Origin: Candidatus Aminicenantes bacterium
GTDB taxonomy: Bacteria; Acidobacteriota; Aminicenantia; Aminicenantales; JAFGBC01
Reading direction: 5' to 3'
NCBI GenBank assembly: GCA_963702005.1
Contig: OY969696.1
Location: 224,001-288,000 of the forward strand
Length of the DNA stretch: 64,000 nt
The translations under genes and the position numbers were made by a program. The notes below the pieces were generated by a model that was not told the origin of the DNA, ran no database searches, and saw nothing but the letters and a program-made list of their open reading frames with translations. Shown one piece after another: positions 1 to 64,000 of the stretch (position 1 is its first letter; every line of letters begins with the position of its first letter).

Positions 1-581
1 TCGGGACGGCCCTGAGAGCGACCGTCATCCTGGCGGCCGTCGTCTGTGGTCTCTACCCAGCCCTGGTGACGGCGGTCGCCCAAGCCGTTTTCCCGGCCAA
101 GGCGAACGGGTCGCTCGTGGTCCGGGACGGACGGGTCGAGGGTTCGACTCTCCTCGGCCGGTCTTTTTCGGGAGCACGCTATTTCCACCCCCGGCCCTCG
201 GCCGCCGGCACAGGCTATGATGCCATTCGGTCCGGGGGCAGCAATCTCGGCCCGACATCCAGGACGCTCATCGAGACGATCGGCCGACGAGCGCTCGCCT
301 ATCGCACGGAGAACGGGCTTCCTCCCGATGTCCCTGTGCCCGTCGACGCCGTAACGGCTTCGGGGAGCGGCCTCGACCCGCATATCAGCCTCGCCAACGC
401 CCTCCTCCAGGCGCCCCGGGTCGCGCGGGCCCGGGGCCTGAGCGCGGCGGCCGTGCAAGCCCGGATCGAAGCCCTCGCGGAAGGCCGCTGGCTGGGTTTC
501 CTGGGAGAGCCGCGGGTCAACGTCTTAGTCCTGAACTTGGCTCTCGACGACGGCGATAGGGGGGATCATGCCGGGCGATAG
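1..581 (+). CDS. kdpC: K+-transporting ATPase subunit C (5' end outside window)
   Basis: KANGSL, YFHPRPSA, SGGSNLGP, DAVTASGSGLDPHIS and GEPRVNVL motifs; frame is open back to the window edge (GTALRATVILAAVVCGLYP). Confidence 0.96.
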   Translation, partial: GTALRATVILAAVVCGLYPALVTAVAQAVFPAKANGSLVVRDGRVEGSTLLGRSFSGARYFHPRPSAAGTGYDAIRSGGSNLGPTSRTLIETIGRRALAYRTENGLPPDVPVPVDAVTASGSGLDPHISLANALLQAPRVARARGLSAAAVQARIEALAEGRWLGFLGEPRVNVLVLNLALDDGDRGDHAGR

Positions 582-2259
582 GGCGAACTCGTTCTTGAGG
601 ATGATCCGCTGGGCCCAGCGGGGAAAGCTCAAGGTCTATCTCGGCTACTGCGCCGGGGTCGGCAAGACTTACCAGATGCTCCTCGAGGGGCATCGTCTCA
701 AGGACCAGGGGATCGATGTCGTCATCGGCCTTCTCGAAACGCACGGCCGGGCCGAGATCGTCAAGCTCGCCGAGGGCCTCGAAGTCGTCCCCCGCCGCCG
801 TCAGGACTATCGCGGCATCGCCCTGGAGGAGATGGACGTCGACGCCGTCCTGTCCCGTCGGCCTCAAGTGGCCCTGGTCGACGAGCTGGCCCACACCAAC
901 GCGCCCAACAGCCGGAACGCGAAACGCTACGAGGACGTCCAAGACCTCCTGGCGGCGGGCATCCATGTCATCACGACCATGAACGTCCAGCACCTGGAAA
1001 GTTTGTACGGGACGGTCGAAATGGCCGTCGGGGTCAAGGTCCGCGAGCGTTTGCCCGATTCCGTCCTGGCCGACGCGGACGAGATCGTGGACGTCGACCT
1101 GACGACCGAAGACCTCAGGAAACGCCTGGAAGAAGGCCGGATCTATCCCAAAGAGCGGATCGGGACGGCCCTGGCCAACTTCTTCACGGCCTCGAATCTG
1201 GAGCGGCTCCGCGAACTGACCCTGCGCGAGCTGGCCTCCCAGATCGACCTCCGCAGACGCCAAGTCTCGGAGGAGGAGGCCGTCCGGGCCCCGGACCAGG
1301 TCATGGTCTGCCTGAGCTCGCACGGCCCCAACAGCAAGAAACTCCTCCGCTACGCATCGCGCCTGGCCGGGAAGCTCAATCGGAACTGGTATGCCGTCTA
1401 CGTTCAAACCCGGTCCGAGGGCGCCACCGCCATCGACGCCCGAACCCAGCGGATTCTCTCCGAGACCCTGACCCTGGCCAAGCAGCTGGGGGCCATGGTC
1501 TTCACCTACAAGGGAGACGACATCGTCGAGACCATTCTGAGCTTCGCCAGGGAATATCGGGTCGGGCACGTCGTCCTGGGGAGTCCCAAGCCGATGCCGC
1601 TCTGGAGACGGCTTGGCAGGAAGCGCAACATCGTCGAGGCGCTCATCGGGAAGGCGCAGGGGATCACGGTCATCGTTCTCGACACCAGGACGGAAGAACC
1701 CGTTCAGGCCAAGCCCTCCCTGGAGATCCCCGAAGGGCTGCCGCGCGCGAAAGTGCCGTTTCAGGCCGAAGCCGGGACCGGCCCTGCGTTGACCTTGACC
1801 GGAACCCTTGCGCCGGAGCGCATCCTCATCTGGGATGCGCCCGTTTCCAAGGAGGCCGTCCTCCGAACGCTGGCGGCGTCTTTGGGGGCCGAGGGCGGAC
1901 TTGAGGGGCCGGCGGAATTATATGAGGCCGTTATGAAACGGGAGGACCAGGGCTCGACCTTTCTGAACGAGGGTGTCGCCTTCCCTCATGTCCGAGTTCC
2001 CGGATTGGCTTCCCCTCTTATCGCCTTGGGGCTGACCAAGCGCGGCGTCTCCGACGTCTCGACGGAGAAACCGATCGAGATCGTGTTCCTGATCATCTCT
2101 CCCGAACAAACTCCCGATATCCAGGTCAAGCTGCTGGGCCTGGCCAGCCGGGCGGCCCAAAACAGGCATCTCCTCCAGGACCTCCGGGCAGCCCGGTCTC
2201 CGGAGGACGCGCTCGGGGTCATCGGAGCCTGGGAAGCGCCCGCAAGTCCCGAAAATTGA
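568..2259 (+). CDS. kdpD: KdpD N-terminal sensor + USP domain fused to a C-terminal PTS EIIA (Ntr/Fru-type) domain; no TM helices or kinase
   Basis: RGKLKVYLGYCAGVGKTYQML, ALVDELAHTN, NVQHLESL; USP segment VMVCLSS; C-terminal KREDQGSTFLNEGVAFPH EIIA signature; overlaps kdpC stop. Confidence 0.9.
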   Translation: MPGDRANSFLRMIRWAQRGKLKVYLGYCAGVGKTYQMLLEGHRLKDQGIDVVIGLLETHGRAEIVKLAEGLEVVPRRRQDYRGIALEEMDVDAVLSRRPQVALVDELAHTNAPNSRNAKRYEDVQDLLAAGIHVITTMNVQHLESLYGTVEMAVGVKVRERLPDSVLADADEIVDVDLTTEDLRKRLEEGRIYPKERIGTALANFFTASNLERLRELTLRELASQIDLRRRQVSEEEAVRAPDQVMVCLSSHGPNSKKLLRYASRLAGKLNRNWYAVYVQTRSEGATAIDARTQRILSETLTLAKQLGAMVFTYKGDDIVETILSFAREYRVGHVVLGSPKPMPLWRRLGRKRNIVEALIGKAQGITVIVLDTRTEEPVQAKPSLEIPEGLPRAKVPFQAEAGTGPALTLTGTLAPERILIWDAPVSKEAVLRTLAASLGAEGGLEGPAELYEAVMKREDQGSTFLNEGVAFPHVRVPGLASPLIALGLTKRGVSDVSTEKPIEIVFLIISPEQTPDIQVKLLGLASRAAQNRHLLQDLRAARSPEDALGVIGAWEAPASPEN

Positions 2260-2280
2260 CCCCCCTTCATTCATTATGCT

Positions 2281-3690
2281 ATGGTTCTTCCCGGAAACTC
2301 CGGGAAGGAGAAGATGATGATGCCGACCCCTAAAGTGACCTCCCTTCTCTTGGCGACGATCTGCCCCGTTCTGGTCTTGGCCTGCCTCAGGGGGTTATCG
2401 ACGAACGACCGCACCAGCCAGACCGCAGAAACGGTCAAGAAGGAATTTCGTCACGCCTGGAGCGCATACAAATCTTATGCCTGGGGACACGATGAGCTGA
2501 AACCCTTGAGCAAGGGCGCGCGTGATTGGTACGGGACTTCATTGCTCATGACTCCCGTCGACGCCCTGGACACCATGATCCTGATGGGACTCAAGGCGGA
2601 AGCCGACGAGGCGAAGGCCTTGATCTTCGAACGCTTGTCTTTCGACGTCGACATCGAAATTCAAAGCTTCGAGGTCACGATCCGGCTGTTGGGAGGCCTC
2701 CTAACGGCCTATGAGTGGGATAGAGATGTCCGTTTCCTGAGACTGGCCGAAGACCTCGGCCGCCGGCTCCTTCCCATTTACGATTCTCCGACCGGGATGC
2801 CTTACCGCTACGTCAACCTCCGGACCGGCCGAACCCGGGATGCCGTCAACAACCCGGCCGAGATCGGAACGGCCCTTATCGAATTCGGGACCTTGAGCCG
2901 CTTGACGGGAAAGCCGGTGTTCTACGAGAAGAGCAAGAGAGCCCTGGTCGAGTTGTCCAAGCGCAGGTCCGCCCTCGGCCTGGTCGGCACCACGATCAAC
3001 GTCGAGACCGGCGCCTGGATCGATAAGACCAGCCATATCGACGGGATGATCGATTCCTATTATGAGTACCTGCTCAAGGCCTGGCTCCTGTTCGGGGACG
3101 AGGACTGCCGGCGCTTGTGGGACAGCGGCCTCAGGGCCGTTCAATCTTATCTGGCCGACGATTCGGCCCGAGGCCTTTGGTATGGCCAGGTCGACATGGA
3201 GACCGGACGGCGTCTCTCGACTCAATTCGGCGCCCTGACCGCCTTCTTCCCGGCCGTCCTGGCCTTGAGCGGCGACCTGGACGGAGCCTCAAGGCTCCAA
3301 GATTCCTGCATGAGAATGTGGAACTTGCATGGGATCGAGCCCGAGCTCATCGATTACTCGACCCTGGAGGTCCTTGAAAAACCTTATGTCCTCCGGCCGG
3401 AAATCATCGAATCGGCCTATTACCTTTTTCACTATACGAAGGACCCCCGCTATCTCCGGATGGGCGAGGCGTTCTTCGATGGCCTGGTCAAATACTGCCG
3501 GACGGACGCGGGCTACGCGTCGCTCAAGGATGTCGTGACCAAGGAGAAAAGCGACAGCATGCCGAGCTTTTTCCTGGCCGAAACTTTGAAGTATCTCTAT
3601 CTGCTGTTCGCCCCGGACGAGACTCTCCCCTTCGACGAAGTCTTATTCAACACCGAAGCCCACCCGGTCAAGAGGACATGGCCTCAATAA
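2281..3690 (+). CDS. Glycoside hydrolase family 47 (alpha-1,2-mannosidase), secreted
   Basis: YAWGHDELKPLS, FEVTIRLLGGLL, DSYYEYLLK, LRPEIIES, SFFLAETLKYLYLLF, NTEAHP; start may be at a downstream Met (~2314). Confidence 0.93.
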   Translation: MVLPGNSGKEKMMMPTPKVTSLLLATICPVLVLACLRGLSTNDRTSQTAETVKKEFRHAWSAYKSYAWGHDELKPLSKGARDWYGTSLLMTPVDALDTMILMGLKAEADEAKALIFERLSFDVDIEIQSFEVTIRLLGGLLTAYEWDRDVRFLRLAEDLGRRLLPIYDSPTGMPYRYVNLRTGRTRDAVNNPAEIGTALIEFGTLSRLTGKPVFYEKSKRALVELSKRRSALGLVGTTINVETGAWIDKTSHIDGMIDSYYEYLLKAWLLFGDEDCRRLWDSGLRAVQSYLADDSARGLWYGQVDMETGRRLSTQFGALTAFFPAVLALSGDLDGASRLQDSCMRMWNLHGIEPELIDYSTLEVLEKPYVLRPEIIESAYYLFHYTKDPRYLRMGEAFFDGLVKYCRTDAGYASLKDVVTKEKSDSMPSFFLAETLKYLYLLFAPDETLPFDEVLFNTEAHPVKRTWPQ

Positions 3691-3795
3691 TCCAACGCGG
3701 TCGGCCCGGATTCGATCGAACCCTATCTTCATGAGAACGCGAAACTGGACATCGGCCTGATCGCGGATTCCGGCATCTTTAAGTCCGCCGGGCCG

Positions 3796-4077
3796 TTAGG
3801 CCAGACCCATCTTTTTGAGGGCCTGCTCGCCCCTGTTGGCCGCGGCCGGCGCTTCGCCCGGAAGATAGAGCATGACGCCGTGCCGAACGGGCCGGAGCAA
3901 GATTTTCCCCTCGGCCGCGAACGCGGTTGTGACCTGGATTGGGTCCTCCCCATCGTAATAGACCCTGAACGCTTCGTTGAATCCGCTGTAGACGGAATGA
4001 ATGCCCTTGAACGTCCCCGTCCTCAGCTTCTCGATGGCCAGCTTGATGAATTCTTGATGGGACAATTTTTTCGCCAT
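3796..4077 (-). CDS. Conserved small hypothetical protein
   Basis: 93-aa ORF with RBS (GAGGGA), KGIHSVYSGFNEAF motif, codirectional with purF. Confidence 0.75.
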   Translation of the reverse strand: MAKKLSHQEFIKLAIEKLRTGTFKGIHSVYSGFNEAFRVYYDGEDPIQVTTAFAAEGKILLRPVRHGVMLYLPGEAPAAANRGEQALKKMGLA

Positions 4078-4178
4078 CTCGTCCGTTCCCTCCTCGGATC
4101 GTGTCTCCTCCCTTGAAAGAGGACGGACTTCGGCTTCGGCCTTCTCACTTCGTTCGGAACTTTGTTAAGCCGGAAACC

Positions 4179-5576
4179 CTAGCCCTGACCGTCCCAACAG
4201 TAGGTGCAGAGCTTATCCTTGGAGAGCCCGATGGCCTCGACCAGGTCGTCCAGCAGCTGATACTTGAGGGTCGTCAGGTTGAGGCGGGCGCGGATCCGCT
4301 CCTCCATCTCGCGGCACTTGTCGGTATCGTGGCTCGTATAGTCCGAGAGGTCCTTGGCCTTGGCGCCCTCGATCTCCCGGATGGCCCGGCGCGCGGCCAG
4401 GTCCAGCTCGGAGCGGGAGATCGAAAAATTCAGGAACTTACAGCCATAGACGAGGGGAGGACAAGCCGGCCGCATGTGGACTTCGAGGGCCCCGGCATTA
4501 TAGAGTCTCTTGATCGTGTCTCGAAGTTGGGTCCCCCGGACGATGGAGTCCTCGCAGAACAGAAACTTCTTCCCATCGATCAGCTCCCGGATCGGGATGA
4601 GCTTCATCCGGGCCACCAGGTCGCGGACATCCTGGTTCTGGGGCATGAAGCTCCGGGCCCAGGTCGGGGTGTACTTGACGAAGGGCCGCTTGAAAGGAAG
4701 CTTGGCCTCGGCCGCGAAGCCCAGGCCGTGGCCGACGCCGGAGTCGGGGATGCCGGCCACGAAATCGACGGCGGCCGGGGCGCGCCGGGCCAGGGCCGCC
4801 CCGCATCGGTAGCGCGCCGACTCGACATTGATCCCCTCGTAGCTCGAAGCGGGATAGCCGTAGTAGACCCAGAGGAAGGCGCAGATTCGCAGCGTCGCCT
4901 CGGGCGCCTTCCTTGTCTCGACGCCCTCGGGCGTTACAAAAACGATCTCGCCCGGCCCCAGATACCGATCGACGGCGAAGTCGAGGTTGGGGAAGGCGCA
5001 GGTCTCCATGGTCACGGCCCAGCTTCCCTCCTTGCGGCCGACGACGACCGGCGTCCGCCCGTACTTGTCCCGGGCCGCGTAGATCCCCCTCTCGGTCAGG
5101 ACGAGGAGTGAGCAGGACCCCTCGACCGCGTCCTGGAGGCTGCGGATCCCGGCCTCGAAGCTCCCTTCCTGGTTGATGAACAGGGCGGCCAGTTCGGTCG
5201 GGTTGAGGCCGCCGCTGAGCTCCGTGAAATGAAGCCGACGCCGGACGACGAGGTCGCGGGCCAGGGGCTCGGCATTCTTGATGACGCCGACGGTGGCGAT
5301 GGCATAGCTGCCCAGGTGGGAGCGGACGAGGACGGGTTGGTCGTCGGTGTCGCTGATGACGCCGATCCCGGCCCAGGAATGCATGTCGGCCAGGTCCGCA
5401 TCGAACTTGGAGCGGAATTGGGCGTTCTCGATGTTGTGGATGACCCGGAAGAAGTCGTCCTTGCGGACGACGGCCAAGCCGCCCCGCTTGGTCCCCAGGT
5501 GGGAATGGTAGTCGGTCCCGTAGAACAGGTCCGTGCTGCAGTCCTGCCAGGATGTGACTCCGAAAAAGCCGCCCAT
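4179..5576 (-). CDS. purF: Amidophosphoribosyltransferase (variant starting MGGFFG, no N-terminal Cys)
   Basis: GIPDSG, PRPP-binding EDSIVRGT, RPACPP, CTYCWDG; RBS GGAGGA. Confidence 0.92.
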   Translation of the reverse strand: MGGFFGVTSWQDCSTDLFYGTDYHSHLGTKRGGLAVVRKDDFFRVIHNIENAQFRSKFDADLADMHSWAGIGVISDTDDQPVLVRSHLGSYAIATVGVIKNAEPLARDLVVRRRLHFTELSGGLNPTELAALFINQEGSFEAGIRSLQDAVEGSCSLLVLTERGIYAARDKYGRTPVVVGRKEGSWAVTMETCAFPNLDFAVDRYLGPGEIVFVTPEGVETRKAPEATLRICAFLWVYYGYPASSYEGINVESARYRCGAALARRAPAAVDFVAGIPDSGVGHGLGFAAEAKLPFKRPFVKYTPTWARSFMPQNQDVRDLVARMKLIPIRELIDGKKFLFCEDSIVRGTQLRDTIKRLYNAGALEVHMRPACPPLVYGCKFLNFSISRSELDLAARRAIREIEGAKAKDLSDYTSHDTDKCREMEERIRARLNLTTLKYQLLDDLVEAIGLSKDKLCTYCWDGQG

Positions 5577-5642
5577 CGACGTCCTCCTCCTGGAATCGGG
5601 GTCAGAGCATTTTCATATGGAAAAGCCGGACCTGTCAATCCC

Positions 5643-5744
5643 TCAACTCCCCTGCCTTAAGGCGAGGGCTTGTATAGGGATGACCCTGAGCCGTTTTTCA
5701 ATACCCGCTTAAAGGCTAAGGCTTAGCGTCGGCGAACGGGTCAA
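5643..5744. repeat. Palindromic element resembling IS200/IS605-type ends (non-autonomous, REP-like)
   Basis: TCAACTCCCCTGCCTTAAGGCGAGGGCTTG hairpin, then TGACCC...GGGTCA enclosing a degenerate second copy; resemblance recalled, not searched. Confidence 0.5.
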
Positions 5745-5908
5745 CGTCTGCCGGGACGACATGGGAGTTCGAATTCGCCGGGGAGGCTCCGGGCACCCCC
5801 GGCCGCCGGAAATATCACCCCCCGATTCACCGGAAGGGGGCATTCCGCCCCCCCGAGCCGCCCTTCCATAATGGAGAAAGGGGATATTCTAGCGTATAGG
5901 GCGAACTC

Positions 5909-7891
5909 ATGGGCAACGAACAACCCGGATCGTCTTCGCCGCTGTCGGGGACGGATTCCTCCGCCTCCGAACTCGACTCCCTCATCCGGGATTTCCTCAA
6001 GACTCTCAAAGTCGCCTTCAAAATGGCCGCCATCTATAGGATGGACCATCCCGCCTTCAAGCATACGGTGGTCGACTTGTTGGCCAAGCTGGAAACCCTG
6101 TTCAAGGTCCTCTCTCCCCTGACGATCGGGTTCACGCCCCACGCCCTGTTCATCGACAACCGCTTCTGGGAGGACGACAAGATCATCCTCGAGCTGGCCC
6201 AGCTCTTCCACTTCCGCAAGATTAAAAAGCTCGAATTCCGCCGCGGGATTACGCTCGACGAGCTCTCCAGGTTCGCGGCTAAGATCACCCTCCCGATCAA
6301 AGAGTACATCAAGGCGGGCGGCGTCCGGGCCATCCTCAAGAGCGAACGCGTCGTCCACGTCACGGCCGAAGAGCTCGATTATGCCCAGCTTCTGCGCGGC
6401 GAAGGCGAAGAGATCAAGGACATTTGGCCTTACCTTCTGATGGAGGCGGTTGAGGAGGACGACAGGACCAAGCTCGGCCAGCTGGCCGAGAGCTTCGACA
6501 AGGTCGCCCACAAGTTCAACACCGAGGACCTGATCCAGAACGAGGAGCTTCAGCGCCACTTCTTCAAATTTTTCCGCTACCTCAAAGAGACGGCCACCGA
6601 CAAGTACCGTACCTGCGCCAGGGATTTGCTCAAGTCTCTGCTGGCCGTCCGCAAGGCCCCGCCCGAGACGAAGTTCGAGCAGCTCAAGGTGATGATCTCG
6701 GACTTGAGCGAACAGGACCTGGCTTCCACGCTCTGGGAGGAGATCATCGGAGACGACAAATTCGACTCCCTGAGCTTCAGCGTCTTTTCCAGGATCATTT
6801 CCAAGGAACGGCACATGAAGATCTCCGCCTCCCTGCGGGCGCTCTTCCAGACCGACGACCACGCCAACCGGCGTCCCGAGGTCGAGCGAAAAATCCGGAC
6901 GCTGCTGTCCGGATCCTCCAGCCTGCTGCTGAGCGACGTCTACCGTCAGACGCTGGCCAGCCTTCTGTCCGAAATCGAGTTCGAAAAGAAGATGGAATTC
7001 GACCAGACGCTGCTGGCGCAGAGCTACCGCTTCTTCCATCTCAACCTCCTCGCCCGGGAGACGGCCGCCGAATTCGAAGTCAAGAGCCTGGAGAGGATTC
7101 GAGAAGAGTGGGAGTCCATCGCGCAGGAAGAGAACTTCGATTATCTCCGCCCGCTCTGGGATGTCCTCGAGACCAAGAAGCAACGCCTGGCGGCCGTCCC
7201 CGCTTACGAGTCGCTGAGGACGGATCTCGCCGGGCTCGTCGAAAGCCTGATCCTGCGCGGAGACAGCTCGCCCGCCCTCGACGCTTTCGTCGATGGTCTG
7301 GGCGAAAGCCTGCACGAGCAAGAGACATACCTGGACAAGATCTTCGGCGATAAGATTGCGACGCCCACTCTGCTTCGGGCCTACCTTAGATTTTTTCCGT
7401 CATCCCTGGCCGATTTCAAAACACGCCTGGAGAGAAATAAAGGCTCCAGCCCGCTCCTGGAACGGATCGCCGACAGCCTCAAGAACATCGCGGCGCCCGC
7501 CAGTCTGGACCTCTTGAAAACCCTCTATCTCCTGGGCGAAAAGCGCGTCAAGGTTCGCGCCCTGCAAGCCATGGAAGGACAGAGCGAGGTCGATGAACGA
7601 TTCCTGTTCGCGGCCCTGGACAGGAAGGACGATCAGATCAAGGCGGAAGCCCTGGTCCTGCTGGCGAAACGCGAGCGCTCCCGCCACGTCGCCCTGGCCA
7701 AGCTCCTCTACATCCAATCCCCTTACGGGACGAGGAACAGGGCCTTGATCAAGCATATCCGCATCATAGAAGCCAAAGACCTCCGCGAGGCGAGGCCGTT
7801 CCTGACGTCCCTGGCCCAGCGCAAGGACGTCTGGAACCGCCGCGTCCGGCAGGAGGCTTTCCGCGTATTGGAGGCCTGGGGTGAGGGATAA
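5909..7891 (+). CDS. Alpha-helical (HEAT-repeat-like) hypothetical protein
   Basis: 660 aa; N-terminal MAAIYRMDHP domain resembles the N-terminus of the next gene; HEAT-like C-terminus (VRALQAM, VRQEAFRVL). Confidence 0.8.
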   Translation: MGNEQPGSSSPLSGTDSSASELDSLIRDFLKTLKVAFKMAAIYRMDHPAFKHTVVDLLAKLETLFKVLSPLTIGFTPHALFIDNRFWEDDKIILELAQLFHFRKIKKLEFRRGITLDELSRFAAKITLPIKEYIKAGGVRAILKSERVVHVTAEELDYAQLLRGEGEEIKDIWPYLLMEAVEEDDRTKLGQLAESFDKVAHKFNTEDLIQNEELQRHFFKFFRYLKETATDKYRTCARDLLKSLLAVRKAPPETKFEQLKVMISDLSEQDLASTLWEEIIGDDKFDSLSFSVFSRIISKERHMKISASLRALFQTDDHANRRPEVERKIRTLLSGSSSLLLSDVYRQTLASLLSEIEFEKKMEFDQTLLAQSYRFFHLNLLARETAAEFEVKSLERIREEWESIAQEENFDYLRPLWDVLETKKQRLAAVPAYESLRTDLAGLVESLILRGDSSPALDAFVDGLGESLHEQETYLDKIFGDKIATPTLLRAYLRFFPSSLADFKTRLERNKGSSPLLERIADSLKNIAAPASLDLLKTLYLLGEKRVKVRALQAMEGQSEVDERFLFAALDRKDDQIKAEALVLLAKRERSRHVALAKLLYIQSPYGTRNRALIKHIRIIEAKDLREARPFLTSLAQRKDVWNRRVRQEAFRVLEAWGEG

Positions 7892-9236
7892 GGTCAAGTC
7901 CTGTTTCATCTACCTGATGAACACGATCCAAGCCGGCAAGATCTACTCGGAGAACCATCCGAAATTCAAGGAATTCACAGAACGCCTCTTCGCCGTGCTG
8001 GAAGAGATCCTCGAGAGCAGGAAGGAATTGACCCTGGGGATCGTCAAGGGGGAGCTGGCCTGGGAAGACGAGATCTTCTTCAACTTGAGCCAGAAGCTGG
8101 GTCCCCTGATTAGCTTCCTCGAGGAGAGCCGGATCGAACGGATCATTTTCCAACAGGGTCTCCGCTTCGAGGAATTGCACGGATTCGCCGTCTTCCTGGC
8201 TAGGACCCGGCGGCTGGACAAGGTCGATGAGCAGGAATACTTCAACCTACACGGCATCCAGAACATCCGGGCGGGACGGTTGCGGGCCCTGGTCAAGGGC
8301 GAGAGTCCCGAAGGGGCCGTCGACGAGATTCGGATGAAATACGAAAATTCGATCCAATCCGTCTCCCACAGCCTGAACCAGGTCTTGAACGAGGAGGAGA
8401 TCGACTATCTCGACCTGCGCTTCAACGTCCTCAGCCTGATGGAAGACTTCGTGGGACGCCACCAGGACCTCTTGAACCTGGTCTCCGTCAAGGAGAAAGA
8501 CTTGGTGACCTTCGCCCATCTCCTGAATGTGACCCTGCTGTCTATGTTCTTCGCCTCCAAGCTCGAATTCCCCAAGGACGAGGTCCTGGATCTCGGCATC
8601 GCCGCCCTCTATCACGACGTCGGCAAGCTCGGCATCTCCCTGGGCATCCTCAAGAAAAGGACGAAACTCTCCGAACAGGAGTATATCCAGATCCGAGACC
8701 ATCCGGTGCTGGGCGCCAAGATCCTCGACGACTACAAAGACACGCTGGGCATCCTGCCCGTTATCGTCGCTTACGAACACCATATCCGCTACGACATGAC
8801 CGGCTACCCGAAACTGGCCTATCCGAGGAAGCCCCATCCGGCCTCGATGATGGTCTCGATCTGCGACGTCTACGACGCCCTCGCCCTCAAGCGCTCCTAC
8901 AAGAAGGATTATCCGCCCGATAAGATCTATGAGGTCATGAACCTGGAGAAGGGCAAGATGTTCGACCCCGCGCTCCTCGACAAGTTCTTCCGGTTCATGG
9001 GGATCTGGCCGGTCGGGACGATCGTCGCTCTCAGCGATAGCCGCGTCGCCGTCGTCCGGGAAGTCCACGAAGCCGACCTGCGCGGCCCGACCGTGGAGGT
9101 CATCGATTCCGGGGAGCACAGGGAGACGATCGATTTGTCCAAGACCAAGGAACTTCGCATCACGGAAGCCTTAAACCCTCACGGCAAGGGCAAAAAATAC
9201 CTCTCCCTGATCCAAGGATCCTCCCCGCTCGCCTGA
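7881..9236 (+). CDS. HD-GYP domain protein (putative cyclic dinucleotide phosphodiesterase)
   Basis: ALYHDVGK, HPVLGAKIL, EHHIRYDMTGYP, ICDVYDAL, FDPALL; overlaps upstream gene. Confidence 0.92.
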   Translation: MRDKVKSCFIYLMNTIQAGKIYSENHPKFKEFTERLFAVLEEILESRKELTLGIVKGELAWEDEIFFNLSQKLGPLISFLEESRIERIIFQQGLRFEELHGFAVFLARTRRLDKVDEQEYFNLHGIQNIRAGRLRALVKGESPEGAVDEIRMKYENSIQSVSHSLNQVLNEEEIDYLDLRFNVLSLMEDFVGRHQDLLNLVSVKEKDLVTFAHLLNVTLLSMFFASKLEFPKDEVLDLGIAALYHDVGKLGISLGILKKRTKLSEQEYIQIRDHPVLGAKILDDYKDTLGILPVIVAYEHHIRYDMTGYPKLAYPRKPHPASMMVSICDVYDALALKRSYKKDYPPDKIYEVMNLEKGKMFDPALLDKFFRFMGIWPVGTIVALSDSRVAVVREVHEADLRGPTVEVIDSGEHRETIDLSKTKELRITEALNPHGKGKKYLSLIQGSSPLA

Positions 9237-9267
9237 TCCCGGAGCGGAGTCCCGCCCGGCCGGACCT

Positions 9268-9507
9268 TCAGAACTCGAACTCGACGCCCAGGACGGGCAG
9301 CAGACCCCAGCCCAGGATTTTTCCCGGCTTCCGTCCGATCGCATTCCAGGTGACGGCCGCCACGTTCTTCCGGTTGAGGACGTTCCACAGACTGAGGGTG
9401 AGCGTCAAATTGGAGCCCCGGAAGTTGAAGCGGCGGTCGCAGCGGATGTTGAGGGAAGCGGAGAGCGCCGTCAGACTGAAGACCGTCCACATCGTTTCGG
9501 CGATCAT
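9268..9507 (-). pseudogene. Remnant of a TonB-dependent receptor (C-terminal beta-strands only)
   Basis: SLNIRCDRRF...LWNVLNRKN...LLPVLGVEFEF ending in Phe, only 79 aa. Confidence 0.65.
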
Positions 9508-9651
9508 TCTGCCGGCGTTGATGCCCCGCGCCTTCCGCCCGCTGGCCGGGAAGGGCTTCGACGACGCTGAAACGCGCCGCTATTACGTCAAGGCCGTCGT
9601 TGAAACCTGCCTCAAGTAAGGGGGACTCTGCCGGCCGCTCCCCGGCCTGTT

Positions 9652-9909
9652 TCAGTCGGGCTGGACCTTGAAGACGAGGTCATGCTCGTGGACGGGAGAG
9701 ACGACTTTAATGCCCACCGAATCACCCGCCTTGGCGCCGGCGACGGACTTATGCTCGCTTTGCATGGACTCCACGACCTGGAAGAAGTCCGAGGTATGGC
9801 CCTTGATATGGATTTTATCGCCGACCTTGAGCTCGCCCTTGACGACCTCGATGATCCCGACGCTGATCTTGGCAAAGAAATGGCTGATTTTCCCGATCTG
9901 TTCCTCCAT
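9652..9909 (-). CDS. Translation elongation factor domain-II-like small beta-barrel protein
   Basis: IGKISHFFAKISVG, LKVGDKIHIKGHTSDF, AKAGDSVGIKV; RBS GGAGGG. Confidence 0.85.
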   Translation of the reverse strand: MEEQIGKISHFFAKISVGIIEVVKGELKVGDKIHIKGHTSDFFQVVESMQSEHKSVAGAKAGDSVGIKVVSPVHEHDLVFKVQPD

Positions 9910-9972
9910 GGGCCCTCCTTTGATAATAAAATAGCAATCTTTTCGAGCCTTGGCAAAGTCTTTTTTTAGCGA

Positions 9973-11736
9973 TCAGCCGCCGCGCGTCCGCCACTTGCCG
10001 AACTTGACCAGGCGAAGGAGGAACGCGTCCGAGCCCCGAATGTCCTCCCATTTGAGAACATTATCAATTATCAATATCTTCCTCTCAGGGCTCTCGCTGC
10101 CCGAGAGGATGACCCGAATTTTTTTAAAGGCCGCGTTGTCGTGTGAGGGGCGGATTTCCATCCAAGCCCGCACGGCCAGATCGTAACGCTTGAAATCCCA
10201 ATAATAACATCCGAGGGCGAACAGTCCCCGGTCCCTGGCTTCGCCGCCCTGTCCGATCAGATACCGATAAATCCGCTCTTGCTCCCGCCGGTAGGCGCTC
10301 AGGACTTCGGCCGGTTCGGCGTATCCTTTTTTCTTCATCTCGGCCAGGACCTTGCGGCCGATGTCCCTGACGACCTGGCTCTTCCTCTCTTTCTCGAAGA
10401 GCTCGGCCGTTCTGCTGCGGCCGGCGAGAAAGGCCTCGGCTTCGGCTTGAGCCGCGAAAAGCCGCTCAAGGGCGCGCCGCTCGAAATCGTACTGAGAGGC
10501 GAAATAGAAAAGGCATTCCGTCCCGGTTTTTGTCTCCCGAAATCTGTTCCAAAGGTCCGCGATCCGGAAGGCGAGGGCTTTATTGAAGTAGAGCTCTTCG
10601 AGGCAGTCGAACCCGGCCGCAAGATCCGTGAGGTCGAAAATGACGGAGTTGAGGTTGTTCTGGAAGAAGGCGCCGACCAGAGCCGCCGTCTCGGAAGCGT
10701 CCGGGTCCGCGGTGTCCAGGCGGTCCCGGACGAAGCCGGTCACCTGCTCGTTTTCGGCCAACGGCATAAGTTTGTCCAGGATCGCGGCGAAATCTCCGTT
10801 CGAAGGTTTCCTTCCGTTCCGCGACCCGGAAACCGTCCCTTTTCCGGCTTCGACCTGAGCGGAGGCTCGGCCCGATGTCGGACGGCGCACGAGAAGGACC
10901 CGGATGAGACCCGACTCGGAAATCGCCGCCGGCGCGGCAGCGATCCCGGCATCCTTGCCGATCCCCGCGTCGACGCCGGGCGCAGTCGATCCCCTAAGGT
11001 CCAGCGGAAAACCCGCCGAGAAAAAGAAAAGGCCCGCTCCCCAAGATAGGATCTTTTCATAGGGGCACGTCCTGAAAAAATATTCGGACGGGACGATGGC
11101 ATCTCCCTTGGGAGTTTGGACCCGGACAAGACTCCCATCGGCAAGGTATCCTTTCTCGGTTTTTCGGACTTCCGCGAGCCGGGCGGCCTCTTCCATCGCG
11201 GCCAGGTCTTTTTTGGGAAGAACGCTGATGGTCAGGCTCGAAGGTTCCTGGTCCACGGCCGAGACAAACGCATGGGATCCGTCGGGAAGGACGAGCTTGG
11301 GATTCTCCCGTAGAAGATCGGCCAAACTCTTGCCCCGTGCGGCTAGGGAAGCCTTCAGGATCGCCTTGAAAACCTCGGTTTTCATCCCGTCCACGAACCC
11401 GGTCCCCGCGATCTTGACCTTGCCGAGGTCGTTCAGGAGCCCGCTTCGCCCCGCCTCGGCAAGAAAGGCCTCCATCTCCGGGTCCGCGGGATTCTCCCCC
11501 GCCATTTCCTCGACGGCCCGCCGGAGTGAAACTTGCTCTGTCTCGGGAGGTTTTTTCCCGAGATTGACAGGCACTAGGATCAGGGCCAGACCGAGACAAG
11601 CATGGATGACGATGGAAACGACAAGGGCCGTCGAAAAAGAATTCGTGCGCGCTCGGTAGCGTTGCCGGACCGACGCGAGGAGTGCGGGCTTCGGAGGCGA
11701 AAGGAAGCGGCCGAAGAGCCCCTCATGCTCAGCCAT
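9973..11736 (-). CDS. Membrane-anchored hypothetical protein with TPR-like C-terminus
   Basis: 587 aa; single TM (VVSIVIHACLGLALILV); LFALGCYYWD...AVRAW TPR-like helix pair. Confidence 0.7.
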   Translation of the reverse strand: MAEHEGLFGRFLSPPKPALLASVRQRYRARTNSFSTALVVSIVIHACLGLALILVPVNLGKKPPETEQVSLRRAVEEMAGENPADPEMEAFLAEAGRSGLLNDLGKVKIAGTGFVDGMKTEVFKAILKASLAARGKSLADLLRENPKLVLPDGSHAFVSAVDQEPSSLTISVLPKKDLAAMEEAARLAEVRKTEKGYLADGSLVRVQTPKGDAIVPSEYFFRTCPYEKILSWGAGLFFFSAGFPLDLRGSTAPGVDAGIGKDAGIAAAPAAISESGLIRVLLVRRPTSGRASAQVEAGKGTVSGSRNGRKPSNGDFAAILDKLMPLAENEQVTGFVRDRLDTADPDASETAALVGAFFQNNLNSVIFDLTDLAAGFDCLEELYFNKALAFRIADLWNRFRETKTGTECLFYFASQYDFERRALERLFAAQAEAEAFLAGRSRTAELFEKERKSQVVRDIGRKVLAEMKKKGYAEPAEVLSAYRREQERIYRYLIGQGGEARDRGLFALGCYYWDFKRYDLAVRAWMEIRPSHDNAAFKKIRVILSGSESPERKILIIDNVLKWEDIRGSDAFLLRLVKFGKWRTRGG

Positions 11737-11801
11737 TAAATACCCCCACTATATTTTAGCACGGGACGCCCCCCAAGATGCAATCCCCGGACACGGGAGG
11801 G

Positions 11802-13382
11802 CTAAGGTTTTAGGCTACGAACGAGGCGCGTCCCGAGAACCGTCTCGCGGGCAGCGACAACCGAGCGGGCCGAGACGAGGTCCAGGATCCCGGCCCGGGA
11901 AAAATCCCCTTTGGCCGAGTCCTTGCGCCCCGTGAAGGGGAAGATGTCGGGACCTCGCTGGCACTTGGCGTTGACGTTGATGCGGGCGACCTGGGTCCGG
12001 GCCGCCTCCAGGATGGGTCCGAAGTTGGAAGGGTCGCTGCCGAACACGCTCAACTGCTGGCCGTAGGGAGAGCGCCGCAGGAAATCGAGCGGCTCCTCGA
12101 CGCGGTCGAAGGGAACGACGGGCAGGACCGGGCCGAATTGCTCCTCGTGGTAAATGCGCATCCGGCCGTCGACGGGATAGAGAAGAGTCGGCCAAAAGAG
12201 CGATCCGGCATGGGCTCCGCCCTTATCGTTGAGGACACGGGCGCCCCGCCGCCGGGCATCCCTGACGAGCCGGTCGAGATAGCCGACCCTTTCGGCGTCG
12301 GCCAGCGGTGTCGTCCGAACCCCTTTCATCCATGGCATGCCGACCCGAACGCGCTCGACGCCTTCTTTCAAGGCCTTTATATAGTCCGCGGCGATCCGCT
12401 CCTGGACGAAAAAGATTTTGAGCGCGGCGCAGCGCTGGCCGTTGAAGGCGAGGGCCCCCAAGAGCGATTCCTTGACCGCGATTTCGATATCGGCGTCCGC
12501 CAGGACGACGGCCGCGTTCTTGGCGCCCAGCCCGAGAATGGCCTGAAGCCTGTTCTTATGGGGATGGAGGCCCATCAAATGATTCGCCGTGCGGCTCGTC
12601 CCGATGAAAGCCAAGACGTCGACCCGGCCGCTCTTCAGGAGCGGCTCGACGACGGTCGGCCCGTCGCCGAAGAGGATGTTGACGGCGCCGGCCGGGAAGC
12701 AGTCGCGCAGGTCCTCGAGGAGAGGCCCGAAGAAAAGGACGCCGAAGCGCGGCGGCTTGATGACGATGGTATTCCCCATGATCAGGGCGGGCCCGGCCAG
12801 GCTCATCGTCTCGAAGAACGGATAATTATAAGGTCCCATGCACAGGGCGACGCCCAGCGGCTCGTCCCGGACGATCCCGACGATGCCCTTGTCCCGCCCG
12901 AGCTTGGCGGAGGACCGCTCGCGGGCGCGGGCGGCTTCCAGAACCTGGCGCAGGAAATCGAGGGTCCGTTCGAACTCGTCCTCGAGCTCGGCATAGGGCT
13001 TGGCGATCTCCCACATCAGGGTCCGGCAGATGTCCTTCTTCTTCGGGGCGACTCGGCCCAGAAACTTTTCGAAGGCGGCCGCGCGCCGGCCGATCGAAAG
13101 CGAAGGCCACTCTCCGCTCCCCTGGCCGAACGCCCGCCCGGCCGCGTCGAGGATCCTCAGGGATTCCCGGGCCGTCAGGGCCGGATACGATCCGAGGCTT
13201 AGCCGCTTAAGGCGACCCCCCTTGCGGACGCTGATCGGCGAAAGGACGGGAAGCGACGCGCCCCGCCAGGTTCGGATATCGCCGTCGATGAGATACGCCC
13301 TGAGCCGCTGGGGTCCGTGCCTCCGGAAGGCGGCCGGAATTTCGGATTCCTCGGGAAAGACGCCCTCCAGCGCACGGTCCAT
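11802..13382 (-). CDS. gapN: Aldehyde dehydrogenase, non-phosphorylating NADP-GAPDH-like
   Basis: PLGVALCMGPYNYP, FIGTS, GLGAKN, FNGQRC, EEQFGP, CQRGPDIFPFTGRKDS. Confidence 0.82.
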   Translation of the reverse strand: MDRALEGVFPEESEIPAAFRRHGPQRLRAYLIDGDIRTWRGASLPVLSPISVRKGGRLKRLSLGSYPALTARESLRILDAAGRAFGQGSGEWPSLSIGRRAAAFEKFLGRVAPKKKDICRTLMWEIAKPYAELEDEFERTLDFLRQVLEAARARERSSAKLGRDKGIVGIVRDEPLGVALCMGPYNYPFFETMSLAGPALIMGNTIVIKPPRFGVLFFGPLLEDLRDCFPAGAVNILFGDGPTVVEPLLKSGRVDVLAFIGTSRTANHLMGLHPHKNRLQAILGLGAKNAAVVLADADIEIAVKESLLGALAFNGQRCAALKIFFVQERIAADYIKALKEGVERVRVGMPWMKGVRTTPLADAERVGYLDRLVRDARRRGARVLNDKGGAHAGSLFWPTLLYPVDGRMRIYHEEQFGPVLPVVPFDRVEEPLDFLRRSPYGQQLSVFGSDPSNFGPILEAARTQVARINVNAKCQRGPDIFPFTGRKDSAKGDFSRAGILDLVSARSVVAARETVLGTRLVRSLKP

Positions 13383-13385
13383 GGT

Positions 13386-14942
13386 CTACCTCTTCAGGAA
13401 CCGCCGCAGATACGTTTTAGCCTCGCCCAGGCCGAGAAGGAGGCATAGGGCATAGAACAGGACAAGGGCGGCACCACCGCAGACGATGACCGAGGCCAGC
13501 ACGGCCCAGAAGGACGCGCCGGCGAAGCGGGCGAAGAGACCGTTGAGGGCCCAGGCGGCCGCCCCGGACAAAACGGAGGCCGTGGTCAGAATCAGACAAT
13601 AACGGCCCAGCGGACCGAGTTCGAACTCCCCGATCTTCTTCGGAAGAATCGCGAAAAGGATCCAGACATTAAGGACCGCCGCCAGGCTCGTGGACAGGGG
13701 GAAAATCATGAATCCCAAGACCCCCATCAGCGAGACATTGAGGAGGATGGTCAGGGCGACCGAAGCCAGGCTGGCGATCATCGGCGTCTTGGCGTCTTTG
13801 TAGGCGTAAAAAACGGCGGCGACATTCCGCAAGCCGGACATGAAGGGGATGCCCAGAGTATAGAGGACGAGGGCCCCGGCCACAGCGATCGTGTCCGCCG
13901 CCGTGAAGTGGCCCCGCTGATAGACGACCCGGGTGATGGGGCGCGCCAGGAAAGCGATCAGAGCCGAGGTCGGCACGGTCAGGAACAGGACCATCTTGAG
14001 CGAGTCGGTGAGGGTCGAGCGGACGGCAACGACATCGTTATTCAGGACAAGCCTGGAAAATGACGGGAGGGCGACCGTCCCGACGGCGATCCCGAACAAT
14101 CCCAGCGGCAGATGCATGATCCGGAAGGCGTAGGTCAGCCAGCTGACGCTCCCCTGCTTGAGGGGCGTCACCAGGATCGTGTTGACGAGGACGTTGATCC
14201 GCGGCCCAGCCAGCCCGATAGCGACCGGAATGAACAGGGCCATGACGCGCCGAAACTGGGGATCACGAAAACTCAGGAAGGGGCTGTATCGGAAGCCTTT
14301 CTTACGGACGAGCGGCATCTGAATCAAGAACTGCATCAGGCCGCCGACAAGGACGCCCACGGCCATGCCGAATATGGGCTGTTTGCCGCGGGCGACGTAC
14401 CAGCCGTAGGTCAGGACCGGGACCAGGATCGAGAACAGGTTGAACATGGCCGGCGCCACCGACGGAACAAAGAAGGATTTTTCGGTATTGAGGTAGCTCA
14501 TGGCCCAGGCGCCCAGGCTGACGAAGAGGAGAAAAGGGAAGAGGACGGCCGTCAACTGGGCCGTCAGGTCGATCTTCCCCGGGACCTTTCCGAATCCAAA
14601 GGCGATTCCTTTAGCCAGGGCGGGCGCCAGAAAAAGCCCGGCCAGCGAAACGGCGCCGGTCACTAGGAATAGAACGTTGAAGATGTTGGAAGCCAGCCTG
14701 TTTTGGGCGTCCTTGCTTTTAGCTTTTTCGGCCGTCAGGACGGGGACAAAAGCAGCGGATAGGGCCGTCTCGGCGAATAGGTCGCGGAGGAGGTTGGGAA
14801 TCCGGAAGGCGACGTTGAAAGCGTCCCAGGCGGCCCCGGCACCGAAAAGGTGGGCGCCGACGGACTCGCGGATGAGTCCCGCGACCCGGCTCAGCGCCGT
14901 GCCGATCGAGAACGAGCGAACGCCTTTCGCGATGTCTTCCAT
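13386..14942 (-). CDS. murJ: Lipid II flippase MurJ
   Basis: LSRVAGLIRE, AFRIPNLLRDLFAE, AFVP, LPLGLFGIA; many TM helices. Confidence 0.95.
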   Translation of the reverse strand: MEDIAKGVRSFSIGTALSRVAGLIRESVGAHLFGAGAAWDAFNVAFRIPNLLRDLFAETALSAAFVPVLTAEKAKSKDAQNRLASNIFNVLFLVTGAVSLAGLFLAPALAKGIAFGFGKVPGKIDLTAQLTAVLFPFLLFVSLGAWAMSYLNTEKSFFVPSVAPAMFNLFSILVPVLTYGWYVARGKQPIFGMAVGVLVGGLMQFLIQMPLVRKKGFRYSPFLSFRDPQFRRVMALFIPVAIGLAGPRINVLVNTILVTPLKQGSVSWLTYAFRIMHLPLGLFGIAVGTVALPSFSRLVLNNDVVAVRSTLTDSLKMVLFLTVPTSALIAFLARPITRVVYQRGHFTAADTIAVAGALVLYTLGIPFMSGLRNVAAVFYAYKDAKTPMIASLASVALTILLNVSLMGVLGFMIFPLSTSLAAVLNVWILFAILPKKIGEFELGPLGRYCLILTTASVLSGAAAWALNGLFARFAGASFWAVLASVIVCGGAALVLFYALCLLLGLGEAKTYLRRFLKR

Positions 14943-15150
14943 TTCGGCCTTTATGGATGGGATTATAGGGGGGGAATAAGCCAGGGGTCAATTCTTTACT
15001 TTTCATAGCGGCGGCCCGAAAGCCTCGCCCGGTCTCCGCTTACCGCTCTCGAGCCGCGAAAACTAGAAAGGGGAACGCCCGAACCTGAATTCATTCGCAG
15101 ACCCATGGCCAAACGTTTCCCCCCTCAGCCAAAAGGACAGGCAGGTTGTC

Positions 15151-15186
15151 TTGACAATCACATATTTATGTGTTACACATTATTAT
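15151..15186 (+). promoter_or_regulatory. TA operon promoter with overlapping palindromic operators
   Basis: TTGACA at 15151; palindromes CACAT-ATTT-ATGTG and ATGTGT-T-ACACAT directly before the antitoxin ATG. Confidence 0.6.
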
Positions 15187-15188
15187 TA

Positions 15189-15449
15189 ATGAATACGCGT
15201 AAGCTGGAAATGCGGAACCTGACCTTGTCGCTTCCCTATGCCCTGGTTCGCAAGGCCAAGGAGCTGGCAGTCCGGGAGGATCGCTCTCTCAACGACTACG
15301 TCCGGGCGGCCATCGAGGAAAAGAACGAACGCTCGTCGGGGTACCTTAAGGCCCGCGAACGCCAGCTCGCCCGCCTCGAGAAAGGATTGGACCTCGGGAC
15401 CGGAGGCGGGAAACCGGCGCCGCGAGACAATCTCCATGAGCGGGACTAA
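15189..15449 (+). CDS. Ribbon-helix-helix antitoxin
   Basis: RNLTLSLPYALVRKAKELAVREDRSLNDYV; overlaps PIN gene. Confidence 0.85.
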   Translation: MNTRKLEMRNLTLSLPYALVRKAKELAVREDRSLNDYVRAAIEEKNERSSGYLKARERQLARLEKGLDLGTGGGKPAPRDNLHERD

Positions 15450-15870
15450 GACTTTTATCGATACAAACATCCTCGTCTACGCCTACGACGTCAGCGCGGG
15501 CGAAAAACACGAGGCCGCCCGACGAGTCCTCATTGACCTTTGGCGGTCCGGGACGGGAGTCATCAGCGTCCAGATTCTCCAGGAACTCTACGTCACCCTG
15601 ACCCGAAAGATCCCCCGCCCCCTGCCGCCCGCCCGCGCCCTGGAAATCGTCGAGGACATGGCGGCTTGGGACATCGTCGTCAACGACGCCTCCTCCGTCC
15701 TTGGCGCCATCCGGCTCGAAAGCCGCGCGAAGCTATCTTTCTGGGACGCGCTTGTCGTCATAGCGGCGATCCGGGGCGGCGCCGAAATCCTCCTCTCCGA
15801 AGACCTGCCTGACGGCCGGATTTTCGAGGGCGTAAGAATCGAGAATCCTTTCTTAAAAGGCGGCAAATAG
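15436..15870 (+). CDS. vapC: PIN-domain (VapC-like) toxin
   Basis: FIDTNILVYA, QILQE, SFWDALV, LLSEDL. Confidence 0.9.
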   Translation: MSGTKTFIDTNILVYAYDVSAGEKHEAARRVLIDLWRSGTGVISVQILQELYVTLTRKIPRPLPPARALEIVEDMAAWDIVVNDASSVLGAIRLESRAKLSFWDALVVIAAIRGGAEILLSEDLPDGRIFEGVRIENPFLKGGK

Positions 15871-15882
15871 CCCGGCCGCCGG

Positions 15883-16995
15883 ATGACAGATAAGATGAAA
15901 ACCAAGACCGTCCATAAAGCGATGGCATTATTGATCCTGGCCCTGGGAGCCCTCACTATAAGGGGGATGGGCTTTCAAGAATCATTCCTCAAGCTTCGTG
16001 AAAAATACGGCCTGAAACCCGAGGATATGGTCCTCCCGCCCGGCGCCATCGAATTGGAAAAGGTCTCCTCATTCCCTTCGGCCGAGGACGAAAACAAGGG
16101 CATTTATCTCAGCAACCCGGGAGGCTTCTTGATAACCCCCTCCGGCCGGATCTATATTCCCGACACGAACAATGATGAAGTCTATGTCTTTGACCTCTCC
16201 GGATATCATCTTTTCAGCTTCGGTCGAAGCGGACAAGGCCCGGGAGAATTCCGCCAGCCGACCGTCATTGCTCAGTCCGATGATCAAGTCGTGATCGAAG
16301 AAATAATGAATATGAGGTTTCAAATATTTGACTCTGCCGGAACCTACCTCAGTGGCGCCAAGCTCTTTAAAGCTTATAATTCTATCGTCACGGCCGACGG
16401 TCTGATTTATGCCACGCCATACTTGATGCTTCCTCCCGAGGAACAAAAAAAGACGAATCTCATCGATGTCCTCGATCATCAAGGACGCGTGCTGCGTTCT
16501 TTCGGGACTCCTCTGGAGGTCAATCCATACGATTTTGGTCTACTCAATTTCGCTTTTCTGAAGCTCGACGCCAAGAAAGACCTATGGGTGGCATTCCAAA
16601 AATTTCCGCTTTTACGTAAATATTCATTGGATGGCCGGCTGCTTGGAGAATATTCATATCAATACGCCGTCGTGAAGAAGAAAGAGGCGTTCAACAAGCT
16701 CATGATGTCCAAACGAACCGGGGCATCTCAGGTGCCCTATGAAACTGTTTGCGGGGCAATCCATCCCGACGATAACGGCCTCTATGTCTTTTCTTCGTCA
16801 AAATCCAGGTTGGATATCTTCCTCGTCAAAGAAGGGGGTCAAATCGCGGAGTTCTATTGGCAACCTCGCGATGAAGGTATATTGTGCTGGGGCTTGTATA
16901 TCTACAATAAGAATAATGAAAAGACTTTTTATGTATTAGAGGCGACTCCGAATCCCGTGGTGGAGATATTAAAAATAAAAAAGCAGGAAAAATGA
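15883..16995 (+). CDS. 6-bladed beta-propeller (NHL-repeat) secreted protein, low GC
   Basis: Signal peptide; FGRSGQGPGEFRQP; visibly AT-richer than flanks. Confidence 0.85.
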   Translation: MTDKMKTKTVHKAMALLILALGALTIRGMGFQESFLKLREKYGLKPEDMVLPPGAIELEKVSSFPSAEDENKGIYLSNPGGFLITPSGRIYIPDTNNDEVYVFDLSGYHLFSFGRSGQGPGEFRQPTVIAQSDDQVVIEEIMNMRFQIFDSAGTYLSGAKLFKAYNSIVTADGLIYATPYLMLPPEEQKKTNLIDVLDHQGRVLRSFGTPLEVNPYDFGLLNFAFLKLDAKKDLWVAFQKFPLLRKYSLDGRLLGEYSYQYAVVKKKEAFNKLMMSKRTGASQVPYETVCGAIHPDDNGLYVFSSSKSRLDIFLVKEGGQIAEFYWQPRDEGILCWGLYIYNKNNEKTFYVLEATPNPVVEILKIKKQEK

Positions 16996-17035
16996 AAAGG
17001 ACTCTTTTACTACCCTCCCCAGAAAACCGTCAGGC

Positions 17036-18307
17036 CTACGGGCATTGGATGACGCCGTGGGCCCAGAGGCAGCCGCCGCAGGCCGGGAACCTGTTCCCGA
17101 AGCAATCCTCCTTGTTCGTCTCGAGGAGGGTGCAACCGCCGCAGAGGTGGCAGGGCGCGAAGTCAAAGGCGTTGACTTTCTCCCGGAAGGCCCGGTACTC
17201 CTCCGAATTCCAGATGTCGAAGAGGTCTCCCGCAGCGACGTCCCCCACGATATAGCTTTCGATCGTTCGGTCGGTGGAGTGCAGGGTCGTCGTGTAGGAA
17301 TGGAGGAGCCCCATGCAGGGCGCGACTTTCCCGTCCCAGCGGACGAACGTCGTACGGTCCTTGATGAACCGGCAATTTCCGGTCCGGGCGCTGATCGGAT
17401 TCCCCATCATGTCGAGGTTGGCGTAGCCCCAGAACAGGCTGAGTAGGGCGTCGCGGGTAATCGGGCTGAAATCGAGCCGGGGGAGGCTGACAGCGGGCTT
17501 GCCCGGAGCATCGGAAAAAGTGTCCAGGGCCAAGGTCAGCCGGCAGATCATCTCTTTCTCCATCTCCGGCGTGTAAGGTAGGACGTTGCTGACCGAGACC
17601 CGGCGGGCTCCGGTCAGCTCGACGATCTCGTGGAGGTGAGCGAGGTCGTTGACATTCTTCCTCATGACGACGACGGCCAGGCCGACCTCGATGGCGCGCC
17701 CGCCCGTCTCGTTCAGCGTCTTGAGGATCCGCAGGCTCTCGACGACCCGGCGGAAATTCGCCCCGCGCCGGATCTCCTCGAAGACCTCCTCAATGAAACC
17801 GTCGAACGAGACCCAAAGCGTGTCGAGCCCGGCCGTGTAGAGAGCGCGGAGGAGGCCATCGTCGAGAAGCGTACCGTTCGTGATCAGCTCGGTCCGGAGG
17901 CCCAGTGCCTTGACGGCGCGAACCATGTCCACGATTCTAGGGTGGGCGGTCGGCTCTCCGAATCCCCCGAACGTGACGGATTCGAGATGCTCGAAGCGGC
18001 CTAACCCTCCGGCCAGCCGGTCGAAGACCTCCCAGTCCATGTCGCCGAGCGGTTCCTTCCAGGTGTTCCGGATACAGGTCGTGCAGGCCAGGTTGCAGCG
18101 TGAGGTCGGCTCGATATACAGGCGGGACAAGCTGTGGATATTGGGAAGGATCTCGACCCGGCCCGCTTCGGCCGCGATCGGGACTTCGCTGCCTGGAACA
18201 AGCCCCAGCCTGCGGACGATTCCTGCGGGCAGGACAAGCCGTCCGTCCTTGCCGACCCGGGCCTTGAGCTCGGGCGGATCGGCCTTGGGCCGGCCTTTCG
18301 AAATCAT
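17036..18307 (-). CDS. AbrB-domain radical SAM/SPASM protein (resembles tungsten-cofactor oxidoreductase maturases)
   Basis: N-terminal [25 protein letters not shown] (AbrB); CNLACTTC; GGFGEP; Cys-rich tail CHLCGGC...[23 protein letters not shown]. Confidence 0.88.
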
Positions 18308-19347
18308 GCAAAATACTTCTTTCTAAAAAACAAGGCCACGTTGACCAGGCCGATCATGACCGGAACCTCGATGAGCGGGCCGATCACGGCGGCGAAGGCC
18401 TCTCCCGAATTGATGCCGAACACGGCCACCGCGACGGCGATGGCCAGCTCGAAATTGTTGCTGGCGGCCGTGAAGGACAGCGTCGCGGCCTTGGGATAGT
18501 CCGCGCCCGCTCTCCGGCTCAAAAAGAAAGACACCAGGAACATGACGATGAAATAGATGAGGAGCGGGACGGCGATTCGCAGGACGTCGAGCGGGATCTT
18601 GACGATAAACTCCCCCTTGAGCGAGAACATGACGACGATCGTGAAGAGCAGGGCGATGAGGGTGATCGGGCTGATGCGCGGGATAAACTTTGCGTCGTAC
18701 CAAGCCCGTCCTTTGAACCTGAGCAGGCTGAAGCGCGTGATGAGGCCGGCCAGGAACGGGATGCCCAGATAGATGAAGACGCTCCGGGCGATCTGGCCGA
18801 TCGTGACGTTGACTTCCGTCCCCTTGAGTCCGATCCAGGTCGGGACGACCGTGATGAAGACGTAGGCGTAGACCGAAAAGAACAGGACTTGGAAGATCGA
18901 ATTGAAGGCGACGAGTCCGGCCGCGTATTCCGTGTCGCCCTTGGCCAGCTCGTTCCAGACGATGACCATGGCGATGCAGCGGGCCAGGCCGATCAGGATC
19001 AATCCGTACATGTAGTGGGGATGGCCGCGCAGGAAAATAACCGCCAGGGCGAACATCAGGAGCGGCCCGATGATCCAGTTCTGCACAAGGGACAGCGCGA
19101 GGACTTTGACGTTCTTGAAAACGTCGCCCAGCTCCTCGTATTTGACCTTGGCCAGGGGCGGGTACATCATCAGGATGAGGCCGATGGCGATGGGGATGTT
19201 CGTGGTCCCCGACTGGAATTTGTTGATGAAACCGACGACGGCCGGGACGAGGTAGCCGAGCCCGACGCCGACGGCCATGGCCAGAAATATCCAGAGGGTC
19301 AGGAAACGGTCGAGAAAGGAGAGCTTGGAGATTTTCGTCTCGGTCAT
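18304..19347 (-). CDS. acr3: Acr3 arsenite efflux transporter
   Basis: [54 protein letters not shown]. Confidence 0.97.
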
Positions 19348-19382
19348 GCCGGCAAATCCTTTCGCGCTCTTAAACGGTCCTT

Positions 19383-20066
19383 TCAAATAATAAAATAGAC
19401 GCCGACCAGGATGACGACGACTCCGGCGACTTTCTGGAGGACGGCGGACGCGGTCCGAAGCCCCTTGGACTCCAGGAGCCTCTTAGCCGCGCCCAGCGAG
19501 GTCCCGGCGATCAGGATCAGGACCGAGTGGCCCAGGGCATAGACGAAGAGAAGAAAGCCGCCGTAGAGTACGTTCCCTTTTTCCGCGACGTAGGCGAGAA
19601 GGACGGCCAGGATGGGGACGGCGCAGGGCGTCGAGACGAGACCGAACAGCAGGCCGAGGAGGAAGGCGCCCGCTATCCCCTGTTTCCGGACGTTGAGGAA
19701 AGCGGGGGCTTTAAAATCGAGCTTGAACAGGCCCAGGAGTTGGAGCCCCATGACCAGACAGACGGCTGCGACGATGTAGCGCCAAACCCGGCCGACATCG
19801 CCGAACATCCGCCCGGCCAAAGCAGAGATAAGACCGAGGCCCGTGAAGGTAACGGCCAGCCCCAGGACGAAAAACAGGGAAAACAGGAACATCCGCTTGA
19901 CGCTCATGCCCTCCCGGCGGCCGGCCACGACGCCCATGACCAGGGGGACCATGGCCAGGACGCAGGGATTGGCGGCCGTCGCCAGGCCGCCCAGGAACAC
20001 GGCCGCCGGCGCGAGCCAGGGCTGGCCCTGGATGACTCGGGCGATGTCTCCAAAAATGCTTTCCAC
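19383..20066 (-). CDS. ccdA: CcdA/DsbD-like transmembrane disulfide reductase
   Basis: NPCVLAMVP and STPCAVPIL paired PC motifs, ~6 TM. Confidence 0.88.
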
Positions 20067-20073
20067 TCGTCCC

Positions 20074-20529
20074 CTATTCCTTGGCCTTCAGGCCTTTCTT
20101 TTCCAGGACCTTGAGAATCTCTTCCTTGGCGAACAGGCCCATGTGACGGAAAAATTCCTTGCCCTGGCCGTCGAGGAAGATCTGGGTCGGGATGAGCTGG
20201 ACCTTGTATTTGCGCGTCGGCGCCGGGTCCTCCCAGACATCATAAAAAACAACCAGGACGTCCTCGGGGTAGGAAGCAGCGATCTCCTTCATGATCGGCC
20301 GCATCTGGCGGCAGGGGATGCAGCGGTCGGAGCCGAGCTCAAGGAAGGCCACCTTATAAGTGGAAAAATCGATCTCGAGGCTTTTAGTTTTGAAGACCTT
20401 GCCTTTCTCCGGCTTGTCCGCGGCCCCGGCCGTCTGAGCGTCCTGCCCCAACGCCAGGCCGGGTGAGCCCGCCACGAGAAGCGCCGCCGCCAGCAGGCCG
20501 GCCAAGCTCCATCGTACGATATGATGCAT
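20074..20529 (-). CDS. Exported thioredoxin-family protein
   Basis: Signal peptide; LELGSDRCIPCRQM; IPTQIFLD. Confidence 0.9.
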   Translation of the reverse strand: MHHIVRWSLAGLLAAALLVAGSPGLALGQDAQTAGAADKPEKGKVFKTKSLEIDFSTYKVAFLELGSDRCIPCRQMRPIMKEIAASYPEDVLVVFYDVWEDPAPTRKYKVQLIPTQIFLDGQGKEFFRHMGLFAKEEILKVLEKKGLKAKE

Positions 20530-20540
20530 GAATCACCCCT

Positions 20541-20780
20541 TTATATCTCGTCGCGGATCCAAGCCTTGATTTCCTCGAGCGACGGGATTCGGCCCGAACA
20601 CTTAACTTTGCCGTTGATGATGAGGCCCGGCGTCGCGAGGATCCTGGACTCCGTGATCTTCATTATGTCCGTGATCTTCTCGACGGCGGCCGGAACTCCC
20701 AGCTCGGCCAAGGCGTTCTTGACTCTTTTTTCTACCTCTCCGCAACGGGGGCAGCCGGGGCCTAAGACTTTGATATCCAC
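20541..20780 (-). CDS. Small redox-active disulfide protein (thioredoxin_3 type)
   Basis: IKVLGPGCPRC, TPGLIING; GTG start after GGAGG. Confidence 0.9.
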   Translation of the reverse strand: MDIKVLGPGCPRCGEVEKRVKNALAELGVPAAVEKITDIMKITESRILATPGLIINGKVKCSGRIPSLEEIKAWIRDEI

Positions 20781-20793
20781 TTTTTCCTCCGTT

Positions 20794-21969
20794 TTATCCG
20801 ACAACGGCTCCAAAGACGAGCCCTGTCAAGGCCGCCATTACGATAACGAGCAGAAAGTAGGTCATAGCCTTTTTCGTTCCCAGGATTCCCCGGATGATGA
20901 TCATGCTCGGGAGCGATAAAGCCGGCCCGGCGAGGAGGAGGGCCAGCGCAGGGCCTTGCCCCATGCCGGAGCCGATCAAGCCCTGGAGGATGGGGACCTC
21001 GGTCAGGGTCGCAAAATACATCAGGGCTCCGGCGAACGAGGCGAACATGTTCGCTCCGATCCCGTTCCCGCCCAGCAGGCCGGCGATCCAGCGGCCGGGA
21101 ATGATTCCATCGTGTCCAGGCCGGCCCAACAGGAAACCGGAGAGAAAAACCCCGCCCAGGAGAAGGGGAAAGATCTGCTTGGCGAAGACCCAGGTCGAGA
21201 ATGCCCACTCCTTGAGTTCCTCCCGGTTGAACCAGCGGATTAGCATCCAAGCCAGGAGGGCGGCCAGCGCCCCGCTGATGACCCACTTGGCCCCGTGGAC
21301 GGCCTGCGAGGCGGGTAGCGACGCATCCCCCTTGCTCCAGTTCATGAACACGAGGATCCCGACCATAGTCGCGAAATAGAGCGCGGTTTTCCAGAGCGGC
21401 CGCGTCTCTCGCTGCTCGGCGGAGGATTCGAAGCCGGACTCGCCGTTTTTCGCGTCCTCTCCTTTTTGGAATAGAGCGTGCATGATGAGCCCGATGATGA
21501 TGGAAAATGCGACCGCCCCGACGGCGCGCGCAAGGCCGATCTTCCAGCCCAGGACGCGGGCCGTCATGATGATGGCCAGGACGTTGATGGCCGGCCCCGA
21601 ATAGAGAAAGGCCGTGGCCGGCCCGATACCCGCGCCGCGCGTGTAGATCCCGGCGAAGAGCGGGAGGACCGTGCAGGAACAGACGGCCAGGATGGTCCCC
21701 GAGACGGAGGCAACTCCATAGGACAAGACCTTGGGGGCCCGCGGTCCCAAGTAACGCATGACCGATTCCTTACTGACAAAGACCGAGATGGCGCCTGCGA
21801 TGAAGAACGCCGGCACCAGGCAGAGAAGGACGTGCAGGCGGGCGTACTCCTGGACGAGCAGGAACGCCTCGATAATCGCGTTCTGGATGCCGAGCCTGGA
21901 GAAGGGAATAAAATAGGCGGCGAAGAATACGAGCGCCAGGACCAGAAAGGCACGAAGCTCTTTCTTCAT
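20794..21969 (-). CDS. DUF318/ArsP-family permease
   Basis: HVLLCLVPAFFIAG, LAVCSCTVLP, YSGPAIN, YFATLTEVPI; ATGA overlap with arsR. Confidence 0.9.
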   Translation of the reverse strand: MKKELRAFLVLALVFFAAYFIPFSRLGIQNAIIEAFLLVQEYARLHVLLCLVPAFFIAGAISVFVSKESVMRYLGPRAPKVLSYGVASVSGTILAVCSCTVLPLFAGIYTRGAGIGPATAFLYSGPAINVLAIIMTARVLGWKIGLARAVGAVAFSIIIGLIMHALFQKGEDAKNGESGFESSAEQRETRPLWKTALYFATMVGILVFMNWSKGDASLPASQAVHGAKWVISGALAALLAWMLIRWFNREELKEWAFSTWVFAKQIFPLLLGGVFLSGFLLGRPGHDGIIPGRWIAGLLGGNGIGANMFASFAGALMYFATLTEVPILQGLIGSGMGQGPALALLLAGPALSLPSMIIIRGILGTKKAMTYFLLVIVMAALTGLVFGAVVG

Positions 21970-22346
21970 GTCCTGCGTTCCGTCGATTTGGCGTCCGGGA
22001 CACGCTCCCGGCGTGGGCTTTCCCGGAGGCAGGGCGCGAGCTTCTTCAGGTCGCTGGCGACCGCCGCCTTCCCGATCGCCCCGGCCCGGACCTGCTTCCC
22101 GATGAACGGGCCCAGCCCGCGCCGGACTGGAGTCGGGACATGATAGATGATCCATTTTCCGTCGCGGACGTCCTCGACCAGCCCGGCCACACGGAGGATC
22201 CGGAGCTGATGGGATATCCGGGACTGTTCCATCCCCAGGACGGCCGTCAGCTCGCAAACGCACAGGTCGCGCCGCAAGAGGAGGACGATGATCCGGAGCC
22301 GGGCCGGGTCCGAGAGGGCCTTGAAGGTCGTGACGAGGCTTTTCAT
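21966..22346 (-). CDS. arsR: ArsR/SmtB transcriptional repressor
   Basis: FKALSDPARLRI, LCVCEL, SRISHQLRIL, RDGKWIIY. Confidence 0.93.
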   Translation of the reverse strand: MKSLVTTFKALSDPARLRIIVLLLRRDLCVCELTAVLGMEQSRISHQLRILRVAGLVEDVRDGKWIIYHVPTPVRRGLGPFIGKQVRAGAIGKAAVASDLKKLAPCLRESPRRERVPDAKSTERRT

Positions 22347-22361
22347 GTCAGTTGAAATTAC

Positions 22362-22403
22362 ATATGAAGATATCATCATATATACAACGATCCGGGTTGT
22401 CAA
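22362..22403 (-). promoter_or_regulatory. Sigma70 promoter and ArsR operator
   Basis: TTGACA (22403-22398)-17 bp-TATGAT (22380-22375); inverted repeat ATATGA-N8-TCATAT (22362-22381) over the -10. Confidence 0.8.
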
Positions 22404-22409
22404 GTGGGC

Positions 22410-22490
22410 GAATTCCGGGGACACACGACTTAATTCGGAAGAATCCCTGAAAGGAAATGATTCGAATTAAGTCGTGTGTCCCCGGAATTC
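22410..22490. repeat. Perfect 28-bp inverted repeat with 25-nt spacer (REP/MITE-like)
   Basis: GAATTCCGGGGACACACGACTTAATTCG (22410-22437) and exact reverse complement (22463-22490). Confidence 0.85.
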
Positions 22491-24063
22491 ATTCACCTAG
22501 GGCGGCGCGGCGCTGGGCCTTCTTTTCGGCGAAAGAGCGCGGGACAAAGACGGCTTCGCCCGTCGCCGGATTCGTCCCGGTGTGATACATGCAGGTCGAG
22601 CGGGTCATCGGCGTCGGGGTGAAGACCTGGATCCCTTCGGCCGGCCTGTCTCCTTCCTTCTCGAGGGCGCGCAGGGCGCGGCCGAGCTCGCGGGCTTCCT
22701 TGTCGCCGCAGCCCGGGTGGCCGACCATGAAGTAGTAGGCCAGATGCTGCTTCGTCCCGCGGTTGACGCGGCGAAAGAGAGCCCGGAACTCCTTGAGCGA
22801 TCCCCGGTCCTTGTTCATGGCGCGCAGGACGGCCGGCGCGACGTGCTCGGGAGCGATCTTGAGAAGCCCGCTCAGGTGATGGCCGCAGAGCTCCTCGAGG
22901 TACTCGGGGCTGTCCATGGCCAGGTCGTAGCGGATTCCGCTCCGAACAAAAACTTTTTTGACGCCGGGGACGGCCCGGGCTTTCCTCATGAGCCGGATGA
23001 GGCGGCTGTGGCTTCGGTCGAGGCGCCGGCAGTCCAAGCAATCCCCCTTCCGGCAGCCCGGCGCGCAATCCATTCCGTACATGTTCGCGGTCGGCCCGCC
23101 CAGGTCGTCGATATAGCCTTTGAAGTCGGGATGGCGGGTCAGCCGGCGAATCTCGTCCAGTATGGACGCTTCGCTCCGCGACACGATTCGCTCTCCCTGG
23201 TGGAGGGAAAGCGAACAGAACGAACAGCCGCCGACGCAGCCCCGGTGAGTCACGACCGAGAACTGGGCCATCTTGAACTCCGGAAAATCCTTCGGGATTT
23301 TCCGCGAAAAGGGAAGGCCGTAGATTCCATCCAGGTTCTTCGTTGTGTAGGCGGGCATCGGATGCTGGAGGACGAAACGGCCGGCGTGCCCCTGGGCGAG
23401 CGCGGCACGGTTCGAGAACTCATTCTGGGCCTCGCAGAATTTAACCGGGTCCGCGCTTACTTCTTCGAAGGAGGGCATGATGCGAAAGCCTTCGGGAGCC
23501 TCGCGACGGACGACGCATGTTCCCGGGATGCCGTCGAGCGCCTCCCCCTCCGCGTATCTCCGCGCGATCTCGATCGCCTGGAGCTCGCCCGGCCCGTAGA
23601 CGAGGATGTCGGCGCGCGAATCGAGCAGGATGCTTCGCCGGACACGGTCTTCCCAGTAATCGTAATGGGCGAAGCGGCGGAGGGAGGCCTCGATCCCGCC
23701 GATGACGATGGGCGCTCCCGGGAAAAGGCCTCTGATCTTGTTGCAATAGACGATCACGGCCCGGTCGGGGATTCCGGACTCGCGGGCGCCGTGGGCGTCC
23801 TTGGACCGGCGGCGCTTGAGGGGCGACAGGTTGACAAGCAGGCTGTCGATCGAGCCGGCCGTGACGCCGAAGAATAGGCGGGGACGGCCCAGCCGCAGGA
23901 AATCCCGGTCCCGGCTCCAGTCGGGCCGGCCGATGACGCCGACCTTGTACCCTTCCGCGTCCAGGACGCGGGCGATGACGCCGAGGCCCGACAGCGGATG
24001 GTCGACGTAGGGCTCGCCGCCAACCAGGATGACGTCGAAGTCCTTGCCGGAATCGGAGATCAT
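22489..24063 (-). CDS. YgiQ-family radical SAM protein
   Basis: YVDHP, GGIEASLRRFAHYDYW, HRGCVGGCSFC, DLGGPTANMY, SGIRYDL, LKIAPEH. Confidence 0.93.
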   Translation of the reverse strand: MISDSGKDFDVILVGGEPYVDHPLSGLGVIARVLDAEGYKVGVIGRPDWSRDRDFLRLGRPRLFFGVTAGSIDSLLVNLSPLKRRRSKDAHGARESGIPDRAVIVYCNKIRGLFPGAPIVIGGIEASLRRFAHYDYWEDRVRRSILLDSRADILVYGPGELQAIEIARRYAEGEALDGIPGTCVVRREAPEGFRIMPSFEEVSADPVKFCEAQNEFSNRAALAQGHAGRFVLQHPMPAYTTKNLDGIYGLPFSRKIPKDFPEFKMAQFSVVTHRGCVGGCSFCSLSLHQGERIVSRSEASILDEIRRLTRHPDFKGYIDDLGGPTANMYGMDCAPGCRKGDCLDCRRLDRSHSRLIRLMRKARAVPGVKKVFVRSGIRYDLAMDSPEYLEELCGHHLSGLLKIAPEHVAPAVLRAMNKDRGSLKEFRALFRRVNRGTKQHLAYYFMVGHPGCGDKEARELGRALRALEKEGDRPAEGIQVFTPTPMTRSTCMYHTGTNPATGEAVFVPRSFAEKKAQRRAALGE

Positions 24064-24075
24064 GGGAAGGCCCGC

Positions 24076-25209
24076 CTAGTAGCGCTGGCGCTCGAAGATA
24101 AAATAGCCGAAAACGGCGTTCCCGACAAGGATGGCCCCGGCGACGAAGAACGCGGCGGGGAAACCGGCCCGGGCGCCCAGCGACGAAAAGACGATCGCGC
24201 CGCAGGCCTGCCCGGCGACCTGGAGGGCGAGGAGCAGCCCCGCGCTCCCTCCGATCGTCCGCCGTTCGAACAGGCGCGAGACGAAGATGACGACGAGGGC
24301 CGCCAGCAGCCCGTCGCCGATCTCGTGGACGATGCGGAACGCCAGCGAAAGATAAATATTATGACGGACCATAAGGAGGAGTCCCGCCCCGGAAAGCAGC
24401 ATGGCGAACGGGACCAGCTTCCGGTTCAGCCGCTCGTCGAAGCGGAGGCGGCTGAAGAGAAGGGCCGTCAGGGCCAGAAACAGAAAGGGGATCGTGATGT
24501 ACAGGGCGAGCCGGAGGTCGTCGAGCCCGAAGTAGGTCCGCAGGAAGGGGCTGTAGACCGTCGTCTCGAGACCCCAGTGGAGGGCGAGGACGACGATGAA
24601 GACGGAGAAGAGGAGCGTCCGCGGCCGGGCCAGTCCGCGGCCATAGACACGCAGCGGGACCGCCTCGAACTTTTCATGATCGAGATCCCGCAGGATGAAG
24701 AGAGCGGAAGCCAGAACCAGCGCGTCGACGAGGTACAGGGTTCGGAACCCGGAGAATCGGGACAAGGCTCCGCTGGCCAGGATGCCCACCGACATCCCGA
24801 AGGCCATCCAGAAAGCGAACAGCCCGTACTTCCGGTTCTGGTCGAGCCGGGTTTCGTCCTTGAAGTAGAGGCTGTTGACGGAGACGTCGAAGCCGTTGTT
24901 GGAGACGCCCAGCAGGAGGAAGAGAAGGACGGCGACCGGAAACGACCGCGTCCAAGCCAGGGCCGCGATCACCGTCGCCTGGACGACGACGGCGGCCCGG
25001 ATGACGCCCTTGATCGAGAACCGGTCGTTGATGAGTCCGGTCGGGAAAGAGACTAGGAGCGGCGCGAAGGCGAAAGCGGAGACGGCCAGGCCCGTCCGCC
25101 AGCCGGTCCAGCCCAGGCTCATGAAATAAAGGGGCGAGAAAAAGAGCGTGGAATTGATGACGAACTTACGGATGAAGTTCAGGGCGTGAACCGTGCGGAC
25201 CGTAGCCAT
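24076..25209 (-). CDS. MFS transporter
   Basis: ~12 hydrophobic segments, GLINDRFS loop motif. Confidence 0.82.
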   Translation of the reverse strand: MATVRTVHALNFIRKFVINSTLFFSPLYFMSLGWTGWRTGLAVSAFAFAPLLVSFPTGLINDRFSIKGVIRAAVVVQATVIAALAWTRSFPVAVLLFLLLGVSNNGFDVSVNSLYFKDETRLDQNRKYGLFAFWMAFGMSVGILASGALSRFSGFRTLYLVDALVLASALFILRDLDHEKFEAVPLRVYGRGLARPRTLLFSVFIVVLALHWGLETTVYSPFLRTYFGLDDLRLALYITIPFLFLALTALLFSRLRFDERLNRKLVPFAMLLSGAGLLLMVRHNIYLSLAFRIVHEIGDGLLAALVVIFVSRLFERRTIGGSAGLLLALQVAGQACGAIVFSSLGARAGFPAAFFVAGAILVGNAVFGYFIFERQRY

Positions 25210-25242
25210 GGGACCGCCTATTATATACGGCGCCGGACCGAT

Positions 25243-25286
25243 AAAAAAGGGGCGGCTCCTCCCCTCGAGGAGAGGGGGCCGCCCCT
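25243..25286 (-). terminator. Intrinsic terminator of the ECF/DUF4097 operon
   Basis: AGGGGCGGC...GCCGCCCCT stem followed by T-run on minus strand. Confidence 0.75.
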
Positions 25287-25313
25287 GGAACAGGCTCTGG
25301 AAGGGCTAGGGCC

Positions 25314-26300
25314 TCAATCCTTCTTCAGGCCGAGGCCGCTGCTCTTGATGGAAATGCTTCCGCTGAAGCTCTTGGCCGTCACCAGCGCGCCGCCCTTGTT
25401 CACGGTCCCCCGGATCTCGCGGGGCGACATCTTCCCCGAAACCTTGATGTCGAAATCGGTATCGATGTCGCCGCTGAAGGTCTCCACTTCCATCTCGAAA
25501 CTGGAGTCTTTGGGCAGGTTGATCGTGACGTCGCCGCTATGGGACTCAAGGATATAGCGGCCCTTGGGAGCCGTGAGGCTTTCGAAGCTCACGTCGCCGC
25601 TGACGGTCTTGGCCTTGACCGTTTCGGCCCCGGCGACGTCCCCGAGGTCGACATCGCCGCTGACCGAGCTCGCCTCGATCGATCCCTCGACGCGGCTGAT
25701 GGTCACGCTGCCGGACACGCTCTCGGCGTCGATGCTGCCCTTGATGTCCGAGGCCTTGACGTCGCCGCTGACGCTCCCGCACTCGGCGCCGGCCGCGGCC
25801 TTGGTCAGGGTCACATCGCCGCTGACGGATTTGGCGCGAGCCGGGCCGCCTATGGCTTCGAGCTCGACGTCGCCGCTGACCGAGGTCGCGTCGATGGCGG
25901 CTTTGGCCGGGATATACAGAGTGAAGTCCACGGAGACGTTCCCGGAATCATGGCCCCACCAGCCGTGTTTGGGGTACTTGGTCTCGATCCGGACGGTCCG
26001 GCCGTCGCCGCTGACCTCGATCGTGACCTCCTTGGCGTTCTCCTCGGCCTTGCCCTTAGACGAGGCTTCGCTCATCTTGAGGGCGTCGATCTTGACCTGG
26101 GCCTTGTCCCAGCTGAAGACCTTGATGTCTCCGGAGACGTTGCTGAGATAGACCTTGCCATCCATGGCCAGGTCCAGGGTCTTCTCAAATTTTTCCTGGT
26201 AGTCATCGTGGGCCCAGACGGCGGCGGCCCCCCAGCTCAGGATGAGGAGCGCGGCGCCGGCCAGCGCCAGGCACCTGACGGATCCTTGTTTGTGTCTCAT
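25314..26300 (-). CDS. DUF4097 beta-strand repeat secreted protein
   Basis: Signal peptide; repeated SVSGDV motifs. Confidence 0.9.
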   Translation of the reverse strand: MRHKQGSVRCLALAGAALLILSWGAAAVWAHDDYQEKFEKTLDLAMDGKVYLSNVSGDIKVFSWDKAQVKIDALKMSEASSKGKAEENAKEVTIEVSGDGRTVRIETKYPKHGWWGHDSGNVSVDFTLYIPAKAAIDATSVSGDVELEAIGGPARAKSVSGDVTLTKAAAGAECGSVSGDVKASDIKGSIDAESVSGSVTISRVEGSIEASSVSGDVDLGDVAGAETVKAKTVSGDVSFESLTAPKGRYILESHSGDVTINLPKDSSFEMEVETFSGDIDTDFDIKVSGKMSPREIRGTVNKGGALVTAKSFSGSISIKSSGLGLKKD

Positions 26301-26340
26301 GGTCGGTCCTCCTTATTCATCGTCGTTCGTTGATCTCGGT

Positions 26341-27057
26341 CTATATCTTCGCCTCCGCCTTGGATTGCGGAGACGACGTGCGTCCAATATCCACGGCCGC
26401 CTCGAGAAAATCGACCTTATCGCGGAAGGCGTCGAGAAGGCAGGCCCGTGCCTTAAGGTCGCTCGGATCCCGCTTGACGGCGTCCTCCCCGGCCTTGATC
26501 AGGGTGTCGATGGCGCCGAGTTCCTTGCTGACCAAGTCCGCCACCTGGGGACTTAAGTTATCCTTCTGAGCGGCGACGGCCTCATCGAGGGCCTTGATGG
26601 CCAGACGGTAGTGGTCCTCGGCCTCGGCCAGTTTGGCGAGGGTGAAGTCCATCCGGCCCTTGTCCGTGACCGGCGTCCCGCGGCCCTTGAGGAAGCGCTG
26701 ACCCAGGAAGGCCCCTCCGGCGATGAGCAGCACTGCCAGCAGGCCCGCCGTCGCCAGCCGCAGGGCGGGCGAGAAGCCGGGAAGCCACGCACGGTCCTTA
26801 GGCTGGGGCGCCGCGCTCGTGATCCCGCGCCGGGTCGAGGCCAATCCGGCCCTGATTCCCATCCAGACGCGATCCGAAACCTGCGGCGTTTCAAGCCCGC
26901 GCGTCTCCCGGACGATGGATTTCAGGTCCTCCAGGACCTTCCGGCAGGCGGAGCAGCCCTCGAGATGGCGCTCGAGACGCCGGATTCCGGCGGCCCCGAG
27001 CTCTCCGTCAATATGCTCGCTGATCCTCTTCTGAGCCTGCGCGCATCTCATGATCAT
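26341..27057 (-). CDS. Zinc-finger (zf-HC2) transmembrane anti-sigma factor
   Basis: HLEGCSAC HxxxCxxC, one TM helix. Confidence 0.87.
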   Translation of the reverse strand: MIMRCAQAQKRISEHIDGELGAAGIRRLERHLEGCSACRKVLEDLKSIVRETRGLETPQVSDRVWMGIRAGLASTRRGITSAAPQPKDRAWLPGFSPALRLATAGLLAVLLIAGGAFLGQRFLKGRGTPVTDKGRMDFTLAKLAEAEDHYRLAIKALDEAVAAQKDNLSPQVADLVSKELGAIDTLIKAGEDAVKRDPSDLKARACLLDAFRDKVDFLEAAVDIGRTSSPQSKAEAKI

Positions 27058-27063
27058 TCTCCT

Positions 27064-27621
27064 TTAGACGGCCCGCTTCCGCTCGAGCTGCTCCCGGAGC
27101 CTCATCCTGGCCTTGAAAAGCTGGGACTTCGAGGTCCCGACCGAACAGCCGAGGGTCCTGGAGATCTCCTCGTGCTTGAACCCCTGGAAGTCGTGTAGAA
27201 GGAACACCGCCCGCAGTCCATCGGGAAGGGCGGCAATGGCCTCCTCGAGCGGCTTGCGGGCTTCGGAGGACAGCCCGGTCCGGCCGGCATCGGCCAGGAC
27301 CCCTTCGATCTCGTTGAGGGAGACGGTCTTTCCCCGGCTCGACCTTATCTCGCGGAGATGGCTGAAGCAGGTGTTAAGGGCGATCCGGTAAGCCCAGGGG
27401 ACGAATGTATCCGGCTTGTCGACATCGCCCAAGTGGGAAAAGATCTTCAGGAAGATGTCCTGGAGGAGATCCTCGGCGACGGTCGCGTTCGAGGTGTATC
27501 GATAGGCCAGGCCGAACAGGGGGCCTTTCAAATGGGCGTAAATGGCCTCCAGGGCTTTTTCGTCTCCCCGCTTGGCGCGCCGGAGGAGGTCGGCCGTTGC
27601 TTCGCCGGTTCCAAGGCTCAT
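27064..27621 (-). CDS. ECF RNA polymerase sigma factor
   Basis: AEDLLQDIFL, WAYRIALN, LPDGLRAVFLL, GTSKSQLFKAR; start could be 27711. Confidence 0.92.
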   Translation of the reverse strand: MSLGTGEATADLLRRAKRGDEKALEAIYAHLKGPLFGLAYRYTSNATVAEDLLQDIFLKIFSHLGDVDKPDTFVPWAYRIALNTCFSHLREIRSSRGKTVSLNEIEGVLADAGRTGLSSEARKPLEEAIAALPDGLRAVFLLHDFQGFKHEEISRTLGCSVGTSKSQLFKARMRLREQLERKRAV

Positions 27622-27725
27622 GGCAATGGACTCCCCGATAATCAGAGGGAGGGCTTCGAAAAGGGTATTATCCCTGATTTGGGAAATCCGCGCCAGCAGG
27701 AGCTCGCCCATTTTTCGCCTCGCCC

Positions 27726-27757
27726 TATAAGATGAAGGGCGGGGCGAAAAGGTTGCC
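27726..27757 (-). promoter_or_regulatory. ECF-type autoregulatory promoter
   Basis: GGCAACC-N16-CATCT upstream of the sigma gene. Confidence 0.55.
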
Positions 27758-27768
27758 CAAAAAATGGA

Positions 27769-28785
27769 TTAAATGGGGCCCCAGCGGAAGAGGACGGGAG
27801 GGATCAGGCTGAGCAGGGCGAACAGGACCCAGACGGCCAGGAGGGGGAGCAGCCAGCGGGCCCATTTCTCCCAGCGGAGCTGGGCCAGGCCGAGGACGCC
27901 CATCGTGACGCCGCTCGTGGGCAGGACCGGGTTGATGTACTCGGCTAGCTGGAAGGCGAAGACGGCGGTCTGGCGGGTGATCCCGACCAGGTCTCCCAGG
28001 GGGGCCATGATGGGCATGGTCAGGGCGGCCTGGGCCGTTCCCGAGTGGACGAAGAAGTTGATGACGCACTGGGAGAGAAACATGAGCTGGGAGGAGATGA
28101 CGCGATGGACGCGGGCGATCGTCCCCGCCATGGCGTGGAGGAGGGTATCCAGGATCTTGCCGTCCGTGGCGACAACCAGGATGGCCCGGGCGCATCCGAT
28201 GATCAGGGCGGCGTTGATCATGTCCTTGGCCCCGTCGACGAAGCTCCGGGCGATCTCCTCGGTTTTGAGCCGTCCGACCAGGCCGGCCAGGATCCCGATC
28301 GCCAGGAACAGCCCGGCGATCTCGCTGATGTACCACTTGTATTTGAGGATGCCGAAAACGAGGAGGCCCATGCCGGCCAGAAACAGGATGAGGACCCGGG
28401 TGTGGACGGGGCGGACCTCGATGGTGTCTCCGCAGGGGACTCCGTTCAGATACTTTTTCTTTCGGATGAGGTCGTCCTCGTAGACCGAGCTGCGTCGGGG
28501 ATCCTTGTGAACACGCGCGGCATAGCGCATGACGAAGACGATGACGATGGTGGTGCCGATGGCCCAGATGATGAGGCGATAGCCGAGCCCCGAATAAAGC
28601 GGGAGCCCGACGATTCCCTGGGCGATCCCGACCGTGAACGGGTTGAAGAAAGCGCCCGCGAAGCCCGCCGCCGCGCCCAGGAAGGGAATGGCCGTTCCGA
28701 CGAGCGAGTCGTAGCCGAGGGATAAGGCCAGCGGGACAAAAATGAGGATCAGCGTGTGGGGAAGCTTGATTTTCGGGGCCATCAT
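27769..28785 (-). pseudogene. YfcC/DcuC-like transporter with an in-frame N-proximal deletion
   Basis: LPHTLILIF joined directly to VPLALSLGYDS; NPFTVGIAQ, SGTAQAALTMPIMAPL, INPVLPTSG intact; 338 aa. Confidence 0.7.
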
Positions 28786-29124
28786 CGAGACGCCACCCGG
28801 CGTTTTGTCATCGTCGCATTCTCCTTCGCAAGCCCTCTCCGATGTCCTAAAAGCTCGGTCAGGTCGGCGATGATTATAATCGGTCTCGAGGCCTTTCTCA
28901 ACTCCCCCGCCCCGCGCCGCGATATCCCCGCGCATTCACCCTTTGCGGTGGGAGGGGGGGATGGGGATGTCCTCTCGAAAATCACCGCCGGGGGGGATTC
29001 ATTTCGGGGCCGGATTCTGCCATCCTTGAGACACCGATCAGGCGACATTGGTAGCGGGAAGGCCTTCTGAGGACGATAGCGGAAGATGGCTCTCTCTGCC
29101 TCGGGTGCCGAGGATCAAACAAAG

Positions 29125-30030
29125 ATGAAAACGGAGAAAAGCTGGAACGCCCGTCTCCTGCGGAAGACAGGCTTAATCTTCCTCACCAGTCTGGCCGCGA
29201 TGACCCTCTACCAAGCGCTCAAGCGCCTCCTGTTTCCGCGCCTGACGCTCGATGCTTCCATGGCCGTCACGGCCGTCGTGGCCAGCCTGTTCGTCACGGC
29301 CGCCGCCTATGTCGTCATGCGTTACTATGAACGGATCAGAAACCGGCTGGCCCAGCAGATCAAAATCCGGGAAGAGCAGGAACGGGCCCTCCAGGCTTCC
29401 CTCCGCGAAAAGGACCTTCTCCTCCGCGAGATCCATCACCGGGTCAAGAATAATTTACAGGTCGTCTCCAGCCTGATCAACCTCCAGGCCGGGAAGGGCG
29501 GCCGGCATACGTCGCGGACCGGGCTCAAGGAAAGCCAGGACCGGATCCGGTCTATGGCCCTCATCCATGAAAAGCTCTACCGCTCTCGCGACCTGTCCCG
29601 GATCGACTTCTCGGAGTATCTTCGCGGCCTGACCTCCCACCTGGTCCAATCCTACGGCCTCCAGCCCGGGAAGGTCCGGACCGAACTCGACCTGGAGAGG
29701 TCGCGGCTCGACATCAACACGGCCATCCCCTGCGGCCTTCTCGTCAACGAGATCATCTCCAACGCCTTCAAGCACGCCTTCCCGGGGAAGAGGAAGGGGA
29801 TCGTCCGGGTCGGCTTTCATCGGCTCGGATCGAGCCGCTTCGAGCTTATGGTCGCCGACAACGGCGTCGGACTCCCCCGGGCCTTGGACATCCGCAAGAC
29901 GCGAAGCCTGGGGATGCAGATCATTCTGATGCTGGTCGAACAGCTCGACGCCGCCCTCGATGTCGGGCGCAAAGGCGGGGCGGAATTCAAGATTCGCTTC
30001 CAGGAGCTCCGCGCCAAAAAGACGGCCTGA
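29125..30030 (+). CDS. Membrane histidine kinase (HisKA_2 type)
   Basis: [40 protein letters not shown]; two N-terminal TM; start could be 29086. Confidence 0.92.
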
Positions 30031-30039
30031 ACCCAGGCT

Positions 30040-30171
30040 TCAGCTGCCGAGGACGATCCGGAGGCTCTGCCCTTCCTGCAGGGTCAAGCCTTTCGGCCAG
30101 CTGATGACGAGCCTGTTGCCGAGCCTGGCCAAGCGCGCGGTCAAGGGACGGCTTCCGATGAACGTCTTCAG
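30040..30171 (-). pseudogene. Diverged duplicate of the last 44 codons of the GH116 gene
   Basis: Reads LKTFIGSRPLTARLARLGNRLVISWPKGLTLQEGQSLRIVLGS*, colinear with 32482-32613. Confidence 0.9.
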
Positions 30172-30174
30172 CGA

Positions 30175-30223
30175 GTCAGGGTCAAACCTGCACTTTGTAC
30201 CAAAGTGCAGGTTTGACCCTGAC
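30175..30223. repeat. Perfect 23-bp hairpin with 3-nt loop (REP-like)
   Basis: GTCAGGGTCAAACCTGCACTTTG-TAC-CAAAGTGCAGGTTTGACCCTGAC. Confidence 0.85.
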
Positions 30224-30298
30224 CGGTTGACAATTCAAAGAAGCATCTAATAGAATTCAACGCGGGGTAAGGAATTCAGGCTTTTTCAGGAGGGGACT

Positions 30299-32350
30299 TT
30301 GAAGAAAATCGCAATTTCGCTGGGAGTTCTTTCAATCGTGGTCCTGGCTTTTTCGTTCGATGTTGACGGCGGCCGCGCCGCCAGTCTCAAGCTCGATGAA
30401 GGCTTCGGCTCGGCGCCGCTTCATTTCATCGCCAACAAGGGTCAGGCGGCATCGGAAGCCCTTTATTACGCCAGTACGCCGGGATACACCCTGTGGCTGA
30501 CCCAAAAGGGATTTCTCTTCGACGGAACCGCGGCCGAATCGAAACGCGCCGTCTCACGGCTCGTGTTTAAGAACGCCAATGAAAAAGCCGCCGTCCGGGC
30601 CGAAGATCCCTCCGATTACAGGGTCAGCTATTTCAACGCCCGGGATGAGGCCGATTGGATCACGGACGTCCCGACCTCTCTCGCTGTCGTCTATGATGAC
30701 CTCTACGCTGGAATTGACCTCAAGGTCTACGGAAATGAGCGCCGGGTGGAATACGACTGGATCGTCCGGTCCGGCGCGGACCCGAACCGGATCAGGTTCG
30801 CCTATGAGGACGTTCAACAGACAAGGATCGACCGGAACGGAGATCTTGTGATCGAAACCGCCAACGGCGAGCTGCGGCACCGGAAGCCGGTGAGCTACCA
30901 GGTCATCGCCGGTAAAAGGGTTGAGGTCTCCGCGTCATTCCGGACGACCGCCGACGGCAGCTGCGGATTCCAGGTGGGTTCCTACGATTCCCGCTTCGAC
31001 CTTGTCATCGATCCCTTGGTGCTCGTCTATTCGACCTACCTGGGAGGAGGCAAAAAGGATATCAGCTCTTGCCTGGCGGTGGATGGAGAGGGAGCGATTT
31101 ATATAGCCGGGACGACGTTGAGCACGGATTTTCCGCCGCTCAAGGCGTCGCTTCCCAGAACCGACGTCTTCGTCAGCAAGCTTTCTTCGGACGGGAAAAG
31201 CCTGATCTATTCCGCGTTTTTCCCGACCGCGAGTCCTTACCCGTCATTCCCTGCGCTGGCCGTCGACTCGTCGGGCCATGCCTTCCTTGCCATGACTACG
31301 AGTACGACCAAATTCCCGATCAAGAACGCCTTCCAGCCTCAACCGGGGGGGAAAATGGACGGAGTCATCCTGAAGATGAATGCCAATGGAAAAGGTCTGG
31401 CTTACTCCTCCTATATCGGCGGCTCGAGCTCGGACTCTTGCAATGGAGTCGTCCTCGATAAAGAAGACCAAGCCTATGTCGTGGGAACCACCAGCAGCCC
31501 CAACTTCCCGCTCAAAAAAGCTTTTCAAAAAAAACTAGCTGGTTATAATGACCTCTTTATATTAAAAGTGGCGGCTGATGGAAAGAGCCTCCTGTTTTCG
31601 ACTTTATTGGGCGGATCGAGCTCAGAAAACGCCGGGATGGCTCATGCCATTGACGACTCCGGCGCCCTCTATATCGTCGGACAGACGTATAGTCCCGATT
31701 TCCCCACCAAGAATGCCTTTCAACCGGTCCATGGGGGAGGCGCCGACGCTTTTATCGCCAAGATCTCGCCGGAGGGAAAGAACCTCGAGTATTCGACCTT
31801 TCTCGGCGGAAATGGGGATGATCGCGGCAACGGGATCGCCGTCGACGCGGGCGGCGCTATTTACGTCACGGGTTATTCAGCCGGCGCCTTTCCCGTTAAA
31901 AACGCCTTCCAGAAAACACGAAAAGGAGGCGGGGACGTCTTTGTAACGAAGCTGACGTCCGATGGGACCGGCTTGGTCTTTTCAACCTATCTGGGCGGCT
32001 CGGGGTGGGACCAAGGTTATTCGATCGCCCTGGACGCGGCCGATTCGATCTATATCGCCGGCTATACACAAAGCCCGAATTTCCCGGTTAAGGATGCTTA
32101 TCAATCAAGAAGAGTCGGAAGTGAGGATGCCTTCCTGACGATCTTCGACTCCAGCGGAAAAAAGCTCCTGACATCGACCTACCTTGGAGGCATATATAAG
32201 GAAACCGCGTATCAAGCTATCCCCGAATCCGATGGGACGATCTACCTCACGGGAATTACCAACAGCCCGGATTTTCAGACCGTAAAGGCCTATCAGAGCA
32301 CGCTCAAGGGGGATTTTGACGCCTTTATCGTGAAATTCAAACGGAAATAG
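30299..32350 (+). CDS. SBBP-repeat (beta-propeller) secreted protein, lower GC
   Basis: Signal peptide; FIANKGQ, LVIDPLVLVYSTYLGG; repeated GxTxSxDFP...DAFI; promoter TTGACA at 30227. Confidence 0.9.
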   Translation: MKKIAISLGVLSIVVLAFSFDVDGGRAASLKLDEGFGSAPLHFIANKGQAASEALYYASTPGYTLWLTQKGFLFDGTAAESKRAVSRLVFKNANEKAAVRAEDPSDYRVSYFNARDEADWITDVPTSLAVVYDDLYAGIDLKVYGNERRVEYDWIVRSGADPNRIRFAYEDVQQTRIDRNGDLVIETANGELRHRKPVSYQVIAGKRVEVSASFRTTADGSCGFQVGSYDSRFDLVIDPLVLVYSTYLGGGKKDISSCLAVDGEGAIYIAGTTLSTDFPPLKASLPRTDVFVSKLSSDGKSLIYSAFFPTASPYPSFPALAVDSSGHAFLAMTTSTTKFPIKNAFQPQPGGKMDGVILKMNANGKGLAYSSYIGGSSSDSCNGVVLDKEDQAYVVGTTSSPNFPLKKAFQKKLAGYNDLFILKVAADGKSLLFSTLLGGSSSENAGMAHAIDDSGALYIVGQTYSPDFPTKNAFQPVHGGGADAFIAKISPEGKNLEYSTFLGGNGDDRGNGIAVDAGGAIYVTGYSAGAFPVKNAFQKTRKGGGDVFVTKLTSDGTGLVFSTYLGGSGWDQGYSIALDAADSIYIAGYTQSPNFPVKDAYQSRRVGSEDAFLTIFDSSGKKLLTSTYLGGIYKETAYQAIPESDGTIYLTGITNSPDFQTVKAYQSTLKGDFDAFIVKFKRK

Positions 32351-32378
32351 CGGATATAGTATTAAACCTTTCTTTTTT

Positions 32379-32479
32379 CACGGAGTTCCAACAGTCCAGA
32401 TTTTCCGGTCGCAAAGCCTTATCAAAGAACGCTCAAAGGCAAACCGGACGCCTTCGTCCTGAAGTCCAGGCGGCAATAG
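32379..32479 (+). pseudogene. 3' remnant of a second SBBP gene
   Basis: SNSPDFPVAKPYQRTLKGKPDAFVLKSRRQ* parallels TNSPDFQTVKAYQSTLKGDFDAFIVKFKRK*. Confidence 0.8.
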
Positions 32480-32481
32480 GG

Positions 32482-35142
32482 TCAGCGCGTCCAAACCAGA
32501 CGGAGATTCTGCCCTTCCTGCAGGGTCAAGCCTTTCGGCCAGTTCACGATGAGCCTGTTGCCGAGCCTGGTCAGCCGCGCGATCAAGGGACGGCTTCCGA
32601 TGAACGTCTTCAGTGTAAAATTCGTGCCGGAGGGCCACGAGTCCGCCGCGGCGAGCTCGACCTCCTTGAGCGGAAGCGTCCCGGAGGCGACGGTGACCTC
32701 GGCCGTCAACCCGGTTTGAGTCCGGGACTGCTCAAAGGAGCCCCAGGCGCTCCCCGTGCTCCAGAAACTCCGGAAAGACTCCGGCGAGAGCCGGGGGGCG
32801 AACCCGATCCGCCCATCCGGTCCCGAATAGGTGAACCCGGACAGGGCCAGCAGGACGCCCCAGGATGACATGGCCCGGGCGTAGTGGTGCCCGCATTCGA
32901 CCTCATTCCAGGGATTCCGCTTCCGGCCGTCGTAGCGGTCGCGGACGGCCTTGACCAGGCTCAGCCCCTCATCGACCTTTCCCTCGTAGATGAGGTGGGA
33001 AGCGACCTGATATTCGATGCCCGTCCAAACTTCGTCTGAATAGGGGAAAGGCAGGGGCGGTCGTCCGCCCCGCGGCCACGAGCAAAGGATCAGCCCTTTT
33101 TCGTCGCCAAGGGCATAGGTCCGCTGGCAGTTGGAAAAATCCCTGAAGTCGGCCAGAAAATTATTCTTGTAAATGGATTCAAGGGCGGAGACGATCCGGT
33201 CCTGGGGGAGGAAGCGGCCCAGGCCGGCGACCGTGGTCAGCCACTGTCCGAGGAGCTGGTCCGAGAGGCAGCCCTCCCCGTATTGGTACTTTGTCTCCAT
33301 GACGCGGTCGAATTTCTGGACGTAGAAGGCCCCGTTCCAGAGGAGCTCATCGTACTTGGCCCGTCCCTTCTCGTAGACCGCGCGGAAGATCCGGGCGGCC
33401 CCCGCGTCGCCCACGGCTTCGGCCATTTTCGACCCGGCCAGCAGGGCGCCGAGATAGAACCCGCTCAGCATGCTGTTCGGTCCGTAGAACTCGATGTCGT
33501 AAGTGTTATGCTGCTCGCCGTCGAGGAGCCCGTCCTTGTCCTTGTCCCAGGAAGTCCAGGCGTACTCGAGGGACCTGCGGACCTGGGGCCAGAGCCTGCC
33601 TAGGAAGGCCGTATCGCCCGAGATCTGCCAGTCGCGGTAGAGGTTGATGATCCGTCCCAGCTGGCCGTCGGCGGCGGGCTTGAAATCCCAGTAGGCGCCG
33701 CCCTCGATCGGCAGCGAGGTCCGGAAGACCATGGCGCCGTCCGGCCGGACATTGTGAAGAAAGTCCGTCTCCCGCATGGACCGCTCCAGCCCGGGAAACA
33801 GGAAGGCCAGGCTCTGCTCGTAGTTCCAGACGTGGGCGCAGTTGAGCGGGCAGCAGCCGCTCTGGTCGCCGCAGCCTTCGAACCCGAAGAAGCGGCCGCC
33901 TTCGAGCCAGAGCGCGGTCGTCGTCCGGATGATCGAAGCCTGGCTGGAAACGGCATCCAGGACGTAGGGCGGGAGGGTCGAGGCGAAGAAGACGTCGCGG
34001 AAGCGCCGCGTTTCCCGCTCCAGCCGGTCCAAGTTGGCGGCCAGGTAGTCCGCGGCCGCCCAGGCGTCTCCGAATCGCTCCGCGTAATGGTTCTTGAAGA
34101 TGCGGCCGCGCTGGGCGGGGACGACATCGAAATAGTTGAGGACGTTGGGAAAGTTCCAGGACAGGATGAAGGGAAGCGTCGCTTCTTGGGACGGCTGGAG
34201 CTCGACGCACAATCCCAGGGAGCCGATGTCGGTCCGGCCGGCCGGAGAGGGATCGGCGTCCGCTAAATCCTTGAGCCGGCCGTCGGCGGCGAAGTCGTCC
34301 CAGAAGATCTGGAGGTCGTCGAACCAATCCCCCCGTTGCCAGTGCGTGACGTAGGTGATGTCCTTCCAGGGCGTCGCCAGCGCGATTGTCCCGAAGGCCG
34401 GCGCGTTCGCGGCGACTTTGCGGGAGCTCATGACAAGCCCGGACAGGGCGTCGGTTCGACGGAGCTCATTGAGATTCTGGCCGAACTTGTCGCTCGCGAT
34501 CGATTCGAGCGGACCTTGACCGTCATAGCCGACCGGGTTCATCAGGGAGCCTAGGACGGTGAGGCGGAGCGGCGAGCCGCTCAAGTTCTTAATCCGGAAG
34601 CGGATAATGACGGCCGGAACCCCCGAGTCTTCGGGCTTGAGGGGTATGAAAGGATTGAAGGCCTCGAGCTTGACCTCGAGCGGAAGCCGTCCGTCCGAAA
34701 GTTCGACTTCGGCGAACGGATAGGCGCCGCTGAAACGGGCCTTCTCCATGCGCGGGAAGCCGGGCACGTCCTCGCGCCGAAATCCGAACCCGGTCGTCAG
34801 GGGCGGGAGGAGAGGGCCTTCTAAGACGCGGACCGCCGGCTTTTTCCCCCCTTCCTCGCAGTACAGGGCGAAGAACGTGAACGGCAGGTTGACGCCCTTC
34901 CCGGGCCGATTGAAGATCTCCCAGTCCCTGAGGTTTCCTCGGCCGCCGAGCGAGATCGTCCCCGTCCCGATCCCGCCCAGGGGAAAGGCGACCTCGCGCA
35001 GGGATTCGCCCTCGAAAACCCGCTGGGGGCCGAGGCTGAAGAGTTCGTCCCGGCTGTAGGCGGACCGGCCGGGCACTTCGGCACCTGCCGTCACCGCCGC
35101 GAGCCCGAACATTGCCAAGAGAACAATCGTTTGAGTTTTCAT
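32482..35142 (-). CDS. Glycoside hydrolase family 116 (GBA2-like)
   Basis: FPLGGIGTG, DWEIFNRP, HVWNYEQ, AADGQ, QHNTYDIE, GCLSDQLLGQ, EVWTGIEY, NPWNEVECGHHYARAM. Confidence 0.92.
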   Translation of the reverse strand: MKTQTIVLLAMFGLAAVTAGAEVPGRSAYSRDELFSLGPQRVFEGESLREVAFPLGGIGTGTISLGGRGNLRDWEIFNRPGKGVNLPFTFFALYCEEGGKKPAVRVLEGPLLPPLTTGFGFRREDVPGFPRMEKARFSGAYPFAEVELSDGRLPLEVKLEAFNPFIPLKPEDSGVPAVIIRFRIKNLSGSPLRLTVLGSLMNPVGYDGQGPLESIASDKFGQNLNELRRTDALSGLVMSSRKVAANAPAFGTIALATPWKDITYVTHWQRGDWFDDLQIFWDDFAADGRLKDLADADPSPAGRTDIGSLGLCVELQPSQEATLPFILSWNFPNVLNYFDVVPAQRGRIFKNHYAERFGDAWAAADYLAANLDRLERETRRFRDVFFASTLPPYVLDAVSSQASIIRTTTALWLEGGRFFGFEGCGDQSGCCPLNCAHVWNYEQSLAFLFPGLERSMRETDFLHNVRPDGAMVFRTSLPIEGGAYWDFKPAADGQLGRIINLYRDWQISGDTAFLGRLWPQVRRSLEYAWTSWDKDKDGLLDGEQHNTYDIEFYGPNSMLSGFYLGALLAGSKMAEAVGDAGAARIFRAVYEKGRAKYDELLWNGAFYVQKFDRVMETKYQYGEGCLSDQLLGQWLTTVAGLGRFLPQDRIVSALESIYKNNFLADFRDFSNCQRTYALGDEKGLILCSWPRGGRPPLPFPYSDEVWTGIEYQVASHLIYEGKVDEGLSLVKAVRDRYDGRKRNPWNEVECGHHYARAMSSWGVLLALSGFTYSGPDGRIGFAPRLSPESFRSFWSTGSAWGSFEQSRTQTGLTAEVTVASGTLPLKEVELAAADSWPSGTNFTLKTFIGSRPLIARLTRLGNRLIVNWPKGLTLQEGQNLRLVWTR

Positions 35143-35233
35143 CGAGCCGTCTCCTTCCCGGATGACCATTGGACGGAAATAAGTATCTCTTGATTCGTTT
35201 TAGAATACAACAGAAAAACGCCGCCGTCCGGGC

Positions 35234-35701
35234 CTATCCCTGCGAATCCTCAGCCAGCAAAGAACGGATCCGGTCTTCCATATCGGCGGCGTGGCTCCCT
35301 TTCCAATAAACCCGGCCGCAGCTCGGACAGAGAGAGAACCGACTTCCTCGTTCCAGGATGAACGGAACGACCAAGTTCCGGGCCCTCTCCCTGGAGAGGG
35401 ATTTGAGGGCGATGTTGCAGGCGATGCAGCGAGAGTGGGGCGCGGCCTCGTCCCGGAGCGAGAAGACGTCGAGGACTTGGCGGACCTGGTCCTCCCACTT
35501 CTCGCTGTTGATAAGCAGGGACCGGACCGCCCGGGCCCGGCCGGCCAGTTTGGTATCCCTGGTCAAGAGGACCCGGCCGTCGCGGCCGGCGATGCGGATG
35601 AGCTCGCTATCCTCGATCTTGGAAAAGTAAAGGACATCGAAGCCGAGGATGCGCAGCCACTTGGCGAGCTTTCCCAGCATGCAGTCGGCGATGAAGGTCA
35701 T
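35234..35701 (-). CDS. Mut7-C RNase domain protein
   Basis: FIADCMLGKLAKWLRILGFD, RCIACN, CPSCGRVYWKGSH. Confidence 0.92.
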   Translation of the reverse strand: MTFIADCMLGKLAKWLRILGFDVLYFSKIEDSELIRIAGRDGRVLLTRDTKLAGRARAVRSLLINSEKWEDQVRQVLDVFSLRDEAAPHSRCIACNIALKSLSRERARNLVVPFILERGSRFSLCPSCGRVYWKGSHAADMEDRIRSLLAEDSQG

Positions 35702-35848
35702 GAAATCAAGCGCCCCGGCCATTATAGAAAATACCCTGCTTCAGGTCCATCCGGAGCCCTAACGTTTTGACATTGCCCCTTCATCCATGGTAGTTAAGAT
35801 ATCGACCCATGTGCCGATCGACCGATTCCAAGCCGGAGAGGAAATCCC

Positions 35849-36475
35849 ATGTTCAAATCGCTCGTCCCTAAGAACGAAGCTTTTTATGACCTGTTCGATA
35901 AAATGTGCGCCGGCATCGTCGAGGGCGCCCAAATCCTCAACACTATGATCGAGGCCGGGAGTCGTACGGCCGAATTTTCCCAAAGAATCAAAACCATCGA
36001 GCACGAGGTCGATCAAACCGTGCACGCCATGATGGCCATGCTCCATAAAACGTTCATCACGCCCATCAATCGGGAGGATATCCACCAGTTGGCCGTCCAT
36101 CTCGACGACATCCTCGACCAAACCGAAGCCGCCTCCTCCCGGATCGACCTCTTCTGCCCCGACTGCATGCCCAGCGAAGTTCGCGATCTCGCCTCCGTCC
36201 TCCTCGAAAGCGTCAAGCTCGTCCAGGAGATGGTCGGACTCCTCCGCCGTCTCAAGGAGCCGAGCCGCATTCTCGAGCTGACCGTCGAGATCAACCGCCT
36301 CGAAGATCAGGCCGATTACATCCGGCGCAGCACGGTCGCCCGCCTCTTCCGGGAAGAGAAGAATCCCTTCGAGCTCGTCAAGTGGAAGGACATTCTCGAG
36401 TTTATGGAGAACGCGACGGACTGCTGCGAGGACGTGGCCAACATTACCGAAGGAATCGTGCTCGAGAATACGTGA
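35849..36475 (+). CDS. DUF47 phosphate transport regulator
   Basis: IEHEVD, LHKTFITPINREDI, LEDQAD, ENATDCCEDVA. Confidence 0.92.
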   Translation: MFKSLVPKNEAFYDLFDKMCAGIVEGAQILNTMIEAGSRTAEFSQRIKTIEHEVDQTVHAMMAMLHKTFITPINREDIHQLAVHLDDILDQTEAASSRIDLFCPDCMPSEVRDLASVLLESVKLVQEMVGLLRRLKEPSRILELTVEINRLEDQADYIRRSTVARLFREEKNPFELVKWKDILEFMENATDCCEDVANITEGIVLENT

Positions 36476-36485
36476 GGAGGCGCCC

Positions 36486-37484
36486 GTGACCATCCTCCTC
36501 GTCGTTATCATCGGCCTCGCCCTCCTCTTCGACTTCATCAACGGCATGAACGACGCGGCCAATTCCGTGGCCACGATCGTCGCCACCCGGGTTCTCACCC
36601 CCCGCCTGGCCGTTCTCTGGGCGGCCTTTTTCAACTTCATCGCGGCCTTTTTTTTCGGCGTCCATGTCGCCACGACCATAGGGAAGGGAGTCGTGGATTC
36701 GGCCGCGATCTCATCGTTAATGATATTGGCTACCTTGCTGGGCGGTATCATCTGGTCCTACCTATGCACTCACATGGGTTTTCCGATCAGCGTCTCTCAT
36801 TCCCTGGTCGGAGGCTTGGTCGGATCGGCGATCGTGAAAACCGGATTCCATGCCCTCATTCTGCCTGGCCTCCTAAAAATCTCGCTTTTCATCTTCTTGG
36901 CTCCGCTCATGGGGATGATCTTGGGATACGTGATCATGATCATCGTGTATTGGACGGTCCGCCATAAGCCCCTGCGGGCCGTGGACCGGTTGTTCCGCCG
37001 GCTCCAGCTCTTATCGGCGGCCCTCTATAGCCTCGGTCACGGCACCAACGACGCCCAGAAGACGATGGGGATCATCGCCATGCTTCTTTTCAGCGCGGGC
37101 CGCCTCGGTCCCGAATTCCATGTCCCCCTCTGGGTCATCCTCAGCTGCCATTTCGCGATCGCGATGGGGACGCTGAGCGGCGGCTGGCGCGTCATCGAAA
37201 CATTAGGAATGAAAATGACCAAGCTTAGGCCCGTCCACGGCTTCAGCGCCGAGACGGCCGCCGCCGCGTCCATTCTCTTCTCATCCGTCATCGGCGCGCC
37301 AGTCTCCACAACCCACACCATCACTGGTTCAATCATCGGCGTCGGAGCCACGACTCATTTTAAGTCCATTAGCTGGGGCATGGCCTATCGCATCGTCTGG
37401 GCTTGGCTGCTGACCATCCCTGGTTCGGCCCTGATCTCGGCCGCTGTCTGGCTGGCCATGTCCGCCCTCGGCCTTACATCCTAA
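36486..37484 (+). CDS. pit: PiT inorganic phosphate transporter
   Basis: NGMNDAANSVAT, PISVSH, HGTNDAQK, PVSTTH. Confidence 0.94.
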   Translation: MTILLVVIIGLALLFDFINGMNDAANSVATIVATRVLTPRLAVLWAAFFNFIAAFFFGVHVATTIGKGVVDSAAISSLMILATLLGGIIWSYLCTHMGFPISVSHSLVGGLVGSAIVKTGFHALILPGLLKISLFIFLAPLMGMILGYVIMIIVYWTVRHKPLRAVDRLFRRLQLLSAALYSLGHGTNDAQKTMGIIAMLLFSAGRLGPEFHVPLWVILSCHFAIAMGTLSGGWRVIETLGMKMTKLRPVHGFSAETAAAASILFSSVIGAPVSTTHTITGSIIGVGATTHFKSISWGMAYRIVWAWLLTIPGSALISAAVWLAMSALGLTS

Positions 37485-37625
37485 AAAAGCCCTCCGAACC
37501 CGTTTGTCGGGGAAAGGAAATGCGTCTTATTTCTCAGCGGAGACCTGCATTCCGGGGAGGGTCCGTTATTCGCGGAGAGATGAAGAATCCCTATTCGGAG
37601 GCGCCGCTCCGCGCCGAGGGCCGAA

Positions 37626-38342
37626 TCAGAGTCCCAGGAACCGGACCGACAGGCCTGACAGGAAGATCATGGCGCCCGCCAAGGCGTGGGCGTAGCGTTC
37701 GAGCCGCCCCATGCGGAGGAAGCTCACCCCCCAGGACGAAAGTCCGATGATGACGAGCATGGTCAGGATGGTCGTCAGGCCGAAGGCCCCGGCGACGAAG
37801 GCGACGCCGGCCCCGCTGTGCTTGGCCGCCGGGTACATGACAAGCGGGATGAGCGGCTCGCAGGGCCCGAAGACGAAGATCGTGAACAAAATCCAGGGCG
37901 TCAGGTTGACCTTGTGATCGGCCTCGTCGTGGGGATGGCAATGGTCGGAGGAGTGGTCGTGGACGTGATCATGCTCCTCTCCGTGTCCATGGAGGTGGCG
38001 GTGGCTGTGGGGCTTGTTCTTCCAAGCCCGGCGCAGCCCCCACAGGCCATAGGCGAACCCGAACCCGATCAGGAACCAGGCGGCCAAGCCGCCCCGGAAG
38101 GATTCGATGCCCTGGAGCTTGGTCACGGCCAGCCCGAGAGCGAGCCCCAGGAATCCGAGGACGACCGAGCTCAAGATGTGGCCCAGCCCCGCCAAGAAAG
38201 CGACGAAGAGGGTCTTGCGCAACCGCCAGCGCCGGGCCCGTCCGATGACGATGAAGGGGAGGTAGTGGTCCGGCCCGACGACGGTATGGATGAAGCCGAT
38301 GGAGGCGGCCGTCGCCGTCAGGATCAGGATGTCGCGTTCCAT
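37626..38342 (-). CDS. Ni/Co transporter-like membrane protein with His-rich loop
   Basis: HTVVGPDHYLP, HSHRHLHGHGEEHDHVH, VFGPCEPLIP. Confidence 0.8.
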   Translation of the reverse strand: MERDILILTATAASIGFIHTVVGPDHYLPFIVIGRARRWRLRKTLFVAFLAGLGHILSSVVLGFLGLALGLAVTKLQGIESFRGGLAAWFLIGFGFAYGLWGLRRAWKNKPHSHRHLHGHGEEHDHVHDHSSDHCHPHDEADHKVNLTPWILFTIFVFGPCEPLIPLVMYPAAKHSGAGVAFVAGAFGLTTILTMLVIIGLSSWGVSFLRMGRLERYAHALAGAMIFLSGLSVRFLGL

Positions 38343-38361
38343 GATCAACCTCGGAAAAAAA

Positions 38362-38437
38362 TGGTGGACGGTAGGGGATTCGAACCCCCGACCTCAGCGT
38401 TGCGAACGCCGCGCTCTCCCAGCTGAGCTAACCGCCC
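38362..38437 (-). tRNA. tRNA-Ala (CGC)
   Basis: 76-nt cloverleaf GGGCGGTTAGCTCAG...TTCGCAA loop...GGTTCGAATCC...CCA; G3:U70 identity pair. Confidence 0.97.
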
Positions 38438-38632
38438 ACGCTCACCGCCCGGGCCGGCAGGCTCTCTAATTTACCATGTCGCCGGAATATTTTCCAGATC
38501 GATCTCGGACGGCGGATCCGGTTTTCAAAACAGCCTCGCTCCCCTTCAACCTTCAATGGTCGCTTCGGCTGTTATGAAAACCGGTTCTTGCTCGAGGAAG
38601 TCATCTTAGTTACAATTTTGTCCACAGGGATA

Positions 38633-40264
38633 ATGGATATTAAGATTTTCGGCAAGAAACAGGCGGAGGGACATGGCCGCTGCAGCATACGTAAAGCCCG
38701 GGTGGAATACAAGATCGAAAAAATCGCCGGCGGCTTGATGGTCACCGGCGCCGTCCGCGGCGGGCCGGGACGGTTCGAGATCGTCCGCCTGCCGGCGCCC
38801 CGCGAGTTCCTCCTCAACAACTGGCAGTCCTGGGGTCCGACCCAGAAGGTGACCAGGGAAGCGCGTTTCCCCGAGCTCGAAGCGATCCAGCGGGACTACA
38901 GCCCCTACCTCTTCTCCCCCGTCCCGGACCTGATGGCGCGGGGGCTCGTCAGCGATTATTTCGCGGCCGGCGACTCCTGGCTGGCCGGCTTCCTGGCCTC
39001 CCGGATCGCGCACCCTTTCTTCACCGTCGAGGGCGGCGACCTCGTCGGATACTTCGATTATTTTGATTTCCGTTCCGATGAGCCCGTCCCGCTCGAGCCG
39101 CTCGTTTTCCTCGAGGGGACTCCCGTCGAAAGGCTTCTCGGCCGCTATGCCGCGCTGGCCCAGGCCGAGAACGGCATCGTCATCAATCCCTGGAACCCGA
39201 TCGGATGGTGCAGTTGGTATCACTACTTCGGCAAGCTTGCGTGGGAAGACGTCCTCAAGAACCTCGATATCGCCCGGAGCGTCCCCGGCTTCCCCTTCGA
39301 GGTCTTCCAGGTCGACGACGGCTACGAGACCGACATCGGCGATTGGCTCGAGGGCCGGCCCGGATATCCGGCGCCGGCCGAGATGGCGGCGGCCATCCGC
39401 TCCCGCGGCTTCCGGGCCGGCATTTGGACGGCCCCCTTCAGCGCGGCCGAGACATCGCGGCTGTTCCGGTCCCATCCGGACTGGATGGTGTCCGAGGCGG
39501 GCCGGCCCAAGCCCTCCTATCGCGGCTGGAAAAAAACGATCTACGCCCTCGACACGAGCCGGGCCGACGTCCGCGCCTGGCTCGCGGAGGTGTTCGGAGC
39601 CTTGAAAGCGGCCGGGTTCGATTACTTTAAAATCGACTTCCTGTTCGCCGCCGCCATGCCGGGCGATCGAGCCCGCCCCCAAACGCCTGTCCAAGCCTAT
39701 CGGGAAGGGTTGAAGGCCGTCCGCGAGGCCGTCGGCCCATCTTCGTTCCTCCTCGGCTGCGGGGCGCCCCTCCTTCCTTCGGCCGGCCTGGTCGACGGGA
39801 TGCGGATCGGCGAGGACACGGCGCCGTTCTGGAAGACCAAGCCCTCGGCCTTCCAAGGCCCGAACGCCTATTTCGCCCTCAAGAATACCCTGATGCGGTC
39901 CTTCCTACACAAGACCCTCTGGCTGAACGACCCGGACTGCCTCCTGCTGCGTCCGAGCGAGATCGAGCTCTCCGAGAACGAACGGGCTTGCTACGCCCTG
40001 GCGGCCGGAGCGCTGGACAACATGATCCTGGACAGCGACGACCTGTCCCTCATCAACGATGCGGGGCGGTCCCTCCTCGGACAGACCCTGCGTCTGCGGG
40101 GCGGCCGGGCCGTCGTCCGCGGCCTCCTCGGCGACGATTTCTACTTGATCGAGTCGAGGGGAGGTCCGGCCGGACCGCTGGACCTGGCCGTGAACCTCTC
40201 GGATGAGCGCCGCCTCTACAAGGAGCGCGCCGTGCCGCCCAGGAGCGCCGTCTTCATCCGTTGA
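38633..40264 (+). CDS. Alpha-galactosidase (GH36)
   Basis: GWCSWYHYF, FQVDDGY, GIWTAPF, YFKIDFL, LGCGAP, MRIGED, WLNDPD. Confidence 0.9.
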   Translation: MDIKIFGKKQAEGHGRCSIRKARVEYKIEKIAGGLMVTGAVRGGPGRFEIVRLPAPREFLLNNWQSWGPTQKVTREARFPELEAIQRDYSPYLFSPVPDLMARGLVSDYFAAGDSWLAGFLASRIAHPFFTVEGGDLVGYFDYFDFRSDEPVPLEPLVFLEGTPVERLLGRYAALAQAENGIVINPWNPIGWCSWYHYFGKLAWEDVLKNLDIARSVPGFPFEVFQVDDGYETDIGDWLEGRPGYPAPAEMAAAIRSRGFRAGIWTAPFSAAETSRLFRSHPDWMVSEAGRPKPSYRGWKKTIYALDTSRADVRAWLAEVFGALKAAGFDYFKIDFLFAAAMPGDRARPQTPVQAYREGLKAVREAVGPSSFLLGCGAPLLPSAGLVDGMRIGEDTAPFWKTKPSAFQGPNAYFALKNTLMRSFLHKTLWLNDPDCLLLRPSEIELSENERACYALAAGALDNMILDSDDLSLINDAGRSLLGQTLRLRGGRAVVRGLLGDDFYLIESRGGPAGPLDLAVNLSDERRLYKERAVPPRSAVFIR

Positions 40265-40390
40265 GATTTTATCAACACAGCGAACCGCTTCCTTGCGGGG
40301 CTTGTTGTGGGATTTTGAACGGCGGCTTTCTTGGCGGGGCCCCCGCCACCTTGGCTCCTTTAAACGGGGACCCCTCCTTTCTCAATTTTC

Positions 40391-40458
40391 AGTAGATGCC
40401 TATAAGCCGGCCGCGTCAACCCCTTGTCGTATTATGTCGCATCATGTCGCATTGTGTC
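40391..40458 (-). promoter_or_regulatory. Divergent promoter with 10-bp tandem direct repeats upstream of its -35
   Basis: TTGACG (40419-40414)-17-TCTACT (40396-40391); repeats TGTCGTATTA TGTCGCATCA TGTCGCATTG TGTC at 40425-40458. Confidence 0.6.
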
Positions 40459-40543
40459 TGTCCGAGCCCGGGAGCCGGGCCGGCCTGGGGCCGGACCTTG
40501 ACTGCTATGTCCATTTCCGAATATATAATATAAAGAGATTGCT

Positions 40544-41911
40544 ATGGCCCCGTCCGGTCCGAAGAAAGAGGAGAGGCTGGCCTCCTGGAAGGAAATCGCG
40601 GCCTACCTCGGATGCGACGAGCGAACCTGCCTCCGCTGGGAAAAGAAGCTCGGCCTCCCCGTTCATAGGATGGAGGGCGCTTCTAAATCCCGGGTTTTCG
40701 CCTACCGGGAGGAACTCGACCGCTGGATGCGGGAACGGATCACTTTGGCCAACGTTCCAACCCCTCTCTTGCAGCCGCGACTTTTCCTCCGCAAGTCCCA
40801 CCGCGTCTTTGTTGCGATCGCGGCATTGGTCGGGGTCGCCATCGCCGCCATCTGGATCGGATCAAGGACCGGTTCGATTCCGTCTAATTTCCGGATTGAG
40901 GACTCGACCTTCTTCGCCCTGAATAAGAAAGGCCGGACCCTCTGGAGCTACAACACGGGGTTGTTCAATCTCAGGGACGAGAGCTTTTATCGAGACCGTT
41001 TCCAGATCAAGGTCCGGGCTAAGACTGAGGATGCCCTATTCCCCCTGCTTTTGATGAAGGACATCAACGGGGACGGCCGGGCCGAGGTCCTGTTCGCTCT
41101 TAAGACCCAGGACGAGTTCAACGAGGGCCGTATTTTGTGCTTCAACGACCGGGGAAAACTCCTCTGGGACTTCGCTGCGGGCAGGGAACTCCTCTACGGC
41201 GACGCCATCTACGCGAGGGATTACAGGGTCGCGGGGATAGGGCTTCACGATTTTGACGGCGACGGCCTTCCCAAAATATTCTTTTTCGCCTACCAAAAGC
41301 CCGACTTCCCTTGCCAGCTCGGCGTCCTCAACGCCAAGGGCGAACTCATCGGAGAGTATTGGAACTCGGGCTTTTTCTCCGACATCGTCTTCCTGGATAT
41401 CGACGGGGACGGCCGGGACGAAGTCCTGGCCGCGGGCCTCAACAACGAATACGGGAAAGGGTGCCTGGTCGCGTTCGCCCCCGACCGGATCTCGGGCAGC
41501 TCCCCCCAGAGGAATCCCGCGTTCCTGTGCCGAGACCTCGCGCCCGGGTCCGAGCTCTTTTACGTCTTGTTCCCGAGGACCGACGTCGACCTGGCCGAAT
41601 ATCCGGTCGAATGCATCATGACCATCGACATTCTCCGGAACCACCGCATCTACTTGAACGCCCTGCTCAGCCGGATCTTTTTCGAAATGACCCCGGCCAT
41701 GGAGTTGGTCCTGGTCCACTCCAGCCATAGTTTCCAGAAGATGCACGCCGAGGCCGTCCGCGCGGGAAAGGTTCGGAGCAGCCTCGAGCCCGCTTATTTC
41801 GAGAGGCTGAGGCGCGGCGTCCTTTATTGGAACGGGACGGACTGGGTTTCCACCCGGACCCCAAACTTGAGAAACGCCAAGACAGGGACGCCCCTCGTTC
41901 CGATAAAATAG
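40544..41911 (+). CDS. Membrane-anchored protein: Xis/MerR-like HTH + TM + FG-GAP repeats
   Basis: LASWKEIAAYLGCDERTCLRWE; TM VFVAIAALVGVAIAAIW; DINGDGRAEV, DFDGDG, DIDGDGRDEV. Confidence 0.85.
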   Translation: MAPSGPKKEERLASWKEIAAYLGCDERTCLRWEKKLGLPVHRMEGASKSRVFAYREELDRWMRERITLANVPTPLLQPRLFLRKSHRVFVAIAALVGVAIAAIWIGSRTGSIPSNFRIEDSTFFALNKKGRTLWSYNTGLFNLRDESFYRDRFQIKVRAKTEDALFPLLLMKDINGDGRAEVLFALKTQDEFNEGRILCFNDRGKLLWDFAAGRELLYGDAIYARDYRVAGIGLHDFDGDGLPKIFFFAYQKPDFPCQLGVLNAKGELIGEYWNSGFFSDIVFLDIDGDGRDEVLAAGLNNEYGKGCLVAFAPDRISGSSPQRNPAFLCRDLAPGSELFYVLFPRTDVDLAEYPVECIMTIDILRNHRIYLNALLSRIFFEMTPAMELVLVHSSHSFQKMHAEAVRAGKVRSSLEPAYFERLRRGVLYWNGTDWVSTRTPNLRNAKTGTPLVPIK

Positions 41912-41944
41912 ACGTGCGCCGGCCCCCCGTGGAGAGCTATTCTT

Positions 41945-42367
41945 TCAGTGACTCCCCTTGATCGTGATTTTAAGGACAAAGGAATCGATGAAGGCCTCTT
42001 TTTCCCACGGGCGGCGCAGCCGGAGCTCGAGCTCCCCGGACCCCGCCTTCAACGCCTTGAACACCATGACCTTGGTCCCGCCCCGTCCCACGATCCGGGG
42101 ATCGGCCGTTTCGGCCTCAAAGCTCTCAGATTCGGGTCGCAGCAGACCCTCCGGGATCTTTACGGCGGCCCAAGTGTAGCCCGTGGTCGGGTTCTCGGGA
42201 AGGCGGATCTCGAAGTTCTCTCCCACCTCCAGCTCGCAGGTAGTCCCGCTATCTGTTTTGACGAAAGCCTTCATTGCATCCACCCGCTTCGGATTCTCGG
42301 GCTGCCTCGAGCAGCCCGAGAGCGCCGCACCCAGGATCAAGCCGAGGAGAATACTAAGCCCTTTCAT
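41945..42367 (-). CDS. Chagasin (I42) protease inhibitor lipoprotein
   Basis: Lipobox LSGC; LPENPTTGYTW, VGRGG, RRPWE. Confidence 0.92.
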   Translation of the reverse strand: MKGLSILLGLILGAALSGCSRQPENPKRVDAMKAFVKTDSGTTCELEVGENFEIRLPENPTTGYTWAAVKIPEGLLRPESESFEAETADPRIVGRGGTKVMVFKALKAGSGELELRLRRPWEKEAFIDSFVLKITIKGSH

Positions 42368-42427
42368 CTTGATGGCTGCATTACAGCTCGATCAACGTCC
42401 ATTCGTCAAGCGATAATATCGCGGGCT

Positions 42428-43429
42428 TTATTCGAGGACGACTTCGCGCCGGCCGGATATGACGTCGCCGATGACCCAGGCCGGAGAGCGGAGTCCCTCA
42501 AAAAAGCGGATCGCGTCCCGGGCCAAGCGCCTGTCGAGGACGACAACCATGCCGATCCCCATGTTGAAAGTCCGGAACATCTCTCGTTCCCCGACCGAGC
42601 CTCGGGCCCGGATCGTCCGGAACGGCTCGGGAATCGGCCAGCTGCCGCGCCGAATCCGCGCGCCGCGGCCCTCGGGCAGGACTCGCGGGATGTTGTCGTA
42701 AAATCCGCCGCCCGTGATGTGGGCCATGGCCTTGACCGGAAACCTCCGGAGCGCCTTGAGGATGAGCGGCGTGTAGATGCGGGTCGGCTTGAGAAGGCAC
42801 CGGCCCCAATCTCCCCTAAGCTCTCTCTCCGAGAACGCATTTCGGGCCAGGCTGAATCCGTTGCTGTGAAGTCCGCTCGAGGCAAGGCCGACGACGACGT
42901 CGCCCTCCCGCGCCCGGCGGCCGTCGATGATCCTGTCTTCGTCGACGATCCCGACGCAAAACCCGGCCAGGTCCCACTGCTCGGGAGCGTAGAGCCCGGG
43001 AAGTTCCGCCGTCTCCCCGCCAATGAGGGCGCAGCCGGCCTGTCGGCAGCCCTTGACGATCCCCTTCATGACCTCGGCCAGAAGGCCGCTTCGGACCCGG
43101 CCGCAAGCGATGTAGTCCAGGAAGAAGAGCGGCTCGGCGCCGCTGACGACGACGTCGTCCACGTTCATGGCGACAAGATCGATCCCGACCGTGTCGTACT
43201 TGCGGAGGATGTCGGCCAGCATGAGCTTGGTGCCGACGCCGTCCGTGGACGAGACCAGGACCGGTTTCCGCATCCCCTTGAGCCGGAGCCGGACCAGGCC
43301 GCTGAATCCGCCGATCCCGGCCAGGACTTCGGGCCTCATGGTCGAACGGACCATAGGCTTGATCTTCCGGATGAAGCGGTCGGCCTCGTCGATGTTCACG
43401 CCGGCCTTCCGGTAGGTCAGGGCGGCCAT
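42428..43429 (-). CDS. purM: Phosphoribosylaminoimidazole synthetase
   Basis: YRKAGVNI, STDGVGTK, GGETAELPG, SSGLHSNGFSL, AHITGGG, TFNMGIG. Confidence 0.97.
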   Translation of the reverse strand: MAALTYRKAGVNIDEADRFIRKIKPMVRSTMRPEVLAGIGGFSGLVRLRLKGMRKPVLVSSTDGVGTKLMLADILRKYDTVGIDLVAMNVDDVVVSGAEPLFFLDYIACGRVRSGLLAEVMKGIVKGCRQAGCALIGGETAELPGLYAPEQWDLAGFCVGIVDEDRIIDGRRAREGDVVVGLASSGLHSNGFSLARNAFSERELRGDWGRCLLKPTRIYTPLILKALRRFPVKAMAHITGGGFYDNIPRVLPEGRGARIRRGSWPIPEPFRTIRARGSVGEREMFRTFNMGIGMVVVLDRRLARDAIRFFEGLRSPAWVIGDVISGRREVVLE

Positions 43430-43599
43430 CTCGCTCTCCTTATCGGTTTTTTTCCTTATATCACCCCCCGGAAATCAAGTCAAACCATTGACACTCATGA
43501 AAGCCACGAGTATTGCAAGCCGGGGCTCCGATTTTAAGCCCCGCCTTCCTCATTTTGACCAAGCTAGCACCCTGGAGCAGTAAGCGGCCGGCTAATACA

Positions 43600-43856
43600 A
43601 AAGGAGACGTGGGCGCCCGAAGCGACCATTGAGGGTTTAGCCTTCCCTTGCCGTTCTTCGAGGGAATCCCCTTTCGGGGGCGCCGAGTATGTTTGAGCAC
43701 GCTAGAACACATTAAATAAAGCCGAGGATGCCGTGGCTCTTGTGAATCGGCTCGTTCTGACGTGCGGAGTTACGCAGGCGCCGAGAAGGACGGCAAGGGA
43801 ACGGCGTATAAAACCCGAAGGGGAGCGAGGGTGCCCACGTCTCCTTTCGTTCTTTT
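43600..43856 (+). ncRNA. Unidentified rod-like structured RNA candidate
   Basis: Seven nested helices incl. 19-bp (43600-43618/43829-43847) and 17-bp (43643-43659/43785-43801) stems whose mismatches are G-U on the + strand; T-rich tail. Confidence 0.6.
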
Positions 43857-43923
43857 GGCTGTAACCTTGGGCTATAATTCGAGTATATCCCCCTGAAAGG
43901 ACGCGAATCTTCAGGTAGCGACT

Positions 43924-44487
43924 ATGGCCCCCCACGACGACAGCCGGATCATGAAAGACGTCCAGGAGGGCGAGGTTGAAAAGCTGGCCATTCTTTTCGA
44001 ACGGCACCACCTCTCCCTCTACAACTTTTTTCTCCGCCTGACCGGGAACCGGGCCGCCAGCGAGGACCTCGTCCAGGACGTCTTCGTCCGCATCCTCAAA
44101 TACCGTTCCAGCTTCCAGGCCCAGGGCCCTTTCGCCGTCTGGATGTACCAAATCGCCAGAAACGCGCATATCGACCACATCCGGAAACGCCGGGATAAGG
44201 ACACGCTCCCGCTCGACGACCAATGGGCCGAAGCCGTCAGCCCGGAACCCCCGCCCGAAGCGGCCCTCGAATTCCGCCGGGACCGGATCCTGATCAGGAA
44301 GGCTCTTGATTCGCTCCCGGAGAAGAAACGGGAGGTCCTGTTGCTGAGCCGATTCCAAGACCTCAAGTACAGGGAGATCGCCAAGATCCTCGGCAGCAGC
44401 GAAGCCGCCGTTAAAACCATCGTCCACCGCTCGCTCAAGGAGCTGGGCAAAGCCTTCGCCGCCCTCCAGGAAGGAGTAACCTCATGA
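43924..44487 (+). CDS. ECF RNA polymerase sigma factor
   Basis: SEDLVQDVF, WMYQIARN, LPEKKREVLLL, YREIAKILG; TGTAACC motif at 43860. Confidence 0.93.
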   Translation: MAPHDDSRIMKDVQEGEVEKLAILFERHHLSLYNFFLRLTGNRAASEDLVQDVFVRILKYRSSFQAQGPFAVWMYQIARNAHIDHIRKRRDKDTLPLDDQWAEAVSPEPPPEAALEFRRDRILIRKALDSLPEKKREVLLLSRFQDLKYREIAKILGSSEAAVKTIVHRSLKELGKAFAALQEGVTS

Positions 44488-45305
44488 ATTGCCAGGAGAT
44501 CCAGGACCGCTTCGTCGATTTCTTGACCGGCGACGCCGCCCCCGACACCCAGAAAAAAGTCCGGGCGCACGTCGCTCTCTGCGCCGCCTGCCGCGAGGAG
44601 CTCGAGACCATGACCCTGGCCTGGACCAAGCTGGGCGTCCTTCCCGAGCAGAAGCCCGGGCCGGCGCTGAAGACCCGGTTCTACACGATGCTCGAGACCT
44701 ATAAAGACCGCTTGGAGGATGAAGTCATCGAGACGGGGGGACGCCGCCGGGCGCGGTTCGCCGCTTGGCTCGCGGGCCGCTGGCCCAAGACCCCGGCGCT
44801 CCAGCTGGCTGTATCGGCCCTATTCCTCGCCGCCGGCCTTCTGGCCGGATTCCTCCTGAAGCCCGGCGCGGCCCGCTTCGCGGAGATCGCCCGGCTCGAG
44901 GCCGAGGTCCGGGACATGCGGCAGCAAGTTTCCCTTTCCCTGCTGGACCGCTCCTCGCCCAGCGACCGGCTCAGCGGGCTGAGCGTCGCCTCCCAGGTCC
45001 GCGACCCGAATCCCCGGACCCTCGACGCCCTGTTCAGGGCCCTCGACGAGGACTCGAACACGAACGTCCGGCTTGCGGCCGTGGACGCGCTCTATCTGTT
45101 CCGGGACGACGCCCGCGTCCGTAAGGGCCTGATCGATTCCTTAACCCGGCAGACGTCGCCCCTGGTGCAGGTCGCCCTCATCAACCTTCTCGCCGACATC
45201 AAGGAGACCCGGGCCGCCGAGGCCCTCAAGAGCCTCATCGCCGACCGCGCGCTCAGGCCCGAAGTCCGGCAGAAGGCGGAGTGGGGACTCCGGAAGCTCA
45301 TCTGA
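44484..45305 (+). CDS. Anti-sigma factor: zf-HC2 + TM + HEAT repeats
   Basis: HVALCAAC; DSNTNVRLAAVDAL; QTSPLVQVALI; ATGA overlap. Confidence 0.88.
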   Translation: MNCQEIQDRFVDFLTGDAAPDTQKKVRAHVALCAACREELETMTLAWTKLGVLPEQKPGPALKTRFYTMLETYKDRLEDEVIETGGRRRARFAAWLAGRWPKTPALQLAVSALFLAAGLLAGFLLKPGAARFAEIARLEAEVRDMRQQVSLSLLDRSSPSDRLSGLSVASQVRDPNPRTLDALFRALDEDSNTNVRLAAVDALYLFRDDARVRKGLIDSLTRQTSPLVQVALINLLADIKETRAAEALKSLIADRALRPEVRQKAEWGLRKLI

Positions 45306-45318
45306 GGAGACAACGGCC

Positions 45319-46182
45319 ATGAAAAAGTCTTTAGCGCTTTTTGCCGTCGCCTTTCTGGCGGCCTCCACCCTGGCCGCCGCGACGGAATGGAACGCCCAAG
45401 AGAAGGAAGAAATCCGCAAGACACTCCACTTCCAAGACGCCGCCAAACCCGGCGAGGTCGTCGTTGACAACGTCTGGGGCGCGATTTCGGTCGAAGGCGC
45501 GGATATCCGCGAGGTCGAGCTTGTCGCCCGAAAGACGATTCGGGCCCGCAATCAAGACCGGCTGGCCAGGGCCAAAGAGGAAGTCAAGCTGGAGATCAGC
45601 GAGAGCGCCGCGGCGGTCGAAATCTATGTCGATGGGCCTTTCCGCTGCGACGAACATGGGGGTCATGGCCTCCACTTCAATCGCGATCCGGGATATGAAG
45701 TTCAATACGACTTCGAGCTGCGGGTCCCGCGGACGGCGAGTATCATCCTTAGAACCGTCATGGATGGAGACGTCCGGGTTCGGGACGTCGAAGGCGGCTT
45801 CGAGGTCCACAACGTCAACGGCCGGATCGACCTCGAGGACATGAGCGGCGCCGGGGACGCCGAGACCGTCAACGGCGGGGTCATGGTCGCCTTCCGCCGC
45901 GCCCCGGCCTCGGGCTGCGCTTTCAAGACCATCAACGGCAAGGTCGACCTGACCTTCCCGGCGGCGCCCTCGGCCGATTTCCGGCTCAAGACCTTCAACG
46001 GCGAAGCTTGGTCCGATTTCCCGGTTGAATACCTTCCGGCCGCGCCCGGAAAGGCCGGGCGCAAGGACGGGATGTTCGTCTATAAGAGCGGCGGCTTCAC
46101 CAACGTCCGGAGCGGCCGGGGCGGCGTCGCCGTCGAGGTCGAAACGCTCAACGGCGGCATCTATCTTCACACAGCGAAATGA
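45319..46182 (+). CDS. DUF4097 family secreted protein
   Basis: Signal peptide; NVNGRI, TVNGGV, TINGKV, TFNG repeats. Confidence 0.87.
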   Translation: MKKSLALFAVAFLAASTLAAATEWNAQEKEEIRKTLHFQDAAKPGEVVVDNVWGAISVEGADIREVELVARKTIRARNQDRLARAKEEVKLEISESAAAVEIYVDGPFRCDEHGGHGLHFNRDPGYEVQYDFELRVPRTASIILRTVMDGDVRVRDVEGGFEVHNVNGRIDLEDMSGAGDAETVNGGVMVAFRRAPASGCAFKTINGKVDLTFPAAPSADFRLKTFNGEAWSDFPVEYLPAAPGKAGRKDGMFVYKSGGFTNVRSGRGGVAVEVETLNGGIYLHTAK

Positions 46183-46201
46183 ATCCTTTAAGGAGGACAT
46201 C

Positions 46202-47128
46202 ATGAGAACATACACGCGAATCGTCATCGGAACGATCCTGATCCTGGCGGCCGGCTGGCCGGCCCTCGCCCAGGAGCAGGCGCCCGAGCGGGCCGTCGTC
46301 CCGCTCAGCAACCCGGCCAAGCCCGCCCTGGTCGAGGTCGAGACCATGAGGGGCGGGATCACCGTCAAGGGCTACGAAGGGAAAGAGGTCATCGTCGAGG
46401 CCCGGACTCGGGATAAGCTGATCGCCCGGAGCATAGAGGGGATCACTCCCGCACCGGCCTCGGTTGCCGCGCCGGCCCTGGCTCCCGTCCCCCCCGAACC
46501 ACCCGAACGGCCGGGCCGCCGGTTCAAGGACAAGGAGGCCAAAGCGGCCGGAATGAAGCTCATCCCGCTCGCAAGCTCGGGCCTCAGCATCGAGGAAGAG
46601 GACAACGTCGTCACTATCAGCACCGAATCCTGGAAGCGGGCCGTCGACCTCGTCATCCAGGTTCCCTTCTCGTCTTCGCTCCGGCTCCACGCTCAAAACG
46701 ACGGCGATATCAAGGTCGATAACGTCAGCGGCGAGATCGAGGTCGAGAACTTGAACGGCCCCGACACTCTGGCCAACGTCTCGGGGACGGTCGTGGCCAG
46801 CACCATGAACGGGGACGTGACCGTCACTTTCGTCAAGGTCGCCGCCGACAAGCCGATGTCCTTCAGCACCATGAACGGGGACATCGATATCACCTTTCCG
46901 GCCGACTTCAAGGCCACGGTCAGGATGAAATCCGAGCAGGGCGAGGTCTACAGCGATTTCGACATGAGCCTCAAGCAGGACGTCGCCAAGAAGGAAGTGC
47001 CCCAACGCGAAGGCGGCAAGTATCAAATCAGCTTCGACCGTTCGGTGGTGGGCACCATCAACGGCGGCGGGCCCGAGATCCAGTTCAGCACGTTCAACGG
47101 CAACATCTACATCCGGAAAAAGAAATAG
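46202..47128 (+). CDS. DUF4097 family secreted protein
   Basis: RBS AAGGAGG; signal peptide; TMNGDV, TMNGDI, GTINGGG, TFNGNIYI. Confidence 0.88.
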   Translation: MRTYTRIVIGTILILAAGWPALAQEQAPERAVVPLSNPAKPALVEVETMRGGITVKGYEGKEVIVEARTRDKLIARSIEGITPAPASVAAPALAPVPPEPPERPGRRFKDKEAKAAGMKLIPLASSGLSIEEEDNVVTISTESWKRAVDLVIQVPFSSSLRLHAQNDGDIKVDNVSGEIEVENLNGPDTLANVSGTVVASTMNGDVTVTFVKVAADKPMSFSTMNGDIDITFPADFKATVRMKSEQGEVYSDFDMSLKQDVAKKEVPQREGGKYQISFDRSVVGTINGGGPEIQFSTFNGNIYIRKKK

Positions 47129-47153
47129 CGTCCGCCGTCAAGACGGTTACGAC

Positions 47154-47183
47154 AGGGGCGGCCTTCGGGCCGCCCCTTTCTTT
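47154..47183 (+). terminator. Intrinsic terminator
   Basis: AGGGGCGGCC-TTCG-GGCCGCCCCT followed by TTTCTTT. Confidence 0.85.
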
Positions 47184-47261
47184 ATCCGGGCACCGGGCTC
47201 CTCCGCTAGGATCGGCTTGCCGGACGCGGAAAAGAAAACTATAATTCCGGGGGGAGCCAGC

Positions 47262-48144
47262 ATGACAAAAACATACGGAAGCCAGAGCATGACCGCCCCG
47301 TTGCGGAGGGTCATCCTCAAGCGGCCGGCCCAAGCCTTCCGGGACGAGGCCAGCATCGCCGCCCAGTGGAAGGCCCTCGCTTTCACGGCCCGGCCCGACC
47401 TCTGGCGCGCCGAAGCCGAGTTCGAGGGGCTCGTCTCGATCCTGAAAAGCCAGGGAATCGAGATCCTTTCCCTGCCCGAGGATGATCGGACCGGCCTGGA
47501 TTCCATCTATGTCCATGACCCGGCCCTCATCACGGACGCCGGCGCCGTCATCTTCCAGACGGGCAAGATCGTCCGGCGCGGGGAGGGTCCCGCCATGGCC
47601 GATGCCCTGACGCGTTGGAACGTCCCCATCCTAGCCCGGATCGACGGCCCGGCCACGGCCGAGGGCGGCGATATGGTCTGGCTCGATCCCACGACGCTGA
47701 TGGTGGGACGGGGGTTCCGGACCAACGGGCATGGCGTGGAAGCTCTGCGGACCGCACTCCGGCCGCTCGGCGTCACGGTCTTGGATTATCATCTCCCCTA
47801 CTGGAGCGGCTCCGGCGACGTCCTTCATTCTCATGTCCTTCCTGAGCCTTCTCGACCAAGACCTGGCCGTCGTCTATCGCAAACTCCTGCCCGTCCCCCT
47901 CTTCGAGCTTCTGGAAGAGCGGCGGATCCGCCTCGTGGATATCCCCGAGGATGAGTTTCCGACCCAAGCCTGCAACGTGCTGGCCCTGGCGCCGCGCCGG
48001 ATCGTCATGCTTGAAGGGAATCCCGTGACCAAGGCGCGGCTTGAGGCGGCCGGATGCACCGTGTTCGAGATCCGCGGGGAGGAAATCGCCATTAAAGGGA
48101 GCGGCGGACCGACCTGCCTGACCAGGCCTCTATTGCGCGGATAG
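47262..48144 (+). pseudogene. Amidinotransferase/dimethylargininase-family gene with a +1 frameshift
   Basis: YVHDP, AEGGD, RTN in one frame; LMSFLS...GSGGPTCLTRP in the next; extra T at ~47829 (CAT-T-CTC-ATG). Confidence 0.8.
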
Positions 48145-48158
48145 CCGGGGGGATAGCC

Positions 48159-49577
48159 ATGCGAAGCATCAGAAAAGCGGCCTTCGCCATTGGGCTCAGC
48201 GTCCTGGTCGGACCGGCCAATCTCCCGCCGGCCGCCGCGCGGACCCAATCCCGGCTTGCCAGACCCTCCTCTGGGGCTGTCGATAGCGGCCTGGAAGCCA
48301 AGGTCGATGCCTACCTCCAGCCCTTCCTCGATGCCCGGGGATTCAGCGGGGCCGTCCTGCTAGCGCGGCAGGGACGAACCGTTCTCGCCAAAGGCTATGG
48401 GATGGCGAACCAGGAGCTTGGGGTCCCCAACACGGTCAAGACCAAATTTCAGATCGCCTCAGTTTCCAAATCTTTCACCGCGGCGGCCGTGCTCCTGCTC
48501 GAGGAGCGCGGACGGCTCGCTCTCAAAGACCCGGTCGCGAGATTCATCCCGAACTTCGTGGCAGGGGATCGAATCACCATCCATCATCTCCTGGCCCACA
48601 CCTCGGGCATCCCCGACGTCAACGGTTTTCCCGATTATGACAGGCAGTCGCGGTTCCCCCAGACACCCGAAACGATCGTTTCCTGGTTCAAGAATCGGCC
48701 CCTCGCATTTGCCCCGGGCGACAGGTACCAATACAGCAACTCCAATTACAACCTGCTGGCGTTGATCATCGAGAAAGCTTCCGGACGGAGCTACGGCGCG
48801 TTCCTGAAGGAGAATATCTTCGACCCACTCGGGATGCGGGACACCGGCCACCCGGCCTCGGCGGCCGCTCTTCTGCCGGGACGGGCATCGGGCTATGTTC
48901 CGACGGGAGCTGCCGACATCGAAAATGCTCCCTATCTGGACTGGACCGTCAAGACCGGGAACGGCTCCCTGTATTCAACGGTCGAGGACCTCTACCGTTG
49001 GGACCGGGCGCTGCGGACGGAAACGATCCTGAGCCGGGCTTCGCTGGAAAAAGTTTTTTCCGAGCAAACGCCCGGCGTCGGATACGGCTGGTTCATCGGG
49101 CGGCAGCTCGGCCGCCGCGTCGTCACCATCAACGGCCGGAGTCCGGGATTCACGTCCTATTTGGACCGTTTCCTGGACGATGACGCCTGCCTCGTCATCC
49201 TCAGCAATAATTACGCGCCCGTCCCCCATCTCGTCGCGAAGGACCTGGCCGCCATCCTGTTCGGCGAGCGCTATGACCAGCCCGGGGACCTGAAACCCGT
49301 TCATGTCCCGCCCGACGGATTGGATCGTCTAGCCGGACGCTACAAGTTCGGAACGGATTTTTATCGCCCGGGGGCTGAAGTCTTCGTCGAAAGGGAAGGG
49401 GACCATCTCGTCCTGGCCTGGACCGCGACATACAGGAGCCCGCTGCTGGCCTTGTCACCGACCGAATTTCTCGATAGGTCCTTCTGGGCGAGAATTTCCT
49501 TCGATCTGGAAGCCGGGGGGAGCCCTTCGGGATTCCGCTGGCGCGATACGTCCGAGTACCGGGCGGAAAAAAAATAA
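48159..49577 (+). CDS. Serine hydrolase, beta-lactamase family
   Basis: FQIASVSK (SxxK), LLAHTSGI, YSNSNY, PLGM. Confidence 0.92.
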   Translation: MRSIRKAAFAIGLSVLVGPANLPPAAARTQSRLARPSSGAVDSGLEAKVDAYLQPFLDARGFSGAVLLARQGRTVLAKGYGMANQELGVPNTVKTKFQIASVSKSFTAAAVLLLEERGRLALKDPVARFIPNFVAGDRITIHHLLAHTSGIPDVNGFPDYDRQSRFPQTPETIVSWFKNRPLAFAPGDRYQYSNSNYNLLALIIEKASGRSYGAFLKENIFDPLGMRDTGHPASAAALLPGRASGYVPTGAADIENAPYLDWTVKTGNGSLYSTVEDLYRWDRALRTETILSRASLEKVFSEQTPGVGYGWFIGRQLGRRVVTINGRSPGFTSYLDRFLDDDACLVILSNNYAPVPHLVAKDLAAILFGERYDQPGDLKPVHVPPDGLDRLAGRYKFGTDFYRPGAEVFVEREGDHLVLAWTATYRSPLLALSPTEFLDRSFWARISFDLEAGGSPSGFRWRDTSEYRAEKK

Positions 49578-49642
49578 CGGGGCAAGGGCAAGCTTAGCCC
49601 CGGCGTTTTAAGTGAAGATGATCTGGCCGCCGGCGGCCTTGA

Positions 49643-49960
49643 TTAAACGCAGCCGACCGGCTTGGGCAACCCGGCGATCTTAGCCGATTTCTTAGCCGGC
49701 CCGCCGGGAAAAATCTCGTAGAGCTCCTTGGTGCCGATGACGCCGGTCTTGTTGAGCCTGCGGACGGTCGGGACCGCGCCGTTCTCCTTGAAGTCCCTCT
49801 GCATGAACTCGATAACCTTCCAGTGGGAGGGCGTCAGGACCGGGATCCCTTCCTCGCGGGCGATCGCTTCGGCGATCTCCCGCGTCCACTGGGAGACGTT
49901 CGTCATGAAGCCCTCGGCGTCGACCTCGACGGGACTTCCTCCGTATGTCTTCTGGGGAAT
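49643..49960 (-). CDS. tusE: TusE/DsrC-family sulfur relay protein (apparent ATT start)
   Basis: VDAEGFM, W...IA, LTPSHWKVI, FPGGPAK, AGLPKPVGCV; AAGGAGG 5 nt before ATT. Confidence 0.88.
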   Translation of the reverse strand: MPQKTYGGSPVEVDAEGFMTNVSQWTREIAEAIAREEGIPVLTPSHWKVIEFMQRDFKENGAVPTVRRLNKTGVIGTKELYEIFPGGPAKKSAKIAGLPKPVGCV

Positions 49961-49982
49961 GGGAACCTCCTTGGAAGGATGA

Positions 49983-51233
49983 TTAGGTCGCGGGGCCCTT
50001 TTTACCGGCCAGGCGCATCCGGGCCGGGATAAAGGGGAGGGGGCCCGCCTTGAGCAGCATATGCCAATAGACCCAGCGGAAAGCGAGCTTCCCGACGTGG
50101 TTGAGCCGGCTCTCCTTGAGAAGGGGAAGAGGGCCGAGGACCGGGAACGGGAAGCGGCCGGGAAGCGGCTCGACTTCGTAGTTGTAATCGATCAGGAAGG
50201 CCCGGCCCCGCCCGCTTTCGATGAAACAATTGACGTGTCCGTCGAATCCGGGTTCGAGCTCTTTGCCTTCGATCGTCCTCAGCACATTGGCGGCGATCGT
50301 TTCGGACTGGAAGTGGGCAACCGAACCCGCCTTGGAGGCCGGGGCGTTCGAGGCGTCGCCGATGACGAAGATGTCGGGGTGAACCTTGGAGCGGAGCGTC
50401 CGGGGATCGACCGGGACGAAGCGGAGCTCGTCGCCCAGGCCGGAGCGCTCGATGAAGTCGGCGCCCATATTGGTCGGGACCGTGACCAAGAGGTCGTAAG
50501 GGACCTCGCGGCCGTCGTAGGAGATGATCTTACGGGCGGCCGGGTCGATGCGCTCGGCGCCGAAGTCCGAGACGACCCGGATGCCGCGTTCCTCGAGGAG
50601 GCCGCCCAGGACGCGGGAAGCGACCGGCTTGGTGAAGGCTCCGGCCAGGGGCGTCACCAGGGTGATGTCCACCCCTTCCCGCATCTTGCGCCGGGAGAAG
50701 TGCCAGTCGGCGAGGAGGGCGAATTCGAGGGGCGCGACGGGGCACTTGATCGGCATCTCGTTGAGGTGTACGACCAGGGAGCCGCCGGGAAAGACCTCCA
50801 AGGCCCGGGCCAGGGCTTCGCTGCCCTCGGGTGTATAGAAGTCGAAGATCGTGTCGCGCCAGCCGTCCGCGAGCCCGGCCGTCTCCCCGGGGACTATCTC
50901 CGCTCCGGTCGCGATGATGAGGATGTCGTAGGGAAGGGTTCGCCCGTCCTCGAGGAGGACGGATTTCGCGGCGGCGTCGATCCGCTCGACCCCGGACAGG
51001 ACGAACTCGACGCCCTTGGGCAGGAACCGGGTCCGGTCCTTGACGAGCTGGGAGCGCTCCAAGAGACCGAAGGGGACGAATAGAAAACCCGGCTGGTAGT
51101 AATGGTCCGTGTCCCTGTCGACGACGGTGATTGTCCAGTCGGAGCGGCCGGCGCGTCCGTCCAGCCGTTTGCTCAGCAGGTTGGCCATGATCGTGCCGCC
51201 CGTCCCTGCTCCCAAAATGAGGAGTTTCTTCAT
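49983..51233 (-). CDS. sqr: Sulfide:quinone oxidoreductase-like flavoprotein
   Basis: LGAGTGG, HYYQPG, IKCPVAPLE, IGDA, SKAGSVAH, DGHVNCF. Confidence 0.87.
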   Translation of the reverse strand: MKKLLILGAGTGGTIMANLLSKRLDGRAGRSDWTITVVDRDTDHYYQPGFLFVPFGLLERSQLVKDRTRFLPKGVEFVLSGVERIDAAAKSVLLEDGRTLPYDILIIATGAEIVPGETAGLADGWRDTIFDFYTPEGSEALARALEVFPGGSLVVHLNEMPIKCPVAPLEFALLADWHFSRRKMREGVDITLVTPLAGAFTKPVASRVLGGLLEERGIRVVSDFGAERIDPAARKIISYDGREVPYDLLVTVPTNMGADFIERSGLGDELRFVPVDPRTLRSKVHPDIFVIGDASNAPASKAGSVAHFQSETIAANVLRTIEGKELEPGFDGHVNCFIESGRGRAFLIDYNYEVEPLPGRFPFPVLGPLPLLKESRLNHVGKLAFRWVYWHMLLKAGPLPFIPARMRLAGKKGPAT

Positions 51234-51317
51234 TTAATTTTAAACCTTACGAATACTATCGAATATATGTGTCTATGTCAACGGACGACGAAGGAAACAG
51301 GTCGCGCGTTCCCGGAA

Positions 51318-52427
51318 TCAGGGCTTGAAGACTTCGCTGCGAAGGGCCGCCTTCCTGATCCGTTTCTCGACCGGGAAGACCCCGATCCCGGCTTCGGTCG
51401 GCACCTTGATCGTCCCCGGACCGCTGAGCTCGATGAAGGGATCGATGAGGTCCTCTTTATAGTAGCGGCGGCTCGCCGAGAGGTCGTGGGGAAGCTTGAA
51501 ATTGGGGAGGGCGGCGATATGCAGGTTGTGGGCCCTTCCTACTCCGGACTCGAGCATGCCGCCGCACCAGACGGGGACGCCTTTCTCCTGGCAGTGGTCG
51601 TGAATGCGGCGGGCCTCGACGAACCCGCCCACCCGGCCGACCTTGATATTGATGATCCGGCAGCTCCCCATCTCGAGCGCGGCCCGGGCCGTGGCCAGGG
51701 AAAGAATACTCTCGTCCAGACAGAGGGGCGTCTGCATCTCTTTCTGGAGCTTGGCGTGCTCCCAGAGGTCGTAGGGCGGGAAGGGCTGCTCGACGAGAAG
51801 GAGGTTGAAGGCGTCGAGCTCTTTGAGACGGGGGAGATCGGCCGGGCTGTAGGCGCCGTTGGCGTCGACCTGGAGAATGACGTCCGGGTATTTCGCGCGC
51901 ACGGCCGCGCAGGCCTCGACGTCCCAGCCCGGCTTGATCTTGATCTTGATCCGCCGGTAGCCTTCGGCCAGATAAGCGCCGATCCTGGTCTGGAGCTCGG
52001 GGATGGAATCCTCGATCCCGCAGCTGACGCCGGCCTCGACTTCGCTCCGGACGCCGCCGTAGATTTTGGACAGGGACACGTTCATCCGCCGCGCCTTGAG
52101 GTCCCAGAAGGCCAGTTCGAGCCCGGCCTTGGCCATCAGGTTGCCCCGAAAGCGGCGGGCTTCGCGCTCGAAGTCCTCGGGCTCCTCGATCTTTTTGGAG
52201 AAGACGAGCGGGACTAGGAAGTCCTTAAGGACGTGCCAAGCGCCTTCGGTCGTCTCGCCGCTGTAGAGCGGGGCTCGCTCGGCCACGACCTCGCCCCAGC
52301 CGCAGAGGCCGTCCGCGTAGACGCGGGCCAGGATGAAGGTCCGGTCATACTCCCGGCCAAAGCTCGTCTCGAAGAAATGGACGTAGGGCAGCTTGCAGAG
52401 GGTCAACTCGATGCGTTCGACGGTCAC
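51318..52427 (-). CDS. menC: o-succinylbenzoate synthase / N-succinylamino acid racemase
   Basis: FETSFG, RIKIKIKPG, QVDAN, VEQP, CLDES, NIKVGRVGG, WCGGMLE. Confidence 0.9.
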   Translation of the reverse strand: MTVERIELTLCKLPYVHFFETSFGREYDRTFILARVYADGLCGWGEVVAERAPLYSGETTEGAWHVLKDFLVPLVFSKKIEEPEDFEREARRFRGNLMAKAGLELAFWDLKARRMNVSLSKIYGGVRSEVEAGVSCGIEDSIPELQTRIGAYLAEGYRRIKIKIKPGWDVEACAAVRAKYPDVILQVDANGAYSPADLPRLKELDAFNLLLVEQPFPPYDLWEHAKLQKEMQTPLCLDESILSLATARAALEMGSCRIINIKVGRVGGFVEARRIHDHCQEKGVPVWCGGMLESGVGRAHNLHIAALPNFKLPHDLSASRRYYKEDLIDPFIELSGPGTIKVPTEAGIGVFPVEKRIRKAALRSEVFKP

Positions 52428-52431
52428 GGCC

Positions 52432-53253
52432 TCATCCTTTCCGGTCCCTGCGCAGGACATAATAACAGCGGTCGCCGAATATAAAGTCGTCCGCGATCCA
52501 GCCCCGCTTGAAATAGCTCTTGAGGACCGTCCTGAGGACCGACTGCCAGGCGGCGATGAGATCCGAACGGGGCTTGAGCGCCTTGATGTTGCCGGGAACC
52601 TCGGCCAAGAGGACGCGGTCCTTCAATCTCATCCGCGGCTTTCCCGGAAGCGGGAAGGGATCGCCGCTCTCGACCGCCCGCTCCAGCGCTTTGGGCAGGG
52701 CCTCCGCCTCGCAGCGCTCGCGCTTCCTGTCCAACCTGTCCCGGCCCCGTCCGGCTTTGATCCGCCATTCGACAAGGAGCCGGTCGGTCGGGATCTCCGG
52801 CCCCAAGCACAGGGACGGCGTGAACCCGTAGAAATTGTCGAGGTAGGTCCGGCTCCGGACGCCCAAGGTGTGGAGGTTGAGGTTCGCGTTCCGGGCCAGC
52901 ATCGGATCGTAAGTCCAGGTGATCAGATCCAGGCCCTGCCTGAGGGCTTCACGCCGCTGGGCCCATTTGAGCTTTTTCCCCAGCCCGTACCCCTGGAAGG
53001 CCGGAAGCACGGCCAAGTGATGGGAATGCTGGAAGAGCCGTCCGCGCCGGACGGCCGGAAAAGAATAGACATAGCCGACCAGGGCGCCGTCGACGAAAGC
53101 CCCGAGCAGGATGGCGCCCATCAGCGCGTGAATACAGAATTGGTGGACGGGCGTCAGGTCCAGCTCGTCGCGCCCCCAGATTTCGCGTTGGATGTCCAGA
53201 AGCCGCTCGAACTCGGCTTGGTTTTCGAGCTTCCGGATGCTTAGGTTAGCCAT
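52432..53253 (-). CDS. GNAT acyltransferase (N-succinyltransferase-like)
   Basis: HSHHLAV, QGYGLG, WTYDPMLARNANLN, TDRLLVEW. Confidence 0.88.
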   Translation of the reverse strand: MANLSIRKLENQAEFERLLDIQREIWGRDELDLTPVHQFCIHALMGAILLGAFVDGALVGYVYSFPAVRRGRLFQHSHHLAVLPAFQGYGLGKKLKWAQRREALRQGLDLITWTYDPMLARNANLNLHTLGVRSRTYLDNFYGFTPSLCLGPEIPTDRLLVEWRIKAGRGRDRLDRKRERCEAEALPKALERAVESGDPFPLPGKPRMRLKDRVLLAEVPGNIKALKPRSDLIAAWQSVLRTVLKSYFKRGWIADDFIFGDRCYYVLRRDRKG

Positions 53254-54346
53254 CCAGTCTGATCCTCTTCCGGCCGGCGATGCGCTCGTAGACGCCGATG
53301 ATTCGCTCGGCCATGGCTTCGGCCGAGAATTTTTCGTGGACGACTCGAAAGCCCCGTTCGCCGAGCGCTGCGGCGAGGCTCCGGTCGTGATAGAGCTTGA
53401 GGACGGCCTCGGCCAGGGCCGCCGGACTCCGGGGCGGGACGAGCAGGCCGGTCTCTCTATGAATGACGACCTCGGGAATCCCGCCGGCGCGGGTAGCCAC
53501 GACCGGCAGCTTGGCCGCCATGGCGTCCATGATCGAGCTCCCCAGACCCTCCAGGTGGGAGGACATCACGAACAAGTCCAGCGAGGCCAGGAGGCGGGGG
53601 ACGTCGTCCCGGAAGCCGAGGAAGAAAACGAGGTCCTCGACGCCGAGGTCCTGGACCTGGCGGGTCAGCTCCATCTCGAGCGAGCCCGAACCGACGACGA
53701 TGAGCTTGACCCGGGGCGTTTCTTTCTTGATGATCCGGGCCGCCTCGATGAGGTAGCGGTGGCCCTTGTGGTCCTCCAGCTGGGCGACAATCCCAACCAG
53801 AAAATCGTCGGGACGGAAACGGAGCTCCCGGCGCAGGAAGTCGCGGTCGGCGGCCTCCCGGAACGGCGCGAAGTCGACGCCCGAAGGGATGACCTCGATA
53901 AGCTTGGCCGGGACGCCGCCCTTGACCAAGATTCTCTTGACCTCGTCCGAGATGGCGATGACGGCGTCGATGTTTTTGATGTACTTCCGCCGGGACTTGA
54001 CCGGGAAGTCGACGCGGCGGGAGACGATCCGGACCGGAACCTTGGCCAGGGCGGCCGCCGCCTTTCCGATCGAAACGGCGTGGGCGTCGTGGAAATGGGC
54101 GACCCGGCAGCCGAGCTTGCTCATGGCCCGGCCGAGCTTGAGCACGGCCAGGAGGTCGAGCTCGCTCCTCATCCGGAGGGGCAGCACGGACAGGCCCTCG
54201 GCCGACGCTTTTTGATGGAGGGGGCTTCCCGGCTGGCAGACGAGCCGGAAGGAGCGCCCCCCGGCCTTGAGGGCGCGGGCCAGAAACAGGACCTGGCGCT
54301 GGCCGCCCCGCCATTCCTTCCCGGCGTCAATCTGGAAAAGGCTCAA
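53246..54346 (-). CDS. Glycosyltransferase family 4
   Basis: WRGGQRQV, HKGH, FLGFRDDV, EGLGSSIMDAMA. Confidence 0.92.
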   Translation of the reverse strand: MSLFQIDAGKEWRGGQRQVLFLARALKAGGRSFRLVCQPGSPLHQKASAEGLSVLPLRMRSELDLLAVLKLGRAMSKLGCRVAHFHDAHAVSIGKAAAALAKVPVRIVSRRVDFPVKSRRKYIKNIDAVIAISDEVKRILVKGGVPAKLIEVIPSGVDFAPFREAADRDFLRRELRFRPDDFLVGIVAQLEDHKGHRYLIEAARIIKKETPRVKLIVVGSGSLEMELTRQVQDLGVEDLVFFLGFRDDVPRLLASLDLFVMSSHLEGLGSSIMDAMAAKLPVVATRAGGIPEVVIHRETGLLVPPRSPAALAEAVLKLYHDRSLAAALGERGFRVVHEKFSAEAMAERIIGVYERIAGRKRIRLDG

Positions 54347-55106
54347 TCCGCTCTCCTTTCTTCCAGATCTCGCGGAGCTTGGCATAGCGGGCGAACACGG
54401 CATACCCGTTGAGGACCGAAATGACGAGGCCGGGGAATCCGTCCAGGAACCCGCGCTTGAGGAAATAAGATTTAACGAACCGGGCCGGCGGGAGAAAGAT
54501 CAGGTGAGCGGCCCGGCATTTCTTCTTCTTGGCGTAGAGCTTTTGGGCGCCCAGGCTGGAAAATTTGTTGATCCGCTCCAGGTGGTCGGCGATGTCCCGG
54601 TAGCTTAAATGATAAACGTCGCCCTTGAGCCTCTCGATCCGGCCGGCCACGATCAGACTCTCGTGGACGTAGTCCCCCTCCCAGCGGGCCGCTTCTTTGC
54701 GGAAGAGCCGGACCCTGCGGTCGGGATACCAGCCCGAATGCCTGATCCAGCGGCCGAGGTAGAAGACGCGGCGCGGCATCGAGAATCCGGCGCAGCCGGG
54801 CTCCTTGAAGGCCGCTTTCAGAGCCAGGAGCTCCTCGCGAAGGCCGGGCGAGAGCCGTTCGTCGGCGTCCAGGGACAGGATCCAGGGGCCGGCGGCCAGG
54901 CCGTTCGCGTAATTTTTCTGGTCCGCGTAGTTCGTCCAGGTCCGCTGGACGACGCGCGGGGTGTGCTTCTTGGCGATCCGGAAGGTCGCGTCGGTCGAGA
55001 AGCTGTCGACGACGACGACCTCGGAGACGATCCCCCGCAGGCTGCCGAGGGCGGCCTCGAGGTTCTTCTCCTCGTTGTAGGTGATGACGACCGCCGATAT
55101 CTCCAC
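54327..55106 (-). CDS. Glycosyltransferase family 2 (WaaE/KdtX-like)
   Basis: ITYNEE, VDSFSTD, QKN, LDADE, YPD...RLF, VHE, GFLDG. Confidence 0.93.
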   Translation of the reverse strand: MEISAVVITYNEEKNLEAALGSLRGIVSEVVVVDSFSTDATFRIAKKHTPRVVQRTWTNYADQKNYANGLAAGPWILSLDADERLSPGLREELLALKAAFKEPGCAGFSMPRRVFYLGRWIRHSGWYPDRRVRLFRKEAARWEGDYVHESLIVAGRIERLKGDVYHLSYRDIADHLERINKFSSLGAQKLYAKKKKCRAAHLIFLPPARFVKSYFLKRGFLDGFPGLVISVLNGYAVFARYAKLREIWKKGERIEPFPD

Positions 55107-55145
55107 GGCGGCATCTTATCACAGGCTAAAATTTCAAATCAAACG

Positions 55146-56470
55146 TCACTTGACCCAATCGGGGAACGTGCTGAGGGTGCTCAATCCCGCGTAGGGAGAG
55201 GACATGTATTCAAGGTTGTTGACGACGGCCAGAAGCCCGCGTTCTTTTTGTAGAGGTTCGTCGTATGAATTCTCGACAGGAACAGCTGCGGCGTCCCTGT
55301 CGCATCGGAAGCGACGATTGGGGTGAAAGCGTCGAACTCGGAATATGTGATATAGGCCGGGTCATAACTGAAGGCATGGACCAGGTTGCCCAGAGTCAGC
55401 TTTTTGGTCTGGACGGGGACGCCTCCGTAATTGAGACGGACCAGGCTGAAGGTATGCTTATCCTTTTCCAGCCTCCGTTGGGCCTCGGGAATCTCCTTGG
55501 TTTTCTTGATGAAAAGCCATAGGTCCGTCTTCGATCCGGGATAGGGCGCCAGCCAGAGCTCCCCGTACCAAGTTAAAGGATCCTTGACGGATTCGATCTC
55601 GGTCAGATAAACGGAATGCGAGGCGTCGCCGCTGACCGCAAGAACCAGGGCTTCGTGAAGATAGAGGTCGTCCCAGCTGCCCGGGCTGCTGTAAACAGAG
55701 TCCGCGACCGGAACCAGCCAATACGACCCATTCCAGACGGGGCGATAAACATCGCAGAAGATAAAGCTCCCGTCACCCAGGACGGGCAGGAAGACGGGAG
55801 CGCCCGTGCGCCCTCCGGTCTGGAGATCGGCCTCGACGAAATAGGATAAAGATTTCCGCATCCGCCAGGGCGAGACGTCGTTGATGCCGACGCTGAAAAC
55901 GACTCCGATGACGTCTCCCCGGTTGCAGGCGAACAGGTCCGATCCGCCCAAGTACGTGCCTTTCGGGGTCGTCGTCCTCCAGATCTCTTTCCAGGCGCTC
56001 GTCCGCTGCCCGGTCGCCCCGAACTTGGCGACTCGAACCGTCACCGTCGACCATTCAGGATTGGAATGGTCTTCCTCGAAGAAGACGTAAACGAGGCCGT
56101 ATCCACCGGCGGCGGACGGGCCGGAGCCCGAGGCCGCGATCCAGAGCGCGGCGGCGTTGCGGGGCGACCCCATCCCCGAGCCGAACGTCCGCGAAGAAGA
56201 ACAGGCGCCGGTCTTGGACAGCTGGAAACTCAGCAAGCTCGCGGGGCCGCCGGACGCGCTCTTGTTGACGGCGAAAGCGACGCACGAGGATTCCGAAACC
56301 GGGGCCATGTCCAGGATCCCTTTGAAGACGCTGAAACCCGTCGGGGCGAGCGTCTTAAGCGGGTAGGGAGGCGCGACGCCGTCCCGAGATCCGGCTGGGG
56401 CGCCCGCCCGGGCTGAAACAAGCCATCCGGCCGATAACAAAAGACAAATCGCCACGCGGTTTTTCTTCAC
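55146..56470 (-). pseudogene. Secreted paralog 1 of tandem array, frameshifted by a 3' internal deletion
   Basis: ORF ends at 55181, but homologous tail GLLAVVNNLEYMSSPYAGLSTLSTFPDWVK* continues in another frame to 55146. Confidence 0.75.
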
Positions 56471-56518
56471 GGCGCTCCTCCTCCCTTCTCGATGATCATG
56501 ATATGGCGCCACCCTTTT

Positions 56519-57958
56519 TCAATAATTGAACAGCGCCAAGTAGTTGTCCCAGGGGTAGGGCGATGGGATGTGGTAAGCGCAATTGACGACGCCGATCGGC
56601 CCGCCCGGAAAGATATCAATCCAGGGCCGGAACAGGTTGATCTTATCCCAGACATGAACGGTTCGCGCCCTGTGCCCGGCGGCACCGGTCAGGGGATTGA
56701 CGGCGTAAAAATCAACCTCTTGCTCGTACTTCTCATCCCCCGAGTTTTCCTTCAAAAGTTCAACAGTACGGGCCCGGGATATATAAATCGTCCCGTCCTT
56801 GGCCAGACACTCCGACAGGTAATCGTATTCCCACCAGAGCTTGTAGGCGGCATCGTAGACGAGCTTGTGGACGGGAGCCGGCAGGGAAACGGCCACGCTA
56901 TTGACGAGTTGGCCGCGGATGTCGAGCCGTTTCAGAGAGAAATCGTATTTGAACAAGTCCAGTTTTTGCTGACTTTTCGGAATCAGCGTCCTGTGCCTGA
57001 CGAACATCAACATGTCGGCGTCGGATTCGGGATGGCGCGTCAGGCAGAGATCATAGGTCCCCGCCGAGATGACCTTATCCGTCGCGATCTCGTTCATGAC
57101 GGCCGTATGGGTCTCTCCGCCCGAGACGACATAGACCAAAGCCTTATTCTCCAGGATATCTTTCCAATCCCCATTGGGTTTATACGCCGTAGTCGCCGCG
57201 GGAACCAGCCACGAGGTCCCGTTCCAGCCCGGCGCAAATCCCAGGCCGTAGATGTCCCGGCCGTTCTTGGGCAGCGGAAGTTGCTTGGCGCCTCCGATCA
57301 GGCCGCCGTCCGCGGCTGCGGCTTCCAGAAAATAGATCAGCGATTTCGGACTGTACCCGCTGTGCTTCTGGAGACACAACGTGGGAACGACCCCGACCGA
57401 CTTGCCTCTGCGGAGGGCGAATAAGGCCTCCTCGCAGATGTACCATCCTTTGGGCGTGGTCGCCTTGAGGATTTGTGTCCAGCCGCCGACGACTCCTCCC
57501 GATGAATTGAATTTCGCGACAGAGACAGTGGCCGTGTCGGTGGACTTCCCCCAGGTCTCGGACAGGACGAACACAAGCCCATAAGGTCCGGCGGCCCGAT
57601 CACCGGAGACGCCGTCGTCAATCCAAACGCAGGCGGCGGCCCGGGGATTTATCCCGGCCGCGATCGTCCGCGGCGAGGAACAGACACCCTCCTTAGACAG
57701 GGAATAGCTGACCAGGGAATAATTCCCTGTTTTTTCGTCCTTATTCCGGGCGAAGGCGATCCCTTTGTCGGCGGACACCGGAACCCAGTCCCAAATCCCC
57801 TGGTAGACGGAGAATCCCTTGGGAACGATCTTAATCAGCGGATAAGAGAGGACGGCGTAGGATGGAACGGCGCCGGCCGGAGTCGTCCGGACGGCCGCCC
57901 ACCCGCCCCAGCCCGCCAGGACGACGGCCAGGGCTCCGCAAAGAATCGGTCGCCTCAT
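56519..57958 (-). CDS. Secreted paralog 2 of tandem array (unknown function)
   Basis: RBS AAGGAGG, signal peptide; PKGFSVYQGIWDWVPVS, PGWNGTSWLVP, FPGGPIGVVN; in-frame second start at 58009. Confidence 0.8.
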   Translation of the reverse strand: MRRPILCGALAVVLAGWGGWAAVRTTPAGAVPSYAVLSYPLIKIVPKGFSVYQGIWDWVPVSADKGIAFARNKDEKTGNYSLVSYSLSKEGVCSSPRTIAAGINPRAAACVWIDDGVSGDRAAGPYGLVFVLSETWGKSTDTATVSVAKFNSSGGVVGGWTQILKATTPKGWYICEEALFALRRGKSVGVVPTLCLQKHSGYSPKSLIYFLEAAAADGGLIGGAKQLPLPKNGRDIYGLGFAPGWNGTSWLVPAATTAYKPNGDWKDILENKALVYVVSGGETHTAVMNEIATDKVISAGTYDLCLTRHPESDADMLMFVRHRTLIPKSQQKLDLFKYDFSLKRLDIRGQLVNSVAVSLPAPVHKLVYDAAYKLWWEYDYLSECLAKDGTIYISRARTVELLKENSGDEKYEQEVDFYAVNPLTGAAGHRARTVHVWDKINLFRPWIDIFPGGPIGVVNCAYHIPSPYPWDNYLALFNY

Positions 57959-58140
57959 GGCTGACCTCCTTAGGATCAGGACAGCGATCCCGCCCAGACG
58001 ATTTTTCATTTCCGCCTCCCTCCTTCGAATCGTGTGAGTCAAACCCGCGACTCCGGGCCTCGAAAGGCGGCACCCATGGCTTCCATGAGCGCTGCAAGGC
58101 GGGCTCGGCGCCGGCGAACGGCCGGGACCGATCTCCCCGT

Positions 58141-59601
58141 TCAATCGGCCAAATGGGGGAACGTCGAGATCCCGCTCCACGCATCAAAGGGAAAGGTGTC
58201 GACGATCAGGTTGTTGACGACGGCTAACGGCCCGCCGGGAAAGACGAAAATGATCGGCCTGCGGCCATATTGGACACCGATGGACCCCTTCGTAACATAC
58301 TTGTTCTTCAGCGCCACGCCTCCGGTCCGGGCGTTGATATCGTAGAGGGAGAATTGCTGTTCGCTGGGATGATCGGCCATATAATCGTCTTTCTTCACGA
58401 GGTTAGTCGTGTGGATTCTCGACAGGAAGAGCTGCGGCGTCCCGGAGGCTGCGGAAGCGACGATCGGCGAGAACGAGTCATATTCGTAATAGATCTCATA
58501 GGCCGGATCATAGGCAAGTCTATGCGCCAGAGTGCTGATGGCCAGCGTCTTGGTCTGAACGGTGTGGCCCTCGGAGTTGAGCCGGACAAGGCTGAATCCG
58601 AATTGATATTTGTCCAGCTTTCGCTGGGCTTGGGAAATCGCCTTGGCTGTTTTTATGAACAGCCACTGGTCCGTCGTTGATCCGGGATAAGGCGCAAGCG
58701 CCAGATCTCCGAAGGTCATCGACGTATCCTTGCTGTATTTGATCTGGGTGAGAAGGACTACTGGCTGAGAGGTGTCGCTGCCGATGGCGAGTATCGAGGT
58801 TTCGCCGAGATAGATGTCATCCTCCCCGCCGGGGCTCAGGTAAACATAATCCGAGACCGGGACCAGCCAATAACTGCCGTTCCAGGCGGGGCGATAGACC
58901 GAGCAACCTACGAGGCTCCCATCGCCATAGACGGGGGTCGAGATGAGGGAATGCGTCGGCTGGCCGTTTTTGATGTTGGCCTCGAAGAAATAGACCAAGG
59001 ATTTCTGATTCCGCCATGGCTCGGCGTAGGCAACCCAGACGCTGAAGACGACCCCGATGAGGTCGCCCCTGTTGGTGGCGTTCAGCCGGGCGTCGACCAC
59101 GTAAGTGTTTTGCGGCGTGCTCAGATTCCAGATCTCTTTCCAGCCGCTCGTCCGTTGGCCCGACGCGTTGAATTTGGCGATCCGGAGCGACAGCGCCGAC
59201 CATTCGGGGTTGCTGTGCGCGGTTTCGAACAGGGCGTAGACCAACCCATAGCCGGATCCGCTGGAGGTAATCCAGAGCGCGGCGATTTTTCGGATCTCTC
59301 CCATCCCCGAGCCGAACATCCGGCCGCGGGTCGTGACGCCGCTGCCCGTCAGCTGGTAGGTGAGAAGGCTGTTGACAAAGCCGGTTGAGGTCATATTGCC
59401 GGCAAAGGCCACGCCGGAGGATTTCGAAACCGGGACCATATCATAGATCCCCGCGCTATGGCTGAAGCCTTGCGGAAAAAACCACGTGACCCGATAATCG
59501 GGCACGGCGCCGTCGTTTGGCGGAGCCGCCGGTCGCACGCCCGGCAGGAGAATTCCCCCCATTAACATGAGGATTGCGATCCCGCCCATAAACTTCTTCA
59601 T
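58141..59601 (-). CDS. Secreted paralog 3 of tandem array (unknown function)
   Basis: RBS GGAGGG, signal peptide; PQGFSHSAGIYDMVPVS, RPAWNGSYWLVP, FPGGPLAVVNN. Confidence 0.82.
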   Translation of the reverse strand: MKKFMGGIAILMLMGGILLPGVRPAAPPNDGAVPDYRVTWFFPQGFSHSAGIYDMVPVSKSSGVAFAGNMTSTGFVNSLLTYQLTGSGVTTRGRMFGSGMGEIRKIAALWITSSGSGYGLVYALFETAHSNPEWSALSLRIAKFNASGQRTSGWKEIWNLSTPQNTYVVDARLNATNRGDLIGVVFSVWVAYAEPWRNQKSLVYFFEANIKNGQPTHSLISTPVYGDGSLVGCSVYRPAWNGSYWLVPVSDYVYLSPGGEDDIYLGETSILAIGSDTSQPVVLLTQIKYSKDTSMTFGDLALAPYPGSTTDQWLFIKTAKAISQAQRKLDKYQFGFSLVRLNSEGHTVQTKTLAISTLAHRLAYDPAYEIYYEYDSFSPIVASAASGTPQLFLSRIHTTNLVKKDDYMADHPSEQQFSLYDINARTGGVALKNKYVTKGSIGVQYGRRPIIFVFPGGPLAVVNNLIVDTFPFDAWSGISTFPHLAD

Positions 59602-59748
59602 TTCCGCTTCCCTCCTCGGACTCAATTTATCCTTGCTCGGAAGAATACACTGGCAGGGCCTCAAAGTAAAGACAGTTTCTCGATCTCCCCGGCGCGGAGG
59701 GTCCGAGGGCGGCCGCGGCGGATCGCCTCCGCCGCCGGCCGGGACGCG

Positions 59749-61302
59749 TCAGCGGGCGGTCACATCCGAGACCTTGATGCCGTGGATGTCGAGGCTCGAG
59801 CCGACCGACCTCTCGTAGCGAGCCCAGGACAGATTGTAGTCGATGAGGGACTTGATCTCCATGGACCGGGCGTTGGCCAGCTCCTCTTGGTACTGGAGGA
59901 CGAAATAATTCGTCGTCAGCCCGACCCGGAGCTTCTTCTCCTCGGCCTCGAGGCGCTTCTCGGCCAGCTCACGGGCAAGCTTGTAGGCGTTGACCCGCTT
60001 GGCGTCGGTCTCGATGCTCCGGACGGCGTCCAAGACCTCGAGCATCACTTGCTGTTCCTGGGCCTTGAGCCGGGCCATGTTCTGGCCGAGGTCAAGCTTG
60101 GCCTGGGCGTACTGAGACCGGGTCAGGAAATTCGACAGGGGGAGGCTCAGGGTCAGCCCGACCGTCCAGTTGTTGTAGAGGAGCCTCATCGCGTCGCGCA
60201 GGGAACCGGAAGCGCTCCCCTTCTCCTTCCCGATGATGACCCCCAGGAACGGATTATCGTCGAGATATTTGATCCGGTCGCCCGAGATGCCGGGGCTCCA
60301 GTAGGAAACCTGGAGGTCCAGCCCGGGGAGCATCTGGTTGCGGGCGACGCTGAAGTTGATCTCGCTCGACTCGATCGTCTTACGCGACGACTCGAGGTCG
60401 GGCCGCCGTGACAGGGCCTCGCTCAAGGCCGCGTCGAGCGAAACGTCCTTTTTCTCGAAGGAGGGCTTATCGGCGGGGATGATCCGCCGGGCCGCCTCGT
60501 CCCTCGACAGGTTAACGATGCTCTTGAGGACGTCCTCGCTCCGCGTGATCAGGGATTCGGCCTGGAGGATGTCGGCCTCCCGCTGAGCGACGACCGCTTC
60601 GGCGTTCAGGACCTCAAGCGGGGCCAGCACTCCGACGTCGACTTCCTTGCGGCTCTTGGCCAGGAGGTCCCGCGCGAGCTGGAGGGACTGCTGGTTGACC
60701 TTGTAGCTCTCAATAGCATAGACGAGGTTCCAGTAAGCCTCCTGGACCTGGTAGAGCGTGTCCTGGAGGGTCGTCCGGAGCTGGCTGCGCGAGATGTCCA
60801 GGTTGTTCTGGGCGATCAGGATTTCCCTCCGGCTGACCTTGAACCCGAAGTTGCGGAGGAGGGGCTGGGTGATGTCGAGGCGGAGCGTGCTGCCGTAGCG
60901 GGGGTTGATGAGCTGGAAGGACTCGTTCGTCTCGGACCGGTAGCTGGCCAGGGACAGCGAAATGTCGGCGCCGCTCGGGACCCGCTGCACGAGGGTCGCC
61001 CCGTAGTCTTTCTGATTGGTTTTGATCGTCCCCGCGCCCTGGAGCCACCAGTAGGGAGGGTTCTCGTTCTTCTGGGAGTTATAGGTGAGGTCGAGCCGGG
61101 GCAGGAAGGCTTCCTTGGCCAGGGACACGCCGGCATCGGCGAGCTCGGGGCCGTAGTAAGAAACGGCCACATTGAGGTTGTTCTTGAGGGCCTTGAGGAT
61201 GGCGTCTTCGAGCGAAAGCGTCAGGCCTTTTTGGTCCTGGCCGAATCCCGTTCCCAGGGCCGTCAGGAAAACGATCGAACACAGTGCGATGGTCTTTTTC
61301 AC
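59749..61302 (-). CDS. TolC-family outer membrane protein
   Basis: LSLEDAILKALKNN, ITQPLLRNFG, VQEAYWNL, RNQMLPGLDL, GLTTNYFVLQYQ. Confidence 0.92.
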   Translation of the reverse strand: MKKTIALCSIVFLTALGTGFGQDQKGLTLSLEDAILKALKNNLNVAVSYYGPELADAGVSLAKEAFLPRLDLTYNSQKNENPPYWWLQGAGTIKTNQKDYGATLVQRVPSGADISLSLASYRSETNESFQLINPRYGSTLRLDITQPLLRNFGFKVSRREILIAQNNLDISRSQLRTTLQDTLYQVQEAYWNLVYAIESYKVNQQSLQLARDLLAKSRKEVDVGVLAPLEVLNAEAVVAQREADILQAESLITRSEDVLKSIVNLSRDEAARRIIPADKPSFEKKDVSLDAALSEALSRRPDLESSRKTIESSEINFSVARNQMLPGLDLQVSYWSPGISGDRIKYLDDNPFLGVIIGKEKGSASGSLRDAMRLLYNNWTVGLTLSLPLSNFLTRSQYAQAKLDLGQNMARLKAQEQQVMLEVLDAVRSIETDAKRVNAYKLARELAEKRLEAEEKKLRVGLTTNYFVLQYQEELANARSMEIKSLIDYNLSWARYERSVGSSLDIHGIKVSDVTAR

Positions 61303-61481
61303 GTCAGTCCTCCTCGCGTACGGTGGCCCCCGTGGGCCCATCTGACAAGACGAAAACGGACAAATTCGCGCTCATCTTTAATTATATACGCAGGAGCGGC
61401 GCCCGAGTTCACGGAAACGCGATCCGGCCGCCCGTCGCCCCGCCTTGACAATCCGGCCGGACTCCGCTAATAGTCAGACAG

Positions 61482-63866
61482 ATGAGAAAGGCGATCATTC
61501 GCTTCGGACCGGGAGCGCTGATCCTGTCGCTGGTCCTGAGCCTTTATATCCTTTTTCTGAGACAGGCGCCCCGGTTCACGATCGACGCCCATTCGCTCCG
61601 GATCTCGCCCTTCTCTCTGCTGAGCCGTGGCCTTATCCTCCTCGTCTTCCTCGTCATCCTCTGGGAAGGTTATTCCCGGGGAACCGCGGCGCTCCTCCAT
61701 CTCAGGCCGGACGAAGTCCTGGCCCGGGACCGGCTCAGCTATATACCTCTGCTGTTCCTGGCGCTTGTCCCGCTGGTTTCCCTCCACTACATCGGCGCGA
61801 ATGACCTGACCGATCGGATCTGCCTTTTCGGCCTGGCGGCCCTGGCGGCGGTCCTTTATCTCAAGGCCGTCCAGCTCGCCCGCCTCTCGACGGCCCCCGA
61901 ATCGCCGCTTCAAACTTGGCCGGCGCGTCTCAAGCGTCTTGCGTTGAGGAAAAAACTCGTCCTGCTGTTCGCGGCCGGCCTCCTCCTCATGAACCTCGGC
62001 TCCCTCAAGCTTCTTCGGGAAGGGAACACGTTCACGGGCGACGAGCCCCACTACCTGCTCATCGCCCACAGCCTGCTCGCGGACGGCGACCTCGACCTCG
62101 CCAACAACTATGCTGAGAAAGACTACGAAGCCTACATGCCGGCCGGCGTCGTCCTCGATCCTCATACCGTGCCCGGCGCGAAGCCGGGAAGCCGGTATTC
62201 CTTCCATTCCCCGGGAACCGCCTTTTACCTCCTGCCCTTCTACGCCCTGGGCAGGCTCTTCGGCCGGGACGGCCTCGTCCTCTTCGTCCGGTTCGGAATG
62301 AGTCTCATCGGCGCCCTGTTCGGCCTTCAGCTGTTCCTGTTTGCCCGCTGGGAATGGGGCCGCGAATCCCTGGCCTTCTGGCTCTGGCTCTTGGTCTCCT
62401 TCTCGACGCCCGTCTATTTCTATTCCATCCATGTCTACGCGGAGCTCTTCGTCGGATTGTTCGCCCTGACCATCTTCAGGCACTTCCGTCACAAGCGTCC
62501 GCTGCCGGCCGGGAAGCTTCTCGTCTGCGGATTGCTCTTGTCCTTCTTCCTCTGGTTCCATGCCCTGAAATATCTTTTTCTGCTCGCCCCCTTCGGCCTG
62601 TACGCCGTCTGGGTTCTGGTCCGGAGGCAGCGGAACTTCAGGAGTCTGGCGAGCTTCCTCGTTTTCCCGGTGACGATCACCGGCCTCTACTTCGTTTTCC
62701 AAAAAGTCTTCTACGGCTCCATCTCCCTATCGACGGTCTCCTGGAGAGGAAGCCTGGGGACGGGAGAGAGCCTGTCCTATCTCAAGTGGCTCCTGACCGG
62801 CATACCCTTCCGTTTCCGCTGGGAAACGCTGGCGGGCTATTTCCTCGACCAGCGAGATGGCCTCCTGCTCTACGCGCCCATCTTTTTTTTCGCGTTCCTG
62901 GGGATCATCGAAATGGCGCGGCGCCGTTTCAAGGGACTCCTCGTCCTCCTCTTCCTGACGGCGCCCTACGTCTTCGTCTCGGCCTTCCTGACCCAGCGGG
63001 CGGGCTACGCCCCCCAGGCGCGGCCGCTGGTGTCGGTCATTTGGGCTCTGGCCGTTCCCGTCGGCTATTTTCTTGCCTATAACGCCAAGACTCTATTTCT
63101 CCGGCTCTTCAATATCGCGGCCGGCCTCGGATTCTTCTTTGTCTGGCTTCTCCTCCAGAATCCGCTCTTCCTTTATCAGGAAACGACCCAGGGGACGACC
63201 GAGCGGGGCGGAGGGATTTTCTATGTTCTCAGCAACTTGCACTTCCGCCTTCCGGACTTTCTCCCCTCCTATATCAAGGTCGAGGAAACCGGCTGGCTCC
63301 CGAACACGGTCTGGATCGGAATCCTGGCCGTCTTTGTCATCGCCTATCTTCTCATCCGGCCGCGGCCGCCGGAGAGGAAGGCCGCGATTCCGATGCCGCT
63401 CCACGTCGCGTTCGCCTCGGGCGCTCTCGTGCTCGTCTTTTTCTGGATCGCCTTCTATCCCCGGCTCGTCCTGTATACGCCCGTCAAAGTCGCCTTCACC
63501 TCCAGGGAGAGAATCACGTTCTATTCGCTGTCCCGGGTGGCCCGGATGAAGGAACCGGGACGGTTCGCCCTTCTCGAGGATAACCGTTCCTACACATTCA
63601 CCTTCACCTCCCCGCGCCGGCTCCAAGAATTGAACCTCGAAGTCGGCTCGGAGCAGGGGGATTACCGGACCAGGCTGATCCTTTTCGATAAGCCCGTTTT
63701 CGACGAAGAAACGCGGCGGGAGTTCAAGACCGTCTCGATCCCGGCGCCCCCTTCCTACAAGCTCGGAAAGCTCAGTCTCTACATGGTCACGATCGAACTC
63801 GAGCGCCGCTCGGACGTCGAGACCGCCCTCAATCCCTTCCTGTTCGCCCTCCGACCGGTCAGCTGA
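61482..63866 (+). CDS. Polytopic membrane protein, GT-C-like
   Basis: TGDEPHYLLIAHSLLADGDLDL, FLDQRDGLLLYAP, QARPL; many TM helices. Confidence 0.8.
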   Translation: MRKAIIRFGPGALILSLVLSLYILFLRQAPRFTIDAHSLRISPFSLLSRGLILLVFLVILWEGYSRGTAALLHLRPDEVLARDRLSYIPLLFLALVPLVSLHYIGANDLTDRICLFGLAALAAVLYLKAVQLARLSTAPESPLQTWPARLKRLALRKKLVLLFAAGLLLMNLGSLKLLREGNTFTGDEPHYLLIAHSLLADGDLDLANNYAEKDYEAYMPAGVVLDPHTVPGAKPGSRYSFHSPGTAFYLLPFYALGRLFGRDGLVLFVRFGMSLIGALFGLQLFLFARWEWGRESLAFWLWLLVSFSTPVYFYSIHVYAELFVGLFALTIFRHFRHKRPLPAGKLLVCGLLLSFFLWFHALKYLFLLAPFGLYAVWVLVRRQRNFRSLASFLVFPVTITGLYFVFQKVFYGSISLSTVSWRGSLGTGESLSYLKWLLTGIPFRFRWETLAGYFLDQRDGLLLYAPIFFFAFLGIIEMARRRFKGLLVLLFLTAPYVFVSAFLTQRAGYAPQARPLVSVIWALAVPVGYFLAYNAKTLFLRLFNIAAGLGFFFVWLLLQNPLFLYQETTQGTTERGGGIFYVLSNLHFRLPDFLPSYIKVEETGWLPNTVWIGILAVFVIAYLLIRPRPPERKAAIPMPLHVAFASGALVLVFFWIAFYPRLVLYTPVKVAFTSRERITFYSLSRVARMKEPGRFALLEDNRSYTFTFTSPRRLQELNLEVGSEQGDYRTRLILFDKPVFDEETRREFKTVSIPAPPSYKLGKLSLYMVTIELERRSDVETALNPFLFALRPVS

Positions 63867-64000
63867 ATATCCGGAACTTGAGAATCCCCTTCTTGTGGAG
63901 CTTGAACTTGAGGAGCGTCAAGAGGATGGACAAGCCATAGACGACGCTCCGCCCAAATCCGATCCGGGAGGCCTCCTCGAAGTAGCGGGTCTCGATCGGG
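63859..64000 (-). CDS. 3' end of a probable glycosyltransferase family 2 gene (start outside window)
   Basis: PIETRYFEEASRIGFGRSVVYGL...RIFS* read manually. Confidence 0.7.
   Translation of the reverse strand, partial: PIETRYFEEASRIGFGRSVVYGLSILLTLLKFKLHKKGILKFRIFS

Follow-up and report, generated by a model that had tools for sequence, protein, structure and literature searches.

A predicted membrane-tethered regulator with a BldC-type head and a candidate operator of phased 10-bp direct repeats in an Aminicenantes bacterium

The window, i.e. the whole 64,000-nt stretch of the Candidatus Aminicenantes bacterium genome that was analysed, contains at positions 40544..41911 of the plus strand an ORF coding for a 455-aa protein, referred to below as the regulator. 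A winged helix-turn-helix (wHTH), one membrane helix, an FG-GAP propeller and a C-terminal alpha/beta part follow one another along this protein. The neighbouring genes code for an alpha-galactosidase and an I42 inhibitor lipoprotein; the alpha-galactosidase gene lies upstream and is convergent with the outward transcript proposed below. A PiT phosphate transporter gene is located 3 kb upstream. At least 362 full-length homologues of the regulator were found at E ≤ 1e-3 among the matches scored, and the family is present in 45 of 61 genomes of relatives. The names given to these homologues in the databases are only 'hypothetical' or 'VCBS repeat-containing'.

An AF2 model of the regulator had a mean pLDDT of 89. 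The wHTH (residues ~12–66; 40577..40741, plus strand) was modelled as a strand, two helices (residues 15–22 and 26–36), a two-strand beta wing (41–54) and a final helix (55–66/70), the motif WKEIAAYLGCDERTCLRWE corresponding to residues 15–33. A low-confidence linker of ~16–20 residues (67–82) connects this head to the single membrane helix (hydrophobic residues 88–106, within AF2 helix 83–109; 40805..40861, plus strand), which appears as a conserved block of hydrophobic columns in the family alignment A1. Since a cluster of basic residues lies on the N-side of the membrane helix, the positive-inside rule predicts the N-terminus to be inside, which would leave the head in the cytoplasm and the propeller outside. 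The propeller (residues ~113–345; 40880..41578, plus strand) was recognized by the Pfam profiles FG-GAP_3 (E 1.5e-7), FG-GAP and Beta-prop_CGLA (E 4.2e-9). The ORF, the Pfam matches and the AF2 model thus agree with a sequence-only reading that had described an N-terminal HTH, one transmembrane helix and an external FG-GAP domain. That reading had also listed three DxDGDG loops. Three Dx[DN]GDG loops are indeed present (DINGDG at residues 173–178, DFDGDG at 236–241 and DIDGDG at 285–290), two of them with the exact DxDGDG form. A hint of the propeller's ligand was sought by running Foldseek with the full model, and only generic propellers were returned (designed Cake proteins, a PQQ protein, BamB, integrin alpha-V, CylK and rhamnogalacturonan lyase). 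The C-terminal alpha/beta part (residues ~346–455; 41579..41908, plus strand) showed high pLDDT values and conserved columns, and gave zero matches in a Pfam search.

The head was compared with known DNA-binding domains by profile and by structure. Among solved structures, the family profile matched the DNA-binding domain of lambda gpNu1 best (1j9i, residues 16–74 aligned, E 1.2e-4), followed by RacA (E 3e-3) and BldC (E ~0.5). The top Foldseek matches of the head were RacA, the RdfS excisionase, gpNu1, BldC, P2 Cox and Pukovnik Xis (probabilities 0.96–1.0), the BldC structures 6ama_B and 6amk_A scoring 0.99; MerR proteins were also among the matches. As modelled, the head is a member of the MerR-like excisionase/gpNu1/RacA/BldC fold group, and the BldC/Xis-type head proposed earlier is in this respect supported by AF2, Foldseek and the profile search. 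Two narrower assignments were rejected. In a classical MerR regulator a coiled-coil and effector domain would be expected, while here the wHTH is followed by the linker and the membrane helix. An excisionase or recombination directionality factor does not fit either, the NCBIfam 'excise' model TIGR01764 (E 2e-4, 21.6 bits) remaining under its cutoff of 28.8 and no integrase being found among the neighbours of the regulator gene. Regarding gpNu1, the sequence match is accompanied by a fold match (7lw0; TM 0.59 by query length and 0.80 by target length, rmsd 1.7), but gpNu1 serves in phage packaging and has a terminase-assembly domain, whereas the regulator has no phage context and carries a membrane helix and a propeller after the head.

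BldC provides the closest precedent for the way in which such a head could read DNA. As described in PMC5859096, BldC binds 9-bp direct repeats of the form AATTXXXX(C) in a head-to-tail arrangement, with DNA contacts by Arg30/Trp31 (the Arg contacting a YpG step), Thr27, Lys26 and Asp24, and with Glu16 in the interface. In the regulator family, the residues D25-x-R27-T28-x-x-R31-W32, as well as E17, are all invariant or nearly so; in alignment A1, R31 is invariant and W32 nearly invariant. Judging from residue numbers and aligned ranges, this pattern would fit that of BldC at an offset of +1. The two proteins have the MerR-like wHTH fold in common and may also share a recognition helix with a basic-Thr…Arg-Trp pattern together with an acidic residue in helix 1. 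They differ in that BldC is a free protein of 68 residues consisting of the wHTH only, whereas the regulator, at 455 residues, also comprises a membrane helix and a propeller, and in that their sequence similarity is marginal (E ~0.5).

Direct repeats with an exact 10-bp period had been claimed upstream of the regulator gene, and sequence inspection, Tandem Repeats Finder and shuffling all support them. The array, a candidate operator at 40425..40458 (plus strand), consists of a 10-bp unit (TGTCG and an AT-rich half) repeated directly 3.4 times. The units begin at 40425, 40435 and 40445, a partial TGTC follows at 40455, and Tandem Repeats Finder reported a period of 10, 3.4 copies and zero indels. 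The unit pattern had four matches in the window as against 0.47 expected, and none of 100 shuffles reached four or more; three units at 10-bp spacing occur a single time in the whole genome of 4,309,361 bp. The core repeat word presumably resembles Pho-box words. On the opposite strand, each unit reads as an AT-rich half, 4 nt and then a C. This would be a further likeness to BldC, whose operators are tandem direct repeats in variable number, each combining an AT-rich half with a C/G at a distance of 4 bp, although the period is 9 bp for BldC and 10 bp at the regulator locus.

The array lies between two putative promoters and overlaps neither core. The outward, divergent one (40391..40419, minus strand) consists of a -35 TTGACG (40414–40419), a 17-nt spacer and a -10 TCTACT (40391–40396), and its -35 is separated by 5 nt from the first repeat, exactly as the sequence-only reading had it. 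The -10 is poor and does not have the A normally found at position 2. A consensus promoter scan did not call this promoter; both elements are conserved in the genus alignment. The candidate for the regulator's own promoter (40498..40529, plus strand) is TTGACT (40498–40503) followed after 18 nt by TATATA (or after 20 nt by TATAAT), with the ATG of the regulator 14–16 nt past the -10. It was not called by the consensus scan either, and TTGAC[GT]-17-TATAAA recurs near the ATG of regulator orthologues. Two further possibilities were discarded: a minus-strand promoter within the repeats (CAGACA-18-CATAAT), proposed by the scan, was by eye not conserved in loci L005 and L006, and a sigma-54-like reading of GG-N10-GC in the conserved block was made by eye only and is unsupported in GC-rich DNA. 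Conservation in the genus covers the repeats, the outward -35 and -10 and about 55 nt downstream of them, and the spacer leading from the repeats towards the regulator's own promoter is unalignable. A classical MerR operator, i.e. a palindrome inside a promoter with a long spacer, does not describe this arrangement, in which a direct repeat stands outside the promoter.

The 300 nt upstream of 67 distinct full-length family loci, among the matches listed, were inspected for similar arrays. Phased TG[TC]C arrays were present at 14 of the 67, and the strict array pattern was not detected in those 300 nt at the other 53. On the question of whether the repeats are absent next to homologues, which the sequence-only reading had named as the observation that would count against it, the outcome is thus mixed. 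The strict-pattern clusters were concentrated in front of family genes: 14 fell in 19.9 kb of such upstream sequence and three in 341 kb elsewhere in the loci, an enrichment of about 80-fold, and all three of the latter also adjoin family genes. At L015 and L055, the array is found in front of a gene for a secreted protein and not upstream of the regulator gene, and at L025 an inserted transposase separates the array from the regulator gene. A period-10 self-match of at least 17 of 24 was obtained for 14 of the 69 rows with at least 300 nt upstream (two rows, L009 and L039, being one locus), and 10 was the best period in all 14; among shuffled sequences the 99.9th percentile was 17 and none of 1380 reached 19. 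The array loci are not all independent, six coming from one genus and L007 and L010 likewise sharing a genus.

The distance from the array to the outward promoter is also constrained. Among 25 loci examined, 15 had GTCAA, the outward -35, within 25 nt of the array, and the gap was 5 bp in six loci (all of one genus), 15 bp in seven, 25 bp in one and 14 bp in one, so that all but one of the 15 gaps equal 5, 15 or 25 bp. L015 and L025 likewise show a gap of 15. The distance to the regulator's own -35 is 39–40 nt within the genus and ranges from 17 to 157 nt in other lineages. In terms of sequence, phased repeats with an outward promoter are a recurrent feature beside homologues in several families. 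Paralogues with other architectures were few among the positives of a period-10 scan, and most TPR- and PD40-type paralogues had no array upstream. The TPR-type paralogue family L107/L093 has four repeat units of matching kind, which ties the array to the head and not to the sensor.

The sequence-only reading had proposed a tiny divergent target gene. A 37-aa ORF with a TTG start does exist (40272..40385, minus strand), but it is not conserved as an ORF and was rejected: indels of 2–4 nt shift the frame, relatives have CTG in place of the start or no start at all, and neither the ORF nor its internal GTG start provides a frame that is kept in L005, L006 and L112–L114. What the genus conserves is at best a putative non-coding transcript unit of ~110 nt (40274..40386, minus strand; match of covariance model R1 at G000:C1:264274-264386). 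Model R1 found the unit in the three genomes of the genus and in none of 58 others. Only one copy of the intergenic stretch exists in the genome, which discards a repeated element. The unit bears a Shine-Dalgarno-like GGAGG, and RNAfold and RNAalifold predict a 5′ hairpin (40333..40377, minus strand) in which GGAGGGG pairs with a downstream C-rich stretch. Its structure is not established, because the single-sequence z-score was -1.2 on the minus strand (-1.7 on the plus strand) and RNAalifold showed a compensatory change in only two of 28 pairs. Rfam gave no match at E ≤ 10 in 40200–40600, and only a tRNA at gathering score across the whole window; contigs of three metatranscriptome runs from the same study included none matching 40200–40700. 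A hairpin whose tails are U-rich on either strand, predicted by folding and by a terminator-like match on the plus strand at 40287–40301, occupies 40273..40307. It is kept in relatives, with minus-strand T-runs in L112, L005, L113 and L006, and it is the terminator of the alpha-galactosidase gene and probably ends the outward transcript as well.

At other loci, the genes past the outward promoter code for FG-GAP proteins (L036 and L079), a GDSL lipase (L050), an SBBP propeller (L055), secreted proteins of unknown type (L023, L064 and L015) and a receiver domain (L107). The outward promoter would thus serve secreted or surface proteins in other lineages and, in the genus studied here, only the conserved ~110-nt non-coding unit. 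It is conceivable, though we think it rather doubtful, that these ~110 nt are not a functional RNA but the leader, now decaying, of a target gene that has been lost, the regulator having been orphaned in the genus. The Shine-Dalgarno-like GGAGG without a conserved ORF, the secreted-protein gene at the corresponding place in other lineages and the restriction of covariance matches to one genus all fit a decaying leader. Decay is harder to reconcile with ~55 nt that stay almost unchanged even between genus members with regulators of only 62–72% identity, with a neighbouring spacer that, unlike the unit, is unalignable, and with the persistence of the unit in L112 and L114, where the gene beyond it has been replaced.

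We consider it reasonably probable that the regulator is a transmembrane one-component transcription regulator of a type so far undescribed, with its operator at 40425–40458 and acting on the outward promoter. The array is most likely the regulator's landing site, from which the neighbouring promoter would be switched on. Three to four protomers would bind head-to-tail on a single face of the DNA, one per 10-bp unit, each recognizing in its unit the TG step, which is invariant, together with the AT-rich half, much as BldC reads its 9-bp units. The array ends half a turn (5 bp) away from the outward -35, the distance at other loci being 15 or 25 bp, and the DNA-bound oligomer would most likely activate RNA polymerase there; the location of the array upstream of the -35 favours activation without proving it. 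A signal perceived by the propeller may make assembly of the tethered heads on the operator easier or harder. Elsewhere, the controlled promoter would lead to secreted or surface proteins; in the genus, it would lead to the ~110-nt unit alone, ending at a terminator shared with the convergent upstream gene.

The same operator could instead be used by a repressor or autoregulator, with a DNA-bending filament shutting off the outward promoter or tuning the regulator's own one, and with the outward transcript incidental. According to PMC5859096, DNA is bent by BldC-type and Xis-type proteins, and BldC can act as an activator as well as a repressor; the array does stand between two promoters, at a constant 39–40 nt from the regulator's own -35 in the genus. 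Nevertheless, we regard repression or autoregulation as unlikely: neither core promoter is overlapped, the spacing to the own -35 drifts across lineages while that to the outward -35 keeps to 5, 15 or 25 bp, and the L015 and L055 arrays precede another gene. Regulated proteolysis, the membrane form being an inactive store from which the head would be freed as a soluble BldC-like factor, would change neither operator nor target. Such release is known for other membrane-bound regulators (PMC7593790), and the low-confidence linker of ~16 residues between head and membrane helix would suit it. Yet no site-1 or site-2 protease gene adjoins the regulator gene and the sequence data fit the tethered mode equally well, and we hold proteolytic release to be improbable. 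We consider it very unlikely that the repeats are read by another protein, such as an OmpR/PhoB-type response regulator recognizing TGTCA-like words and regulating the gene: response regulators do bind direct repeats (PMC5859096), the presumed Pho-box likeness of the core word would suit such a reader, pairs of TGTCAC words 11 bp apart occur elsewhere in the genome and the PiT transporter gene is nearby, but a global regulator should have several sites and the 10-bp triple is unique, the 11-bp pairs differ in word and period, the arrays track the head domain across differing sensors, targets and neighbours, and no DNA-binding response regulator consistently adjoins them, the L107 neighbour being a receiver domain only.

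The regulator had been called ToxR-like, a comparison that holds for the topology and fails for the DNA-binding domain. As in ToxR, CadC and TcpP, the predicted order is a DNA-binding head at the N-terminus in the cytoplasm, then a single membrane helix and finally a sensor outside. Direct-repeat operators of ToxR/CadC/TcpP-type proteins sit upstream of the -35 of the promoter that is activated, as would the candidate operator described here. However, their heads are OmpR-type winged helices, whereas Pfam returned zero OmpR-type Trans_reg_C matches in the regulator at E ≤ 1, and structure and profile place its head with the MerR/excisionase-type domains; its sensor, moreover, is an FG-GAP propeller. 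To our knowledge, membrane-tethered one-component regulators are numerous and few have been studied, those few having OmpR-type heads. The BldC/excisionase type, which is the kind that assembles on direct repeats, would be a second kind of head for such regulators.

PMC10269533 defines transmembrane transcription regulators as proteins that combine a DNA-binding domain with one or more membrane regions, and the AF2 and Foldseek results place the regulator within this definition. The tables of that survey contain 151 HTH_17-bearing members among 50,302 (supplement file 4), and FG-GAP or VCBS had zero occurrences in the nine supplement files searched. A Pfam-based census would miss the regulator, because its HTH_17 score is 14.5 bits and the cutoff is 27. 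The accessible part of the survey gives neither operator nor target for this type, and open-access literature searches returned zero papers on the regulator family or on a membrane-tethered BldC-like regulator. The family, whose members bear just the labels 'hypothetical' or 'VCBS repeat-containing', is widely distributed in Aminicenantes and further Acidobacteriota, phyla in which genetics is almost lacking, and the present analysis offers for it a candidate operator with a fixed promoter geometry. It also suggests, for uncultured organisms, genes that may be under such control (coding for secreted propeller proteins, a lipase and a small RNA), and it offers a system in which to ask how outside signals control oligomerisation on DNA. 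A bolder view, which we put forward as speculation and think has a minor chance of being right, is that an extracytoplasmic signal is turned directly into a small RNA: clustering of propellers within the membrane in response to the signal would bring three to four tethered heads onto the repeats, head-to-tail, and yield, as the sole output in the genus, a ~110-nt RNA whose 5′ hairpin masks the Shine-Dalgarno-like sequence. Proteins with SWKEIA-type heads would, more widely, form a large unrecognised class in Acidobacteriota, with propeller, TPR or PD40 sensors, acting as DNA-templated oligomers and not as dimers.

A last observation concerns the residue x of the head motif RTCxRWE and base 5 of the repeat unit: leucine was found together with G or C at this base, and tyrosine or histidine together with A.

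The window comes from a closed genome of 4.31 Mb (G000:C1:224001-288000; genome positions are so prefixed). Upstream of the regulator gene (40544..41911, + strand; 455 residues), a 10-bp unit is repeated head-to-tail 3.4 times at 40425-40458, with no insertions or deletions. The unit pattern matched four times in the window, against 0.47 matches expected, and at least four matches were reached in 0 of 100 shuffles; in the entire genome, three units spaced 10 bp apart are found at just one place. The reverse complement of TTGACG lies 5 nt to the left of the array, followed after a 17-nt spacer by the reverse complement of TCTACT, which confirms the 10-bp repeats and the divergent TTGACG-17-TCTACT promoter 5 bp away described in the sequence-only reading. 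This outward promoter has a weak -10 region and was not called by a consensus promoter scan. The unit consensus (60 units, 17 loci) was T-G-T-C-G-C-A-T-T-W, its first four positions being fixed by the search pattern; position 8, free of such constraint, was T in 52 of the 60 units. A lone copy at 55298-55307, in coding-looking sequence and with no neighbouring units, is consistent with chance. Pairs of TGTCAC words 11 bp apart were seen near G000:C1 1794005, 2219794, 3074663 and 3090846, two of the pairs being identical; they resemble binding sites for some other protein that reads direct repeats, and may be Pho boxes. Three TGTCA words with 11-bp spacing, a period different from that of the 10-bp array, lie at G000:C1:193546-193572 (minus strand).

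The regulator matched FG-GAP_3 (E 1.5e-7) and a lambda-carrageenase-type propeller (E 4.2e-9) in Pfam. Its Pfam helix-turn-helix matches were all sub-threshold (HTH_17, 14.5 bits vs a cutoff of 27), as were the NCBIfam matches to an excisionase-family domain and the MADS1 defence HTH. The AF2 model, built with a 34-sequence alignment (mean pLDDT 89), placed a winged helix-turn-helix in residues 12-66, joined by a low-confidence linker (67-82) to a single long helix (83-109) with the hydrophobic stretch (88-106) inside it; a beta-propeller and then a conserved alpha/beta tail follow. Since four basic residues lie on the N-side of the hydrophobic stretch, the head should be cytoplasmic according to the positive-inside rule. 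The sequence contains three calcium-loop-like motifs; these had been described as three DxDGDG loops, which is exact for two (DFDGDG and DIDGDG), while the other is a DxNGDG (DINGDG).

Upstream of the regulator gene lie genes for a PiT phosphate transporter (36486-37484), a DsbD_2-like membrane protein, a tRNA (38365-38437, minus strand) and an alpha-galactosidase (38588-40264). Downstream, and convergent with it, is the gene for a chagasin-family I42 peptidase-inhibitor lipoprotein (41945-42367, minus strand), a pairing kept within the genus, in loci L112, L113, L006 and L005 (L numbers denote loci of homologues or paralogues). Genes for an ECF sigma factor and then a zf-HC2 anti-sigma protein with HEAT repeats follow further downstream (43924-45305, + strand). 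None of these neighbours gives a hint of the regulator's signal.

Homologues of the window's proteins came from Candidatus Aminicenantes. Among the candidates scored, 362 proteins of similar length matched the regulator at E<=1e-3, the best 120 of them being 41-72% identical over 84-99% of the length; apart from two entries labelled 'excisionase family DNA binding protein', family members were named only 'hypothetical' or 'VCBS repeat-containing'. Within the order, 45 of 61 genomes had a match at E<=1e-20, and more distant members (25-35% identity) occurred in Bryobacterales, Solibacteraceae and other Acidobacteriota. Head positions W15, K16, E17, T28, C29, R31, E33, P39, R42, E57 and W61 were invariant in the family alignment. 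The same head, SWKEIAxYL...RTxxRWE, was also found joined via one hydrophobic helix to TPR arrays and PD40-type propellers, and is thus a module common to a wider set of membrane-tethered proteins. One such protein is the same-genome paralogue L002 (G000:C1:3626261-3626428, minus strand), in which a head with 58% identity over residues 11-65 is combined with TPR repeats and one hydrophobic helix; a repeat array was looked for upstream of it and none was seen.

When a profile of 78 heads was compared with all PDB sequences, the top match was the lambda gpNu1 DNA-binding domain (E 1.2e-4, 59 aligned positions); RacA came next (E 3e-3) and BldC was a weak match (E ~0.5). In Foldseek, the head's AF2 model (pLDDT 77.5) matched RacA, RdfS excisionase, gpNu1, BldC, phage P2 Cox, Pukovnik Xis and MerR-family regulators, with probabilities of 0.96-1.0 and E-values of 0.01-0.1, the latter usual for a 60-residue domain. 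Profile and predicted fold together identify the head as a MerR-like winged helix-turn-helix of the excisionase/gpNu1/BldC group and exclude an OmpR-type winged helix, in agreement with the BldC/Xis-type MerR-like head initially proposed. In PMC5859096, BldC multimers of variable length are described as assembling head-to-tail on 9-bp direct repeats, AATTXXXX(C); Arg30 contacts the guanine of a pyrimidine-guanine step, Lys26 contacts bases, Trp31, Thr27, Thr29, Lys33 and Asp24 contact the backbone, and Glu16 sits at the subunit interface. From the residue numbers in that paper and the aligned ranges of the profile match, we infer that E17, D25, R27, T28, R31, W32 and K34 of the family correspond to Glu16, Asp24, Lys26, Thr27, Arg30, Trp31 and Lys33 of BldC at a +1 offset, with equal spacing. 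In the family alignment, E17, T28 and R31 were invariant, D25, R27 and W32 nearly so, and K34 was unconserved. On the opposite strand, the array unit reads as an AT-rich half, four bases and a C, the same logic as the BldC repeat, with one extra base per unit.

A self-similarity scan of the 300 nt upstream of full-length family loci (periods 7-14, threshold 17/24 matches) gave at least 17/24 in 14 of 69 rows, 13 of them distinct (L009 and L039 are the same), and every one at period 10; in shuffled sequences (n=1380) the 99.9th percentile was 17, and none reached 19. A search for TG[TC]C three times, 10 apart, found an upstream cluster in 14 of 67 distinct loci (14 clusters in 19,912 nt), these array-positive loci being partly non-independent (the window's genus contributes six of them, another single genus two). 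The remainder of the loci (341,345 nt, both strands) held three clusters, an 80-fold difference. The expectation that homologues would have phased repeats nearby was therefore borne out in 14 loci and not in the other 53, where this fixed-pattern search found no array within 300 nt upstream; TPR and PD40 paralogues were mostly without one. The three 'background' clusters are the same kind of array, relocated. In L015 and L055 it lies past the 3′-end of the regulator gene, immediately before a gene for a secreted protein (289 aa in L015; an 878-aa SBBP/DUF7948 protein in L055), so divergence from the regulator gene is not required of a target. In L025 the array is 1.2 kb upstream of the family gene, with an inserted transposase gene (HTH_32, rve_3; oriented 277-1412) between them. 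The array words are on the opposite strand in the distant L061 and L064 (27-31% identity), and the TPR-type L107/L093 have four units. These relocated, opposite-strand and TPR-type arrays show that the array travels with the head across families, sensor types and neighbourhood changes.

The side that the units read away from usually shows, by eye, a TTGAC -35, 16-17 nt and a TAnnnT/A hexamer. The TTGAC complement was at most 25 nt from the array in 15 of the 25 array-bearing loci examined, with gaps of 5 nt (six loci, one genus), 15 nt (seven), 25 nt (one) and 14 nt (one). The gap was also 15 in L015 and L025; by eye, it is 15 in L014 and L079 too, L107/L093 have TTGATT at 15, and L021/L024 have TTGCCA and TTGCTT at 5. 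The distance from the array to the regulator's own -35 was unfixed (17-157 nt). The recurrence of gaps at 5, 15 and 25 nt indicates an array held on one helix face relative to the outward -35 and, together with the arrays fronting other genes, ties the array to the outward promoter. Its place just upstream of the -35 region and in phase with it is one used by activators, which favours activation over repression. By eye, TTGAC[GT]-17-TATAAA lies only 4-16 nt before the family-gene ATG, with no Shine-Dalgarno, in the window (40498-40543) and in L005, L006, L021, L023, L024 and L025; since the promoter is so close and a Shine-Dalgarno absent, family-gene mRNAs may be leaderless or near-leaderless.

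In other lineages the outward promoter precedes genuine genes, which carry ribosome-binding sites and begin like signal peptides. The candidate targets are FG-GAP proteins (L036, L079), a GDSL lipase (L050/L057), an SBBP-propeller protein with DUF7948 (L055), secreted proteins that match no family (L023, L064, L015, L034) and a stand-alone receiver domain (L107/L093). Past the array on its outward side, L021/L024 carry an ECF sigma gene at a distance of 460-575 nt. In the window's genus, only ~110 nt (40274..40386, minus strand) separate the outward promoter from a hairpin shared, as terminator, with the convergent upstream gene. Across six genus sequences (L004, L005, L006, L112, L113 and L114; regulators 62-72% identical to that of the window), the repeats, the -35, the -10 and ~55 nt downstream, including GGAGGGG, were near-invariant, and the spacer on the array's other side was unalignable. 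No reading frame was conserved in the ~110-nt unit across these sequences, which removes the tiny divergent target of the sequence-only reading as an ORF. RNAalifold paired the region of GGAGGGG with C-rich sequence further downstream, followed by the terminator hairpin; compensatory change was found in only 2 of 28 pairs, and the single-sequence fold was unremarkable (z -1.2). A covariance model found the unit in 3/3 genus genomes, one copy each, the window's genome likewise holding a single copy, and in 0/58 other genomes of the order; no Rfam family matched. In L112 and L114 the gene past the terminator is a CxxCH-motif gene instead of the alpha-galactosidase and the unit is retained, so it accompanies the regulator rather than the upstream gene. 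The unit probably encodes a small RNA that is not translated, or else is a regulatory leader that has no gene behind it. A relic, that is, the decaying leader of a lost target and not a functional RNA, is a less likely interpretation.

The protein is probably a membrane-tethered one-component regulator. BldC-like heads would line up head-to-tail on the phased 10-bp units, the assembled heads would activate the adjacent outward promoter, and the propeller would govern head assembly from outside. Repression or autoregulation from the same operator is rather unlikely; the phase with the outward -35 and the unfixed distance to the regulator's own -35 both speak against it. A variant of the signal step, in which proteolysis frees the head (a low-confidence linker joins it to the membrane helix), seems improbable, and it is very doubtful that a different protein binds the repeats, which travel with the head.

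The activator proposed here works like a cross between the BldC family and ToxR/CadC-type receptors. It was assigned neither to the BldC family as defined, since it is not a small stand-alone protein, nor to the ToxR/CadC type, since its head is of the wrong type; the 'ToxR-like' label given earlier thus keeps its tethered layout only. Classical MerR was rejected because coiled coil and palindrome are both absent, and excisionase because there is neither an integrase nor a mobile element. A search limited to open-access papers found none that deals with this regulator family or with a BldC-like regulator tethered to the membrane. A census of transmembrane transcription regulators counts 151 HTH_17 proteins among 50,302 (PMC10269533); it has no FG-GAP/VCBS rows and gives no operators.

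In the recognition helix, RTCxRWE, residue x (before the invariant Arg) tracks unit base 5, over few independent lineages: Leu goes with G or C in every Leu-bearing locus, and Tyr (L007/L010) and His (L107) with A. Cys29 (40628-40630) of the same helix is invariant in the 34-sequence Aminicenantes alignment and is A or V in distant Bryobacterales-type homologues; a redox role for it is conceivable.
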